Part shown: positions 1 through 39,422 of the stretch, one piece after another | How positions within the stretch are numbered: the stretch's first letter is position 1 | How the letters are laid out: each line of letters opens with the position of its first letter | Assembly (NCBI GenBank): GCA_013375475.1 | Contig: JABXKD010000032.1 | Coordinates: forward strand, 1-39,422 | Direction of reading: 5' to 3' | Length of the DNA stretch: 39,422 bases | Source: Promethearchaeota archaeon | GTDB lineage: Archaea > Asgardarchaeota > Lokiarchaeia > Sigyniarchaeales > SOKP01 | The notes under the pieces: model-generated | Told to the model about the DNA's origin: nothing | What the model saw: only the letters and a program-made list of their open reading frames with translations | Databases searched by the model: none | Translations under genes and position numbers: made by a program

Positions 1-1
1 T

Positions 2-97
2 ACAGGTTTCTGGGCGCTAATTCTATTAGTTGCCGGTGTCGGTTTAGTTGGTGTTGCTACCATTTTAATTAAAAGACGTAAAGATATGAGATTTTAA
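2..97 (+). CDS. 3' end of a membrane-anchored protein (C-terminal TM anchor, PGF/Loki-CTERM-like); 5'-truncated by window edge
   Basis: Frame from nt 2 reads TGFWALILLVAGVGLVGVATILIKRRKDMRF* : a GF motif, ~20 hydrophobic residues, then a basic tail and TAA at 95-97. Confidence 0.7.
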   Translation, partial: TGFWALILLVAGVGLVGVATILIKRRKDMRF

Positions 98-239
98 ATC
101 TCAATTAAATTAATAATTTTTATTTATTTTTATTTTCTAATTTTTCTTAGTTTTTATACCTTTAAGGATAATTTTAAATTCCGCGTCATCAAAGTGATCT
201 TTAACAATCATTTTCGATAATAGTAAAGAAGGATCAGAA

Positions 240-2030
240 ATGCCTACTAAATTAGATGGATCATATCGAATTGACGAGAATAAGCGTTGGTTTCAGACAT
301 GGTGGCCTGAAAACGTACCCTGCAATGCAGATTTCGAAGAAAAATCTTTAAATGAAATGTTAGATGAACAAGTCGAGAAGTATCCAGATCATAACTTAAT
401 TTGGTTTCTCGGTACATGGGTATCCTATAAAATATTTCAAGATTACGTAAAAAGGTTTGCTACAGCATTAGTAGATTTGGGTATTAAAAAGGGCGATGTT
501 GTTGCTATTCATCTACCAAATTGTATTCAATATGTAGTGTCGTATTACGCAATTACGAGGATAGGAGCAATCGCAAGCGGGGTTAATCCAAACTACCAAA
601 CTATGGAGGTACTACATCAATTTGACATTATTAAACCAAAAATGCTGATAGTGTTAGATGCCCTCTATGGACCCTACATAAAGCCAATTATTGAAAATAC
701 GAGTATAGAAAAAGTTGTCCATACTAATCTTGTTGATCTAGCTCAGATGTTTGGTACTAAAAGAATCCTTGGTAAATTCTTGAAAAAAATTCCTACGGGT
801 AAATGCGATTGTGAAGGGGCAGTTAAATTTAAGGATTTAATAAAAACGGAACCTAGAGATTCAGATATAAATGTAAGTATAGATGTAAAAAATGACGCTG
901 CTAGTTATATAATGACAGGAGGATCAACGGGTTTGCCTAAAGCAGCCGTTTTAACGCATTTTAATACGGTATCCAATGCCAAGCAGTGTAAGTTATGGTT
1001 AGGGGGCGAGATGCCCGGTATTGGAAATATTGGAATCCTTCCCTTATTTCATAGCTTTGCTCACACTGTTGTTATGAATACTTCAATAGCCGTTGGAGGT
1101 TGGATGATACTCTTTCCTACACCACCATCTCAAGACGAGTTATGCGAACTAATAGAAAAACTTCCGTGCTCTGAAGGATTAATTTACGCGGGAGCAGAGA
1201 TTTTGTTTATCAAATTAGCCGAATTAAAACACTTGAATAGAAGATATCCCGGAGTAATGGGAAAATTAAAATTATGTATATCGAGCGCGGGACCATTACA
1301 TAAACAGGTTAGAGATGCTTTTGTAGAAAATACGGGCGGAAGAATCGTTGAAGGGTATGGATTGAGTGAAGCGAGTCCCGCGGTAAGTGCAGGTAATTTG
1401 TTTGGAGAAACTCCGGTAGGGGTGATAGGCATGCCTTTTCCGGGAACAGGATGGGGCATTTTTCCTTCAGACGATTTTTCCAAAGGACCTATATGCTTGG
1501 GGAATCCCGAGGATTCTAGTTTTGGAGTCGAAAATTCCGGAGAAATATGTGTTTATGGTCCTCAAATAATGAAATGTTATCTAGATCAATCAGAAGAGAC
1601 AGCTAATACGTTGCTTCAATATGATGGGAAAACTTGGCTTTTAACGGGGGATATCGGATTTATGAACGAAGATGGTACAATCGAAATTAGAGATCGTAAA
1701 AAACAACTCATAAAATTTAAGGGATACTCGGTTTTTCCTAAAGAAGTCGAAGAACTTCTAATGAAACATCCTAATATCTTAGAAGTAGCTGTTTCTGGGT
1801 TACCTAACGATGAATTTGGCGAAGTGATAAAAGCTTGGGTTTCAATAAGAGAAGATTCTGATTTATCTCCACGCTCGATTAAAGAATGGGCTTTAGAGAA
1901 TATGGCTCATTATAAAGTTCCACAACACATAGCTATAGTTGGAGACTTACCAAAAAATATTATTGGGAAAGTTCAAAGAAGAGCTCTTCAGATAAATGAT
2001 CCAATCTGGAAAGAAAAATATGGAGAATAA
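240..2030 (+). CDS. Long-chain acyl-CoA synthetase / AMP-binding enzyme (paralog 1)
   Basis: YIMTGGSTGLPK P-loop, EGYGLSE, TGDIG, RKKQLIK and C-terminal PKNIIGKV adenylate-forming enzyme motifs. Confidence 0.9.
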   Translation: MPTKLDGSYRIDENKRWFQTWWPENVPCNADFEEKSLNEMLDEQVEKYPDHNLIWFLGTWVSYKIFQDYVKRFATALVDLGIKKGDVVAIHLPNCIQYVVSYYAITRIGAIASGVNPNYQTMEVLHQFDIIKPKMLIVLDALYGPYIKPIIENTSIEKVVHTNLVDLAQMFGTKRILGKFLKKIPTGKCDCEGAVKFKDLIKTEPRDSDINVSIDVKNDAASYIMTGGSTGLPKAAVLTHFNTVSNAKQCKLWLGGEMPGIGNIGILPLFHSFAHTVVMNTSIAVGGWMILFPTPPSQDELCELIEKLPCSEGLIYAGAEILFIKLAELKHLNRRYPGVMGKLKLCISSAGPLHKQVRDAFVENTGGRIVEGYGLSEASPAVSAGNLFGETPVGVIGMPFPGTGWGIFPSDDFSKGPICLGNPEDSSFGVENSGEICVYGPQIMKCYLDQSEETANTLLQYDGKTWLLTGDIGFMNEDGTIEIRDRKKQLIKFKGYSVFPKEVEELLMKHPNILEVAVSGLPNDEFGEVIKAWVSIREDSDLSPRSIKEWALENMAHYKVPQHIAIVGDLPKNIIGKVQRRALQINDPIWKEKYGE

Positions 2031-2228
2031 ATACTAACTTTAGTCAAGTTTTCTAGAGTTTTTACTTTTTTGTTTTTAATCATCATTTATCGCTGAATTT
2101 AAAAGTTGCAGCCACACATATGATTTTATACAACAGATTGCTTTTTAATTTCTATAATAACGAATATAATATATTATGATGCATTAAAACATTTAGAACA
2201 ATTTATATAACAACGAGAGTGAGAAAAA

Positions 2229-4058
2229 ATACCTATTATAAAAGAAGATACTTACCAAATAAATGAAAATAAAATATGGTTTCAGAAATGGTGGCCGGAA
2301 GGGGTCCCAAAAAATGTTACATTTGAAGATAAAACCGTGAATCAATTATTAGATGCTCAAGTTGAAAAATATGCCGATCGGAATTTTATCTGGTTCTTAG
2401 AGACGTGGGTAACTTATCGTGAATTCCACGATTATGTTTTAAGCCTTGCAACAGCTCTCCACGACTTAGGAGTTAAAAAAGGCGACGTTGTAGCTATGCT
2501 TATGGGTAATTGTATTCAATATGTAGTTTCTTATTTTGCAATAACAAGGATAGGAGCAATCACATCGGGTATCAATCCAACTTATAAACCCTTAGAGATA
2601 TTGCACCAATTAGACGTAACTAACGCTAAATACTTAATTGCTTGGGATGCTTTCTTTGATGAAAAAAGTAAGTCAAGGATAAAGAAAAATTTACCCTATA
2701 TAGGAGAAATTCTTGGTAAAAGTTCCGTTGAAAAAGTTATATATACTAATCTTGCTGATTTAGCGCACGGTTTAGGCATTAAGCGAACATTAGGGAAGAA
2801 AATAGGAAAGATTCCTACGGGAAAAGTAAACCTCCCTGGCGCGGTTAATTTTATGGATTTATTAGATACAAAACCAAACGTTCCGGAAGTTAACATCGAT
2901 GTTAAAACGCATCCAGTTACATATATTATGACTGGTGGAACAACGGGATTGCCTAAAGCGGCCGTATTGACTCATTTTAATGCGGTTTCTAATGCGGAAC
3001 AATCCAAATATTGGCTTGGTGGTGAGAAACCAGGAATAGGAAACCTTGGGGTACTCCCATTTTTTCACAGTTTTGCCCATACAATAGTTATGAATGCAAC
3101 TATAGCTTTTGGAGGATGGATAATGATGTTTCCAACACCTCCACAAACTGAGGAATTACTAGAACACATTGAAGAGTTACCTGCCCCTGAAGGTTTAGTG
3201 TATGCGGGAGCTGAAATCTTATTTAAACGATTAGCAGATTTTCCAGACATAAAAGGAAAATATCCTGGAGTTATGGGTAAATTAAAATTATGTGCGTCAG
3301 GAGCTGGACCTCTACATCGCCCGGTGCGAGATGCTTTTGTAAAAAACACAGGAGGTAATATTGTAGAAGGATATGGATTAACAGAAACTTCGCCACTTGT
3401 TAGCGCGGGCAATCTCTTTAGTGAAAGTCCAATTGGAGTTATTGGATTACCTGTACCTGGTACAGAATGGGGAATTTGGCCCACTGATAATTTTGATGAT
3501 GGACCTATTTGCTTAGGAAACCCAGACGACACTAATTTTGGAGAAGAACATACAGGTGAAATTTGTGTTCATGGTCCTCAGGTTATGTACGAATATCTCA
3601 ATCAGCCTGAAGAAACGAGCGATACAATTAAAAACTACGAGGGCAAATTATGGCTATTAACTGGAGATATAGGTTTTATGAATGAAGATGGCACTATTGA
3701 GATAAGGGATCGTAAAAAACAGTTAATTAAAGTGGCAGGGCATTCAGTTTTTCCAAAAGAAGTTGAATCGATGTTAATGAAGCATGAAGCCGTTTCAGAG
3801 GCCGCTGTTTCTGGATTACCAGATCCTGCTGGAAAAGTTGGAGAAATAACAAAAGCGTGGGTTGAATTAAAGCCCGAATACATTGGAAAAATCACTGAAG
3901 AGGAATTAATAGCGTGGATTCAAGAAAATTTAACGAAATGGAAGTGTCCATCAATGATCGAGTTCATTCAAGAGGTTCCAAAAAATATTCTTGGAAAAGT
4001 TCAACGTAGAATACTTCAAATTAACGATCCTATTTGGAAAGAAAAATATAGTAAATAA
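2229..4058 (+). CDS. Long-chain acyl-CoA synthetase (paralog 2); start extended from ORF-track GTG 2337 to ATA 2229
   Basis: Same motifs (YIMTGGTTGLPK, EGYGLTE, TGDIG). The 36 codons upstream of 2337 align without gaps to residues 1-36 of paralog 1. In-frame TGA at 2220-2222 bounds the ORF. Confidence 0.88.
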   Translation: MPIIKEDTYQINENKIWFQKWWPEGVPKNVTFEDKTVNQLLDAQVEKYADRNFIWFLETWVTYREFHDYVLSLATALHDLGVKKGDVVAMLMGNCIQYVVSYFAITRIGAITSGINPTYKPLEILHQLDVTNAKYLIAWDAFFDEKSKSRIKKNLPYIGEILGKSSVEKVIYTNLADLAHGLGIKRTLGKKIGKIPTGKVNLPGAVNFMDLLDTKPNVPEVNIDVKTHPVTYIMTGGTTGLPKAAVLTHFNAVSNAEQSKYWLGGEKPGIGNLGVLPFFHSFAHTIVMNATIAFGGWIMMFPTPPQTEELLEHIEELPAPEGLVYAGAEILFKRLADFPDIKGKYPGVMGKLKLCASGAGPLHRPVRDAFVKNTGGNIVEGYGLTETSPLVSAGNLFSESPIGVIGLPVPGTEWGIWPTDNFDDGPICLGNPDDTNFGEEHTGEICVHGPQVMYEYLNQPEETSDTIKNYEGKLWLLTGDIGFMNEDGTIEIRDRKKQLIKVAGHSVFPKEVESMLMKHEAVSEAAVSGLPDPAGKVGEITKAWVELKPEYIGKITEEELIAWIQENLTKWKCPSMIEFIQEVPKNILGKVQRRILQINDPIWKEKYSK

Positions 4059-4263
4059 GAACTTACCTATATATCTCTAACATCAATATTCTTTTTTCTT
4101 TTCTTCATTTTTCATTTTATAATAAAGCCTTGTTGAATAATTTTAATTTATTTAAATATTGTAGTAGTTTAATTAAACATGTTCAAAATTCTATTTGATT
4201 AGAATATAAATTATTAAAAATATACATTTTTTTTATTAAAGTAATAATATTCAATTTTGAGGA

Positions 4264-5142
4264 TTGTTAGAAATTACTGAATTAACTATCTACATTTTGG
4301 AAAAAGTTATCCACGAAGTAGCACCGGAACTTTTAAATGTCTACAATATTAGAGAAGACGAGTCGGAAGAACAGCAAATTAAAACTGGACAACTCCACGA
4401 AAATCGAATTTTAGGTATAATGCTAAAGTTCTATCTTGAAGGAAAAAAAAAGGTAACTACGAGAGAAGTAGAATTAGAATATAAAAAATTTTATAAAGAT
4501 ATTGCTCGCTCTACTGTTTCGACTTACTTAAACATTTTGAAAAAGGAAGGAACTTTATCTAAAGAAAGAAATGGAAGATTAGTTTATTACATCTTTTCTG
4601 AGAAGCCTCCTGAAGATATTAGTTCATTTTGGTTCACTAGATTGTTTTGTGTTGATCCTGCCTATTTTTATAGAGCAATATATTTTTCGAGCTTATACTC
4701 AATTGCAGACATCATAATTAGAAAACACTTGAAAAAGGGAAATTTCGATGAAACTGTCGAATGTTTTAGATATTTAACGGGAATAATTATTTTGTTCATT
4801 CTTAAAAATCGAAGCTCAAAATGTATTTTATGTCAGTTTGGTAAACAAGAAAGATATTTAGATCTTTTAGAGGAAATAAATTCTGCAATTAAGGATAGAA
4901 CGGATGTGTTGCCAAGCGAACTTCAAGATCTTTTATTAGAAAAGTACGCTGAAATCCCAAATTTCGGAGGATATCATTTTGAAGATAATAATAAAGAGAT
5001 CGAAATGATTGAAGAATTGACAAGATTAGCAAATCAATACAAAAAGGATATGGAATATCAAACAATGGTTCTAAATCGGAGAATTAATACACGTGTATCA
5101 GAAAAAGTGAAGGAAGATAATAAACAGATAAGTTCATTCTGA
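4264..5142 (+). CDS. Winged-helix DNA-binding protein with uncharacterised C-terminal domain (putative transcription regulator)
   Basis: VTTREV...IARSTVSTYLNILKKEGTLSKERNGRLVYY is a typical wHTH recognition helix plus wing; CxxC (CILC) further downstream. Confidence 0.7.
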   Translation: MLEITELTIYILEKVIHEVAPELLNVYNIREDESEEQQIKTGQLHENRILGIMLKFYLEGKKKVTTREVELEYKKFYKDIARSTVSTYLNILKKEGTLSKERNGRLVYYIFSEKPPEDISSFWFTRLFCVDPAYFYRAIYFSSLYSIADIIIRKHLKKGNFDETVECFRYLTGIIILFILKNRSSKCILCQFGKQERYLDLLEEINSAIKDRTDVLPSELQDLLLEKYAEIPNFGGYHFEDNNKEIEMIEELTRLANQYKKDMEYQTMVLNRRINTRVSEKVKEDNKQISSF

Positions 5143-5208
5143 AGAAATAACGATATAACAATCTCAGCATAAAAGCTTTTAAAAATTAGGCTTAAATCTG
5201 TAGGGAGC

Positions 5209-5733
5209 CTATTTGGAATCATCAAGCATTAGTTTTGTTAAAGCCTCAAAAGTCTTCTCGACATTTTCTCCAGTTTTAGAGCTTGTTTCAATGAAACCGT
5301 TAACATTTCTTGACTTTGCAATTTTTATTCCATCTGCTGAAGATACTTCTCTATTCTCTACCAAATCTGCTTTACCACCAGCCACAATTATAGGAAATAT
5401 ATCATCTGCCCTAATTTCTTTCCTAATAACACTTAACCAATCATCTATGTGAGCAATCGATGAGTAGTTTGTGATATCGTATAAAAATAACCCCCCCCGA
5501 GCACCTCTAACATAAGTAGGTAATAAAAACCGGAATCTTTCTTCTCCCCCAAAATCCCATATCTGTAGCTTTACTTTCTTTCCGTCAACATTAAGGCTTT
5601 TAACTTCAAAATCTACTCCGATAGTCATAGTTTGGTCCGATACAAATAAATTTGTTAAGAAACGTTGAGTAAGAGTTGTTTTTCCACAACCCGCATCTCC
5701 AAAAATTATAATTTTAAATGTGGCGTCGTACAT
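5209..5733 (-). CDS. Rab-like small GTPase (divergent G3/G4)
   Basis: G1 GDAGCGKT, TIGVDF, KLQIWDFGGEERF, G4 GKAD, G5 ETSSK. Confidence 0.92.
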   Translation of the reverse strand: MYDATFKIIIFGDAGCGKTTLTQRFLTNLFVSDQTMTIGVDFEVKSLNVDGKKVKLQIWDFGGEERFRFLLPTYVRGARGGLFLYDITNYSSIAHIDDWLSVIRKEIRADDIFPIIVAGGKADLVENREVSSADGIKIAKSRNVNGFIETSSKTGENVEKTFEALTKLMLDDSK

Positions 5734-5995
5734 TTTCGCTTAATATTCCTCCAAGCATGAATTTAAATCTTCTATATTTTGTCTACTTTAATAAATTAAT
5801 GGGTTAAATATGTATTTTAATTTGATTTCAATTATAAATAATCGTTTTAGTATTTATAAATGTTTAAATAAATGTATTATTAAAAATTCTAATAATCTTT
5901 ATAATTTAACTAAAAGAATTGTTTTAAAAAATTATCGAATTTCTATTATTGAATTCTTCGTTTTACTTACTAAATATTACTAGTCTTGGTAGAAT

Positions 5996-7297
5996 ATGAA
6001 TAATAATTTTGATTGGTCGAAATATCTTAAAATAGAGTCGGACAAGGTTAAGGCTTTAACATTAGCGTTTGATGCCAAGATTATCTTTGCTATGGGATTA
6101 ATGTTAGTAAGAGGTAAAAGAGGATTTAGAAAATTAGATTATGAATATGCTGAAAAAGAACTGAATGCAAAAGAAATCATGGATAAATTGGAAGAATGCC
6201 ATTTTAATGTCTTAGGGCTTGTTATTAAAGATACTGACGGAGCCTGTATGTGGGATACGGAATTTGGGTGGAATCCAATCGATAGAGATATTTTAGGGGA
6301 ATTCTGTGATGCGGGTAAAGATAGAAATATAAAGATTATGGCTTCGTTCACTAGTATGAACGATGCTTATCAAGGTGTTATTCACCCTGAGCGCGTTAGT
6401 ATACACGGTACAACGGGTAAAAAGTCCGGAATTCACTATAAGAAGGGAGATATATCGACACATGATGAAGGTGAAATGAGAATTGACTTACCTAAAGGTA
6501 TGTTATTTAATGATTACAAAAAAAAAATTCCCTTTCTTACTGAAAAGATTGACGAAAAGAAGGGAAAATCAAGGGGTGCTAGGGGAAAAGGATATATCCC
6601 TACTACTAGTTTTATGTGTCCTAATAGTAAGCATGTTGATTATCTTCTAGACCTAACAAAAGAAGTCGTAAAAAACTATCCCGTGAGTGGTTTCTTCGCT
6701 GATTACATTAGATATGATGGAGCTTTTACCGATTTATGCTGTTGTGATAGATGTAGAGAGATATTTAGTAAAAATTTTGGAAAAAAAGCTAGGATATTAA
6801 AAAGCGATGAATGGTACGATTTCAAGTCAAATACTATAACAAAATACGCCCAAAAGCTTCAAAGCGTTATCAAGAAGACAAATCAAAAATGTACTTCAGG
6901 GTGGTTTTGTCTTCCCGGTCCAAAGAACATGTTTTCTCTAAAAAGATTAGGACAAGATTGGACAAAATTATCTTCAATTTTAGATGTTGCTTCCCCTATG
7001 GAATACCCGTATTTAATGGGAACGCGAGATGATGGGTGGTATTGGAGGAAAGTAGGCGATCTTTTTTATTGGTATTTTATGAGGAATATGAAGAGAAGAA
7101 TTCACGAATTTCAAAGTCCAGTTTTAGCTGTAACAAATTCTGTCGAGTGTAATTCAGAGGAAATGCTTAAACAGATGAGGGGGTTCAATTTTGGTATGGG
7201 TATCGCGGTTTTTAAATATTATGGAACTACTGATGCTCAATGGATTGCATTAAAAGAATACGCAGAAAACGAAATCGGTTTAGAAAATTTGAAATAG
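5996..7297 (+). CDS. Putative glycoside-hydrolase-like TIM-barrel protein (GHL10/DUF187-like)
   Basis: KDTDG..W, DILGEFCDAG, CPNS..V.YLLDLTKEVVKNYPVSGFFADYIRY, CCCDRC, GQDW, SPMEYP resemble GH-like 10/GH42-like barrels. Confidence 0.55.
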   Translation: MNNNFDWSKYLKIESDKVKALTLAFDAKIIFAMGLMLVRGKRGFRKLDYEYAEKELNAKEIMDKLEECHFNVLGLVIKDTDGACMWDTEFGWNPIDRDILGEFCDAGKDRNIKIMASFTSMNDAYQGVIHPERVSIHGTTGKKSGIHYKKGDISTHDEGEMRIDLPKGMLFNDYKKKIPFLTEKIDEKKGKSRGARGKGYIPTTSFMCPNSKHVDYLLDLTKEVVKNYPVSGFFADYIRYDGAFTDLCCCDRCREIFSKNFGKKARILKSDEWYDFKSNTITKYAQKLQSVIKKTNQKCTSGWFCLPGPKNMFSLKRLGQDWTKLSSILDVASPMEYPYLMGTRDDGWYWRKVGDLFYWYFMRNMKRRIHEFQSPVLAVTNSVECNSEEMLKQMRGFNFGMGIAVFKYYGTTDAQWIALKEYAENEIGLENLK

Positions 7298-7299
7298 AA

Positions 7300-7872
7300 T
7301 TAGGGCAAATTAACCAATTCGTTGTATCGAAAGCAATCAATCGTGTGATCGTTTACAATCCCAATCGCTTGTAAATAGGCATAAATTATAGTCGTACCAA
7401 TAAACTTGAAGCCCCTTTTTTTCATCTCTTTGCTAATTTTATTGGAAAGTTCCGTATTTGGAGGTAATTCTTCAAGCTTTTTCCACGAGTTATGATTTGT
7501 TTTATTGTCAACAAAACCCCAAATGTAATTATTAAAAGAACCGAACTCTTCTTGAACCTTAATAAAAGCTTTAGCATTAGTGATTACAGATTGAATTTTT
7601 AATCTATTTCGAATAATACCCTCGTTCTGCATCAATTCCTCTATTTTATTTTCACGATACTTTACGATTTTATTGTAATCAAAATTATCAAGAGCTTTCC
7701 TAAAGTTAGCTCGTTTTTTAAGTACCGTACTCCAACTTAAACCAGCCTGCATACCTTCCAAAATTAAAAGCTCGTAGAGTGCTTTATCATCATGTTGTGG
7801 CGATCCCCATTCTTTATCGTGATATTCCTTCATCAGTTCATCGTAAACTGCCCACTTGCATCTATTCACCAT
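7300..7872 (-). CDS. tag: DNA-3-methyladenine glycosylase I
   Basis: RCKWA, YHDKEWG, LEGMQAGLSW, IIRNRLKI, GFKFIG, VNDHTIDCF. ATG at 7872 preceded by GGAGA+6 nt is preferred over the TTG at 7896. Confidence 0.95.
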   Translation of the reverse strand: MVNRCKWAVYDELMKEYHDKEWGSPQHDDKALYELLILEGMQAGLSWSTVLKKRANFRKALDNFDYNKIVKYRENKIEELMQNEGIIRNRLKIQSVITNAKAFIKVQEEFGSFNNYIWGFVDNKTNHNSWKKLEELPPNTELSNKISKEMKKRGFKFIGTTIIYAYLQAIGIVNDHTIDCFRYNELVNLP

Positions 7873-7908
7873 GATTCTTCTCCAAGTTGCTTTCAAGAGT
7901 TTAATTTT

Positions 7909-8277
7909 TTATTCAATTGAAACAGTTACAGCCGCGTTACATACGATTATTTTATCAGAAGTGTCTCCTAATTCTTTAATCATGATCCCTTCAGCAACTA
8001 ATCCTCCTTTTTCTATCTCAATTGATTTAATACCAAATGGGATAGCTTTTAACACTTTTTCTTCTTTAATATTTTTGGGATAAGGCGCTCCAATTTTTAC
8101 ATGAACCATCATTCTATTAAGATCTTTGGGTTCTTTTAAACCGCAAATCTCTAATAGACCAGTCAAACAGTTATTTGATATCGCGTTTTTTATTGCTTTT
8201 ATCGCAGCATTAGTACAATCATCATTATGCCCATGTTGATCTACGCCAGACCCTATCTGCACTATAAACCTGCTCAT
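7909..8277 (-). CDS. Lin0512 family protein
   Basis: GSGVDQHG..D.TNAAIKAIKNAI, IPFG, GGL, NAAVTV signature. Confidence 0.8.
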   Translation of the reverse strand: MSRFIVQIGSGVDQHGHNDDCTNAAIKAIKNAISNNCLTGLLEICGLKEPKDLNRMMVHVKIGAPYPKNIKEEKVLKAIPFGIKSIEIEKGGLVAEGIMIKELGDTSDKIIVCNAAVTVSIE

Positions 8278-8295
8278 AGTTTAATAGCACTTCTT

Positions 8296-8589
8296 TTAAT
8301 CTAAATCTTCTACTAATTTAAGAAATTCGGGGTATTTAATTGCAGTCCAACTTTCTACAAAAGCAGCTCCTGCAGTACGGGAAAGTAAAGAAACTTTTGC
8401 AGCTTCGTGTTCGTTTTCTGCTTCAAAAATATCTATAAAATCATATGGTCCTAGTATTGCGTAATGTGCAATCCATGAAACATTTGGAACTTTATCCTTA
8501 ACTAATCTTAAAAATTCTTCGCCGTGTTGTTTTCGATTTTTTACTAAATTCGGATTTTGAAGTTTAGTTGCTAGAATAAATATCGGCAT
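8296..8589 (-). CDS. GYD domain protein
   Basis: YAILGPYDFIDIFEA motif; ~97 aa. Confidence 0.85.
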   Translation of the reverse strand: MPIFILATKLQNPNLVKNRKQHGEEFLRLVKDKVPNVSWIAHYAILGPYDFIDIFEAENEHEAAKVSLLSRTAGAAFVESWTAIKYPEFLKLVEDLD

Positions 8590-8723
8590 AGAGAAAATTA
8601 TAATACTTTCACTTATAAATTTCTTCTTAAAATTTTATATTTCATGCTTTAAAATAATATTTAATAGCCTAAACTCTTTTTAAGAAATAGCAAAAAGGAA
8701 ATTAGAAGAGAACGTGGATTGAG

Positions 8724-9833
8724 ATGCAAATCAAAAAAAACATGCCTTACGAGATCGACGAGAATTCCTACAGTCGCTTTGAGCAAAAGAATAACATGCT
8801 TTATAGGAGATTATGGGATAAATCTCTACCTACTTATGGGAAGATGTTCGAGTACAATATAGACACTCATATTAGTTTGGGTGAAGATGGATACTCTAGG
8901 ATTGATTTTGCGTTAGTCGCAGCAGGATGGACTGTTTATGAGAATTTTCCTTTCGCTTTCAGTTGGCATCGAGAGGAATTAATGGACATAGGATACGGGG
9001 TAGACTGGATGAGAGAAAAATATCCCGTTAAAGATTTAAAAACATTTACCGAAAAAACAAAAAAAGCAGCCAAATTTTACGGAGCTTCACTCGTAGGGAT
9101 CGCTGATGTTGATGAAAAATGGATTTATAAAACAGGATTTGTAAGGCCAGCATCAACCAGCGAAGCAGATTCAAAAGAAGCAATTAGAAAAGGTAACGCA
9201 TCTAATTCTATTTTAGAAACCCCGGTTAATTTACCCGAGGGAATCGATAAAGTAATTGTTATGGCTATTGAAATGGACGAAATAGCCATTTCTACTGCCC
9301 CTGCTCAACCTGCTTCCGCTGCAGCAGCCTTAGGTTATTCAAAAATGGCTTTTACAATCGCCTGTTTAGGAGAATTTATAAGAAATTTAGGATATCGAGC
9401 GATTCAATGTGGTAACGATACTGCACTTAGTATTCCGTTGGCAATTGATGCCGGTTTGGGGGCATTAGGGAGAAATGGATTGTTGCTCACACCAGAATAT
9501 GGTCCAAGAGTTAGAATATGTAAAGTTTTTACTGACTTGCCATTAATAGCTGATGATATAAACCTAAGGTTTATCAAAAAAGTTGAAAAATTCTGTAAGA
9601 CATGCTATAAATGCGCTGAGGCTTGTGAAACAGACGCAATAACTAAAGAAATAGACCCTACTTTTGAACCAGCTACAATTTCTAACAATTCATGTGTAAA
9701 AAAATACTATGTTGATGTAGAAAGATGCTTTGAATATTGGATCGAAAATTCAGGTGATTGCGGGAATTGTATTGCTGTTTGTCCTTTCTCCAAAATTAAA
9801 AGTATCAGTACTCCTTCTGAATTTTGGAAATAA
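8724..9833 (+). CDS. Reductive dehalogenase-like cobalamin/2x[4Fe-4S] protein (RdhA/QueG superfamily)
   Basis: FEQKNNM, AAKFYGASLVGIA, PLAIDAGLGALGRNG..TPEYGPRVR, FCKTCYKCAEAC, CFEYW...DCGNCIAVCPF. Confidence 0.82.
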   Translation: MQIKKNMPYEIDENSYSRFEQKNNMLYRRLWDKSLPTYGKMFEYNIDTHISLGEDGYSRIDFALVAAGWTVYENFPFAFSWHREELMDIGYGVDWMREKYPVKDLKTFTEKTKKAAKFYGASLVGIADVDEKWIYKTGFVRPASTSEADSKEAIRKGNASNSILETPVNLPEGIDKVIVMAIEMDEIAISTAPAQPASAAAALGYSKMAFTIACLGEFIRNLGYRAIQCGNDTALSIPLAIDAGLGALGRNGLLLTPEYGPRVRICKVFTDLPLIADDINLRFIKKVEKFCKTCYKCAEACETDAITKEIDPTFEPATISNNSCVKKYYVDVERCFEYWIENSGDCGNCIAVCPFSKIKSISTPSEFWK

Positions 9834-9858
9834 AATCAAGCTATAATTATAAATTCGA

Positions 9859-9888
9859 AATCAGAATTATTATTAATCAGAATTATTA
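9859..9888. repeat. 14-bp direct repeat AATCAGAATTATTA x2 (period 16), possible operator
   Basis: Copies at 9859-9872 and 9875-9888, immediately before the GGAGA SD of the next gene. Confidence 0.5.
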
Positions 9889-9901
9889 AGGGAGAACAAA
9901 A

Positions 9902-10945
9902 TTGAATAGTTTTAAAATAGGCATTATTGGGTCGGGTTTCATTGCTGATCGTCATTGTTATTCATATTCCTTACTACCAAATGTTGAAATTGTGGGGATA
10001 GCATCAAATAATAAGGATGAAGCCAATAATTTATTGAAAAAATATGATATTGTCAATAACTACCTTAAGGATTATGAAGAATTACTAAAATTGGAATGCG
10101 ATGCTGTGTCTGTATGTGTTCCAAATAATCTGCATAAAGAAATAACTTGTAATATATTGAACTCAGGAAAGCATGCTCTTGTAGAGAAACCTTTAGCTAG
10201 AAACATTGAAGAAGCAAGTGAAATGTTAGATGCAGAAAAATCTTCTAATAGAACAATTTTTTACTGCGAAAACAACATGTACGCTCCCTCATTTGGCAAG
10301 GTTAAAGAAATTATTAAGGAAGGGGCTTTAGGGGATATCTATATGGGGCGAGGAAAGGAACAACATTCTGGTCCTCATTCTAGGTGGTTTTACAGATTAG
10401 AAGATTCTGGAGGTGGCTCTTTATTAGATTTAGGAGTGCACGATATTGCCTGCTTAAGTTGGTACCTTGAGTGTGAAGTCAAGGAAGTGTTTTGTCAAAC
10501 TAAAACAATTCAAACGGATCGGGGTGTCTTTGGTGCATGTGAAGTTGAAGATAACGCAATTGGAGTTCTGTATTTTGAAAACGATGCTCAAGTGGTAATT
10601 GAAGAGTCGTGGACTGCTCCGGGAGGTTATGATATGCGATTTGAACTGTTTGGTACTGAAGGTCAAATTAAAGTTGCACCAACTTTCTCTAATTTAGTGA
10701 GTGTGTATAGTAAAAATGGGTATGGTTACGCTATAGAAAAAGCAGAAACAACGAAAGGATGGACATTTCCCGTCCCAAATGAGGCTTGGTCTTTCGGTTA
10801 CCCTCAAGAAATTTCTCACTTCATTGATTGTATGGCAAATAAGCGAAAACCCCTTACTGATGGCAAATACGGTTATAAAATTTTGAATATAGTTGAAACT
10901 ATGTATAAGAGCGCAAAATCGAAAAAATTAGAAGAAGTGGCTTGA
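9902..10945 (+). CDS. Gfo/Idh/MocA family NAD(P)-dependent oxidoreductase
   Basis: IGIIGSGFIA Rossmann motif, GKHALVEKP, GGGSLLDLGVHD. Confidence 0.92.
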   Translation: MNSFKIGIIGSGFIADRHCYSYSLLPNVEIVGIASNNKDEANNLLKKYDIVNNYLKDYEELLKLECDAVSVCVPNNLHKEITCNILNSGKHALVEKPLARNIEEASEMLDAEKSSNRTIFYCENNMYAPSFGKVKEIIKEGALGDIYMGRGKEQHSGPHSRWFYRLEDSGGGSLLDLGVHDIACLSWYLECEVKEVFCQTKTIQTDRGVFGACEVEDNAIGVLYFENDAQVVIEESWTAPGGYDMRFELFGTEGQIKVAPTFSNLVSVYSKNGYGYAIEKAETTKGWTFPVPNEAWSFGYPQEISHFIDCMANKRKPLTDGKYGYKILNIVETMYKSAKSKKLEEVA

Positions 10946-10960
10946 ACATACCACATAAAC

Positions 10961-12175
10961 TTACTTTTTTAAAGATTTGATGAAGTCTACTACATTATCC
11001 AATTTTTCTCTGTTAGCTAATAACATTTCCTGGGGGAATTCTATACTTCTTGAATAAACATCAGAAACAATTGGGAAATTTATATTGTTGCTTTTCTCCC
11101 CTCCCCAATTGGCCATAGAATAATCGATTCCTTTTTTTAAATTAATATTTTTGAAACAATCTAAACTGTGTAGGGGTGGGTAGCAATCATCTGTAGGAAT
11201 GCCATTTGCATTCAATTTTTCATAAAATTCTGACTTGGTTATACCTCCAAATTTCATAGGTTCAAATATTATAGGAAACACGTACCATCCTAAACGGGTG
11301 GTTCCGGGAGTAGGTTTCATCGTTTTAATTCCATCAATATCGTTTAACTTTTTCATCAAGTAAAAGGCATTTTCGTTCCGTAGTTCATGTTGATTTGGGA
11401 ATTTTTTTAATTGAACTCGTAAAACTGCTGCTTGGTATTCTGTCATTCTATAGTTCGTTCCATAAGAGAAATGGTCGTAGAAGTATTGATTCTTTTTTCT
11501 CCCACAGTCAATATAGGAATAAATTTTATCGGCTAATTCTTCTGAGTTACAAATTATAGCCCCTCCTTCTCCACTTGTAAGAACTTTTGAAGCTTGAAAA
11601 CTAAACGTACCAGCGCTACCCCAATTTCCAACCTTTTTGTTTTTATATACTGAATTATGCGCGTGAGCACAATCTTCGACCACACTTAAATCGTGTTGAA
11701 TAGCAATTTCCATTAAATGTTCCATATCAGTAGGGTTACCTCCTAAGTGGACAGGTACAATTGCTTTAGTTCTTGTTGTGATTAATTTCTCAACGTTATT
11801 AACATCTATTACGAGCGTCTTAGGATTTATATCGCAAAATATTGGGATTGCATTTGTTGCTATTACTGCTGAAGCAGACGCTACGAAAGTATAATCAGAA
11901 ACAATCACCTCATCACCTAAGCCAACATTTAATCCCATGAGCGCGGCTTCTATAGCAACGGTACCATTACATACCGCTACACAGTGTTTGGCTCCTTGAA
12001 ACTTTGCAAATTCTTCCTGAAACGCCCAAACATTATCTCCTTGATGCTCACCTGGAGCCCCACACCACCAATCACCAGATTTAATAACATCCTTTAAGGC
12101 GTTTATCTCGTCATTGTTATGGATAGGCCATTTAGGAAAATTTTTTTTTGCTTCTTGTTCAAACGACATAAACAA
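10961..12175 (-). CDS. DegT/DnrJ/EryC1/StrS PLP aminotransferase (AHBA synthase/BtrR-like)
   Basis: CNGTVA, YTFVAS, EDCAHAH, SFQASKVLTSGEGG (PLP lysine), NYRMTEYQAA; start may be the ATG two codons in. Confidence 0.9.
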   Translation of the reverse strand: MFMSFEQEAKKNFPKWPIHNNDEINALKDVIKSGDWWCGAPGEHQGDNVWAFQEEFAKFQGAKHCVAVCNGTVAIEAALMGLNVGLGDEVIVSDYTFVASASAVIATNAIPIFCDINPKTLVIDVNNVEKLITTRTKAIVPVHLGGNPTDMEHLMEIAIQHDLSVVEDCAHAHNSVYKNKKVGNWGSAGTFSFQASKVLTSGEGGAIICNSEELADKIYSYIDCGRKKNQYFYDHFSYGTNYRMTEYQAAVLRVQLKKFPNQHELRNENAFYLMKKLNDIDGIKTMKPTPGTTRLGWYVFPIIFEPMKFGGITKSEFYEKLNANGIPTDDCYPPLHSLDCFKNINLKKGIDYSMANWGGEKSNNINFPIVSDVYSRSIEFPQEMLLANREKLDNVVDFIKSLKK

Positions 12176-12299
12176 ATCGACCGTTTTATTAATAGACTAT
12201 CATAAATTTTATGAGTTATTCTAAATATATTTAACAAAATAGATAAAAGTTTCATTCAATAGAGAAATAGAAGGTTTCGACATCAAACGGATACTGAAA

Positions 12300-14009
12300 A
12301 TGAAAGTTATTGATAAAAAGGCAATAGCAGAAGTTCTGGAAAAATATATTTCAGATCTTAGCATAGAAGAAATAGAATTGTCAATTGAAATTCCGCCTCC
12401 AGAGCTTGACTTCACTTATGCATTTCCTTGTTTCAAACTTTCAAAATTTTTCAAGAAAGCTCCAATTCAAATAGCTCAAGATTTATTAGATAAGATTAAA
12501 CAACCCGAATTCATAGAAAAAATTGAAGTAGCTGGTCCTTACTTAAACTTTAAAATCAATCCTAAGTTCATACTTGAAAGCGTTTTTGAATTAAAAAGTG
12601 ATTATGGGAGGATTAGAGAAACCTCAAAAATCGGGCTTAAATCAAGAGTAGTAATTGAATATCCCTCGCCAAACACTAATAAACCTCTTCACTTTGGTCA
12701 TGTTAGAAATATGGTATTAGGTAAGTCTTTATCAAATTTATTACAATACAAAGGTCATAAAGTTTTTCAGGTAAATTTGAACAACGATAGGGGAATACAT
12801 ATCTGTAAGAGTATGCTTGCGTATAAGAAATGGGGAAATAATAGTCAACCAGATAAAAAAGGAGATCATTTTGTTGGAGACTACTATGTGCTTTATAGCA
12901 ATAGGGTTAAAGAAGATAAGGACTTAGCCAAGGAGGCTCAGGATTTATTAATATCTTGGGAAGCAGGTGATCAAGAAACTCTTGATTTATGGAATAAAAT
13001 GAATAAGTGGGCGATAAGTGGTTTTAGAGAAACATATGCTAAATTCAATATCAAATTTGATAAGGAATATAATGAATCTGACTTGTATCTATCAGGAAAA
13101 GAAAAGATTCTAGATGCTTTGAATCGAGGAATCTTTGAAAAAACCGAAGATGGAGCAGTTATCGCTAGATTAAAAGATAAATACAATCTTGAGGACAAAA
13201 TCTTGATTAGGAGTGATGGTACATCAATATACATAACTCAAGACATATATTTAGCTTACAAGAAGAAAGAGGATTTTAATTACGACAGGTCTATTTATGT
13301 CGTAGCTAACGAACAAATCCAACATTTTAAATGGCTTTTTGCTTTATTGGATATGCTTGGATTTAAGGAAGATAATTTTCACTTGTCTTATGGGATGATA
13401 GATCTCCCTAGTGGAAAAATGAAAAGCAGAGAAGGCACAGTCGTCGATGCTGATGACGTGATAGAAGAAGTGGAAAATCTCGCCTTTGAAGAAGTTAACA
13501 AAAGGTATCCAACTCTGACTAATAACGAAAAGAAAAAGAGAGCAAAAACAATTAGTTTAGCAGCAATTATTTTTTACATATTGAAATATAGTTATGTCAA
13601 GGGGTTTATTTTTGAGCCAGATGAGAGTATTTCATTTGAAGGTGAAACAGGTCCTTATATTCAATATTGTTATGCGAGAATTGCATCTATTATTTCGAAA
13701 ACTAAACAAGAGATTGATTTGAACATAAAATGGCAATTATTAGCTCATGAAAAGGAACAGTTTTTAGTAAAACAATTAGCATATTTCCCTGAAATTATCG
13801 ACACAGCTGAGAAAACATATAATATTCATTTAATCCCTCAATATCTACTTACTTTATGCCAAGGATTTAATTCATTTTATTCTGCTTGCCAAGTATTATC
13901 TGATGATAAGGAACTAGAAAAAGCTAGACTTTTACTTATAAGGTGTGTTCAAATCGTAATTAAAATCGGATTGGACATATTAGGAATAGATACATTAAAT
14001 CAAATGTAA
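12300..14009 (+). CDS. argS: Arginyl-tRNA synthetase
   Basis: IEYPSPNTNKPLHFGH (HIGH), RSDGT..Y..QD, GKMKSREG, FEGETGPYIQY. Confidence 0.96.
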   Translation: MKVIDKKAIAEVLEKYISDLSIEEIELSIEIPPPELDFTYAFPCFKLSKFFKKAPIQIAQDLLDKIKQPEFIEKIEVAGPYLNFKINPKFILESVFELKSDYGRIRETSKIGLKSRVVIEYPSPNTNKPLHFGHVRNMVLGKSLSNLLQYKGHKVFQVNLNNDRGIHICKSMLAYKKWGNNSQPDKKGDHFVGDYYVLYSNRVKEDKDLAKEAQDLLISWEAGDQETLDLWNKMNKWAISGFRETYAKFNIKFDKEYNESDLYLSGKEKILDALNRGIFEKTEDGAVIARLKDKYNLEDKILIRSDGTSIYITQDIYLAYKKKEDFNYDRSIYVVANEQIQHFKWLFALLDMLGFKEDNFHLSYGMIDLPSGKMKSREGTVVDADDVIEEVENLAFEEVNKRYPTLTNNEKKKRAKTISLAAIIFYILKYSYVKGFIFEPDESISFEGETGPYIQYCYARIASIISKTKQEIDLNIKWQLLAHEKEQFLVKQLAYFPEIIDTAEKTYNIHLIPQYLLTLCQGFNSFYSACQVLSDDKELEKARLLLIRCVQIVIKIGLDILGIDTLNQM

Positions 14010-14034
14010 TTCACAAATAAAAAAGGGGAAAAGC

Positions 14035-14934
14035 TTGACTTTTTTTGACTTTGGGGAAACGATTGATAACGATACGGAATTTGTGTTCTTTGGCATTCCA
14101 TGGAATTATTTAAGCTCTTTAGAAATAGTTGATTCAGCAAAAGCACCACAAAAAATACGTGAAATTTCAGAAAATTTAGGATTGACAACCGAAATGGGGA
14201 TCGAAATACCTAAATTAAAAGTTGTTGATGTAGGAAATGTTGCGATTGAGCCTACGAATATTGAGAACAATATTGTAAAAATAGTAAAGTTTATGAAATC
14301 TATATTTAGTCAAAATAAAAGAATAATTCCAATTATGGTTGGAGGTGACCATTTTTGCACTTATCCCGTAGTAAAAACAATGGGAGATTCTTTTGATAAA
14401 AAAAGCGGATTTGGAGTGCTTATCTTTGACGCTCATCTCGATTTTTATAAAAGCTATGATAAAGGTAAATATTCTCACGCTACAGTTTCCCACCGCATTT
14501 TTGACTTAGAATATGTATCCAACAACAATTTACTTATTGTCGGAACAAGAGATATCGATGTTCCGGAGTTAGATATCACAAAAAAAGAGCAAATTGCTTA
14601 TTTAAACGCTTATACATTTCACGACATCGGATTTAATTCGTTTACAGATAAAATTTTAGCATTTTTTGAAAAATCTAACGCGAAAGATATATACGTTTCG
14701 ATTGATATCGATGTTTTAGATCCCTCTATAGCACCAGGGACGGGATATGCGATTCCAGGAGGATTTTCTTATCGTGAATTATGGCAAATTTTAAGAAAAT
14801 TGGCTGAAAATATCAATATTATTGGTTTTGATGTAGTAGAGGTTTCTCCCAACTTGGATTTACTTAATAATATTACTTCCAATTTGGCAGCTAAATTAAT
14901 AATTGAATTGATTTCTTTTATTTCCAATAAGTAG
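14035..14934 (+). CDS. speB: Agmatinase / ureohydrolase family
   Basis: GGDH, DAHLD, SHAT, SIDIDVLDPSIAPGTG, GFDVVEVSP. Confidence 0.85.
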   Translation: MTFFDFGETIDNDTEFVFFGIPWNYLSSLEIVDSAKAPQKIREISENLGLTTEMGIEIPKLKVVDVGNVAIEPTNIENNIVKIVKFMKSIFSQNKRIIPIMVGGDHFCTYPVVKTMGDSFDKKSGFGVLIFDAHLDFYKSYDKGKYSHATVSHRIFDLEYVSNNNLLIVGTRDIDVPELDITKKEQIAYLNAYTFHDIGFNSFTDKILAFFEKSNAKDIYVSIDIDVLDPSIAPGTGYAIPGGFSYRELWQILRKLAENINIIGFDVVEVSPNLDLLNNITSNLAAKLIIELISFISNK

Positions 14935-14938
14935 GGAA

Positions 14939-15898
14939 GTGAACATTATGCCGAATGATGACATTAAAAAAAAAATGAAGAAGGTACATCAATTTAGGAT
15001 AGATGAGAAGGATGACATTGTTGATCTTATTTCATCTTTAAAAGACACGGGATTTAACGCTAAACGTTTAGCTGTAGCTTGTGAGATATATAAGAAAATG
15101 ATTCAAGATAAAGACTGTGTTAAATTTTTTGGTCTTGCAGGTGCATTAGTTCCGGCTGGGATGCAAAAAGTCATCCATGATTTTATAAAAGAAGGATTTG
15201 TGGATGTTCTTGTTACTACAGGCGCTTCTTTAACTCACGACATTGCAGAAACTTTAGGTTATCACCATTTACAAGGGGATTTAAGCGCGATAAAAGTTGA
15301 TGATTCTAAGCTGCATAACCAAGAGTTAAATCGAATCTACGATGTATTCTTGCCGAATAAAGTTTACGAAGGGATTGAAGATTTTGTGTCAAAATTAGAG
15401 ATTCCTGACGAAAACATGCCAATTAGCTCATTTTTAAAGTTTCTTGGTAATAAGCTTCCAGAAAATGAAAGTTCTATTCTTAAAATCTGTGCAGAAAAAA
15501 ATGTCCCAATCTTCTGTCCTGCTTTTACTGATTCAGGTTTAGCATTACAATTAGGATTTCATCACCAAAATTTAAACCTTAATCACTTCAAAGACATGTT
15601 AACGATGGTAGATCTAGCATGGGATACTAAACGAGCGGGAGTATGTATTGTTGGTGGTGGAGTTCCTAAGAATTTTATAATGCAATCGCTTCAATTTTGT
15701 CCTAATTCTGCCCAGTATGCAATTCAAATAACTATGGATCGGCCAGAGCAAGGAGGTCTTAGTGGGGCGACTTTAAGCGAAGCTATATCATGGGGGAAGG
15801 TAAGCGAGGAGGCTGAATTCTCAACGGTAATTTCTGATGCCACAATCGCTCTTCCTTTAATATTGTGGTATTTACTGAAATCAAAATCGACAAATTGA
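14939..15898 (+). CDS. dys: Deoxyhypusine synthase
   Basis: TGFNA, GALVPAG, TTGASLTHD, RIYDVF, FCPAFTDS, GGGVPKN, GGLSGATLSEAISWGK (catalytic Lys). Confidence 0.93.
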   Translation: MNIMPNDDIKKKMKKVHQFRIDEKDDIVDLISSLKDTGFNAKRLAVACEIYKKMIQDKDCVKFFGLAGALVPAGMQKVIHDFIKEGFVDVLVTTGASLTHDIAETLGYHHLQGDLSAIKVDDSKLHNQELNRIYDVFLPNKVYEGIEDFVSKLEIPDENMPISSFLKFLGNKLPENESSILKICAEKNVPIFCPAFTDSGLALQLGFHHQNLNLNHFKDMLTMVDLAWDTKRAGVCIVGGGVPKNFIMQSLQFCPNSAQYAIQITMDRPEQGGLSGATLSEAISWGKVSEEAEFSTVISDATIALPLILWYLLKSKSTN

Positions 15899-15920
15899 GC
15901 TTAATTTCTTGAGTAAATAC

Positions 15921-16385
15921 CTAATAAAATAGCCCATCTAGTTTCTGATCAACTTTCTTAGTACTGGAACCAAAAATGATATCGAGTGATTTCTTAAAAA
16001 TTTTAAATTGGGTAACTTCCGATAAATTTTTTCCTTCATTTTGTATTTTGAATTCCTGGACAACTTTAGATAACAAAGGATTAACAATTTTACTAACATA
16101 TTTGTCGATTTTTTTTTGTCTATCTATGATCGCATATGAAACTAATAATTCCGGTTCGTTACCGTCATCTGATAGGATTTTCGCGTTTATAAAGGCGATA
16201 GTAAATCTATTCCCTTGAAAATATTCTACAGATCCCGTAGAAAATGCCGTTTCTGCAAAGTTCAAAAGAGCAGTAAGTAATCCGCTTCTAAGATCAGCAT
16301 CGATTTTTCCTAAAGTAGTTTTATGATAACTTTTCTTTACTAATGTAAAACCTCTAAACAGTAAACCTACTTCTCGTATTACCAT
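15921..16385 (-). CDS. Hypothetical protein, probable longin-like fold
   Basis: IREVGLLFRGFTLV...DADLRSGLLTALLNFAETAF...VEYFQGNRFTIAF fits the beta-beta-alpha-beta-beta-beta-alpha pattern of Asgard longins. Confidence 0.55.
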   Translation of the reverse strand: MVIREVGLLFRGFTLVKKSYHKTTLGKIDADLRSGLLTALLNFAETAFSTGSVEYFQGNRFTIAFINAKILSDDGNEPELLVSYAIIDRQKKIDKYVSKIVNPLLSKVVQEFKIQNEGKNLSEVTQFKIFKKSLDIIFGSSTKKVDQKLDGLFY

Positions 16386-16420
16386 AATTTGGACGAGTAA
16401 AACATTAAAGCAATAATATA

Positions 16421-16446
16421 CGGTGATTTTTTCAAGAAATCATCCG
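16421..16446. promoter_or_regulatory. Imperfect inverted repeat between divergent genes
   Basis: CGGTGATTTTTTCAAGAAATCATCCG: TGATTT...AAATCA arms flanked by CGG/CCG. Confidence 0.3.
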
Positions 16447-16575
16447 ATAGATATTTTAATTAAAACAATTCTTTGTAATAAATCTAATGTTGATCAAATT
16501 ACCGTTTAGAATCTCGCTTAAATTGAATGTTAAATTTCAGAGAACATATATTAAAGAAAAAAAATTTGATCAAAT

Positions 16576-17760
16576 ATGGTTGAAAAAGAAAAAATTAAAT
16601 TGTGTGCTAAGAACATTGTTAACGCTATAAATATTCAGAATAAAGGTGAAAATGTTTTAATAAGAGGAGGAGTTTATTCTCAAGACTTATTAGAAGAAAT
16701 TGCATTAGAGGTCTATAGAAATGATGGGATCCCTATAATCACATCCGTTAGCGATGACTACAATGAAGCTGTTTTCCAAGACTCCAACATTAGTAGTGAA
16801 ATTTTGGGGGTTACACCTCTTCATTATTTAAAATTGATTGAAAATATTGATGCCTATATAGTAATTGAACCAGATGAAGATCCAGGAGTTCGTGGCAGAG
16901 CACCGAGAGATAAATTGAATGCAAAATTAAAATACTTAGCACCCATAAAGGATGTTCTTTATGGTATGAAAGAAGAATATGCGCCTGGTAAAAAATGGTG
17001 CTATGCAGGGTGGCCATCAAAGAAAGCTGCCAAATATTATGGCATTGAGTACGAATTATTAGAAAAATTCATTGTTGGTGGAATAAGCGTCCCTCAAGAG
17101 ACGATGAGTGAAATAACGGCGAATTTAAGTAAGAATTTTAAAAATGCAAAAAATGTTTATGTTACAGATGATTTAGGAACTGATTTTAGAGTAAATATCC
17201 AAGATCGTGCTGAAATTCAAGATAACGGTTTATTAACAGACGATCAGATCGCTTTAGGTTTATTGGGGGGAAATTTACCCGCCGGTGAAGTGTTTTTCCC
17301 TCCACATGAAAAAATGGGAGAAGGAACTCTCTTTTGTCCCTTAACTAGAGATAGACTTAGTAATAAAATTATTAAAAATGTACATTTGAAATTTAAGAAT
17401 GGAAAATTATTAATTGATGAAGTTACTGCTGATGAGAACCTAAGTGATTTAGTTAGCACTTTTAAGCATAGTGAAAAGATAGACAGGGACAACAATTTAC
17501 CGGAAATTCGAACATACAATGTTGCTGAATTAGGAATCGGGTGCAATCCAGAAATCACAAGAGCAATAGGTTATATATTAACGGATGAAAAGATCAATGG
17601 AAGCGTGCATGTAGCCTTTGGATCTAATAAAATGATGGGAGGTACCTCAGTCTCACAAGTTCATTGGGATTTTGTAACTGCTCCACAAGCTAATATTACT
17701 GTGGAATACAAGGATGGAACGAAAAAACCAATAATGGATACCGGTAAATTGCTTCACTAA
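16576..17760 (+). CDS. M29 family aminopeptidase (AmpS/thermophilic metalloprotease)
   Basis: NLPAGEVF, AELGIGCNP, DEKINGSVHVAFG, VHWDFV. Confidence 0.88.
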   Translation: MVEKEKIKLCAKNIVNAINIQNKGENVLIRGGVYSQDLLEEIALEVYRNDGIPIITSVSDDYNEAVFQDSNISSEILGVTPLHYLKLIENIDAYIVIEPDEDPGVRGRAPRDKLNAKLKYLAPIKDVLYGMKEEYAPGKKWCYAGWPSKKAAKYYGIEYELLEKFIVGGISVPQETMSEITANLSKNFKNAKNVYVTDDLGTDFRVNIQDRAEIQDNGLLTDDQIALGLLGGNLPAGEVFFPPHEKMGEGTLFCPLTRDRLSNKIIKNVHLKFKNGKLLIDEVTADENLSDLVSTFKHSEKIDRDNNLPEIRTYNVAELGIGCNPEITRAIGYILTDEKINGSVHVAFGSNKMMGGTSVSQVHWDFVTAPQANITVEYKDGTKKPIMDTGKLLH

Positions 17761-18954
17761 TTAATACAACTTGAATTTTTGGAAGAAAATCGGCGTTATT
17801 GAAATCAGAGACATAAAAGCAACAATTATTATTAAATTTTCAATAGGAATATAAGAGCTTAGTAGTGTTCCTAAAGGCACAAATATGAAACTTGCTAATA
17901 AGCTCGAACTCCTTATTATTTCATAAGAGAGAGCATTATTTTTACTCAGCTTTGAAATACTAATATTTCTTTCTGTTAGTTGCGACATCATAACCCCTGA
18001 AACTACTTTGTTTGCGGCTGTTAGTAATAAGAAAGTTGTTAAATCAGAAAATATGAGGGAGAATATTAACAAAGCGTATAATACAATTGAAATCGAAATG
18101 TAAGTTCTCGAGTTATACTGGTTTATGAGACGCCTTGATATAAACCAGCCACCTATATATAAATAAGTAAATATAAAAAATAAATAAGAGTAAGTAAAAA
18201 AACCAGATTCTCCAAATTTGGTTAGAATCCATGATGTGAATGGGAATTCGATGAGTTTATCACTCCATATTAAAAAGTTAGTTAAAAATGTGAGTAATAA
18301 TCCGATATGGCCATTTCTTTTTTTATTAAGATTTTCGGGATCTAAAATCGTGTTTCTAGTTTTATTGTCTATACTTACTAAATCGTCGTTAATTAAAAAA
18401 AAAATAATTAAGATAGGAAATGACATAATCCAACAAAGATTAAAAAATATGGACCATAAACTCGTCGAATTTATATCGTAAATAAGAACATTAAACATCA
18501 ATATTGGAACAATGCTCCCAAATGAAGCGCTAACATTAGAAATTAGAATTATATTTTTTTTTTTATCCTTTTGTTCTGAAGCTTCCAGCATTAATTTGCT
18601 CATCCCTGATTTAATGATTAATCTACTCGTAAAATTCAGAGCCAGAAATATTCCGAAATAAGACAAATTATCGATGTTTAAATTAAAAAACGAAAAGCTG
18701 AAGACAAGAAATACGCTTGATATCAAGATGAGTTTTTTTTTCTTATTCGAAAATTTATCAAAAAAAAAGCCCATGAATGGCCCTAAAAAGAGCGTTAGGT
18801 AGGAAAGAAATTGAACGAAGGCTAACTCAATTCTATTCACATCTAAAATAACGAGCATGAAGACGGGGATGTATAAAATTACAAATGTATTAATTAGACT
18901 AATTATGAAATAGACTATGAAAAACGAAATGTAATTTGATTTTAATAGATTCAT
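17761..18954 (-). CDS. MFS-type membrane transporter
   Basis: About 12 hydrophobic segments; GFFFDKF MFS motif-A-like loop after TM2. Confidence 0.75.
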   Translation of the reverse strand: MNLLKSNYISFFIVYFIISLINTFVILYIPVFMLVILDVNRIELAFVQFLSYLTLFLGPFMGFFFDKFSNKKKKLILISSVFLVFSFSFFNLNIDNLSYFGIFLALNFTSRLIIKSGMSKLMLEASEQKDKKKNIILISNVSASFGSIVPILMFNVLIYDINSTSLWSIFFNLCWIMSFPILIIFFLINDDLVSIDNKTRNTILDPENLNKKRNGHIGLLLTFLTNFLIWSDKLIEFPFTSWILTKFGESGFFTYSYLFFIFTYLYIGGWFISRRLINQYNSRTYISISIVLYALLIFSLIFSDLTTFLLLTAANKVVSGVMMSQLTERNISISKLSKNNALSYEIIRSSSLLASFIFVPLGTLLSSYIPIENLIIIVAFMSLISITPIFFQKFKLY

Positions 18955-19050
18955 TCAAATAAGCTCAACATTTTTACTGCTTATTCTTTCTTTTTACTCA
19001 ACCTATAAAAAGATATGAAAATAAAAGAAATTCAAAATAGTCTTGAATCT

Positions 19051-19524
19051 TCATACAAAATTTTGGAGTAGCATAATTATCTTTTCTAATACTTTTTCTT
19101 TAAATGTAATACGATCAACCTTAAATTGATATTTCTTTACGATTGTTTCTTCCAGAGTGGAAAAGCCAATATAAACTAAACCTACTGGTTTTTCGGGCGT
19201 GCCACCTGAAGGTCCTGCGATCCCGGTAATACCTATTCCGACGGAAACATTTGATAGTATTCTAATATTTTTAGCCAAATGCTTGGCAATTATTTCCGAG
19301 ACCGCTCCATATTGAATTAAGTCATCAGGATTGATGTTCAAGAGAGATTCTTTAGAAGAATTACTATAACATATTATACCTCGTTCAAAAACTTTAGAGG
19401 CACCAGGAATATTAGTTATCATATTCGAGATATACCCTCCTGTACAAGATTCAGCAACTGCTAATGTTATTTTACTCTTTGTAAATTTTACGACTATTTC
19501 TTTGATAATATCTAAACTATCCAT
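19051..19524 (-). CDS. pncC: CinA C-terminal domain / NMN deamidase
   Basis: AVAESCTGG, GAVSE, GITGIAGPSGGTPEKPVGLVYIG. Confidence 0.88.
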   Translation of the reverse strand: MDSLDIIKEIVVKFTKSKITLAVAESCTGGYISNMITNIPGASKVFERGIICYSNSSKESLLNINPDDLIQYGAVSEIIAKHLAKNIRILSNVSVGIGITGIAGPSGGTPEKPVGLVYIGFSTLEETIVKKYQFKVDRITFKEKVLEKIIMLLQNFV

Positions 19525-19710
19525 TATAATTCTATTAAATTTTACAAAATACTTTTATCTGGTTAATTTAATAAAAATCTTGAAGATTTAAAGCAAACCG
19601 TTTAATATAATAAAAAGCAATATAAATAAAAAATAATATTTATAATTTATATTTTAAAGAAGTATAAGAAACTGCATGGACGAATTGAATAATAACTTTA
19701 ATGTGATTTT

Positions 19711-20259
19711 ATGAGTGATAGTGACGAGCGGAAGGATTTTGTTTTCAAAATAACTGTAATTGGCGATGGGGGAGTCGGTAAAACCTCTTTAATTAAAAAA
19801 TATACAAAGGGAAGTTTTAAGAAGGAGTATATTAAAACTTTAGGAGCTCAATTCTCTAAATATGACGAGAAAATAGAAGGGAGCGCAGTAAAATTGTTTT
19901 TCTGGGATATTGCAGGTCAAGCTGAATTTTCATTTATGAGACCAACCTTTTACAAGGGGAGTAAAGCTGCGATTATAGTTTTTTCTCATGCACCAGGTGA
20001 AGTTGAGAAAAGCTTTGATCATATCTTTGATTGGCACGAAGATATTAAAAAATATTGCGGAGATATTCCAATTGTACTATTCGGCAATAAGATTGATTTG
20101 ATAGATGAAAGTTCAATTGATAATGGAAAGATAGAAGAAATAGTTAATAAAAGAGATTTTCTAGGATTTTATAAAACTAGCGCGAAAACAGGGAATGGCG
20201 TTTACGAAGCGTTTCAGGCGATAATTAAAAATCTTTATGAGAAATATAAGGACCTTTAA
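19711..20259 (+). CDS. Rab-like small GTPase
   Basis: GDGGVGKT, KTLGAQF, WDIAGQ, GNKID, KTSAK. Confidence 0.93.
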   Translation: MSDSDERKDFVFKITVIGDGGVGKTSLIKKYTKGSFKKEYIKTLGAQFSKYDEKIEGSAVKLFFWDIAGQAEFSFMRPTFYKGSKAAIIVFSHAPGEVEKSFDHIFDWHEDIKKYCGDIPIVLFGNKIDLIDESSIDNGKIEEIVNKRDFLGFYKTSAKTGNGVYEAFQAIIKNLYEKYKDL

Positions 20260-20300
20260 ATTTAATTTAAGATTCAATTAGTATTATAAGGTGATTTAAG

Positions 20301-20591
20301 TTAGAAAAGTTTCAAAAAGGCTATCCGAAAATTTTGTTATTTTCGTCGTCTCATTGCGGACCGTGCTTACCAATAGAAGAAATGCTAAAGAGAATTAATA
20401 TTTCAATGTTTGGAAAGAAGTTATATATCGAAAAAATAGATGTAGAGAAAAATTACCAATTAACTAATGAATATAAGGTTACTTCACTACCAACAATTAT
20501 TGTAGCAGATAGAAGATTGTGCGTCAATATTCAGGAGGAAGATATTATTGACGCCATATTGTATGGATTTATTTCCTCCGTAAAAATATAA
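20301..20591 (+). CDS. Thioredoxin/glutaredoxin-like protein (start uncertain: TTA 20301 or TTG 20334)
   Basis: LFSSSHCGPC active site, IDVE, cis-Pro SLPTII; AGGTGA SD at 20289-20294. Confidence 0.82.
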   Translation, partial: LEKFQKGYPKILLFSSSHCGPCLPIEEMLKRINISMFGKKLYIEKIDVEKNYQLTNEYKVTSLPTIIVADRRLCVNIQEEDIIDAILYGFISSVKI

Positions 20592-20627
20592 AAATAAAAA
20601 TTGTAGTAAGAGAAGAGAGTGTAAAAA

Positions 20628-21107
20628 ATGGATCGACAATTACTGTCAAAAATTTTAACACAAATGAGGAAACATTTGAAATCTGGAAAAGAGATTGGAG
20701 ATATGAAGGTAGGTGCATTATTAGCCCTTGGTCATCAGTTAGAGGCTATATTTTACTATTTAGGTCATGAGTTAGCTACACATTTAAATGTGAAACCAAT
20801 TGAAGATGTTAAAACTATACCTGAGGCTATAAAAGAGAAAATTGCTGAGTTTAACATTGGAGAAGTTGAGATTACAGAAAGTACAGAAGAAATAGTTCAA
20901 TTGAAACTTAGAGGGCATTCTTCAATAAAGGATCTTATCGATAAAGGAATTAAAACAGAGGGTAGTTTTTGTTCCTTTGAAGCAGGTTTGCTAGCAGGTT
21001 TAGTAGAAAAAATGACTAATATACATTGTTTTGCACAAGAAGTAGATTGTAGCTTACAGTCAGGAAAGAACCATTGTGAATTTATGATTGTGTTTCAAAA
21101 AGATTAA
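20628..21107 (+). CDS. V4R (4-vinyl reductase) domain protein
   Basis: FYYLGHELA, FNIGEV, FCSFEAGLLAG...QEVDC...HCEF with the C/E/C/C Zn-ligand pattern. Confidence 0.85.
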   Translation: MDRQLLSKILTQMRKHLKSGKEIGDMKVGALLALGHQLEAIFYYLGHELATHLNVKPIEDVKTIPEAIKEKIAEFNIGEVEITESTEEIVQLKLRGHSSIKDLIDKGIKTEGSFCSFEAGLLAGLVEKMTNIHCFAQEVDCSLQSGKNHCEFMIVFQKD

Positions 21108-21249
21108 CTTAATATCAAGTATCTTTCAAATGTTAATAATTGGTGCTCATTCGTATGAAAATATAGTTTAAATTATAACATTATTAGAAATAGAACTAAA
21201 TAGCGCTAGTTTACATACTTCTCCTAATAAATTAAAAAAATAAAAATAA

Positions 21250-21897
21250 TTAAATAAAAGTTATATCTTGATAGTCGGTATCGCCTAATTCCTTTTTCGC
21301 GACACCCAATTCTCGTACCTGTATATTTAATTTCCTTACTGCTTCTTTAACTATTTCTTTTCGTTTAGCTCCAGTACAAACTATCCTTCCCGTGCTGAAT
21401 ATTAGAAAAACTGTTTTTGGTTCCTGCATTCTATAGATTAACCCAGGAAAAACTTCTGGTTCGTACATAGCATACTCCATAACGATTGCTGCCATGTTTA
21501 AATCTATATTTGTGTGTAAATCACCACTAGCTACGATATTTTGAATAGTGATTTCGGGATTGGATACTTTTATGCCTGCTTTTCTTATATTCTTTAACAC
21601 TTTCTCCACAACCCTATCAGCTTCCGAAGCTTTACGCATACCAGTAACTACCATCTTGCCAGTAGAGAAAATTAAAATTGTTGCTTTGGGTTTTTCAATT
21701 CTCATTACTAATCCAGGAAATCTTTCAGGGTTGTACTCAACATCCGCATGTTTACGAGCAATCTGATTTAAATCGATTTTTTCTGTTATTTCAACGACGA
21801 CAGTCGCAACTACATTTTCAATTTTGTAGTCTAAACCTTCCTCTTCTTTTTCCTCGTCTTCGCCCTCTTCTTCTAAATCTTCCTCTTTTTCTGCCAT
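21250..21897 (-). CDS. tbp: TATA-box binding protein with acidic N-terminal extension
   Basis: Two repeats: IENVVA..YNPERFPGL..LIFSTGK.V.TG and IQNIVAS..YEPEVFPGL..LIFSTGR.VCTG. Confidence 0.97.
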   Translation of the reverse strand: MAEKEEDLEEEGEDEEKEEEGLDYKIENVVATVVVEITEKIDLNQIARKHADVEYNPERFPGLVMRIEKPKATILIFSTGKMVVTGMRKASEADRVVEKVLKNIRKAGIKVSNPEITIQNIVASGDLHTNIDLNMAAIVMEYAMYEPEVFPGLIYRMQEPKTVFLIFSTGRIVCTGAKRKEIVKEAVRKLNIQVRELGVAKKELGDTDYQDITFI

Positions 21898-22074
21898 CCT
21901 ACATCAAACTTAATAAATATGATTTGAATTAATTGAGTAAAATTAAATTCTTTTAAAAACGGTATTTCTTTATAAATGATTTTTTGTTTATAAAGGCATT
22001 TATAAACGAGCTATTTAAATTTCTCTTTTTGCAGAAAATCAAATATAAAATTGATTGGGATAAAATCTGGAAAT

Positions 22075-22605
22075 CTAACTATCTAAATTCTTTGCCAATA
22101 TTTTATTAATGATTTCCATAAAAGCGCTTTCTACATTTGATCCCGTTTTAGCAGAAGTAGGCATAAATTCCATGTTATATCTTTTCGCAAGTTTGACACC
22201 TTCACTCTCTTGGACTTTTATAGCATTTTTTAGATCAGTTTTATTCCCAAGTAAAAGCAATGGCTGATCTCCTCTTGCATCTTTAAAATCTAAGATCCAA
22301 TCCTCAAGTTTGTCGTAAGAACTTCTTTTAGTGCAATCATATATTATTAGTGCTCCATTTGCTCCTTCTAAATACAACTTTCGTAAGGCTTTGAAACTTT
22401 CTTGGCCGCCTAAGTCCCAGATCTGAGCGGATACATCTCCAAATTCCTTAATGTTCAAATCTTTCTTTAATAAGTTCACACCTAAAGTGCTTTTATAATT
22501 CCCTCGAAAATTTTTCTCAATAAAGCGGTAAACCAACGAAGTTTTACCGACATTAGCTTCTCCAAGCACACAAATTTTTACAATATAGCTAGAATTAACA
22601 GTCAT
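22075..22605 (-). CDS. Rab-like small GTPase
   Basis: GEANVGKT, STLGVN, WDLGGQ, GNKTD, PTSAK. Confidence 0.93.
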   Translation of the reverse strand: MTVNSSYIVKICVLGEANVGKTSLVYRFIEKNFRGNYKSTLGVNLLKKDLNIKEFGDVSAQIWDLGGQESFKALRKLYLEGANGALIIYDCTKRSSYDKLEDWILDFKDARGDQPLLLLGNKTDLKNAIKVQESEGVKLAKRYNMEFMPTSAKTGSNVESAFMEIINKILAKNLDS

Positions 22606-22680
22606 AATTATTCACAATATCAATTGACTTTTTTTTTACTTTCATAATAATGTTTATCCTTATTAATAATTTTCATGTCG

Positions 22681-22694
22681 AGACTTCGAAGTCT
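22681..22694. promoter_or_regulatory. Perfect 14-bp palindrome AGACTTCGAAGTCT
   Basis: Self-complementary, intergenic, about 75 nt upstream of the GTPase start. Confidence 0.35.
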
Positions 22695-22736
22695 TTTATT
22701 ATCGTCAAAAGATGTTCTTAAAACAAACATTGCGTT

Positions 22737-23123
22737 TTATGAAAAGTTAGCGTGAATGTCTATTTTTTTTGACAGGGAATTAACGGTGTTAACATATTCA
22801 GAATACAGTTTTGGAATTAAGTTATTTGTCCTAGCTTTACTATATGCAAAGAGAAATAGTTGACTTAAGGAAACATCGTTGTTGAGATCATATATATCCT
22901 TTCTTAAATTGAATTTTTCGCTGTTTTGATCTATAAAATTACAAAGTATATATCTATTTTCATTAGATAATTCTAATTCATTCATTAAGCCATAGATCCT
23001 TAAAATTAACGGCCCTCGATACTTAATATGTTTATTATTAATAGTTTGAAATAATTGAAGGAATTTATTTCTCTTAAGTGACGATGACATGAATATTAAT
23101 ATTAGAGTATTATTTATCATCAT
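22737..23123 (-). CDS. Hypothetical protein (start may be ATG 23090)
   Basis: Open frame filling the gap; no motif recognised. Confidence 0.6.
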   Translation of the reverse strand: MMINNTLILIFMSSSLKRNKFLQLFQTINNKHIKYRGPLILRIYGLMNELELSNENRYILCNFIDQNSEKFNLRKDIYDLNNDVSLSQLFLFAYSKARTNNLIPKLYSEYVNTVNSLSKKIDIHANFS

Positions 23124-23176
23124 AAATAATATCTAGGTAATACATAAAACATATAAAACACCTATTAAAACTAGTT

Positions 23177-23449
23177 TTAAAAAGAGTATTCAAATCCTTT
23201 GAATTTATGTTGAACTTCCTTGTATTCATATTCAATAGTTTCGACTTTAGCGGAATCCGGCCCTTTTTTAACAAATTTTAATAATTCTATTAATTTATTT
23301 TCTAGTCCTTCAGCTTCAATATACACGCTACCGTCATACAAATTCTTAACATATCCGGTCAGACCAAGTTTCCGAGCTATTTTTCTGGTTGTATAGCGGA
23401 AAAATACTCCTTGAACAAGTCCATATACATGTATGATAATTCTTTTCAT
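23177..23449 (-). CDS. acyP: Acylphosphatase
   Basis: VYGLVQGVFFR, GLTGYVKNLYDGSV, KGPDSAKV. Confidence 0.93.
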   Translation of the reverse strand: MKRIIIHVYGLVQGVFFRYTTRKIARKLGLTGYVKNLYDGSVYIEAEGLENKLIELLKFVKKGPDSAKVETIEYEYKEVQHKFKGFEYSF

Positions 23450-23468
23450 ATATCAAAGGTTTCAAGAA

Positions 23469-24629
23469 CTATTTTTTTGTTAAATTTTTCATTATTTCAA
23501 TATTTTCATCAAGCAACTCTTTTGAGACATTGGGATGGATATCTAAGGCGAATATTTCCTGAGTAACCCTTTCTACTATAGGTAAATTAATTTTTCTATA
23601 ATCAATTTCTTTACCATAAAATGGGCAAGACCAGGGACATCCTTTCGAATAAGCTATTTTTTCTTGAAATAACTTGGTTTTATAAAGGGGTTTTGGATAG
23701 AGTACTTTGCTCCTTGGAAACGCCTTCAGAAATTGAGGTTTAGTCAAGCCTAAAATCTCTGGATCGATGCGTCCAATCCAATAGTTAAATGCGGGTTCGC
23801 AGTACTCAGGTACAAAAGGTGGCTGTATTCCTGGAATCTCAGAAATTCCTTTAGATAAATATTGAGCATTCTTATTTCTGCTCTCAATAAAACCATTTAT
23901 CCTTTTGAGCTGTACTCTTCCAATTGCACCCTGAATTTCGGTCATTCTATAATTGTAACCTAATCTATTATATACGTACCATTCAGGTTCGCCATGATGT
24001 CTTAGTAATCGACATTGCTCAGCTAATATATCATCATCTGTAGTGATCATGCCTCCTTCTCCCGTTGTCATATTTTTGGAAGGATAAAAACTAAAGCAAC
24101 CGATGTTACCAATAGCCCCGACTTTTTTATTATAACATTTTGTTCCAATGGATTGAGCAGCATCTTCTATGAGATAAATGTCGTTATCTTTAGCGATATC
24201 AACAAGAGTACGCGTATCTGCACCAATTCCCGCTAAATGGACCGGAATTATTGCTTTAGTTTTCTCAGTTATTTTTTCTTTAACGGAGTCGGGATCCAAA
24301 GTATAAGATTTATCGTCAATATCAGCAAATATAGGTATGGCATTATTGTGGAGTATGGAACTTGCAGTAGCTATAAATGTAAATGGTGGGACTATTACTT
24401 CGTCTCCAGGACCAATATCTAAAGCGGCGATTGCGATATGGAGCGCTGCTGTTCCACTGTTCACAGCAATAGCGTGTTTAACGCCTATATAATGTGCGAA
24501 TTCTTCTTCAAACTTCTTTACGAACTCACCGTGTAACAGGGTTAACATCTGTGATTTCATCACTTTTAGAACTTCGTTTTGTTCCTTCTCTGAAAGGTTC
24601 ATAATTAGATCATTTTTTTTAAAAAGCAA
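23469..24629 (-). CDS. DegT/DnrJ/EryC1/StrS PLP aminotransferase
   Basis: NSGTAALH, PFTFIAT, EDAAQS, SFYPSKNMTTGEGG, GYNYRMTE. Confidence 0.92.
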   Translation of the reverse strand: MLFKKNDLIMNLSEKEQNEVLKVMKSQMLTLLHGEFVKKFEEEFAHYIGVKHAIAVNSGTAALHIAIAALDIGPGDEVIVPPFTFIATASSILHNNAIPIFADIDDKSYTLDPDSVKEKITEKTKAIIPVHLAGIGADTRTLVDIAKDNDIYLIEDAAQSIGTKCYNKKVGAIGNIGCFSFYPSKNMTTGEGGMITTDDDILAEQCRLLRHHGEPEWYVYNRLGYNYRMTEIQGAIGRVQLKRINGFIESRNKNAQYLSKGISEIPGIQPPFVPEYCEPAFNYWIGRIDPEILGLTKPQFLKAFPRSKVLYPKPLYKTKLFQEKIAYSKGCPWSCPFYGKEIDYRKINLPIVERVTQEIFALDIHPNVSKELLDENIEIMKNLTKK

Positions 24630-24704
24630 ATTTTAAGATTATAATAATTAGAGTAAATACCATTTTAATAATCTAATTCTTTAAAAAAGAGTTTTTCAAC
24701 ATAA

Positions 24705-25340
24705 TCAGATATTAAGAAAATAAGAGTCTGTTTCATCATTATAGCCGATTACCTTATTTTTAGATAAATTCTTCAGAACATCATCTAACCAACTTTTACT
24801 GGTATCAATTGAATTTTTTAACTCTTTATATTCCATCTCATTATTGATCGCTAGTAAAAATTGAATTTTACTTTTAACTTTTAGATGATTTGAGTCTGCT
24901 ATTTTCTCAAATCTTTTTTTTAAATCATATTCCATAGTTTTTAGTTGAGCTACCTCATTACTCAATTTACCTATAACCTCATCTCTAGTCCTGAAAACAT
25001 TTAATGAGAGATTGTAAATTCGTTCTAAGTGCTCTTTCAATTTATTTTCTTTTAACTCTAACTCAAGTTCTCTTTTAAATTCATCTAGAATAACAGTATA
25101 ATCCGATCCATCATCGTATTTATCTAAAACCATTACTATTATGATTTCCTTATTTTCGTTGTAGTAAGAAATTGAGTTCCAATCTTTTTCTTCTATCGTA
25201 ATGTATGATTCTACAAAATTATGTGAGATTTGTATTTGTTGCACTACATTATCCGGAATCTCTAAATTTTCCGGAAACTTCATGTATATGTTTCCACCAA
25301 GAACCTCATCCCACTTTATCAAACAAATACCTAGAGGAAA
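24705..25340 (-). CDS. Hypothetical protein: longin/uDENN-like N-domain, coiled coil, C-terminal winged helix (start TTG 25322 or upstream TTT 25340)
   Basis: PLGICLIKWDEVLG...KFP N-terminus; LSNEVAQLKTMEYDLKKRF heptads; SKSWLDDVLKNLSKNKVIGY wHTH-like end. Confidence 0.6.
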   Translation of the reverse strand, partial: FPLGICLIKWDEVLGGNIYMKFPENLEIPDNVVQQIQISHNFVESYITIEEKDWNSISYYNENKEIIIVMVLDKYDDGSDYTVILDEFKRELELELKENKLKEHLERIYNLSLNVFRTRDEVIGKLSNEVAQLKTMEYDLKKRFEKIADSNHLKVKSKIQFLLAINNEMEYKELKNSIDTSKSWLDDVLKNLSKNKVIGYNDETDSYFLNI

Positions 25341-25542
25341 AGTAACTCACCAGAAAAACCTAATGCTTCCTTTAAAAATTATAAAAGTTTTTATTAATAA
25401 ATTTAATTTTTAATTGCTAAATATAGAAAAATAATACCTATTTAAAGGAATTACCTATCCTCACTTATCAACAATAATAGTTTAGAGATTTGCCAATAAA
25501 AATAAATAGTAGAAAAAGTATCTTAATAATAGTGATTCTGGT

Positions 25543-25827
25543 ATGTCCCTTTATTACGTCTATATTTTAGAAACAATCGCGAAAAATAATAGAAAATATT
25601 TCTATACGGGATACACAAATAACTTGAATAGGAGACTAGAAGAACATAAAAAAGGGGCGGGAGCTAAATTTTGTCGAGGGAAGAAGAGTATCACGCTTAA
25701 GTATTTTGAAACCTTTTTCGAAAGAAGTGGTGCTATGAAAAGAGAGTTAGAAATTAAAACATTTACGAGGAAACAAAAAATTCAGCTTATAAGAACTTTT
25801 AAAGAAGATGATCTTGTTGAACAATAA
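25543..25827 (+). CDS. GIY-YIG nuclease family protein (UPF0213-like)
   Basis: YYVYIL..FYTGYTNNLNRRLEEH..GAKF..AMKRELEIK. Confidence 0.9.
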   Translation: MSLYYVYILETIAKNNRKYFYTGYTNNLNRRLEEHKKGAGAKFCRGKKSITLKYFETFFERSGAMKRELEIKTFTRKQKIQLIRTFKEDDLVEQ

Positions 25828-26602
25828 CTCTAACTTTCTAATTATTCTTGTAGGTTTACCTGCATCGGGAAAATCTACCTTTGCATTAAAACTAAAAGAA
25901 AAATTGGAGTCGATTTTTCAAAATAAAGTGAAGATAATCGATCCAGATGTAATAAGAGACGAAGATTTCCCGAATTATTTTGATTTTAAAAATGAACCCC
26001 AAATACGGGAAAAAAATATAGATTCCGTAAGAAAGCACCTTAATAAGGGACATATTGTTATTAGTGATGATTTAAATTACTATTCAAGTATGCGACACGA
26101 TTTAAAATTAATTGCTGATAGCTTAAACCTTCAATTTTATATTATACATATCTCAACGCCGCTTAAATTTTGTTTAAAAAGGAATGAAGAACGAGGAAAT
26201 CCGATACCTAACAAAGTTATTTGTAAGGTTTACAACAAATTCGATAATTTTAATAAATATAAATGGGATACTCCGTTCGAAACTTATGACTATACTAAAT
26301 CTGGAGATCTTATTCAATTTATTGAAATTTTGAGCAATAAAATAGCTTTAAATCTTAAAGAGGGAAAAAAAATTAAAAATGTGCGCCAAAATATACCTTC
26401 TACTTCAATTCGGGAGGAGTTGGATTTAATAACTCGAAAATATGTTGGTGAACTATTTAAAAATCCAAAACATCATAATTCTAAAAAAGCAATTTTAGAA
26501 TATAGAAGATTATTTATAAAAAGTAGATCAAATGCAAAACTTGATGCAAAGAATATCCTAGAAGATTTTAAACAATATTTAGGTAAAAAGCTAAAGATCT
26601 AG
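25808..26602 (+). CDS. pstK: O-phosphoseryl-tRNA(Sec) kinase
   Basis: LVGLPASGKST, DVIR, DDLNYYSSMRHDL, RNEERG.PIPN.VI, KFD..KYKWDTP and C-terminal LDLITRKYV..R..F match archaeal PSTK (MJ1538 type). Confidence 0.85.
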   Translation: MILLNNNSNFLIILVGLPASGKSTFALKLKEKLESIFQNKVKIIDPDVIRDEDFPNYFDFKNEPQIREKNIDSVRKHLNKGHIVISDDLNYYSSMRHDLKLIADSLNLQFYIIHISTPLKFCLKRNEERGNPIPNKVICKVYNKFDNFNKYKWDTPFETYDYTKSGDLIQFIEILSNKIALNLKEGKKIKNVRQNIPSTSIREELDLITRKYVGELFKNPKHHNSKKAILEYRRLFIKSRSNAKLDAKNILEDFKQYLGKKLKI

Positions 26603-26782
26603 AATTTTTATTTTATCAATAAAATAAATCCTTAAGGGTATTAATCAAATTTGGTTTTTAAACAATACCAATTGGGCTACAATTCTTTAAATACTTGAAA
26701 AAAGCTAATCTGACACATTATAATAAATAATGCAAAAGAAAATAAAGAATCATTATTTCTCTTAGAGTAGAGAAAAAAAAAT

Positions 26783-29071
26783 TTGAAAATAATGAGTATA
26801 GAAATGGAAACAAAAGAAGCGAAATTAAGAATAGAAAGATTAGATTCAAGCCGTAGTGGAAGAAGCTTATGTTATATAGATCAGACTGTATTAGATAATA
26901 TGAGATTATCTACGGGAGATATAGTAGAAATAATTGGCAGAAAGAGAACTGCAGGTATTGTTGTAGCGAGTCCTGCCGACAGGGGAAAAAAGGTTATTAG
27001 AATAGATGGAATTCAACGAAAAAATTTAGGCTCAACTATTGGAGAATTTGTAACTATTCAACCCACAATTGCTTCACCAGCTAGAGAGATAGAACTTGCC
27101 CCAACTAAGGCGATTTACGATATTAAAAAACAAGCTGACATAATAAAAGGGAAATTGATTGATAAACCTATTATGACCGGAGATATTATTGATGTCCCCG
27201 GAGCTTTTCTTAAGGATGACGAAACCAATAATCCTATGAATGGATTTATGAGAATGTTGGGGGGTGGAGGGGGTACAAGAAGACCAACCCTAGGACCATT
27301 AAAATTAATTGTGCTAAATACGAAACCAAATAATGAAGTAGTGAGATTTACAAGGGACACGAGGATAAAATTAAACAAAAAAGTTGCTTTACTAAATGTT
27401 TCTGGTGAGATTATTACTTACGACGATGTTGGAGGATTATCTGACGAAATTCAAAGGATTAGAGAAGTAGTGGAATTACCGATCAGGCATCCAGAATTGT
27501 TTCGCAGATTAAATATTGAACCCCCAAAAGGAGTCCTATTTTATGGTCCACCAGGTACGGGGAAAACTTTAATAGCTAAAGCAGTTTCTCAAGAAGCGAA
27601 TGCTAATTTCTTCATAATAAATGGACCTGAAATTATGAGTAAATTTTATGGAGATAGCGAGAGGAATTTGAAAGGAATTTTTGATCGAGCAGAAAGAAAT
27701 TCACCTGCAATAATATTTATTGATGAACTCGACTCGATCGCTCCTAAAAGAAGTGAAGTTACAGGAGAAGTTGAAAGAAGAGTTGTATCCCAATTGCTTA
27801 CTTTACTTGATGGAATGAAAGGTAGAGAAGGTGTAATAGTTATCGGTGCTACAAATCGAATTGATGCTATCGACCCCGCCTTACGAAGGCCAGGAAGGTT
27901 TGATACTGAAATAAAGTTTAGAGTACCAAATAAAAAAGCTAGAAATGAAATTTTTAAAATTCACACGCGGGGAATGCCAATGGAAGTCGATGTCGACGTT
28001 GATTTCTATTCTGAAAATAGTCATGGATTCGTTGGTGCAGATATCATGGCATTCGTCAGAGAAGCGGCTATGGACGCTATAAGAGATATATTACCCGAAA
28101 TTAACATCGACGAACCAACCCCAATTGAAATCATACAGAAATTAGTCGTAAAAGATAAAAATTTTCTGAAAGCTCTTAGAGAAATAAAACCATCAGCCTT
28201 AAGAGAATACTTAAGGGTGATTCCGGAAGTTTCTTGGGATGATATTGGAGGTTTAGATGAAATAAAACGAGAATTAGTTGAAACTGTTGAATGGCCATTA
28301 CAGCATCCAACATTATTTAAAAAAGCGGGAATTAGACCTGTAGGTGGTATATTACTTTTTGGCCCTCCTGGTTGCGGGAAAACACTTCTAGCGGAAGCGG
28401 TAGCAACTGAAACAAACTGCAACTTTATAACTGTTAAGGGTCCTGAGTTAATGTCGAAATGGGTTGGTGAATCTGAAAAAAACATGAGAGGAATATTTGC
28501 TAAAGCTCGAGAGTTATCACCTTCAATTATATACTTTGATGAAATTGAAGCAATTACATCCAACAGAGGAGAATGGAAAGGATCGGCAGTATATGATACA
28601 GTAATGACCCAACTTCTAACTGAGATGGATGGAATCGAGAGTAATGAAGGTATTATAGTTTTAGCAAGCACAAATCGTCCCGATTTAGTTGATCCCGCAC
28701 TATTACGTCCAGGAAGAATCGATAAAATTCTTTATGTTGTTGCTCCAGATTACGAAGGTAGAATCAAAATTTTGGAAGTTCATACGAAAGATATGCCATT
28801 GAAAGAAGGCTTATCTTTGAAAAACTTAGCTTTGATGACAGAGGGTTATAGTGGAGCAGATTTAGAAAATTTATGTAGAGAAGCAGGTTTGCAGGCAATC
28901 AGAGAAAAATTAGATGATTTTAATATTGTAGAATTTAAGCATTTTGAGTATGCGCTTTCGAAAGTTGGCTCAACATTACATAAAGAAACTATTGATAAGT
29001 ACGAAAATTTAGCAAAACAACTTGCTCAAGACCAAAAAATCAAAGAAAACGATTCAAACCTGTATAAATAG
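26783..29071 (+). CDS. cdc48: CDC48/VCP (p97/VAT) AAA+ ATPase
   Basis: N-domain (IRIDG.QR.N); D1 GPPGTGKT / FIDELD / ALRRPGRFD; D2 GPPGCGKT / FDEIE / LLRPGRID; C-terminal LYK. Confidence 0.96.
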   Translation: MKIMSIEMETKEAKLRIERLDSSRSGRSLCYIDQTVLDNMRLSTGDIVEIIGRKRTAGIVVASPADRGKKVIRIDGIQRKNLGSTIGEFVTIQPTIASPAREIELAPTKAIYDIKKQADIIKGKLIDKPIMTGDIIDVPGAFLKDDETNNPMNGFMRMLGGGGGTRRPTLGPLKLIVLNTKPNNEVVRFTRDTRIKLNKKVALLNVSGEIITYDDVGGLSDEIQRIREVVELPIRHPELFRRLNIEPPKGVLFYGPPGTGKTLIAKAVSQEANANFFIINGPEIMSKFYGDSERNLKGIFDRAERNSPAIIFIDELDSIAPKRSEVTGEVERRVVSQLLTLLDGMKGREGVIVIGATNRIDAIDPALRRPGRFDTEIKFRVPNKKARNEIFKIHTRGMPMEVDVDVDFYSENSHGFVGADIMAFVREAAMDAIRDILPEINIDEPTPIEIIQKLVVKDKNFLKALREIKPSALREYLRVIPEVSWDDIGGLDEIKRELVETVEWPLQHPTLFKKAGIRPVGGILLFGPPGCGKTLLAEAVATETNCNFITVKGPELMSKWVGESEKNMRGIFAKARELSPSIIYFDEIEAITSNRGEWKGSAVYDTVMTQLLTEMDGIESNEGIIVLASTNRPDLVDPALLRPGRIDKILYVVAPDYEGRIKILEVHTKDMPLKEGLSLKNLALMTEGYSGADLENLCREAGLQAIREKLDDFNIVEFKHFEYALSKVGSTLHKETIDKYENLAKQLAQDQKIKENDSNLYK

Positions 29072-29100
29072 TCGTTCAATAAGAAATATTAGTAGATTTA

Positions 29101-29130
29101 ATATTTTTTAGTTATTATTTATTTTTTTTT
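29101..29130 (+). terminator. Oligo-T tract, possible archaeal terminator after cdc48
   Basis: T-runs ending in a T9 stretch 30-60 nt after the stop; weak evidence in an AT-rich genome. Confidence 0.3.
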
Positions 29131-29224
29131 GAAATGCTAATTTTTGTAAAGAGTAATAAACAGTTCTTTTTTATCTCAAAAATTCTTAAATCTATTATCT
29201 TACCCAACTATTAACAATAGAATT

Positions 29225-30379
29225 TTGAAAATGGACATTGAAGAAGATTTAAAGCAAGAAGTCATATCAATTTTAAAAAAGCTAGTTCAATTTCCTTCAG
29301 AAAATCCTCCAGGGATAACTAAAGAGATTGTAGAATATCTAATTTCAGAAGTTTTTAAAGAAGAAGATGGCTTTCGAAACCAAGTCGTTATAAGTAAAAA
29401 AAATGGCGTAGAGCTTCACAATCTTATTTCAACTATTGGTAACGGAAAAAGGGTAATAGGTTTAACTGGACACTTTGATGTAATACCTGCAGGAGATTCT
29501 TCCCAATGGGAGAGCCCTCCTTTCTCAGCAATAATTAAGGATGGTAAACTATACGGTCGTGGTTCAGCAGATATGAAAGGAGGTATAGCTTTTTTGATAG
29601 GAGTTATCAAACTCTTAAGTAAAATCCCTGTTTTCCTAGAGAACTACAGATTGGTGTTTTTAGGAACAGCAGATGAAGAAAAGGGAATGATAGGTTCCAT
29701 TACTCTTTCAAATCAAGATGTTATGAAAGATTTAATTTTATTAGTTATTGCAGAACCAACAAATTTACAGATTGGAGTTGGAGAAAAAGGATTATTATGG
29801 GTTAAGTTAATAATAACCGGAAAAGCGGCTCACGGTTCGATGCCACACGAAGGAATTAACGCGATTGAGAGAGCGTTAAAAATTCTACCTCAATTACACA
29901 AAATTTTAGGGGATAAAACTAATGACATTTTAGGAAAATCTACTTTGAATATCGGTTGTATTAGTGGAGGTACTGCAATTAATATAGTCCCGGACCGTGC
30001 AATTTTAGATCTCGACTATAGGTTAATTCCAGAACAAAAACACCAGCAAATGAAAAAAAAGTTGAAAAATCTTCCTCAACCTGATTTTTCAGTTAAATTT
30101 GAAATTCTAAAAGATCTTCCTGCTCTTTTAAGCGACGATAAACACATTTTTATCCAAAACTTAAGGGAAATCTCTCAAAGCGAGATAATAGGGCTATCTT
30201 ATGCCACTGATGCTGCAAATTTAATTAATACTAACGATCCTATTCCTTTTGTAATTTTCGGTCCAGGTGATCCAAAAAACATCCATAAAATAGATGAATT
30301 TATTGAAATCAATCAAATTTTTGAAGCTATTATTCATTTAAAAAACGCTCTGCTATGTACTTATCTTAAAAAAATGTAA
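29225..30379 (+). CDS. M20 family metallopeptidase/deacylase (ArgE/DapE-like)
   Basis: GHFDVIP, GRGSADMKGG, ADEE, AEPT, GKAAHGS, ATDA, GPG..H..DE. Confidence 0.9.
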   Translation: MKMDIEEDLKQEVISILKKLVQFPSENPPGITKEIVEYLISEVFKEEDGFRNQVVISKKNGVELHNLISTIGNGKRVIGLTGHFDVIPAGDSSQWESPPFSAIIKDGKLYGRGSADMKGGIAFLIGVIKLLSKIPVFLENYRLVFLGTADEEKGMIGSITLSNQDVMKDLILLVIAEPTNLQIGVGEKGLLWVKLIITGKAAHGSMPHEGINAIERALKILPQLHKILGDKTNDILGKSTLNIGCISGGTAINIVPDRAILDLDYRLIPEQKHQQMKKKLKNLPQPDFSVKFEILKDLPALLSDDKHIFIQNLREISQSEIIGLSYATDAANLINTNDPIPFVIFGPGDPKNIHKIDEFIEINQIFEAIIHLKNALLCTYLKKM

Positions 30380-30393
30380 AATAGGTTAGAAAG

Positions 30394-31554
30394 CTAAATA
30401 GTCTTAGTAAACTTTTCAATTCTATCCATTGCTTCTTCGAGTTTATCCATTTTTGTTGCATAGGACATTCTTAACATGTATTCTGAATAAGAACCAAAAA
30501 CATTTCCAGGTACAATAGCAACTGCCTGATCTTTCATCACCCTTTTCGAAAATTCAGCACCAGTTAATTTAAAATTGATGATTTTCGGCATAATATAAAA
30601 TGCCCCTTTTGGTTTTACAACTTCAAAACCCATTTCGATTAATCGATTATAAGCTAATAAGCGTCTCTCGTCAAAACTCTTTAAAATATCATTAAAAAAG
30701 CTAGTGTCCATTTTTAAAGCCTCCAAAAAACCATATTGAGCTGCGTGGTTTGTGCCTGCTACGGTGTATTGATGATATTTTTCCATTGTATCTATTATCT
30801 CTTTATTAGCCGCTACATACCCTAATCTAAACCCAGTAGCAGAATACAATTTTGACATAGCGTTTAAAGTAATAGTTCGCTCAAACATATCTTTTAACGA
30901 AGCTGGACTCGTATGTTTGGAATTGTCGTAAAGATAATTTTCGTAAACTTCATCGGAAATCAAATATAAGTCGTTATTTTTAACGATTTCAACGACTTCT
31001 TGTAATTCATTTATATCTAACGAATATCCTGTAGGATTGTTAGGTGAGTTAATTAAAACCGCTTTAGTTTTTTCTGTAATCGAATTTTTAATTTTCTCAA
31101 TATCGGGACGAAAATCATTTTTTCTCTCTATTTCGATTATTTTTAAGTCAAAAAACGCACTTAAATAGAAATACGAGATGAAATTCGGAGAGGATATTAC
31201 AATTTCATCACCCGGATTAAAAATAGAAGCAAAAGCAAGACTAAGAGCTTGGGAACCTCCATTCGTAAGAATAATATTATCTTTCCAAGTCGTTTCAATG
31301 TTATTAACTGTTTTTAATTTGTTTTCAAGCTGTTGCAATAATTCTGGAACTCCTTTAGTAGGCGCGTAATATGTAACTTTATTATTTAAGGCATTGATAT
31401 TTCCTTCAATTGCGGGTTGAGGAGTTGAGAAATCTGGTTGTCCAATTCCTAAGCTAATAACATCAGAACGTCCTGCAGCAAGGTCAAATAATTCGCGTAT
31501 CTTTGATTTTGGCGCATTTCTTATCTTTTTTGATAATTCTTTCATTTTTACCAC
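30394..31554 (-). CDS. Class I/II PLP aminotransferase (aspartate aminotransferase-like)
   Basis: LGIGQPDF, NSPNNPTG, SDEVY, SKLYSATGFRLG, GAFY, LRMSYA. Confidence 0.92.
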   Translation of the reverse strand: MVKMKELSKKIRNAPKSKIRELFDLAAGRSDVISLGIGQPDFSTPQPAIEGNINALNNKVTYYAPTKGVPELLQQLENKLKTVNNIETTWKDNIILTNGGSQALSLAFASIFNPGDEIVISSPNFISYFYLSAFFDLKIIEIERKNDFRPDIEKIKNSITEKTKAVLINSPNNPTGYSLDINELQEVVEIVKNNDLYLISDEVYENYLYDNSKHTSPASLKDMFERTITLNAMSKLYSATGFRLGYVAANKEIIDTMEKYHQYTVAGTNHAAQYGFLEALKMDTSFFNDILKSFDERRLLAYNRLIEMGFEVVKPKGAFYIMPKIINFKLTGAEFSKRVMKDQAVAIVPGNVFGSYSEYMLRMSYATKMDKLEEAMDRIEKFTKTI

Positions 31555-31632
31555 TTAATAAAAATAATATATAGTAATGATTAGTACTTTAAAAGGGAAT
31601 GAATTGGAGATATTTTCAACAATTAAGCTATT

Positions 31633-32196
31633 CTAAATTTTTTCTCCATAATTTCTCAAAATTTGGTAGACTAAATTTTTAAATGCTTCTTCCACATTTT
31701 TTCCAAATTTAGCGCTTGTTTCGATAAAAGCACTAGCACCGATTTGTTTAGCTAAATTTTCACCTTCTTCTTGAGTGACTACTCGCTGCGCTTCTAGATC
31801 GATTTTATTGCCGATTAAGATATAAGCTCCCTCTTTTTTTACATAGTTTTTGAAATCTTTTAGCCATTTTGATTCGATTGTTGAAAAACTTTCGTGACGA
31901 GTGACATCGTACACAAGTAAACTCCCAACACATCCTTGAAAATACATGCTACGAATAACATTATATTTCTCTTGACCTGCGAGATCCCACATTATTAATC
32001 GTACCTTAGCATTAACTTTATCAATGTTGACATCTTTCCGGATTATGTTTGCTCCTAGTGTAGGTTTGTAATCTTCTTGAAACGAACCTTCTGTAAATTG
32101 ATTAATAAGTGAAGTTTTCCCTACTGCACTTTGTCCTAATATAGTGATCTTAAAAACATATTCCTTAATTTCAGTGGACATACCTTCTGCGGGCAA
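31633..32196 (-). CDS. Rab-like small GTPase (start TTG 32196 or ATG 32181)
   Basis: GQSAVGKT, PTLGAN, WDLAGQEKY, GNKID, ETSAK. Confidence 0.93.
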   Translation of the reverse strand: MPAEGMSTEIKEYVFKITILGQSAVGKTSLINQFTEGSFQEDYKPTLGANIIRKDVNIDKVNAKVRLIMWDLAGQEKYNVIRSMYFQGCVGSLLVYDVTRHESFSTIESKWLKDFKNYVKKEGAYILIGNKIDLEAQRVVTQEEGENLAKQIGASAFIETSAKFGKNVEEAFKNLVYQILRNYGEKI

Positions 32197-32285
32197 TTTT
32201 ATTATAAATATCTTGTGATTGTTAGAATTGAATTTAATTTGACAAAAAATATTTTGATTTTTGATATATTTAAGCTTTCGTTATT

Positions 32286-32882
32286 TTAGGATATAAATGT
32301 TTTCTCAATTCGCAATTTCAAAACAAAAGAATTATGATTTGGATTATTAATATTTTCTTTCGTTTCGTAGGGAACTACACAATAATCAGACGGTAAACTT
32401 TTTTCTAACGAATGCATTAGAAAACTTTTAAATAACTCGCAGGAAATTCCGATTTCTGAGCAAAAAATGCATTTATCAACCCGAATGATAACAGAATCAG
32501 CTCTATTTTCCACAATCTTAACTTTCCAATCAGTTACAATCAGTATATTAATTTCCTCAACAATTTCTTCAAAAACTTTTCCAAAGGGGAATAGATAAAA
32601 TGAGAATTTTCTTCCAATTTCCGATAACAGGTCAGTTGAATCAAAGAGTAGGCAATTTTGAGCAGATATTATCTTTTTAAACGAAAAAAAATCTATTTCT
32701 CCCTCGGGATCTACTCCTCGTATATCTTTCAGTTCCAACAGTCCTGCTTCTTTTAAAATTGATTTCATACCGTCGTAATCTAGATTATCCATATAGGATT
32801 GTAATAACGCGGTTAACACTCTGTTTTTGACTGTTCCTCGATATTCTCCTATTATATCCGTATCGTCTACCATAAAATCCAA
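32286..32882 (-). CDS. V4R-like (V4R/HNOB/Bet3 fold) protein, degenerate C-terminal Zn ligands
   Basis: LLQSYMDNL.YDGMKSILKEAGL, IGRKF, IIRVDKCIFC...SCELF.SFL; lacks the final ExxC/C ligands. Confidence 0.6.
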   Translation of the reverse strand: MDFMVDDTDIIGEYRGTVKNRVLTALLQSYMDNLDYDGMKSILKEAGLLELKDIRGVDPEGEIDFFSFKKIISAQNCLLFDSTDLLSEIGRKFSFYLFPFGKVFEEIVEEINILIVTDWKVKIVENRADSVIIRVDKCIFCSEIGISCELFKSFLMHSLEKSLPSDYCVVPYETKENINNPNHNSFVLKLRIEKTFIS

Positions 32883-33021
32883 ATGATAACTACTTCTTCT
32901 TATATATCTAATAAATAAGAGTATAAATTTAAATACTATTTGTTAGTTATCTTGTTTCTTGCATTCATAAAAATGAAGAAAAATTAAGGAATAAAACAAG
33001 ATAAAAATTTAAAGAAAAAGA

Positions 33022-34731
33022 TTATTCTTTTACGGTTTCTAAGAGTTCTTTAATTTCAGCTTGAATAACTTCGGCTTTTTTCGCTTCTTCTCCTTTAATG
33101 GCGTTTGCAAGCTCAAGTCTTTCTCTATGTAGTGTATTCATGGCACAGAATGGTATTTCAAGCGTTTTTGTGTTATCCTCAGGATCCACTACGCCGTAAT
33201 GGACCAAACATCGACATACTCTGTCCAAATCGAAGTTGTAAGCATCCTGAAAATGCATTGCAGACACCATCAAGTTTTTAGTGTGTAAAAAGTTCGCGGC
33301 GCTTGCTAAGTTCGGAGAAGCAATAAGTCGCGCAAACGATTGATAAGTTTTGCTGGTTAATATTTTTTCTGGATGTTTTACAAACTTCATTCCTCCAGCA
33401 AAATAATATGCTTTCATCATCTGTCGATATCCTAAATCAGTCATTTCGTCAATGAATTTCCCGAGAGTACTAGCAATAGCTCCGTAATCTTGAATGTTTA
33501 TACCTTTTAAGAAACCTGTAGGTTTTGGGATTTCCTTATCTTGAACCATGTCATAAACTTTGTTTGACCACTCAATAAGACCTTGCGAGTCAAAATATTC
33601 GTCGAGAGATTCCCATTCGTCCTTGTCATTAACGACAATTATTGTAGCGAAACCACAATCCTTATGGCTCGTCATACCGAATTCGGGCATGTTATCGAAC
33701 CAAGCTAATAAACGGGTCATTTTTGCTGTGGTCGCAATCGGATAGAATCTTTTTATAGCATTGTTTGTGTGTTTGTTTATGGCTACCTTGAGATCTGAAG
33801 TAGTATATCGTAAATCCATCAACTCTTCAAAGCTAATACGCCCACAAAGTGCGACTGGTTGGAAAATTACTCCAGAAATCACATCGCTGTTATCTTTAGC
33901 ATAGTCCAATATATTTCCTATTTCGTGATCGTTAACGCCTTTCGCAATAACAGGAACTAGCATTGTACCAAAAAATCCAATTTTTCGGCAATTTTCGATA
34001 ACCCGTTTTTTTAATGGCCATAGATTAACTCCACGAACCTTTTTCCAAGCTTCTGCATCGTCTGTAGCATCAAATTGTAAGTAGATCGCATCCATTCCCG
34101 CGTCCTTGCACTTCTGTAAAAAATCAATTGACTTCGCAAACCTCACACCATTAGTTGTTACCATAACTTCAGTGAAACCGAGCTCTTTTCCACTACGGAT
34201 TATATCTGGCAGATCATCTCTAATTGTAGGCTCTCCACCAGAAATTTGGAGCATAACCGCTGGAACTGGTTTCATTGATCTGAAATGTTCCATTATTTGT
34301 ACTATCTGATCGTACGTGGGTTCTACAACATACCCTTTTGCACTAGCGTTCGCAAAACAAATTGGGCAGGTTAAATTACAGCGATTCGTGATATCGATCA
34401 GACATATATTAGGCGCACTTTTATGATTTTCACAGAGACCACAATCGTATGGACAACCCTCATTACACTCTTTTAATCCAGAAGTAACAGATTCAGGTTT
34501 AGTAGTGTGTCCAACAGTAGATCCTATGTCATCTGTGAAAGTTTCGCTCCATTTGTATTCATCGGGATCGATTGAGAGTTTATCTTTAAAATGTCCGTGT
34601 TCTTTGCAATCTTTTCTCATCATGACCCAATTAGTTTCTGGATCGACATAAATATCCGCTGGAATTGTTTGTAAGCATTCTGGACAGATACTCGTCGTAC
34701 GTCTTATAATATCTTCCGTCATAAGTATCAA
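33022..34731 (-). CDS. tes: Radical SAM tetraether lipid synthase (Tes / GDGT-MAS, MJ0619 family)
   Basis: TTSICPEC..CKEHG rubredoxin-like site, GCPYDCGLCENH, NRCNLTCPICFANA, SGGEPT, MHFQDAYNFD..R..RCLVHY, IPFCAMN. Confidence 0.88.
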   Translation of the reverse strand: MILMTEDIIRRTTSICPECLQTIPADIYVDPETNWVMMRKDCKEHGHFKDKLSIDPDEYKWSETFTDDIGSTVGHTTKPESVTSGLKECNEGCPYDCGLCENHKSAPNICLIDITNRCNLTCPICFANASAKGYVVEPTYDQIVQIMEHFRSMKPVPAVMLQISGGEPTIRDDLPDIIRSGKELGFTEVMVTTNGVRFAKSIDFLQKCKDAGMDAIYLQFDATDDAEAWKKVRGVNLWPLKKRVIENCRKIGFFGTMLVPVIAKGVNDHEIGNILDYAKDNSDVISGVIFQPVALCGRISFEELMDLRYTTSDLKVAINKHTNNAIKRFYPIATTAKMTRLLAWFDNMPEFGMTSHKDCGFATIIVVNDKDEWESLDEYFDSQGLIEWSNKVYDMVQDKEIPKPTGFLKGINIQDYGAIASTLGKFIDEMTDLGYRQMMKAYYFAGGMKFVKHPEKILTSKTYQSFARLIASPNLASAANFLHTKNLMVSAMHFQDAYNFDLDRVCRCLVHYGVVDPEDNTKTLEIPFCAMNTLHRERLELANAIKGEEAKKAEVIQAEIKELLETVKE

Positions 34732-34981
34732 TTTCAGTAATTTTTTTGAATTTATTTTATTTAAATAACAATTTGATCAAATAAAACATCATTCTATTTT
34801 AATTTTATAAGAAAATTAATAGTATTTATTGTATTATCGTATAAAAAAGAATTGCTTTACTCATAAAATCAATCTATTATTATTAATTCTCTTCATGTTT
34901 AAAGTTCTATGTTAAATATAATTTTTTTTCATATTTAGTCTGTAAGAATAGAAAAAGTAGCTTAGATAGGATATAAAGGGA

Positions 34982-35096
34982 GACTCCTGCCACCAAGACC
35001 TAATAAGAAGGTCAGAAATAAAATAGGGGGAGGAGGGCGAAATGAGTGTGTATTACACACTACCAAAAGACAAAAATCCAGGGCGGGGCAGGAGTC
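34982..35096. ncRNA. Candidate structured RNA or non-autonomous element (115 nt)
   Basis: GC-rich island in an AT-rich 700-nt gap. Terminal IR GACTCCTGCC (34982-34991) / GGCAGGAGTC (35087-35096); internal hairpins GACCT-N7-AGGTC (34997-35013) and AGTGTGT-ATT-ACACACT (35045-35061). Confidence 0.5.
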
Positions 35097-35430
35097 ATGG
35101 TTTTATCTAAAATCCCTATTTTATTATTCTTAAAATTGTAATGCTTTATTTTTAAATTTTTATCTTCAACGATTATTATATGTTTTATAGATATAAATTT
35201 TTATCTTATGATACTAATATTTTTTGTTCTATTTAAAAGAATTGTCGATATTTTGATCCTTTTGTCTTAAATATACATCAAATACTAGCCAAAATATTTT
35301 TTCCGTAAGTTAACTCAATTAGAATTGTTAACAATTTTTTAAGATGTTTAATTATCAGTTACAACTTCAGGCATTTAATGATATTTTTTCAGAAGATTTT
35401 TCAAATAGGGATTAGAATAAAGGAATTCAA

Positions 35431-35832
35431 ATGAATAGGATAGACGAGAAACAATTTGGATTGAGAGAAAAGACGGAAAAGGAATTAAAATTAGATTTTG
35501 GGACATTTATATTTGCTGGTATCGGCATAGTTGCTTCCTGGTTTAACATGTTATTTATTTTGGATGCACCTCGAACAATCGAAGTTTTAGCATTTCTCTC
35601 TATTATTTTTACGACAATGATCCCAGGTGTGGTAATAGCTTTAATTAACAGGTATTGGGGGTATGGTTACTTGATAGGATTTGCGATAGCAGGTATCCCT
35701 TTTTTGATTGTGATTGATCTTTTTATTGGAGGTTATACTTTCGCGACTACAATTTTTATCTTTATCATTTTGTGGTTGATTTTCTGGAAAACATGGCGAA
35801 GTTTAAGTTCGATTAAAGCTGGGAGACAATAA
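35431..35832 (+). CDS. Small membrane protein (~4 TM)
   Basis: Four hydrophobic segments, NRYWGYGY loop. Confidence 0.75.
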   Translation: MNRIDEKQFGLREKTEKELKLDFGTFIFAGIGIVASWFNMLFILDAPRTIEVLAFLSIIFTTMIPGVVIALINRYWGYGYLIGFAIAGIPFLIVIDLFIGGYTFATTIFIFIILWLIFWKTWRSLSSIKAGRQ

Positions 35833-35862
35833 ATAACGCGTCATATTTTTGTTATACTAATA

Positions 35863-36333
35863 TTAATGAATAGGGATATCTTCAATTACGACCTTAACAA
35901 TTTTATCTATTGCCAAAAACTTTTCTTTAATTGCATTTACTGAAACTTCTCCTGAATTTAGAGAATCTCCAAGCAAATAAGTTTCATAAAAACAATTTTC
36001 TAACTCATAGCATATTCCCGTAGTATGTAAGATATCCCTGCTCAAATTTAGTTCACTTAACACTGTAGATATGCCTTTAACAAGATCAGGTGAAAATTCA
36101 ATTAATTTTATTAGAATTTTTTTGATATCTTTAGTTTGTATAGGAAAACAGCTAATTTTGATAGAATCTTCTCGAGAGATGAAAATTAATAAATAGTAAG
36201 GAGCTTCATTAATTTCGTATTTAACTTCTTCTGGGAAAATTGTAGATTTAAAATCATCTTTCGAGAGAATTTTTCCTATTGAAATTTTATTTTTTTGTTT
36301 TATGTTGTTATTATTTATAACCATATTCATCAA
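35863..36333 (-). CDS. Hypothetical protein, possible C-terminal ACT-like domain
   Basis: KILIKL..SPDLVKGISTVLSELNL..ILHTTGIC..CFYETY..VKVVIE fits a beta-alpha-beta-beta-alpha-beta pattern. Confidence 0.55.
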   Translation of the reverse strand: MMNMVINNNNIKQKNKISIGKILSKDDFKSTIFPEEVKYEINEAPYYLLIFISREDSIKISCFPIQTKDIKKILIKLIEFSPDLVKGISTVLSELNLSRDILHTTGICYELENCFYETYLLGDSLNSGEVSVNAIKEKFLAIDKIVKVVIEDIPIH

Positions 36334-36568
36334 AATTTAAATTATGATAGGTAGAGTATATGTCTAATAATAAAATGATTTTATTTTAAATTTTTAGGTT
36401 TTTTTTGAAAAATTCTTTATACCTCTAAAAAAATCATTTTAACTAAATCTTCTGCTTTTGTAAATCAAGAAAATTATTCACATGTCACTAAGATATTATT
36501 CATATTTTAAATCAAATTTGATTTCATGTTTTAATAGTAATATTCTTACAATTGAATTTCGCTGAAAT

Positions 36569-37075
36569 ATGTCATATAACTGGAATAATAAGAATTTCGA
36601 TAAGTCATATGGATTTAATCTAGAAAAGATAAATTCTAGTAATAGTCGATTTCATGCTATATATTTTTTAGACAATTTAACGGGTTCTCTTCTTCTTAGC
36701 AATAAATATACAAGTGACGCCAAGTTTTCTTCTCATGAAGATTTAATAAGTGGTTTCTTGAACGCACTAAACCTATTTATGAGTGAAATAAAACCCGAAT
36801 CAGAAAACGATGAGATTCAAGAAGTTAATTTTAGAGAAAGTAGAATATTATACGAGAGAAGGGGGAGATTATTAGTTATCGGAATTTCGAAAAAAACGAA
36901 TATTAACGCGGAAAGGGTTATTTTGCGCCAGATTATGGAAGATTTCTACCATAAATTTGAATATGTAATAAGGAATTTTAACGGGAATATTGATCCTTCG
37001 ATTTTACAGTATAAAAAAAGATTAGAAAATATGAATTTAAATGATTTATATAAAATTGATAATTACTCATTGTGA
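36569..37075 (+). CDS. Longin-like domain protein
   Basis: AIYFLDNLTGSLLL..Y..EDLISGFLNALNLF.SEI..IQEVNF..RILY..LLVIGIS..ILRQIMEDFY.KF. Confidence 0.7.
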   Translation: MSYNWNNKNFDKSYGFNLEKINSSNSRFHAIYFLDNLTGSLLLSNKYTSDAKFSSHEDLISGFLNALNLFMSEIKPESENDEIQEVNFRESRILYERRGRLLVIGISKKTNINAERVILRQIMEDFYHKFEYVIRNFNGNIDPSILQYKKRLENMNLNDLYKIDNYSL

Positions 37076-37103
37076 TAAAAAACTCCCTAGAAGATTATAA
37101 CCT

Positions 37104-38585
37104 TTAAGTAGGATTATCATCCTTCTTCTTTTCTTCAATCTTCTCAATTTCGCTTTCGATTTTCGAACCGATACCCTTTATATCGGGTTTAAGATGAACT
37201 CTTTCTAAATCTCGTTCTTTTTGCTTTTCTATAATGAAGGCTTTTTCACCAATGATTTTTTCGATGGCTTCACTAGATTTCTCGAGTTCAGGCTTTATCT
37301 CCATTCTTTTCTTGTCCATTTCTCTCTGTTTTTCAATTCTAAACGCTTTTTCATCAATTGTTGATTTTATTGCTTGGCTTGCTCTTTCTAAATCGGGTTT
37401 GACTTCCATCCGTCTAGAATCGTCATCCCGTTGTTTATCTCGTAAAAATGCTTTTTCTTCTATTGAATGACTTATTTTCTCTGCTGTTTTTTCAATATCT
37501 GGTTTTAATTCCCTTTTTTTTTCATAAATTTCACGTTGTTTTTCAACTCTGAACGCTTTTTCAGCAACGGTAGTATTAATTGCAGTGCTAGCTTTTAAAA
37601 AATCTGGTTTAATCTCCATTCGCTTGAGATCTTTCTCTCGTTGTGTTTCCCTCATAAAGGCTTTTTCACTAATAGTTTGAGAAATACTTTCTCCTGTTTT
37701 GCTTATATCCGGTTTTAATTCTTTTATTTTTTTGTCCTTATCTTTTTGCAGGTCGATTCTAAATGCTTTTTCATCAATGGTTGCTTTAATAGCCTGGCTT
37801 TTTCCAGCTATATCTGGACGTAACCCTAATTTCTTCTCTTCTAATTCTTTCCTTTTCTCCATTCTGAACGCTTTTTCTGCTACTGTTTTATTGATTGCTT
37901 CTCCTGTTTTCATAAAATCTGGACTTATCCTCATTCTTTCGAGATCGCTTTCTCTTTGTTTTTCCCTTAGAAATGATTTCTCCTCAATAGATTTACTTAT
38001 TGCTTCACTGGCGCTTTGAATATCTGGTTTTAATTCATGCATACTTGCAGTACTATCTTTCTTTTTTTCAATCAAAAATGCTTTTGTGTCAATGTTATCA
38101 CTAATAGCTTGTCCAGTGCTCTCAATATCGGGCTTTAATTTTAATCTTTGCGCATCTGTTTCTCTTTTTTTTTCAATTAGAAATGCTTTATCCTCAATGA
38201 TTTTACTAATTACTTCTCCTACACCTTTAATATCTGGAGTTATATATCTCCTAATTTGATCTTCTTCTTTATGTTTAGCTATTATAAATGCTTTTTCGCT
38301 AATAGATTTCTCAATAGCTTCCCCCGTTTTTTCAATATCGGGTTTTATTTCCATTCTCTCTATATCTCGCTCTCGTTGTTTCTCTCTCATGAAACTTTTT
38401 TCAGAGATTAATGAAGAAATCATAGCTTTGCTTTCTTCGAAAGAGGCCTTTCGTTCTTCCTCGAAACTTTTTAAGTAATTTTCTCTGTCTTCCTTTTCTT
38501 TCTTAAAAAGGTCATCAACAATCTTCTTTTGCTTTTCTATTTCTTCGGGAGTTAATGGTTTTTCGTTTTCTTCCAATTTTCTCAC
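37104..38585 (-). CDS. Highly charged tandem-repeat protein (12 x 35 aa)
   Basis: Residues 62-481 divide exactly into 12 units, consensus EKAFxxEKQRExDxxRMEIKPDIEKTGEAIxxxIx. Confidence 0.88.
   Translation of the reverse strand: MRKLEENEKPLTPEEIEKQKKIVDDLFKKEKEDRENYLKSFEEERKASFEESKAMISSLISEKSFMREKQRERDIERMEIKPDIEKTGEAIEKSISEKAFIIAKHKEEDQIRRYITPDIKGVGEVISKIIEDKAFLIEKKRETDAQRLKLKPDIESTGQAISDNIDTKAFLIEKKKDSTASMHELKPDIQSASEAISKSIEEKSFLREKQRESDLERMRISPDFMKTGEAINKTVAEKAFRMEKRKELEEKKLGLRPDIAGKSQAIKATIDEKAFRIDLQKDKDKKIKELKPDISKTGESISQTISEKAFMRETQREKDLKRMEIKPDFLKASTAINTTVAEKAFRVEKQREIYEKKRELKPDIEKTAEKISHSIEEKAFLRDKQRDDDSRRMEVKPDLERASQAIKSTIDEKAFRIEKQREMDKKRMEIKPELEKSSEAIEKIIGEKAFIIEKQKERDLERVHLKPDIKGIGSKIESEIEKIEEKKKDDNPT
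37143..38402 (-). repeat. Twelve 105-bp (35-codon) diverged coding repeats
   Basis: Every unit carries (E/D/T)K(A/S)F and P(D/E) at fixed spacing, with no indels. Confidence 0.9.
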
Positions 38586-38753
38586 TTAAAGAGTTAATTA
38601 AAATCTTTTTAAATATAATATCAAAATTTGTATTTAATAATTTACTTATCTAAGATTTAATAGATTTCAATATTTCAAATGTCCAAATTACTACGATTTT
38701 GAAAAACAGAGAACTTTGGAGAGGAACAACAATCAAATATTCGAACAAGAGAG

Positions 38754-39386
38754 TTAATTTATTGGAATAGGTTCAAATGAATCGTCTGATATCGATTCCA
38801 TTAAACTAATCATCGTAAGCCTCATCGAAAACATTTCCATCACTTCGGTCAAGAGTTTTAAGTAAACTTCGGAATTTTTGACAATTTTAAAACTACTTGC
38901 TAAAAATTCATATTCTTTTTTCAATTCAGTTTTAATTTTATTTTGATTATTTAACGTAATTGCTTGAGTCTTCAGCCATTTATCAATGTTCGCCTTAATT
39001 TCACTTTCAACATCATCAACAAGGGAATAAGAGATTTCTTCTTCCTTAATGTTTTTTGCCCTATCAAGATAAGCACTATTTTGATACATTGGTTTAAGGA
39101 GTAGCCCTAAATTTATTATTATGGGTTGAATTTGAAGTTTTTCAAATGAATCAGATAAAACTTTTAGAATTTGCCTTTTCTGCGTTAATTGAGCGTAATC
39201 GATATACTCTTGAACAAATCTCATTAAAGCATTTTTGATTAGGAGCTCTTTAAAATCACTTACGGAATCCAATCCGAAATCTAAAGTAGTATCAATGCAA
39301 TTGTATACAGAATTCATGAATGGTTTAACATTCTTAAAAATCGAAAAGTAATTGATAAATTGAGTAATTTTACTTAGGATTTCCAT
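38754..39386 (-). CDS. Hypothetical protein (predicted alpha-helical)
   Basis: 210-aa ORF, no recognised motif. Confidence 0.65.
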   Translation of the reverse strand: MEILSKITQFINYFSIFKNVKPFMNSVYNCIDTTLDFGLDSVSDFKELLIKNALMRFVQEYIDYAQLTQKRQILKVLSDSFEKLQIQPIIINLGLLLKPMYQNSAYLDRAKNIKEEEISYSLVDDVESEIKANIDKWLKTQAITLNNQNKIKTELKKEYEFLASSFKIVKNSEVYLKLLTEVMEMFSMRLTMISLMESISDDSFEPIPIN

Positions 39387-39422
39387 CTTAAGATTATCTG
39401 GTTCAAATAGGGCGTCGATCTT

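Follow-up and report, generated by a model that had tools for sequence, protein, structure and literature searches.

A lineage-restricted Promethearchaeia protein of twelve 35-residue units, predicted to be an extended helical rod and a tentative candidate for lateral binding to a periodic polymer

The window (the whole 39,422-nucleotide stretch of Promethearchaeota archaeon DNA that was analyzed) contains a single open reading frame, open from GTG to TAA, that encodes a protein made up largely of tandem 35-residue units. Its parts and the elements upstream of it are collected in Table 1. Translation probably begins at codon 4, which would give a 490-residue protein, because this codon is start-capable in 18 of 18 compared sequences (TTG in 12, ATG in 5, and GTG in 1), is preceded by a conserved AAGTGAG, and is the residue at which the ESM Atlas record of the protein begins. 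By the consensus line of an alignment of 18 upstream regions, 80% or more of them keep the AAGTGA core, and most, not all, have the full AAGTGAG. The promoter-like element further upstream occurs as one exact copy in the window, where none would be expected by chance, and a regulon search for further copies found only this one genome-wide at up to 3 mismatches.

Table 1. Features of the repeat-protein locus, in window positions
Feature	Position	Strand	Description
Repeat-protein ORF	37104..38585	-	493 aa from GTG; probable CDS 37104-38576, 490 aa, TTG at codon 4
N-terminal head	38403..38585	-	aa 1-61; predicted one long helix; closing half-unit K-A-S-F ... I-S-S-L-I-S
Twelve-unit array	37143..38402	-	aa 62-481; 105 nt per unit, positions descending from unit 1 to unit 12
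Unit 1	38298..38402	-	
Unit 2	38193..38297	-	
Unit 12	37143..37247	-	
C-terminal tail	37104..37142	-	aa 482-493; short, Lys/Glu-rich, plus stop codon
Shine-Dalgarno-like site	38581..38587	-	AAGTGAG; 4 nt before the codon-4 TTG
Promoter-like AT-rich element	38606..38643	-	TATA-like ATTATATTTAAAAA plus upstream TAAATAC box; conserved across genera (18 upstream regions aligned)

The gene is single-copy in its own genome. Across 9 pairwise comparisons dN/dS ranged from 0.068 to 0.154, and all 12 units could be matched by position to their orthologues in L003. Judged from these comparisons, the gene is real and under purifying selection. Contigs from RNA libraries (3 runs, 2 studies) cover parts of it, one of them over 227 nt with 3 differences, and this provides a weak hint of transcription; in these runs the uncovered stretches of the gene and its flanks carry no information.

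The gene block around the repeat gene is otherwise conserved, and the gene sits in it as an insertion or deletion. Seven loci were examined in two sister genera and a second family (f2), and in all 7 the flanking genes adjoin directly with no repeat gene between them, so the protein is dispensable. No cytoskeletal genes were found near it. For the neighboring genes, whose products are 255, 168, and 156 residues long, Pfam gave no family above its threshold and the PDB no noteworthy sequence match, and the 255-residue neighbor is distributed more widely than the repeat gene.

The sequence-only reading had described twelve contiguous, indel-free 35-residue units, and this description holds in the register in which they were printed; both of the units that it quoted were found, as units 1 and 11. 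A profile built from the units finds 12 places in the gene. The self-identity of the protein was 0.384, 0.39, and 0.41 at lags of 35, 70, and 105 residues, the only values above 0.15 among lags 1 to 119 (the next best between 20 and 59 was 0.139). Tandem Repeats Finder detected no DNA-level tandem array in the gene, which suggests that the units are old and have diverged at the DNA level. The composition fits the earlier description of the units as strongly charged with few hydrophobic residues: 47.5% of residues are D/E/K/R and 30.8% are A/I/L/M/F/V/W/Y/C, with a net charge of +4.

The unit consensus is EKAFxxEKQRExDxxRxxLKPDxEKxGEAIxKSIx, with a mean column identity of 63%. Over 280 units, K2 was conserved in 98%, F4 in 97%, I30 in 98%, and P21 in 95%. 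The near-invariant set of each unit comprises K2, F4, E7, K8, R10, E11, D13, R16, K20-P21-D22, and I30; I34 and L19 also are conserved, and in some genera the proline is replaced by alanine. The spacing between successive motifs was 35 residues in 436 of 480 cases, 32 in 8, and 38 in 3, while the number of units ranges from about 7 to 13 among species. In one genus (g1) there is a super-repeat, with an identity of 0.59 between units three apart compared with 0.46 to 0.50 at distances of 1, 2, 4, and 5; in other genera identity declines steadily with unit distance. Outside the array, the head has many invariant or near-invariant columns within aa 8 to 60 (alignment A3), and the tail, KIExKKK(D/E)..., is conserved within genus g1.

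Of the 134 other genomes surveyed in its Promethearchaeia (Asgard) family, 109 carry the repeat gene, as do 114 of 400 genomes phylum-wide. Within the order the unit profile matched 110 of 154 genomes, all of which belong to the family (f1). Elsewhere in the order there were weak relatives only, with 37-residue units lacking the proline in one f2 genome and units of about 40 residues in family f4; the N-terminal head is retained in weak relatives from other families. Pfam, NCBIfam, and the PDB contain no family matching the protein, a word-indexed protein search (lengths of 271 to 863 residues) returned no match for the whole protein or aa 1 to 100, and the ESM Atlas gave no usable match for the whole protein, or for aa 62 to 271 compared with named clusters. 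On this survey, the protein is lineage specific, with a narrow phyletic range. In a search of PDB sequences with the unit profile, the best match (E of 1.1) was to a REIDKRMNSLKPDL-type segment, 16 residues long, in a regulatory subunit of PI3-kinase, and nebulin was absent. This search could not have detected nebulin, because the thin-filament structure models its nebulin chain as poly-alanine, as stated in a passage of 10.1101/2021.10.06.463400. The sequence-only reading knew of no described nebulin-like protein in archaea, and in the literature searched we found no description of one in Asgard archaea; tables of Asgard protein clusters or proteomes might list the family as an unnamed cluster.

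Structure prediction suggested an extended chain of helices. AlphaFold2 modeled the whole protein with a pLDDT of 68.8 and a pTM of 0.19, the highest block values (pLDDT of 80 to 93) falling in the head region, aa 11 to 70. Four units modeled with a 125-row repeat alignment gave a pLDDT of 63.9, a pTM of 0.20, and helices at residues 2-19, 21-54, 58-89, 91-124, and 126-139. These helices are roughly 18 to 35 residues long (the inner ones 32 to 34) and are interrupted at the K-P-D motifs. The models carry only moderate confidence, and confident tertiary packing was absent with or without the 125-row alignment. Foldseek returned no PDB matches for the full model at an E value of up to 10. A wide VIA-align search with the four-unit model gave a best Z of 7.3 at an rmsd of 13.7 Å; the top rows were all long single helices, and their scores fall below the tool's own meaningful level for long helices. 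The earlier expectation that the units would not form a TPR/PPR solenoid is in line with these predictions, in which AlphaFold2, Foldseek, and VIA-align all point to an extended helix chain with no solenoid or bundle.

We tentatively propose that the protein is an extended rod of about 63 nm, with one binding surface per 35 residues, that binds sideways to a periodic polymer, and that Lokiactin is the first candidate for that polymer; we consider this possible rather than likely. The protein would be a cytoplasmic, lineage-specific fibrous protein with a 60-residue helical head, twelve helices punctuated by K-P-D, and a short lysine-rich tail. Because the same near-invariant residues recur in each unit, the rod would present one surface in 12 copies at intervals of about 5.2 nm, and it may act as a multivalent lateral binder, either a scaffold or a stabilizer, with one unit per polymer subunit. 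Toward Lokiactin, it would be an analogue of nebulin or tropomyosin and not a homologue. Here we infer the length of the rod, the exposure of the conserved residues, and both the existence and the identity of the periodic partner. At 1.5 Å per residue, 35 residues would span 52.5 Å, compared with 55.8 Å along one strand of Lokiactin, for which a passage of PMC9834061 gives a rise of 27.9 Å per subunit.

The exact 35-residue spacing and the copy number of about 7 to 13 suit a modular ruler or scaffold, and the near-invariant charged and aromatic positions over 280 units, together with the dN/dS of 0.07 to 0.15, are consistent with lateral binding. The host is an Asgard archaeon, as the sequence-only reading had supposed, and its genome carries four actin-family genes (best E of 2.2e-132). 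Against lateral binding stand the lack of profile similarity to Nebulin, Thymosin, or WH2, a unit length that is not kept in the wider family, the narrow range and dispensability of the protein, and the lack of a nearby cytoskeletal gene. A strict actin ruler is disfavored because the relatives have units of 37 and about 40 residues and because the repeat family is confined to one archaeal family whereas every one of the order's genomes surveyed (154 of 154) has actin-family genes. A 508-residue actin-related protein, the one of three ARPs whose distribution was compared, was not codistributed with the repeat gene; the two genera without that gene both have clear orthologues of this ARP. In the literature searched, no side-binding, length-setting, or stabilizing partner of Lokiactin is described.

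Two known groups of actin binders offer partial parallels. Like tropomyosin, the protein is predicted to be a long, all-helical rod with a quasi-repeat near the actin subunit spacing, and tropomyosin chains are among the VIA-align rows (Z of 6.7 to 7.0), which is not discriminating. Unlike tropomyosin, it has no significant heptad signal and carries a proline in 95% of units. Tandem WH2 and beta-thymosin proteins are likewise built of short units that start with an amphipathic helix, and in those proteins one unit binds one actin subunit; the repeat protein, however, has no LKKT-type motif. The corresponding profiles (PF02205 and PF01290) gave no match on the repeat gene at an E value of up to 10 in a six-frame search of the genome, the only matches being on other contigs at E values of 0.3 to 1.8.

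Alternatively, the rods might pair or bundle with one another through a narrow Ile/Ala stripe (I23, G27, I30, I34, A3, and I6) and build a filament or lattice of their own, like a coiled-coil-rich cytoskeletal protein. Thirty-five residues are five heptads, hydrophobic residues lie 3 to 4 apart in half of each unit, the rare 32-residue units differ by 3 residues, and the N-terminal helix is predicted at a pLDDT of 80 to 93; the best structural look-alikes are coiled-coil chains, although this is not discriminating. The power analysis of hydrophobic residues, however, showed no significant heptad periodicity: the power at a period of 3.5 was 442, below the 583 at 3.89, and was reached by 786 of 5,000 shuffles. 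A two-stranded coiled coil has heptads and no helix breakers, whereas here 95% of units contain proline, and Arg and Asp occupy positions 10 and 13, which are equivalent to core positions. Two copies of aa 1 to 201 modeled as a complex (22-row alignment, no controls) gave ipSAE values of 0.00 and 0.00, which is evidence neither way. We regard self-assembly as rather unlikely.

The array also could be a rigid spacer or ruler, in which a stable, charged, single-helix-like rod keeps the conserved head at one end some 60 to 70 nm away from the basic tail at the other and the units themselves bind nothing. The extended predicted shape and the conservation of head and tail fit this idea, as do the 47.5% of charged residues and a ladder in which E, K, and R line up on one face at steps of i to i+3 or i+4 (positions 25, 28, 32, 1, 8, 11, and 15). 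A charged single alpha-helix (ER/K) domain would consist mostly of E, K, and R with opposite charges at i to i+4 and would have no conserved hydrophobic positions; here the charged ladder occurs together with conserved F4, I30, I34, and L19. A pure spacer would have no need of near-invariant F4, I30, P21, and D22 in every unit, and the distance is not fixed because copy number varies among species. We consider a spacer unlikely.

We also considered an array of proline-punctuated amphipathic helices that binds a membrane or lipid surface, as do exchangeable apolipoproteins (PF01442) or LEA-like proteins. The protein shares with apolipoproteins tandem amphipathic helices split by proline, and a weak phmmer match, P0055 (E of 8.6e-5), has an apolipoprotein-like region. 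The Pfam Apolipoprotein profile, though, did not match the whole protein at an E value of up to 1, and the unit is 35 residues long as opposed to their 11 or 22. In our wheel reading the hydrophobic residues form a narrow stripe of about 80 degrees, and F4, which is conserved better than any other aromatic residue, falls on the charged face. The net charge is just +4. We regard lipid binding as improbable.

That the array is a degenerate TPR-like solenoid scaffold was suggested by phmmer matches (E of 6e-12 to 1e-4) to TPR proteins with a 34-residue period and an "(L/I)-E-(I/L)-K-P-D" motif, which in both cases lies at the unit boundary. When unit and three-unit profiles were aligned by hhalign with the TPR units of those matches, the probability was 0.8 to 1.8% and just "lKPD" aligned, and the lead was rejected on this result. 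No Pfam TPR model matched any of 89 units or the one whole protein, charged residues occupy the places of the helix-B core, and AlphaFold2 with 125 rows predicted (as a model, not a structure) roughly one helix of 18 to 34 residues per unit at a pTM of 0.20, with no helix-turn-helix packing. A TPR-like solenoid is very doubtful.

The sequence-only reading had likened the units to those of nebulin, nebulette, and LASP (PF00880), and its comparison of register is accurate. Both consist of tandem units of about 35 residues that are largely helical with one predicted break per unit, both vary in unit number and have a higher-order super-repeat, and neither has a compact fold predicted from sequence. 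The simple repeats of nebulin are 31 to 38 residues long, mostly 35, and have a proline at position 5, which starts helix 1, and tyrosine at position 22, 17 residues apart, according to passages of 10.1101/2021.10.06.463400. In the archaeal units an acid-x-x-aromatic motif likewise follows the proline, with phenylalanine 18 residues on, so the two are one residue out of register, exactly as had been noted. The proposed parallel between (S)EKAF and SDxxYK extends to these features and no further: only 15% of units have the serine, and only 33% have a basic residue after the phenylalanine. The motif here is (E/D)-K-(A/S)-F, with F in 97% and Y in 1% in place of the "fully conserved" tyrosine. 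Moreover, there is no seven-unit super-repeat, the peak being at three units in genus g1 alone, and the protein lacks SH3, LIM, or capping-protein-binding ends.

Units of nebulin are far less alike than those of the repeat protein. The claimed relationship itself was not sustained, since none of 89 units matched the Pfam Nebulin profile (E up to 10), the whole protein did not match it either (E up to 1), and the profile found nothing in the six-frame genome (E up to 10), a search in which 37 candidates were scored and HMMER filters may conceal very weak matches. With no profile match at any threshold tried and a protein confined to one archaeal family, true but very distant homology to nebulin repeats is extremely improbable.

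In its most far-reaching form, the lateral-binding proposal would make this protein a filament tracker, the first from archaea, that arose independently as a counterpart of nebulin or tropomyosin. Lying along Lokiactin filaments, it would pair one 35-residue helix with each actin subunit and stabilize or measure stretches of about 65 nm, and it would have been invented within one Promethearchaeia family; we think this quite unlikely. Being restricted to a single archaeal family, and dispensable in sister genera, the protein tells us little about the ancestor of eukaryotes. It occurs in 110 of the 154 genomes searched within the order, is clearly constrained, and is predicted to form a strictly periodic rod without known relatives, which makes it a cheap and concrete candidate for tests with Lokiactin and further Asgard filaments. 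If it binds a filament, it would represent a convergent invention of a filament ruler or stabilizer before eukaryotes. If it does not, it would still be a clean natural example of a proline-punctuated helical module of exactly 35 residues.

The repeat gene comprises 493 open codons, and its product contains twelve adjoining 35-aa units, with zero indels, from aa 62 to aa 481. This confirms the array described by the sequence-only reading, and both units that it quoted were recovered (as units 1 and 11). Shifted against itself by 35 residues, the protein showed an identity of 0.384, with values of 0.39 for 70 residues and 0.41 for 105; at all remaining shifts from 1 to 119 it was at most 0.15 (the runner-up within shifts 20 to 59 was 0.139). 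Tandem Repeats Finder revealed no DNA tandem array within the gene, and the units therefore are old. The composition (47.5% D/E/K/R, 30.8% hydrophobic residues with Ala included, net charge of +4) bore out the description of a strongly charged protein with few hydrophobics.

Comparison of the window with 17 orthologues suggests that the true coding sequence probably starts at codon 4. This codon was start capable in all 18 sequences (TTG in 12, ATG in 5, and GTG in 1), a conserved AAGTGAG precedes it, and the ESM Atlas record of the protein starts at residue 4. The annotated GTG start is part of AAGTGAG and probably belongs to the ribosome-binding site. The AT-rich element upstream of the gene was present as one genomic copy, even at up to 3 mismatches. 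Four antisense ORFs inside the gene are rich in F/S/L/I, as expected when GAA/AAA-rich codons are read backwards; orthologues show similar antisense frames, and the four most likely are artifacts.

An N-terminal head of ~60 aa (ENEKPLTPEEIEKQKK...LYKKEKEERE.YLK...) is conserved in all members from the window's own family, f1. These proteins carry ~7 to 13 units and end in a short Lys-rich tail or, in other genera, in a longer helical one. We counted 480 successive xK(A/S)F motif spacings in 49 nonredundant proteins. Exactly 35 aa separated the motifs in 436, 32 aa in 8, and 38 aa in 3; seven spacings were 70 aa, with one motif lost, and the other 26 were 5, 12, 16, 30, or 88 aa. Eighteen of these 26 were 16 aa, which we read as the step from an N-terminal half-unit to unit 1. 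Numbered by position in the unit, the best-conserved residues among 280 units of the genus were K2 (98%), I30 (98%), F4 (97%), and P21 (95%), with E1, E7, K8, R10, E11, D13, R16, K20, and D22 at 73 to 87% each. K-P-D is replaced by H-P-D, and even H-A-D, in some genera, so the Pro is not universal. In the window's genus, identity between units at distance 3 was 0.59, versus 0.46 to 0.50 at distances 1, 2, 4, and 5. The corresponding super-repeat is absent outside this genus, and in other genera identity decays steadily with unit distance. Its length is close to that of spectrin repeats, but the structure predictions show no bundle. Weak relatives beyond f1 retain the head and the (G)EKAF junction, with a period of 37 aa and no Pro in a relative from family f2 and of ~40 aa in relatives from family f4. 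In some relatives (loci L075 and L077 and phmmer match P0002) an extra motif, K-T-D-x-E-K-W-L-x-Q...K-x-x-R-K-D, lies C-terminally past the array and may be a second functional end; P0002 has a further ~70-aa tail beyond it.

The window is an entire contig of a 3.9-Mb genome bin, and its genes include those for TBP, CDC48, deoxyhypusine synthase, and a Ras-family GTPase. The repeat protein is single copy in this genome, which has four actin-family genes (best E value, 2.2e-132). With the whole protein as the query, relatives were found in 37 of 61 related genomes, the window's own included, and in 33 of 36 in the same genus. Within the order, a profile of 89 units matched 110 of 154 genomes: 109 of 134 in f1 (11 of 13 genera), and none in f2 (0/14), f3 (0/1), or f4 (0/4). 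Across the phylum, the full-length profile matched 114 of 400 genomes, with 109/134 in f1, 1/14 in f2, 2/4 in f4, a doubtful 1/5 in f20 (E value, 3e-6), and 0 in all other families. Nine pairwise comparisons gave dN/dS values of 0.068 to 0.154, and 12 of 12 units paired with their positional counterparts in a 74%-identical orthologue. The repeat gene is real, constrained, and of Asgard lineage. In three RNA libraries, which come from two studies, contigs cover parts of it at 85 to 99% identity (e.g., 227 nt with 3 differences), a hint of transcription that is weak because RNA libraries can contain DNA. Contigs with close orthologues and the same synteny (L053 to L093) bear diverging submitter labels, mostly Promethearchaeota/-ia but also Hod-, Hermod-, Odin-, and Thorarchaeota and one "Nanopelagicaceae bacterium"; some of these labels probably are wrong, or the bins are mixed.

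Gene order is shared by at least 5 genera: PadR-like (-), DUF362 (+), a 255-aa unknown (+), the repeat gene (+), a 168-aa unknown (-), a 156-aa unknown (+), a small membrane protein (-), and radical SAM (+). No cytoskeletal gene is among these neighbors, and the three nearest (255, 168, and 156 aa) had no match among PDB sequences. The sequence pattern of the 168-aa neighbor may resemble that of roadblock/longin-type domains. The 255-aa gene is commoner than the repeat gene (115 of 154 genomes, including 7/7 in genus g29, 2/2 in genus g23, and 8/14 in f2). In 7 of 7 loci from these groups (L100 to L106), compared with window positions 36569 to 39422, the 255-aa and 168-aa genes directly adjoin where the repeat gene is absent, with spacing that ranges between an overlap of 13 bp and a gap of 144 bp. 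The repeat gene therefore has been cleanly inserted into, or deleted from, a stable conserved block; it is independent of its neighbors and dispensable in sister genera.

Features of the repeat gene and of the rest of the window
Feature	Coordinates	Strand	Remarks
Repeat gene, annotated ORF	37104-38585	-	
Repeat gene, probable coding sequence	37104-38576	-	490 aa
Three-unit (105-aa) super-repeat	37143-38402	-	Also at L013, L018, L021, L028 (loci of relatives)
AT-rich upstream element, TAAATAC...ATTATATTTAAAAA	38606-38643	-	38 nt, ~20-60 nt upstream of gene, conserved across genera
Element, AAGTGAG, and start-capable codon 4, in that order	38574-38643	-	Alignment of 18 sequences
Four antisense ORFs	37234-37470, 37699-38019, 38086-38259, 38256-38411	+	51-106 aa
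168-aa neighbor	36569-37075	+	No family match
Ras-family small GTPase	19711-20259	+	E value, 3e-41
Arginyl-tRNA synthetase, arginase-family (agmatinase-like) gene, deoxyhypusine synthase	12300-15898	+	Consecutive, same strand; possible hypusination and polyamine cluster
Reductive-dehalogenase-like Fe-S protein	8724-9833	+	Weak Pfam matches
Two tandem AMP-binding (acyl-CoA synthetase-like) genes	240-4058	+	

AlphaFold2 run on the single sequence predicted a wholly helical chain that breaks, at low confidence, at most of the K-P-D positions (pLDDT, 68.8; pTM, 0.19). The outcome was the same when 125 aligned four-unit windows, retained from 280-odd after an 80% identity filter, were supplied (helices 2-19, 21-54, 58-89, 91-124, and 126-139; pLDDT, 63.9; pTM, 0.20). 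The predicted structural unit is roughly one helix per repeat (18 to 34 residues, the inner ones 32 to 34), starting at D22 and ending at K20 of the following unit. AlphaFold2 predicted no tertiary packing, in agreement with the earlier proposal of an extended protein rather than a solenoid. Foldseek found no match in the PDB at an E value of ≤10. Exhaustive VIA-align returned long single helices of coiled-coil proteins only (Z ≤ 7.3; rmsd, 8 to 17 Å); these scores fall under the noise level that VIA-align itself sets for long helices and show no more than an extended, rod-like model. A heptad signal in unit hydrophobicity was not significant (power of 442 at period 3.5, versus 583 at 3.89; equalled by 786 of 5,000 shuffles). 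On a helical wheel, I23, G27, I30, I34, A3, and I6 would form a narrow Ile/Ala stripe on one face, with an E/K ladder enclosing the conserved F4 on the opposite face.

The strict unit length, near-invariant charged and aromatic positions in every unit, variable unit number, and lack of a predicted compact fold would be consistent with an extended rod on which one binding surface recurs many times; for a flexible linker or for a globular repeat domain, the fit to these properties is poorer. We tentatively favor periodic lateral binding to a partner as a possible function. If fully helical, 35 aa would span 52.5 Å and twelve units ~63 nm. According to PMC9834061, the rise per subunit is 27.9 Å in the Lokiactin filament and 55.8 Å along one strand; this would make Lokiactin the first candidate partner to test, quite unlikely as we consider that version to be. 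The strict actin ruler proposed from the sequence would be an analogy, and it is disfavored because the units of relatives measure 37 or 40 aa, the Pro is missing from some units, and neither linkage to nor co-distribution with an actin paralogue was seen (one of three examined). Nor does the distribution follow that of actin, since the family is narrow (110 genomes of the order) while actin-family genes occur in 154 of 154. The Asgard actin partners named in passages of PMC9834061 and PMC13716822 are profilins, gelsolins, and ARPs only, and the retrieved titles and abstract openings on Asgard archaea and nebulin contained nothing on the subject.

Other functions can be proposed for such a rod. 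Self-assembly is unlikely, a role as a rigid spacer somewhat more so, and membrane binding more so again.

A TPR-like solenoid is very improbable. Exhaustive phmmer gave 65 matches, most of them short pieces of proteins from the repeat family itself; the long ones (19 to 28% identity) comprised one apolipoprotein-like protein and, otherwise, TPR proteins that have an (A)LEIKPD motif in common with it. E values reached 6e-12 against ordinary TPR proteins (P0025, P0031, P0033, P0034, P0038, and P0041). We rejected kinship with these, as the profile-profile probability against their TPR units was 0.8 to 1.8%, with lKPD alone aligned. The phmmer E values therefore reflect a repeated short LEIKPD boundary motif and not homology, a caution that repeat-versus-repeat scores exaggerate relatedness. 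Pfam and NCBIfam gave nothing above threshold for the whole protein, and the 89 single units matched no Nebulin or TPR model at an E value of ≤10; the sole recurrent match, Entericidin (17/89), was subthreshold and spurious.

True nebulin homology is hardly credible, and membership in that family was not borne out: the Nebulin profile also found nothing in the six-frame genome at an E value of ≤10 (37 candidates scored). Thymosin and WH2 profiles matched other contigs only (E values, 0.3 to 1.8). The unit profile found nothing under an E value of 1.1 among PDB sequences, in which the nebulin chain of the thin-filament structure is poly-alanine and so invisible to such a search. Of the motif parallel drawn with nebulin, the one-residue register offset held (18 residues from Pro to Phe, versus 17 in nebulin, where the Pro is at position 5 and the Tyr at position 22). 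The remainder of SDxxYK did not, being mostly missing (15% of units have the Ser, and in 33% the aromatic is followed by a basic residue).

The repeat proteins thus are a real feature and an uncharacterized, lineage-restricted family, and the protein studied here is a clean, testable candidate, although one confined to one family.
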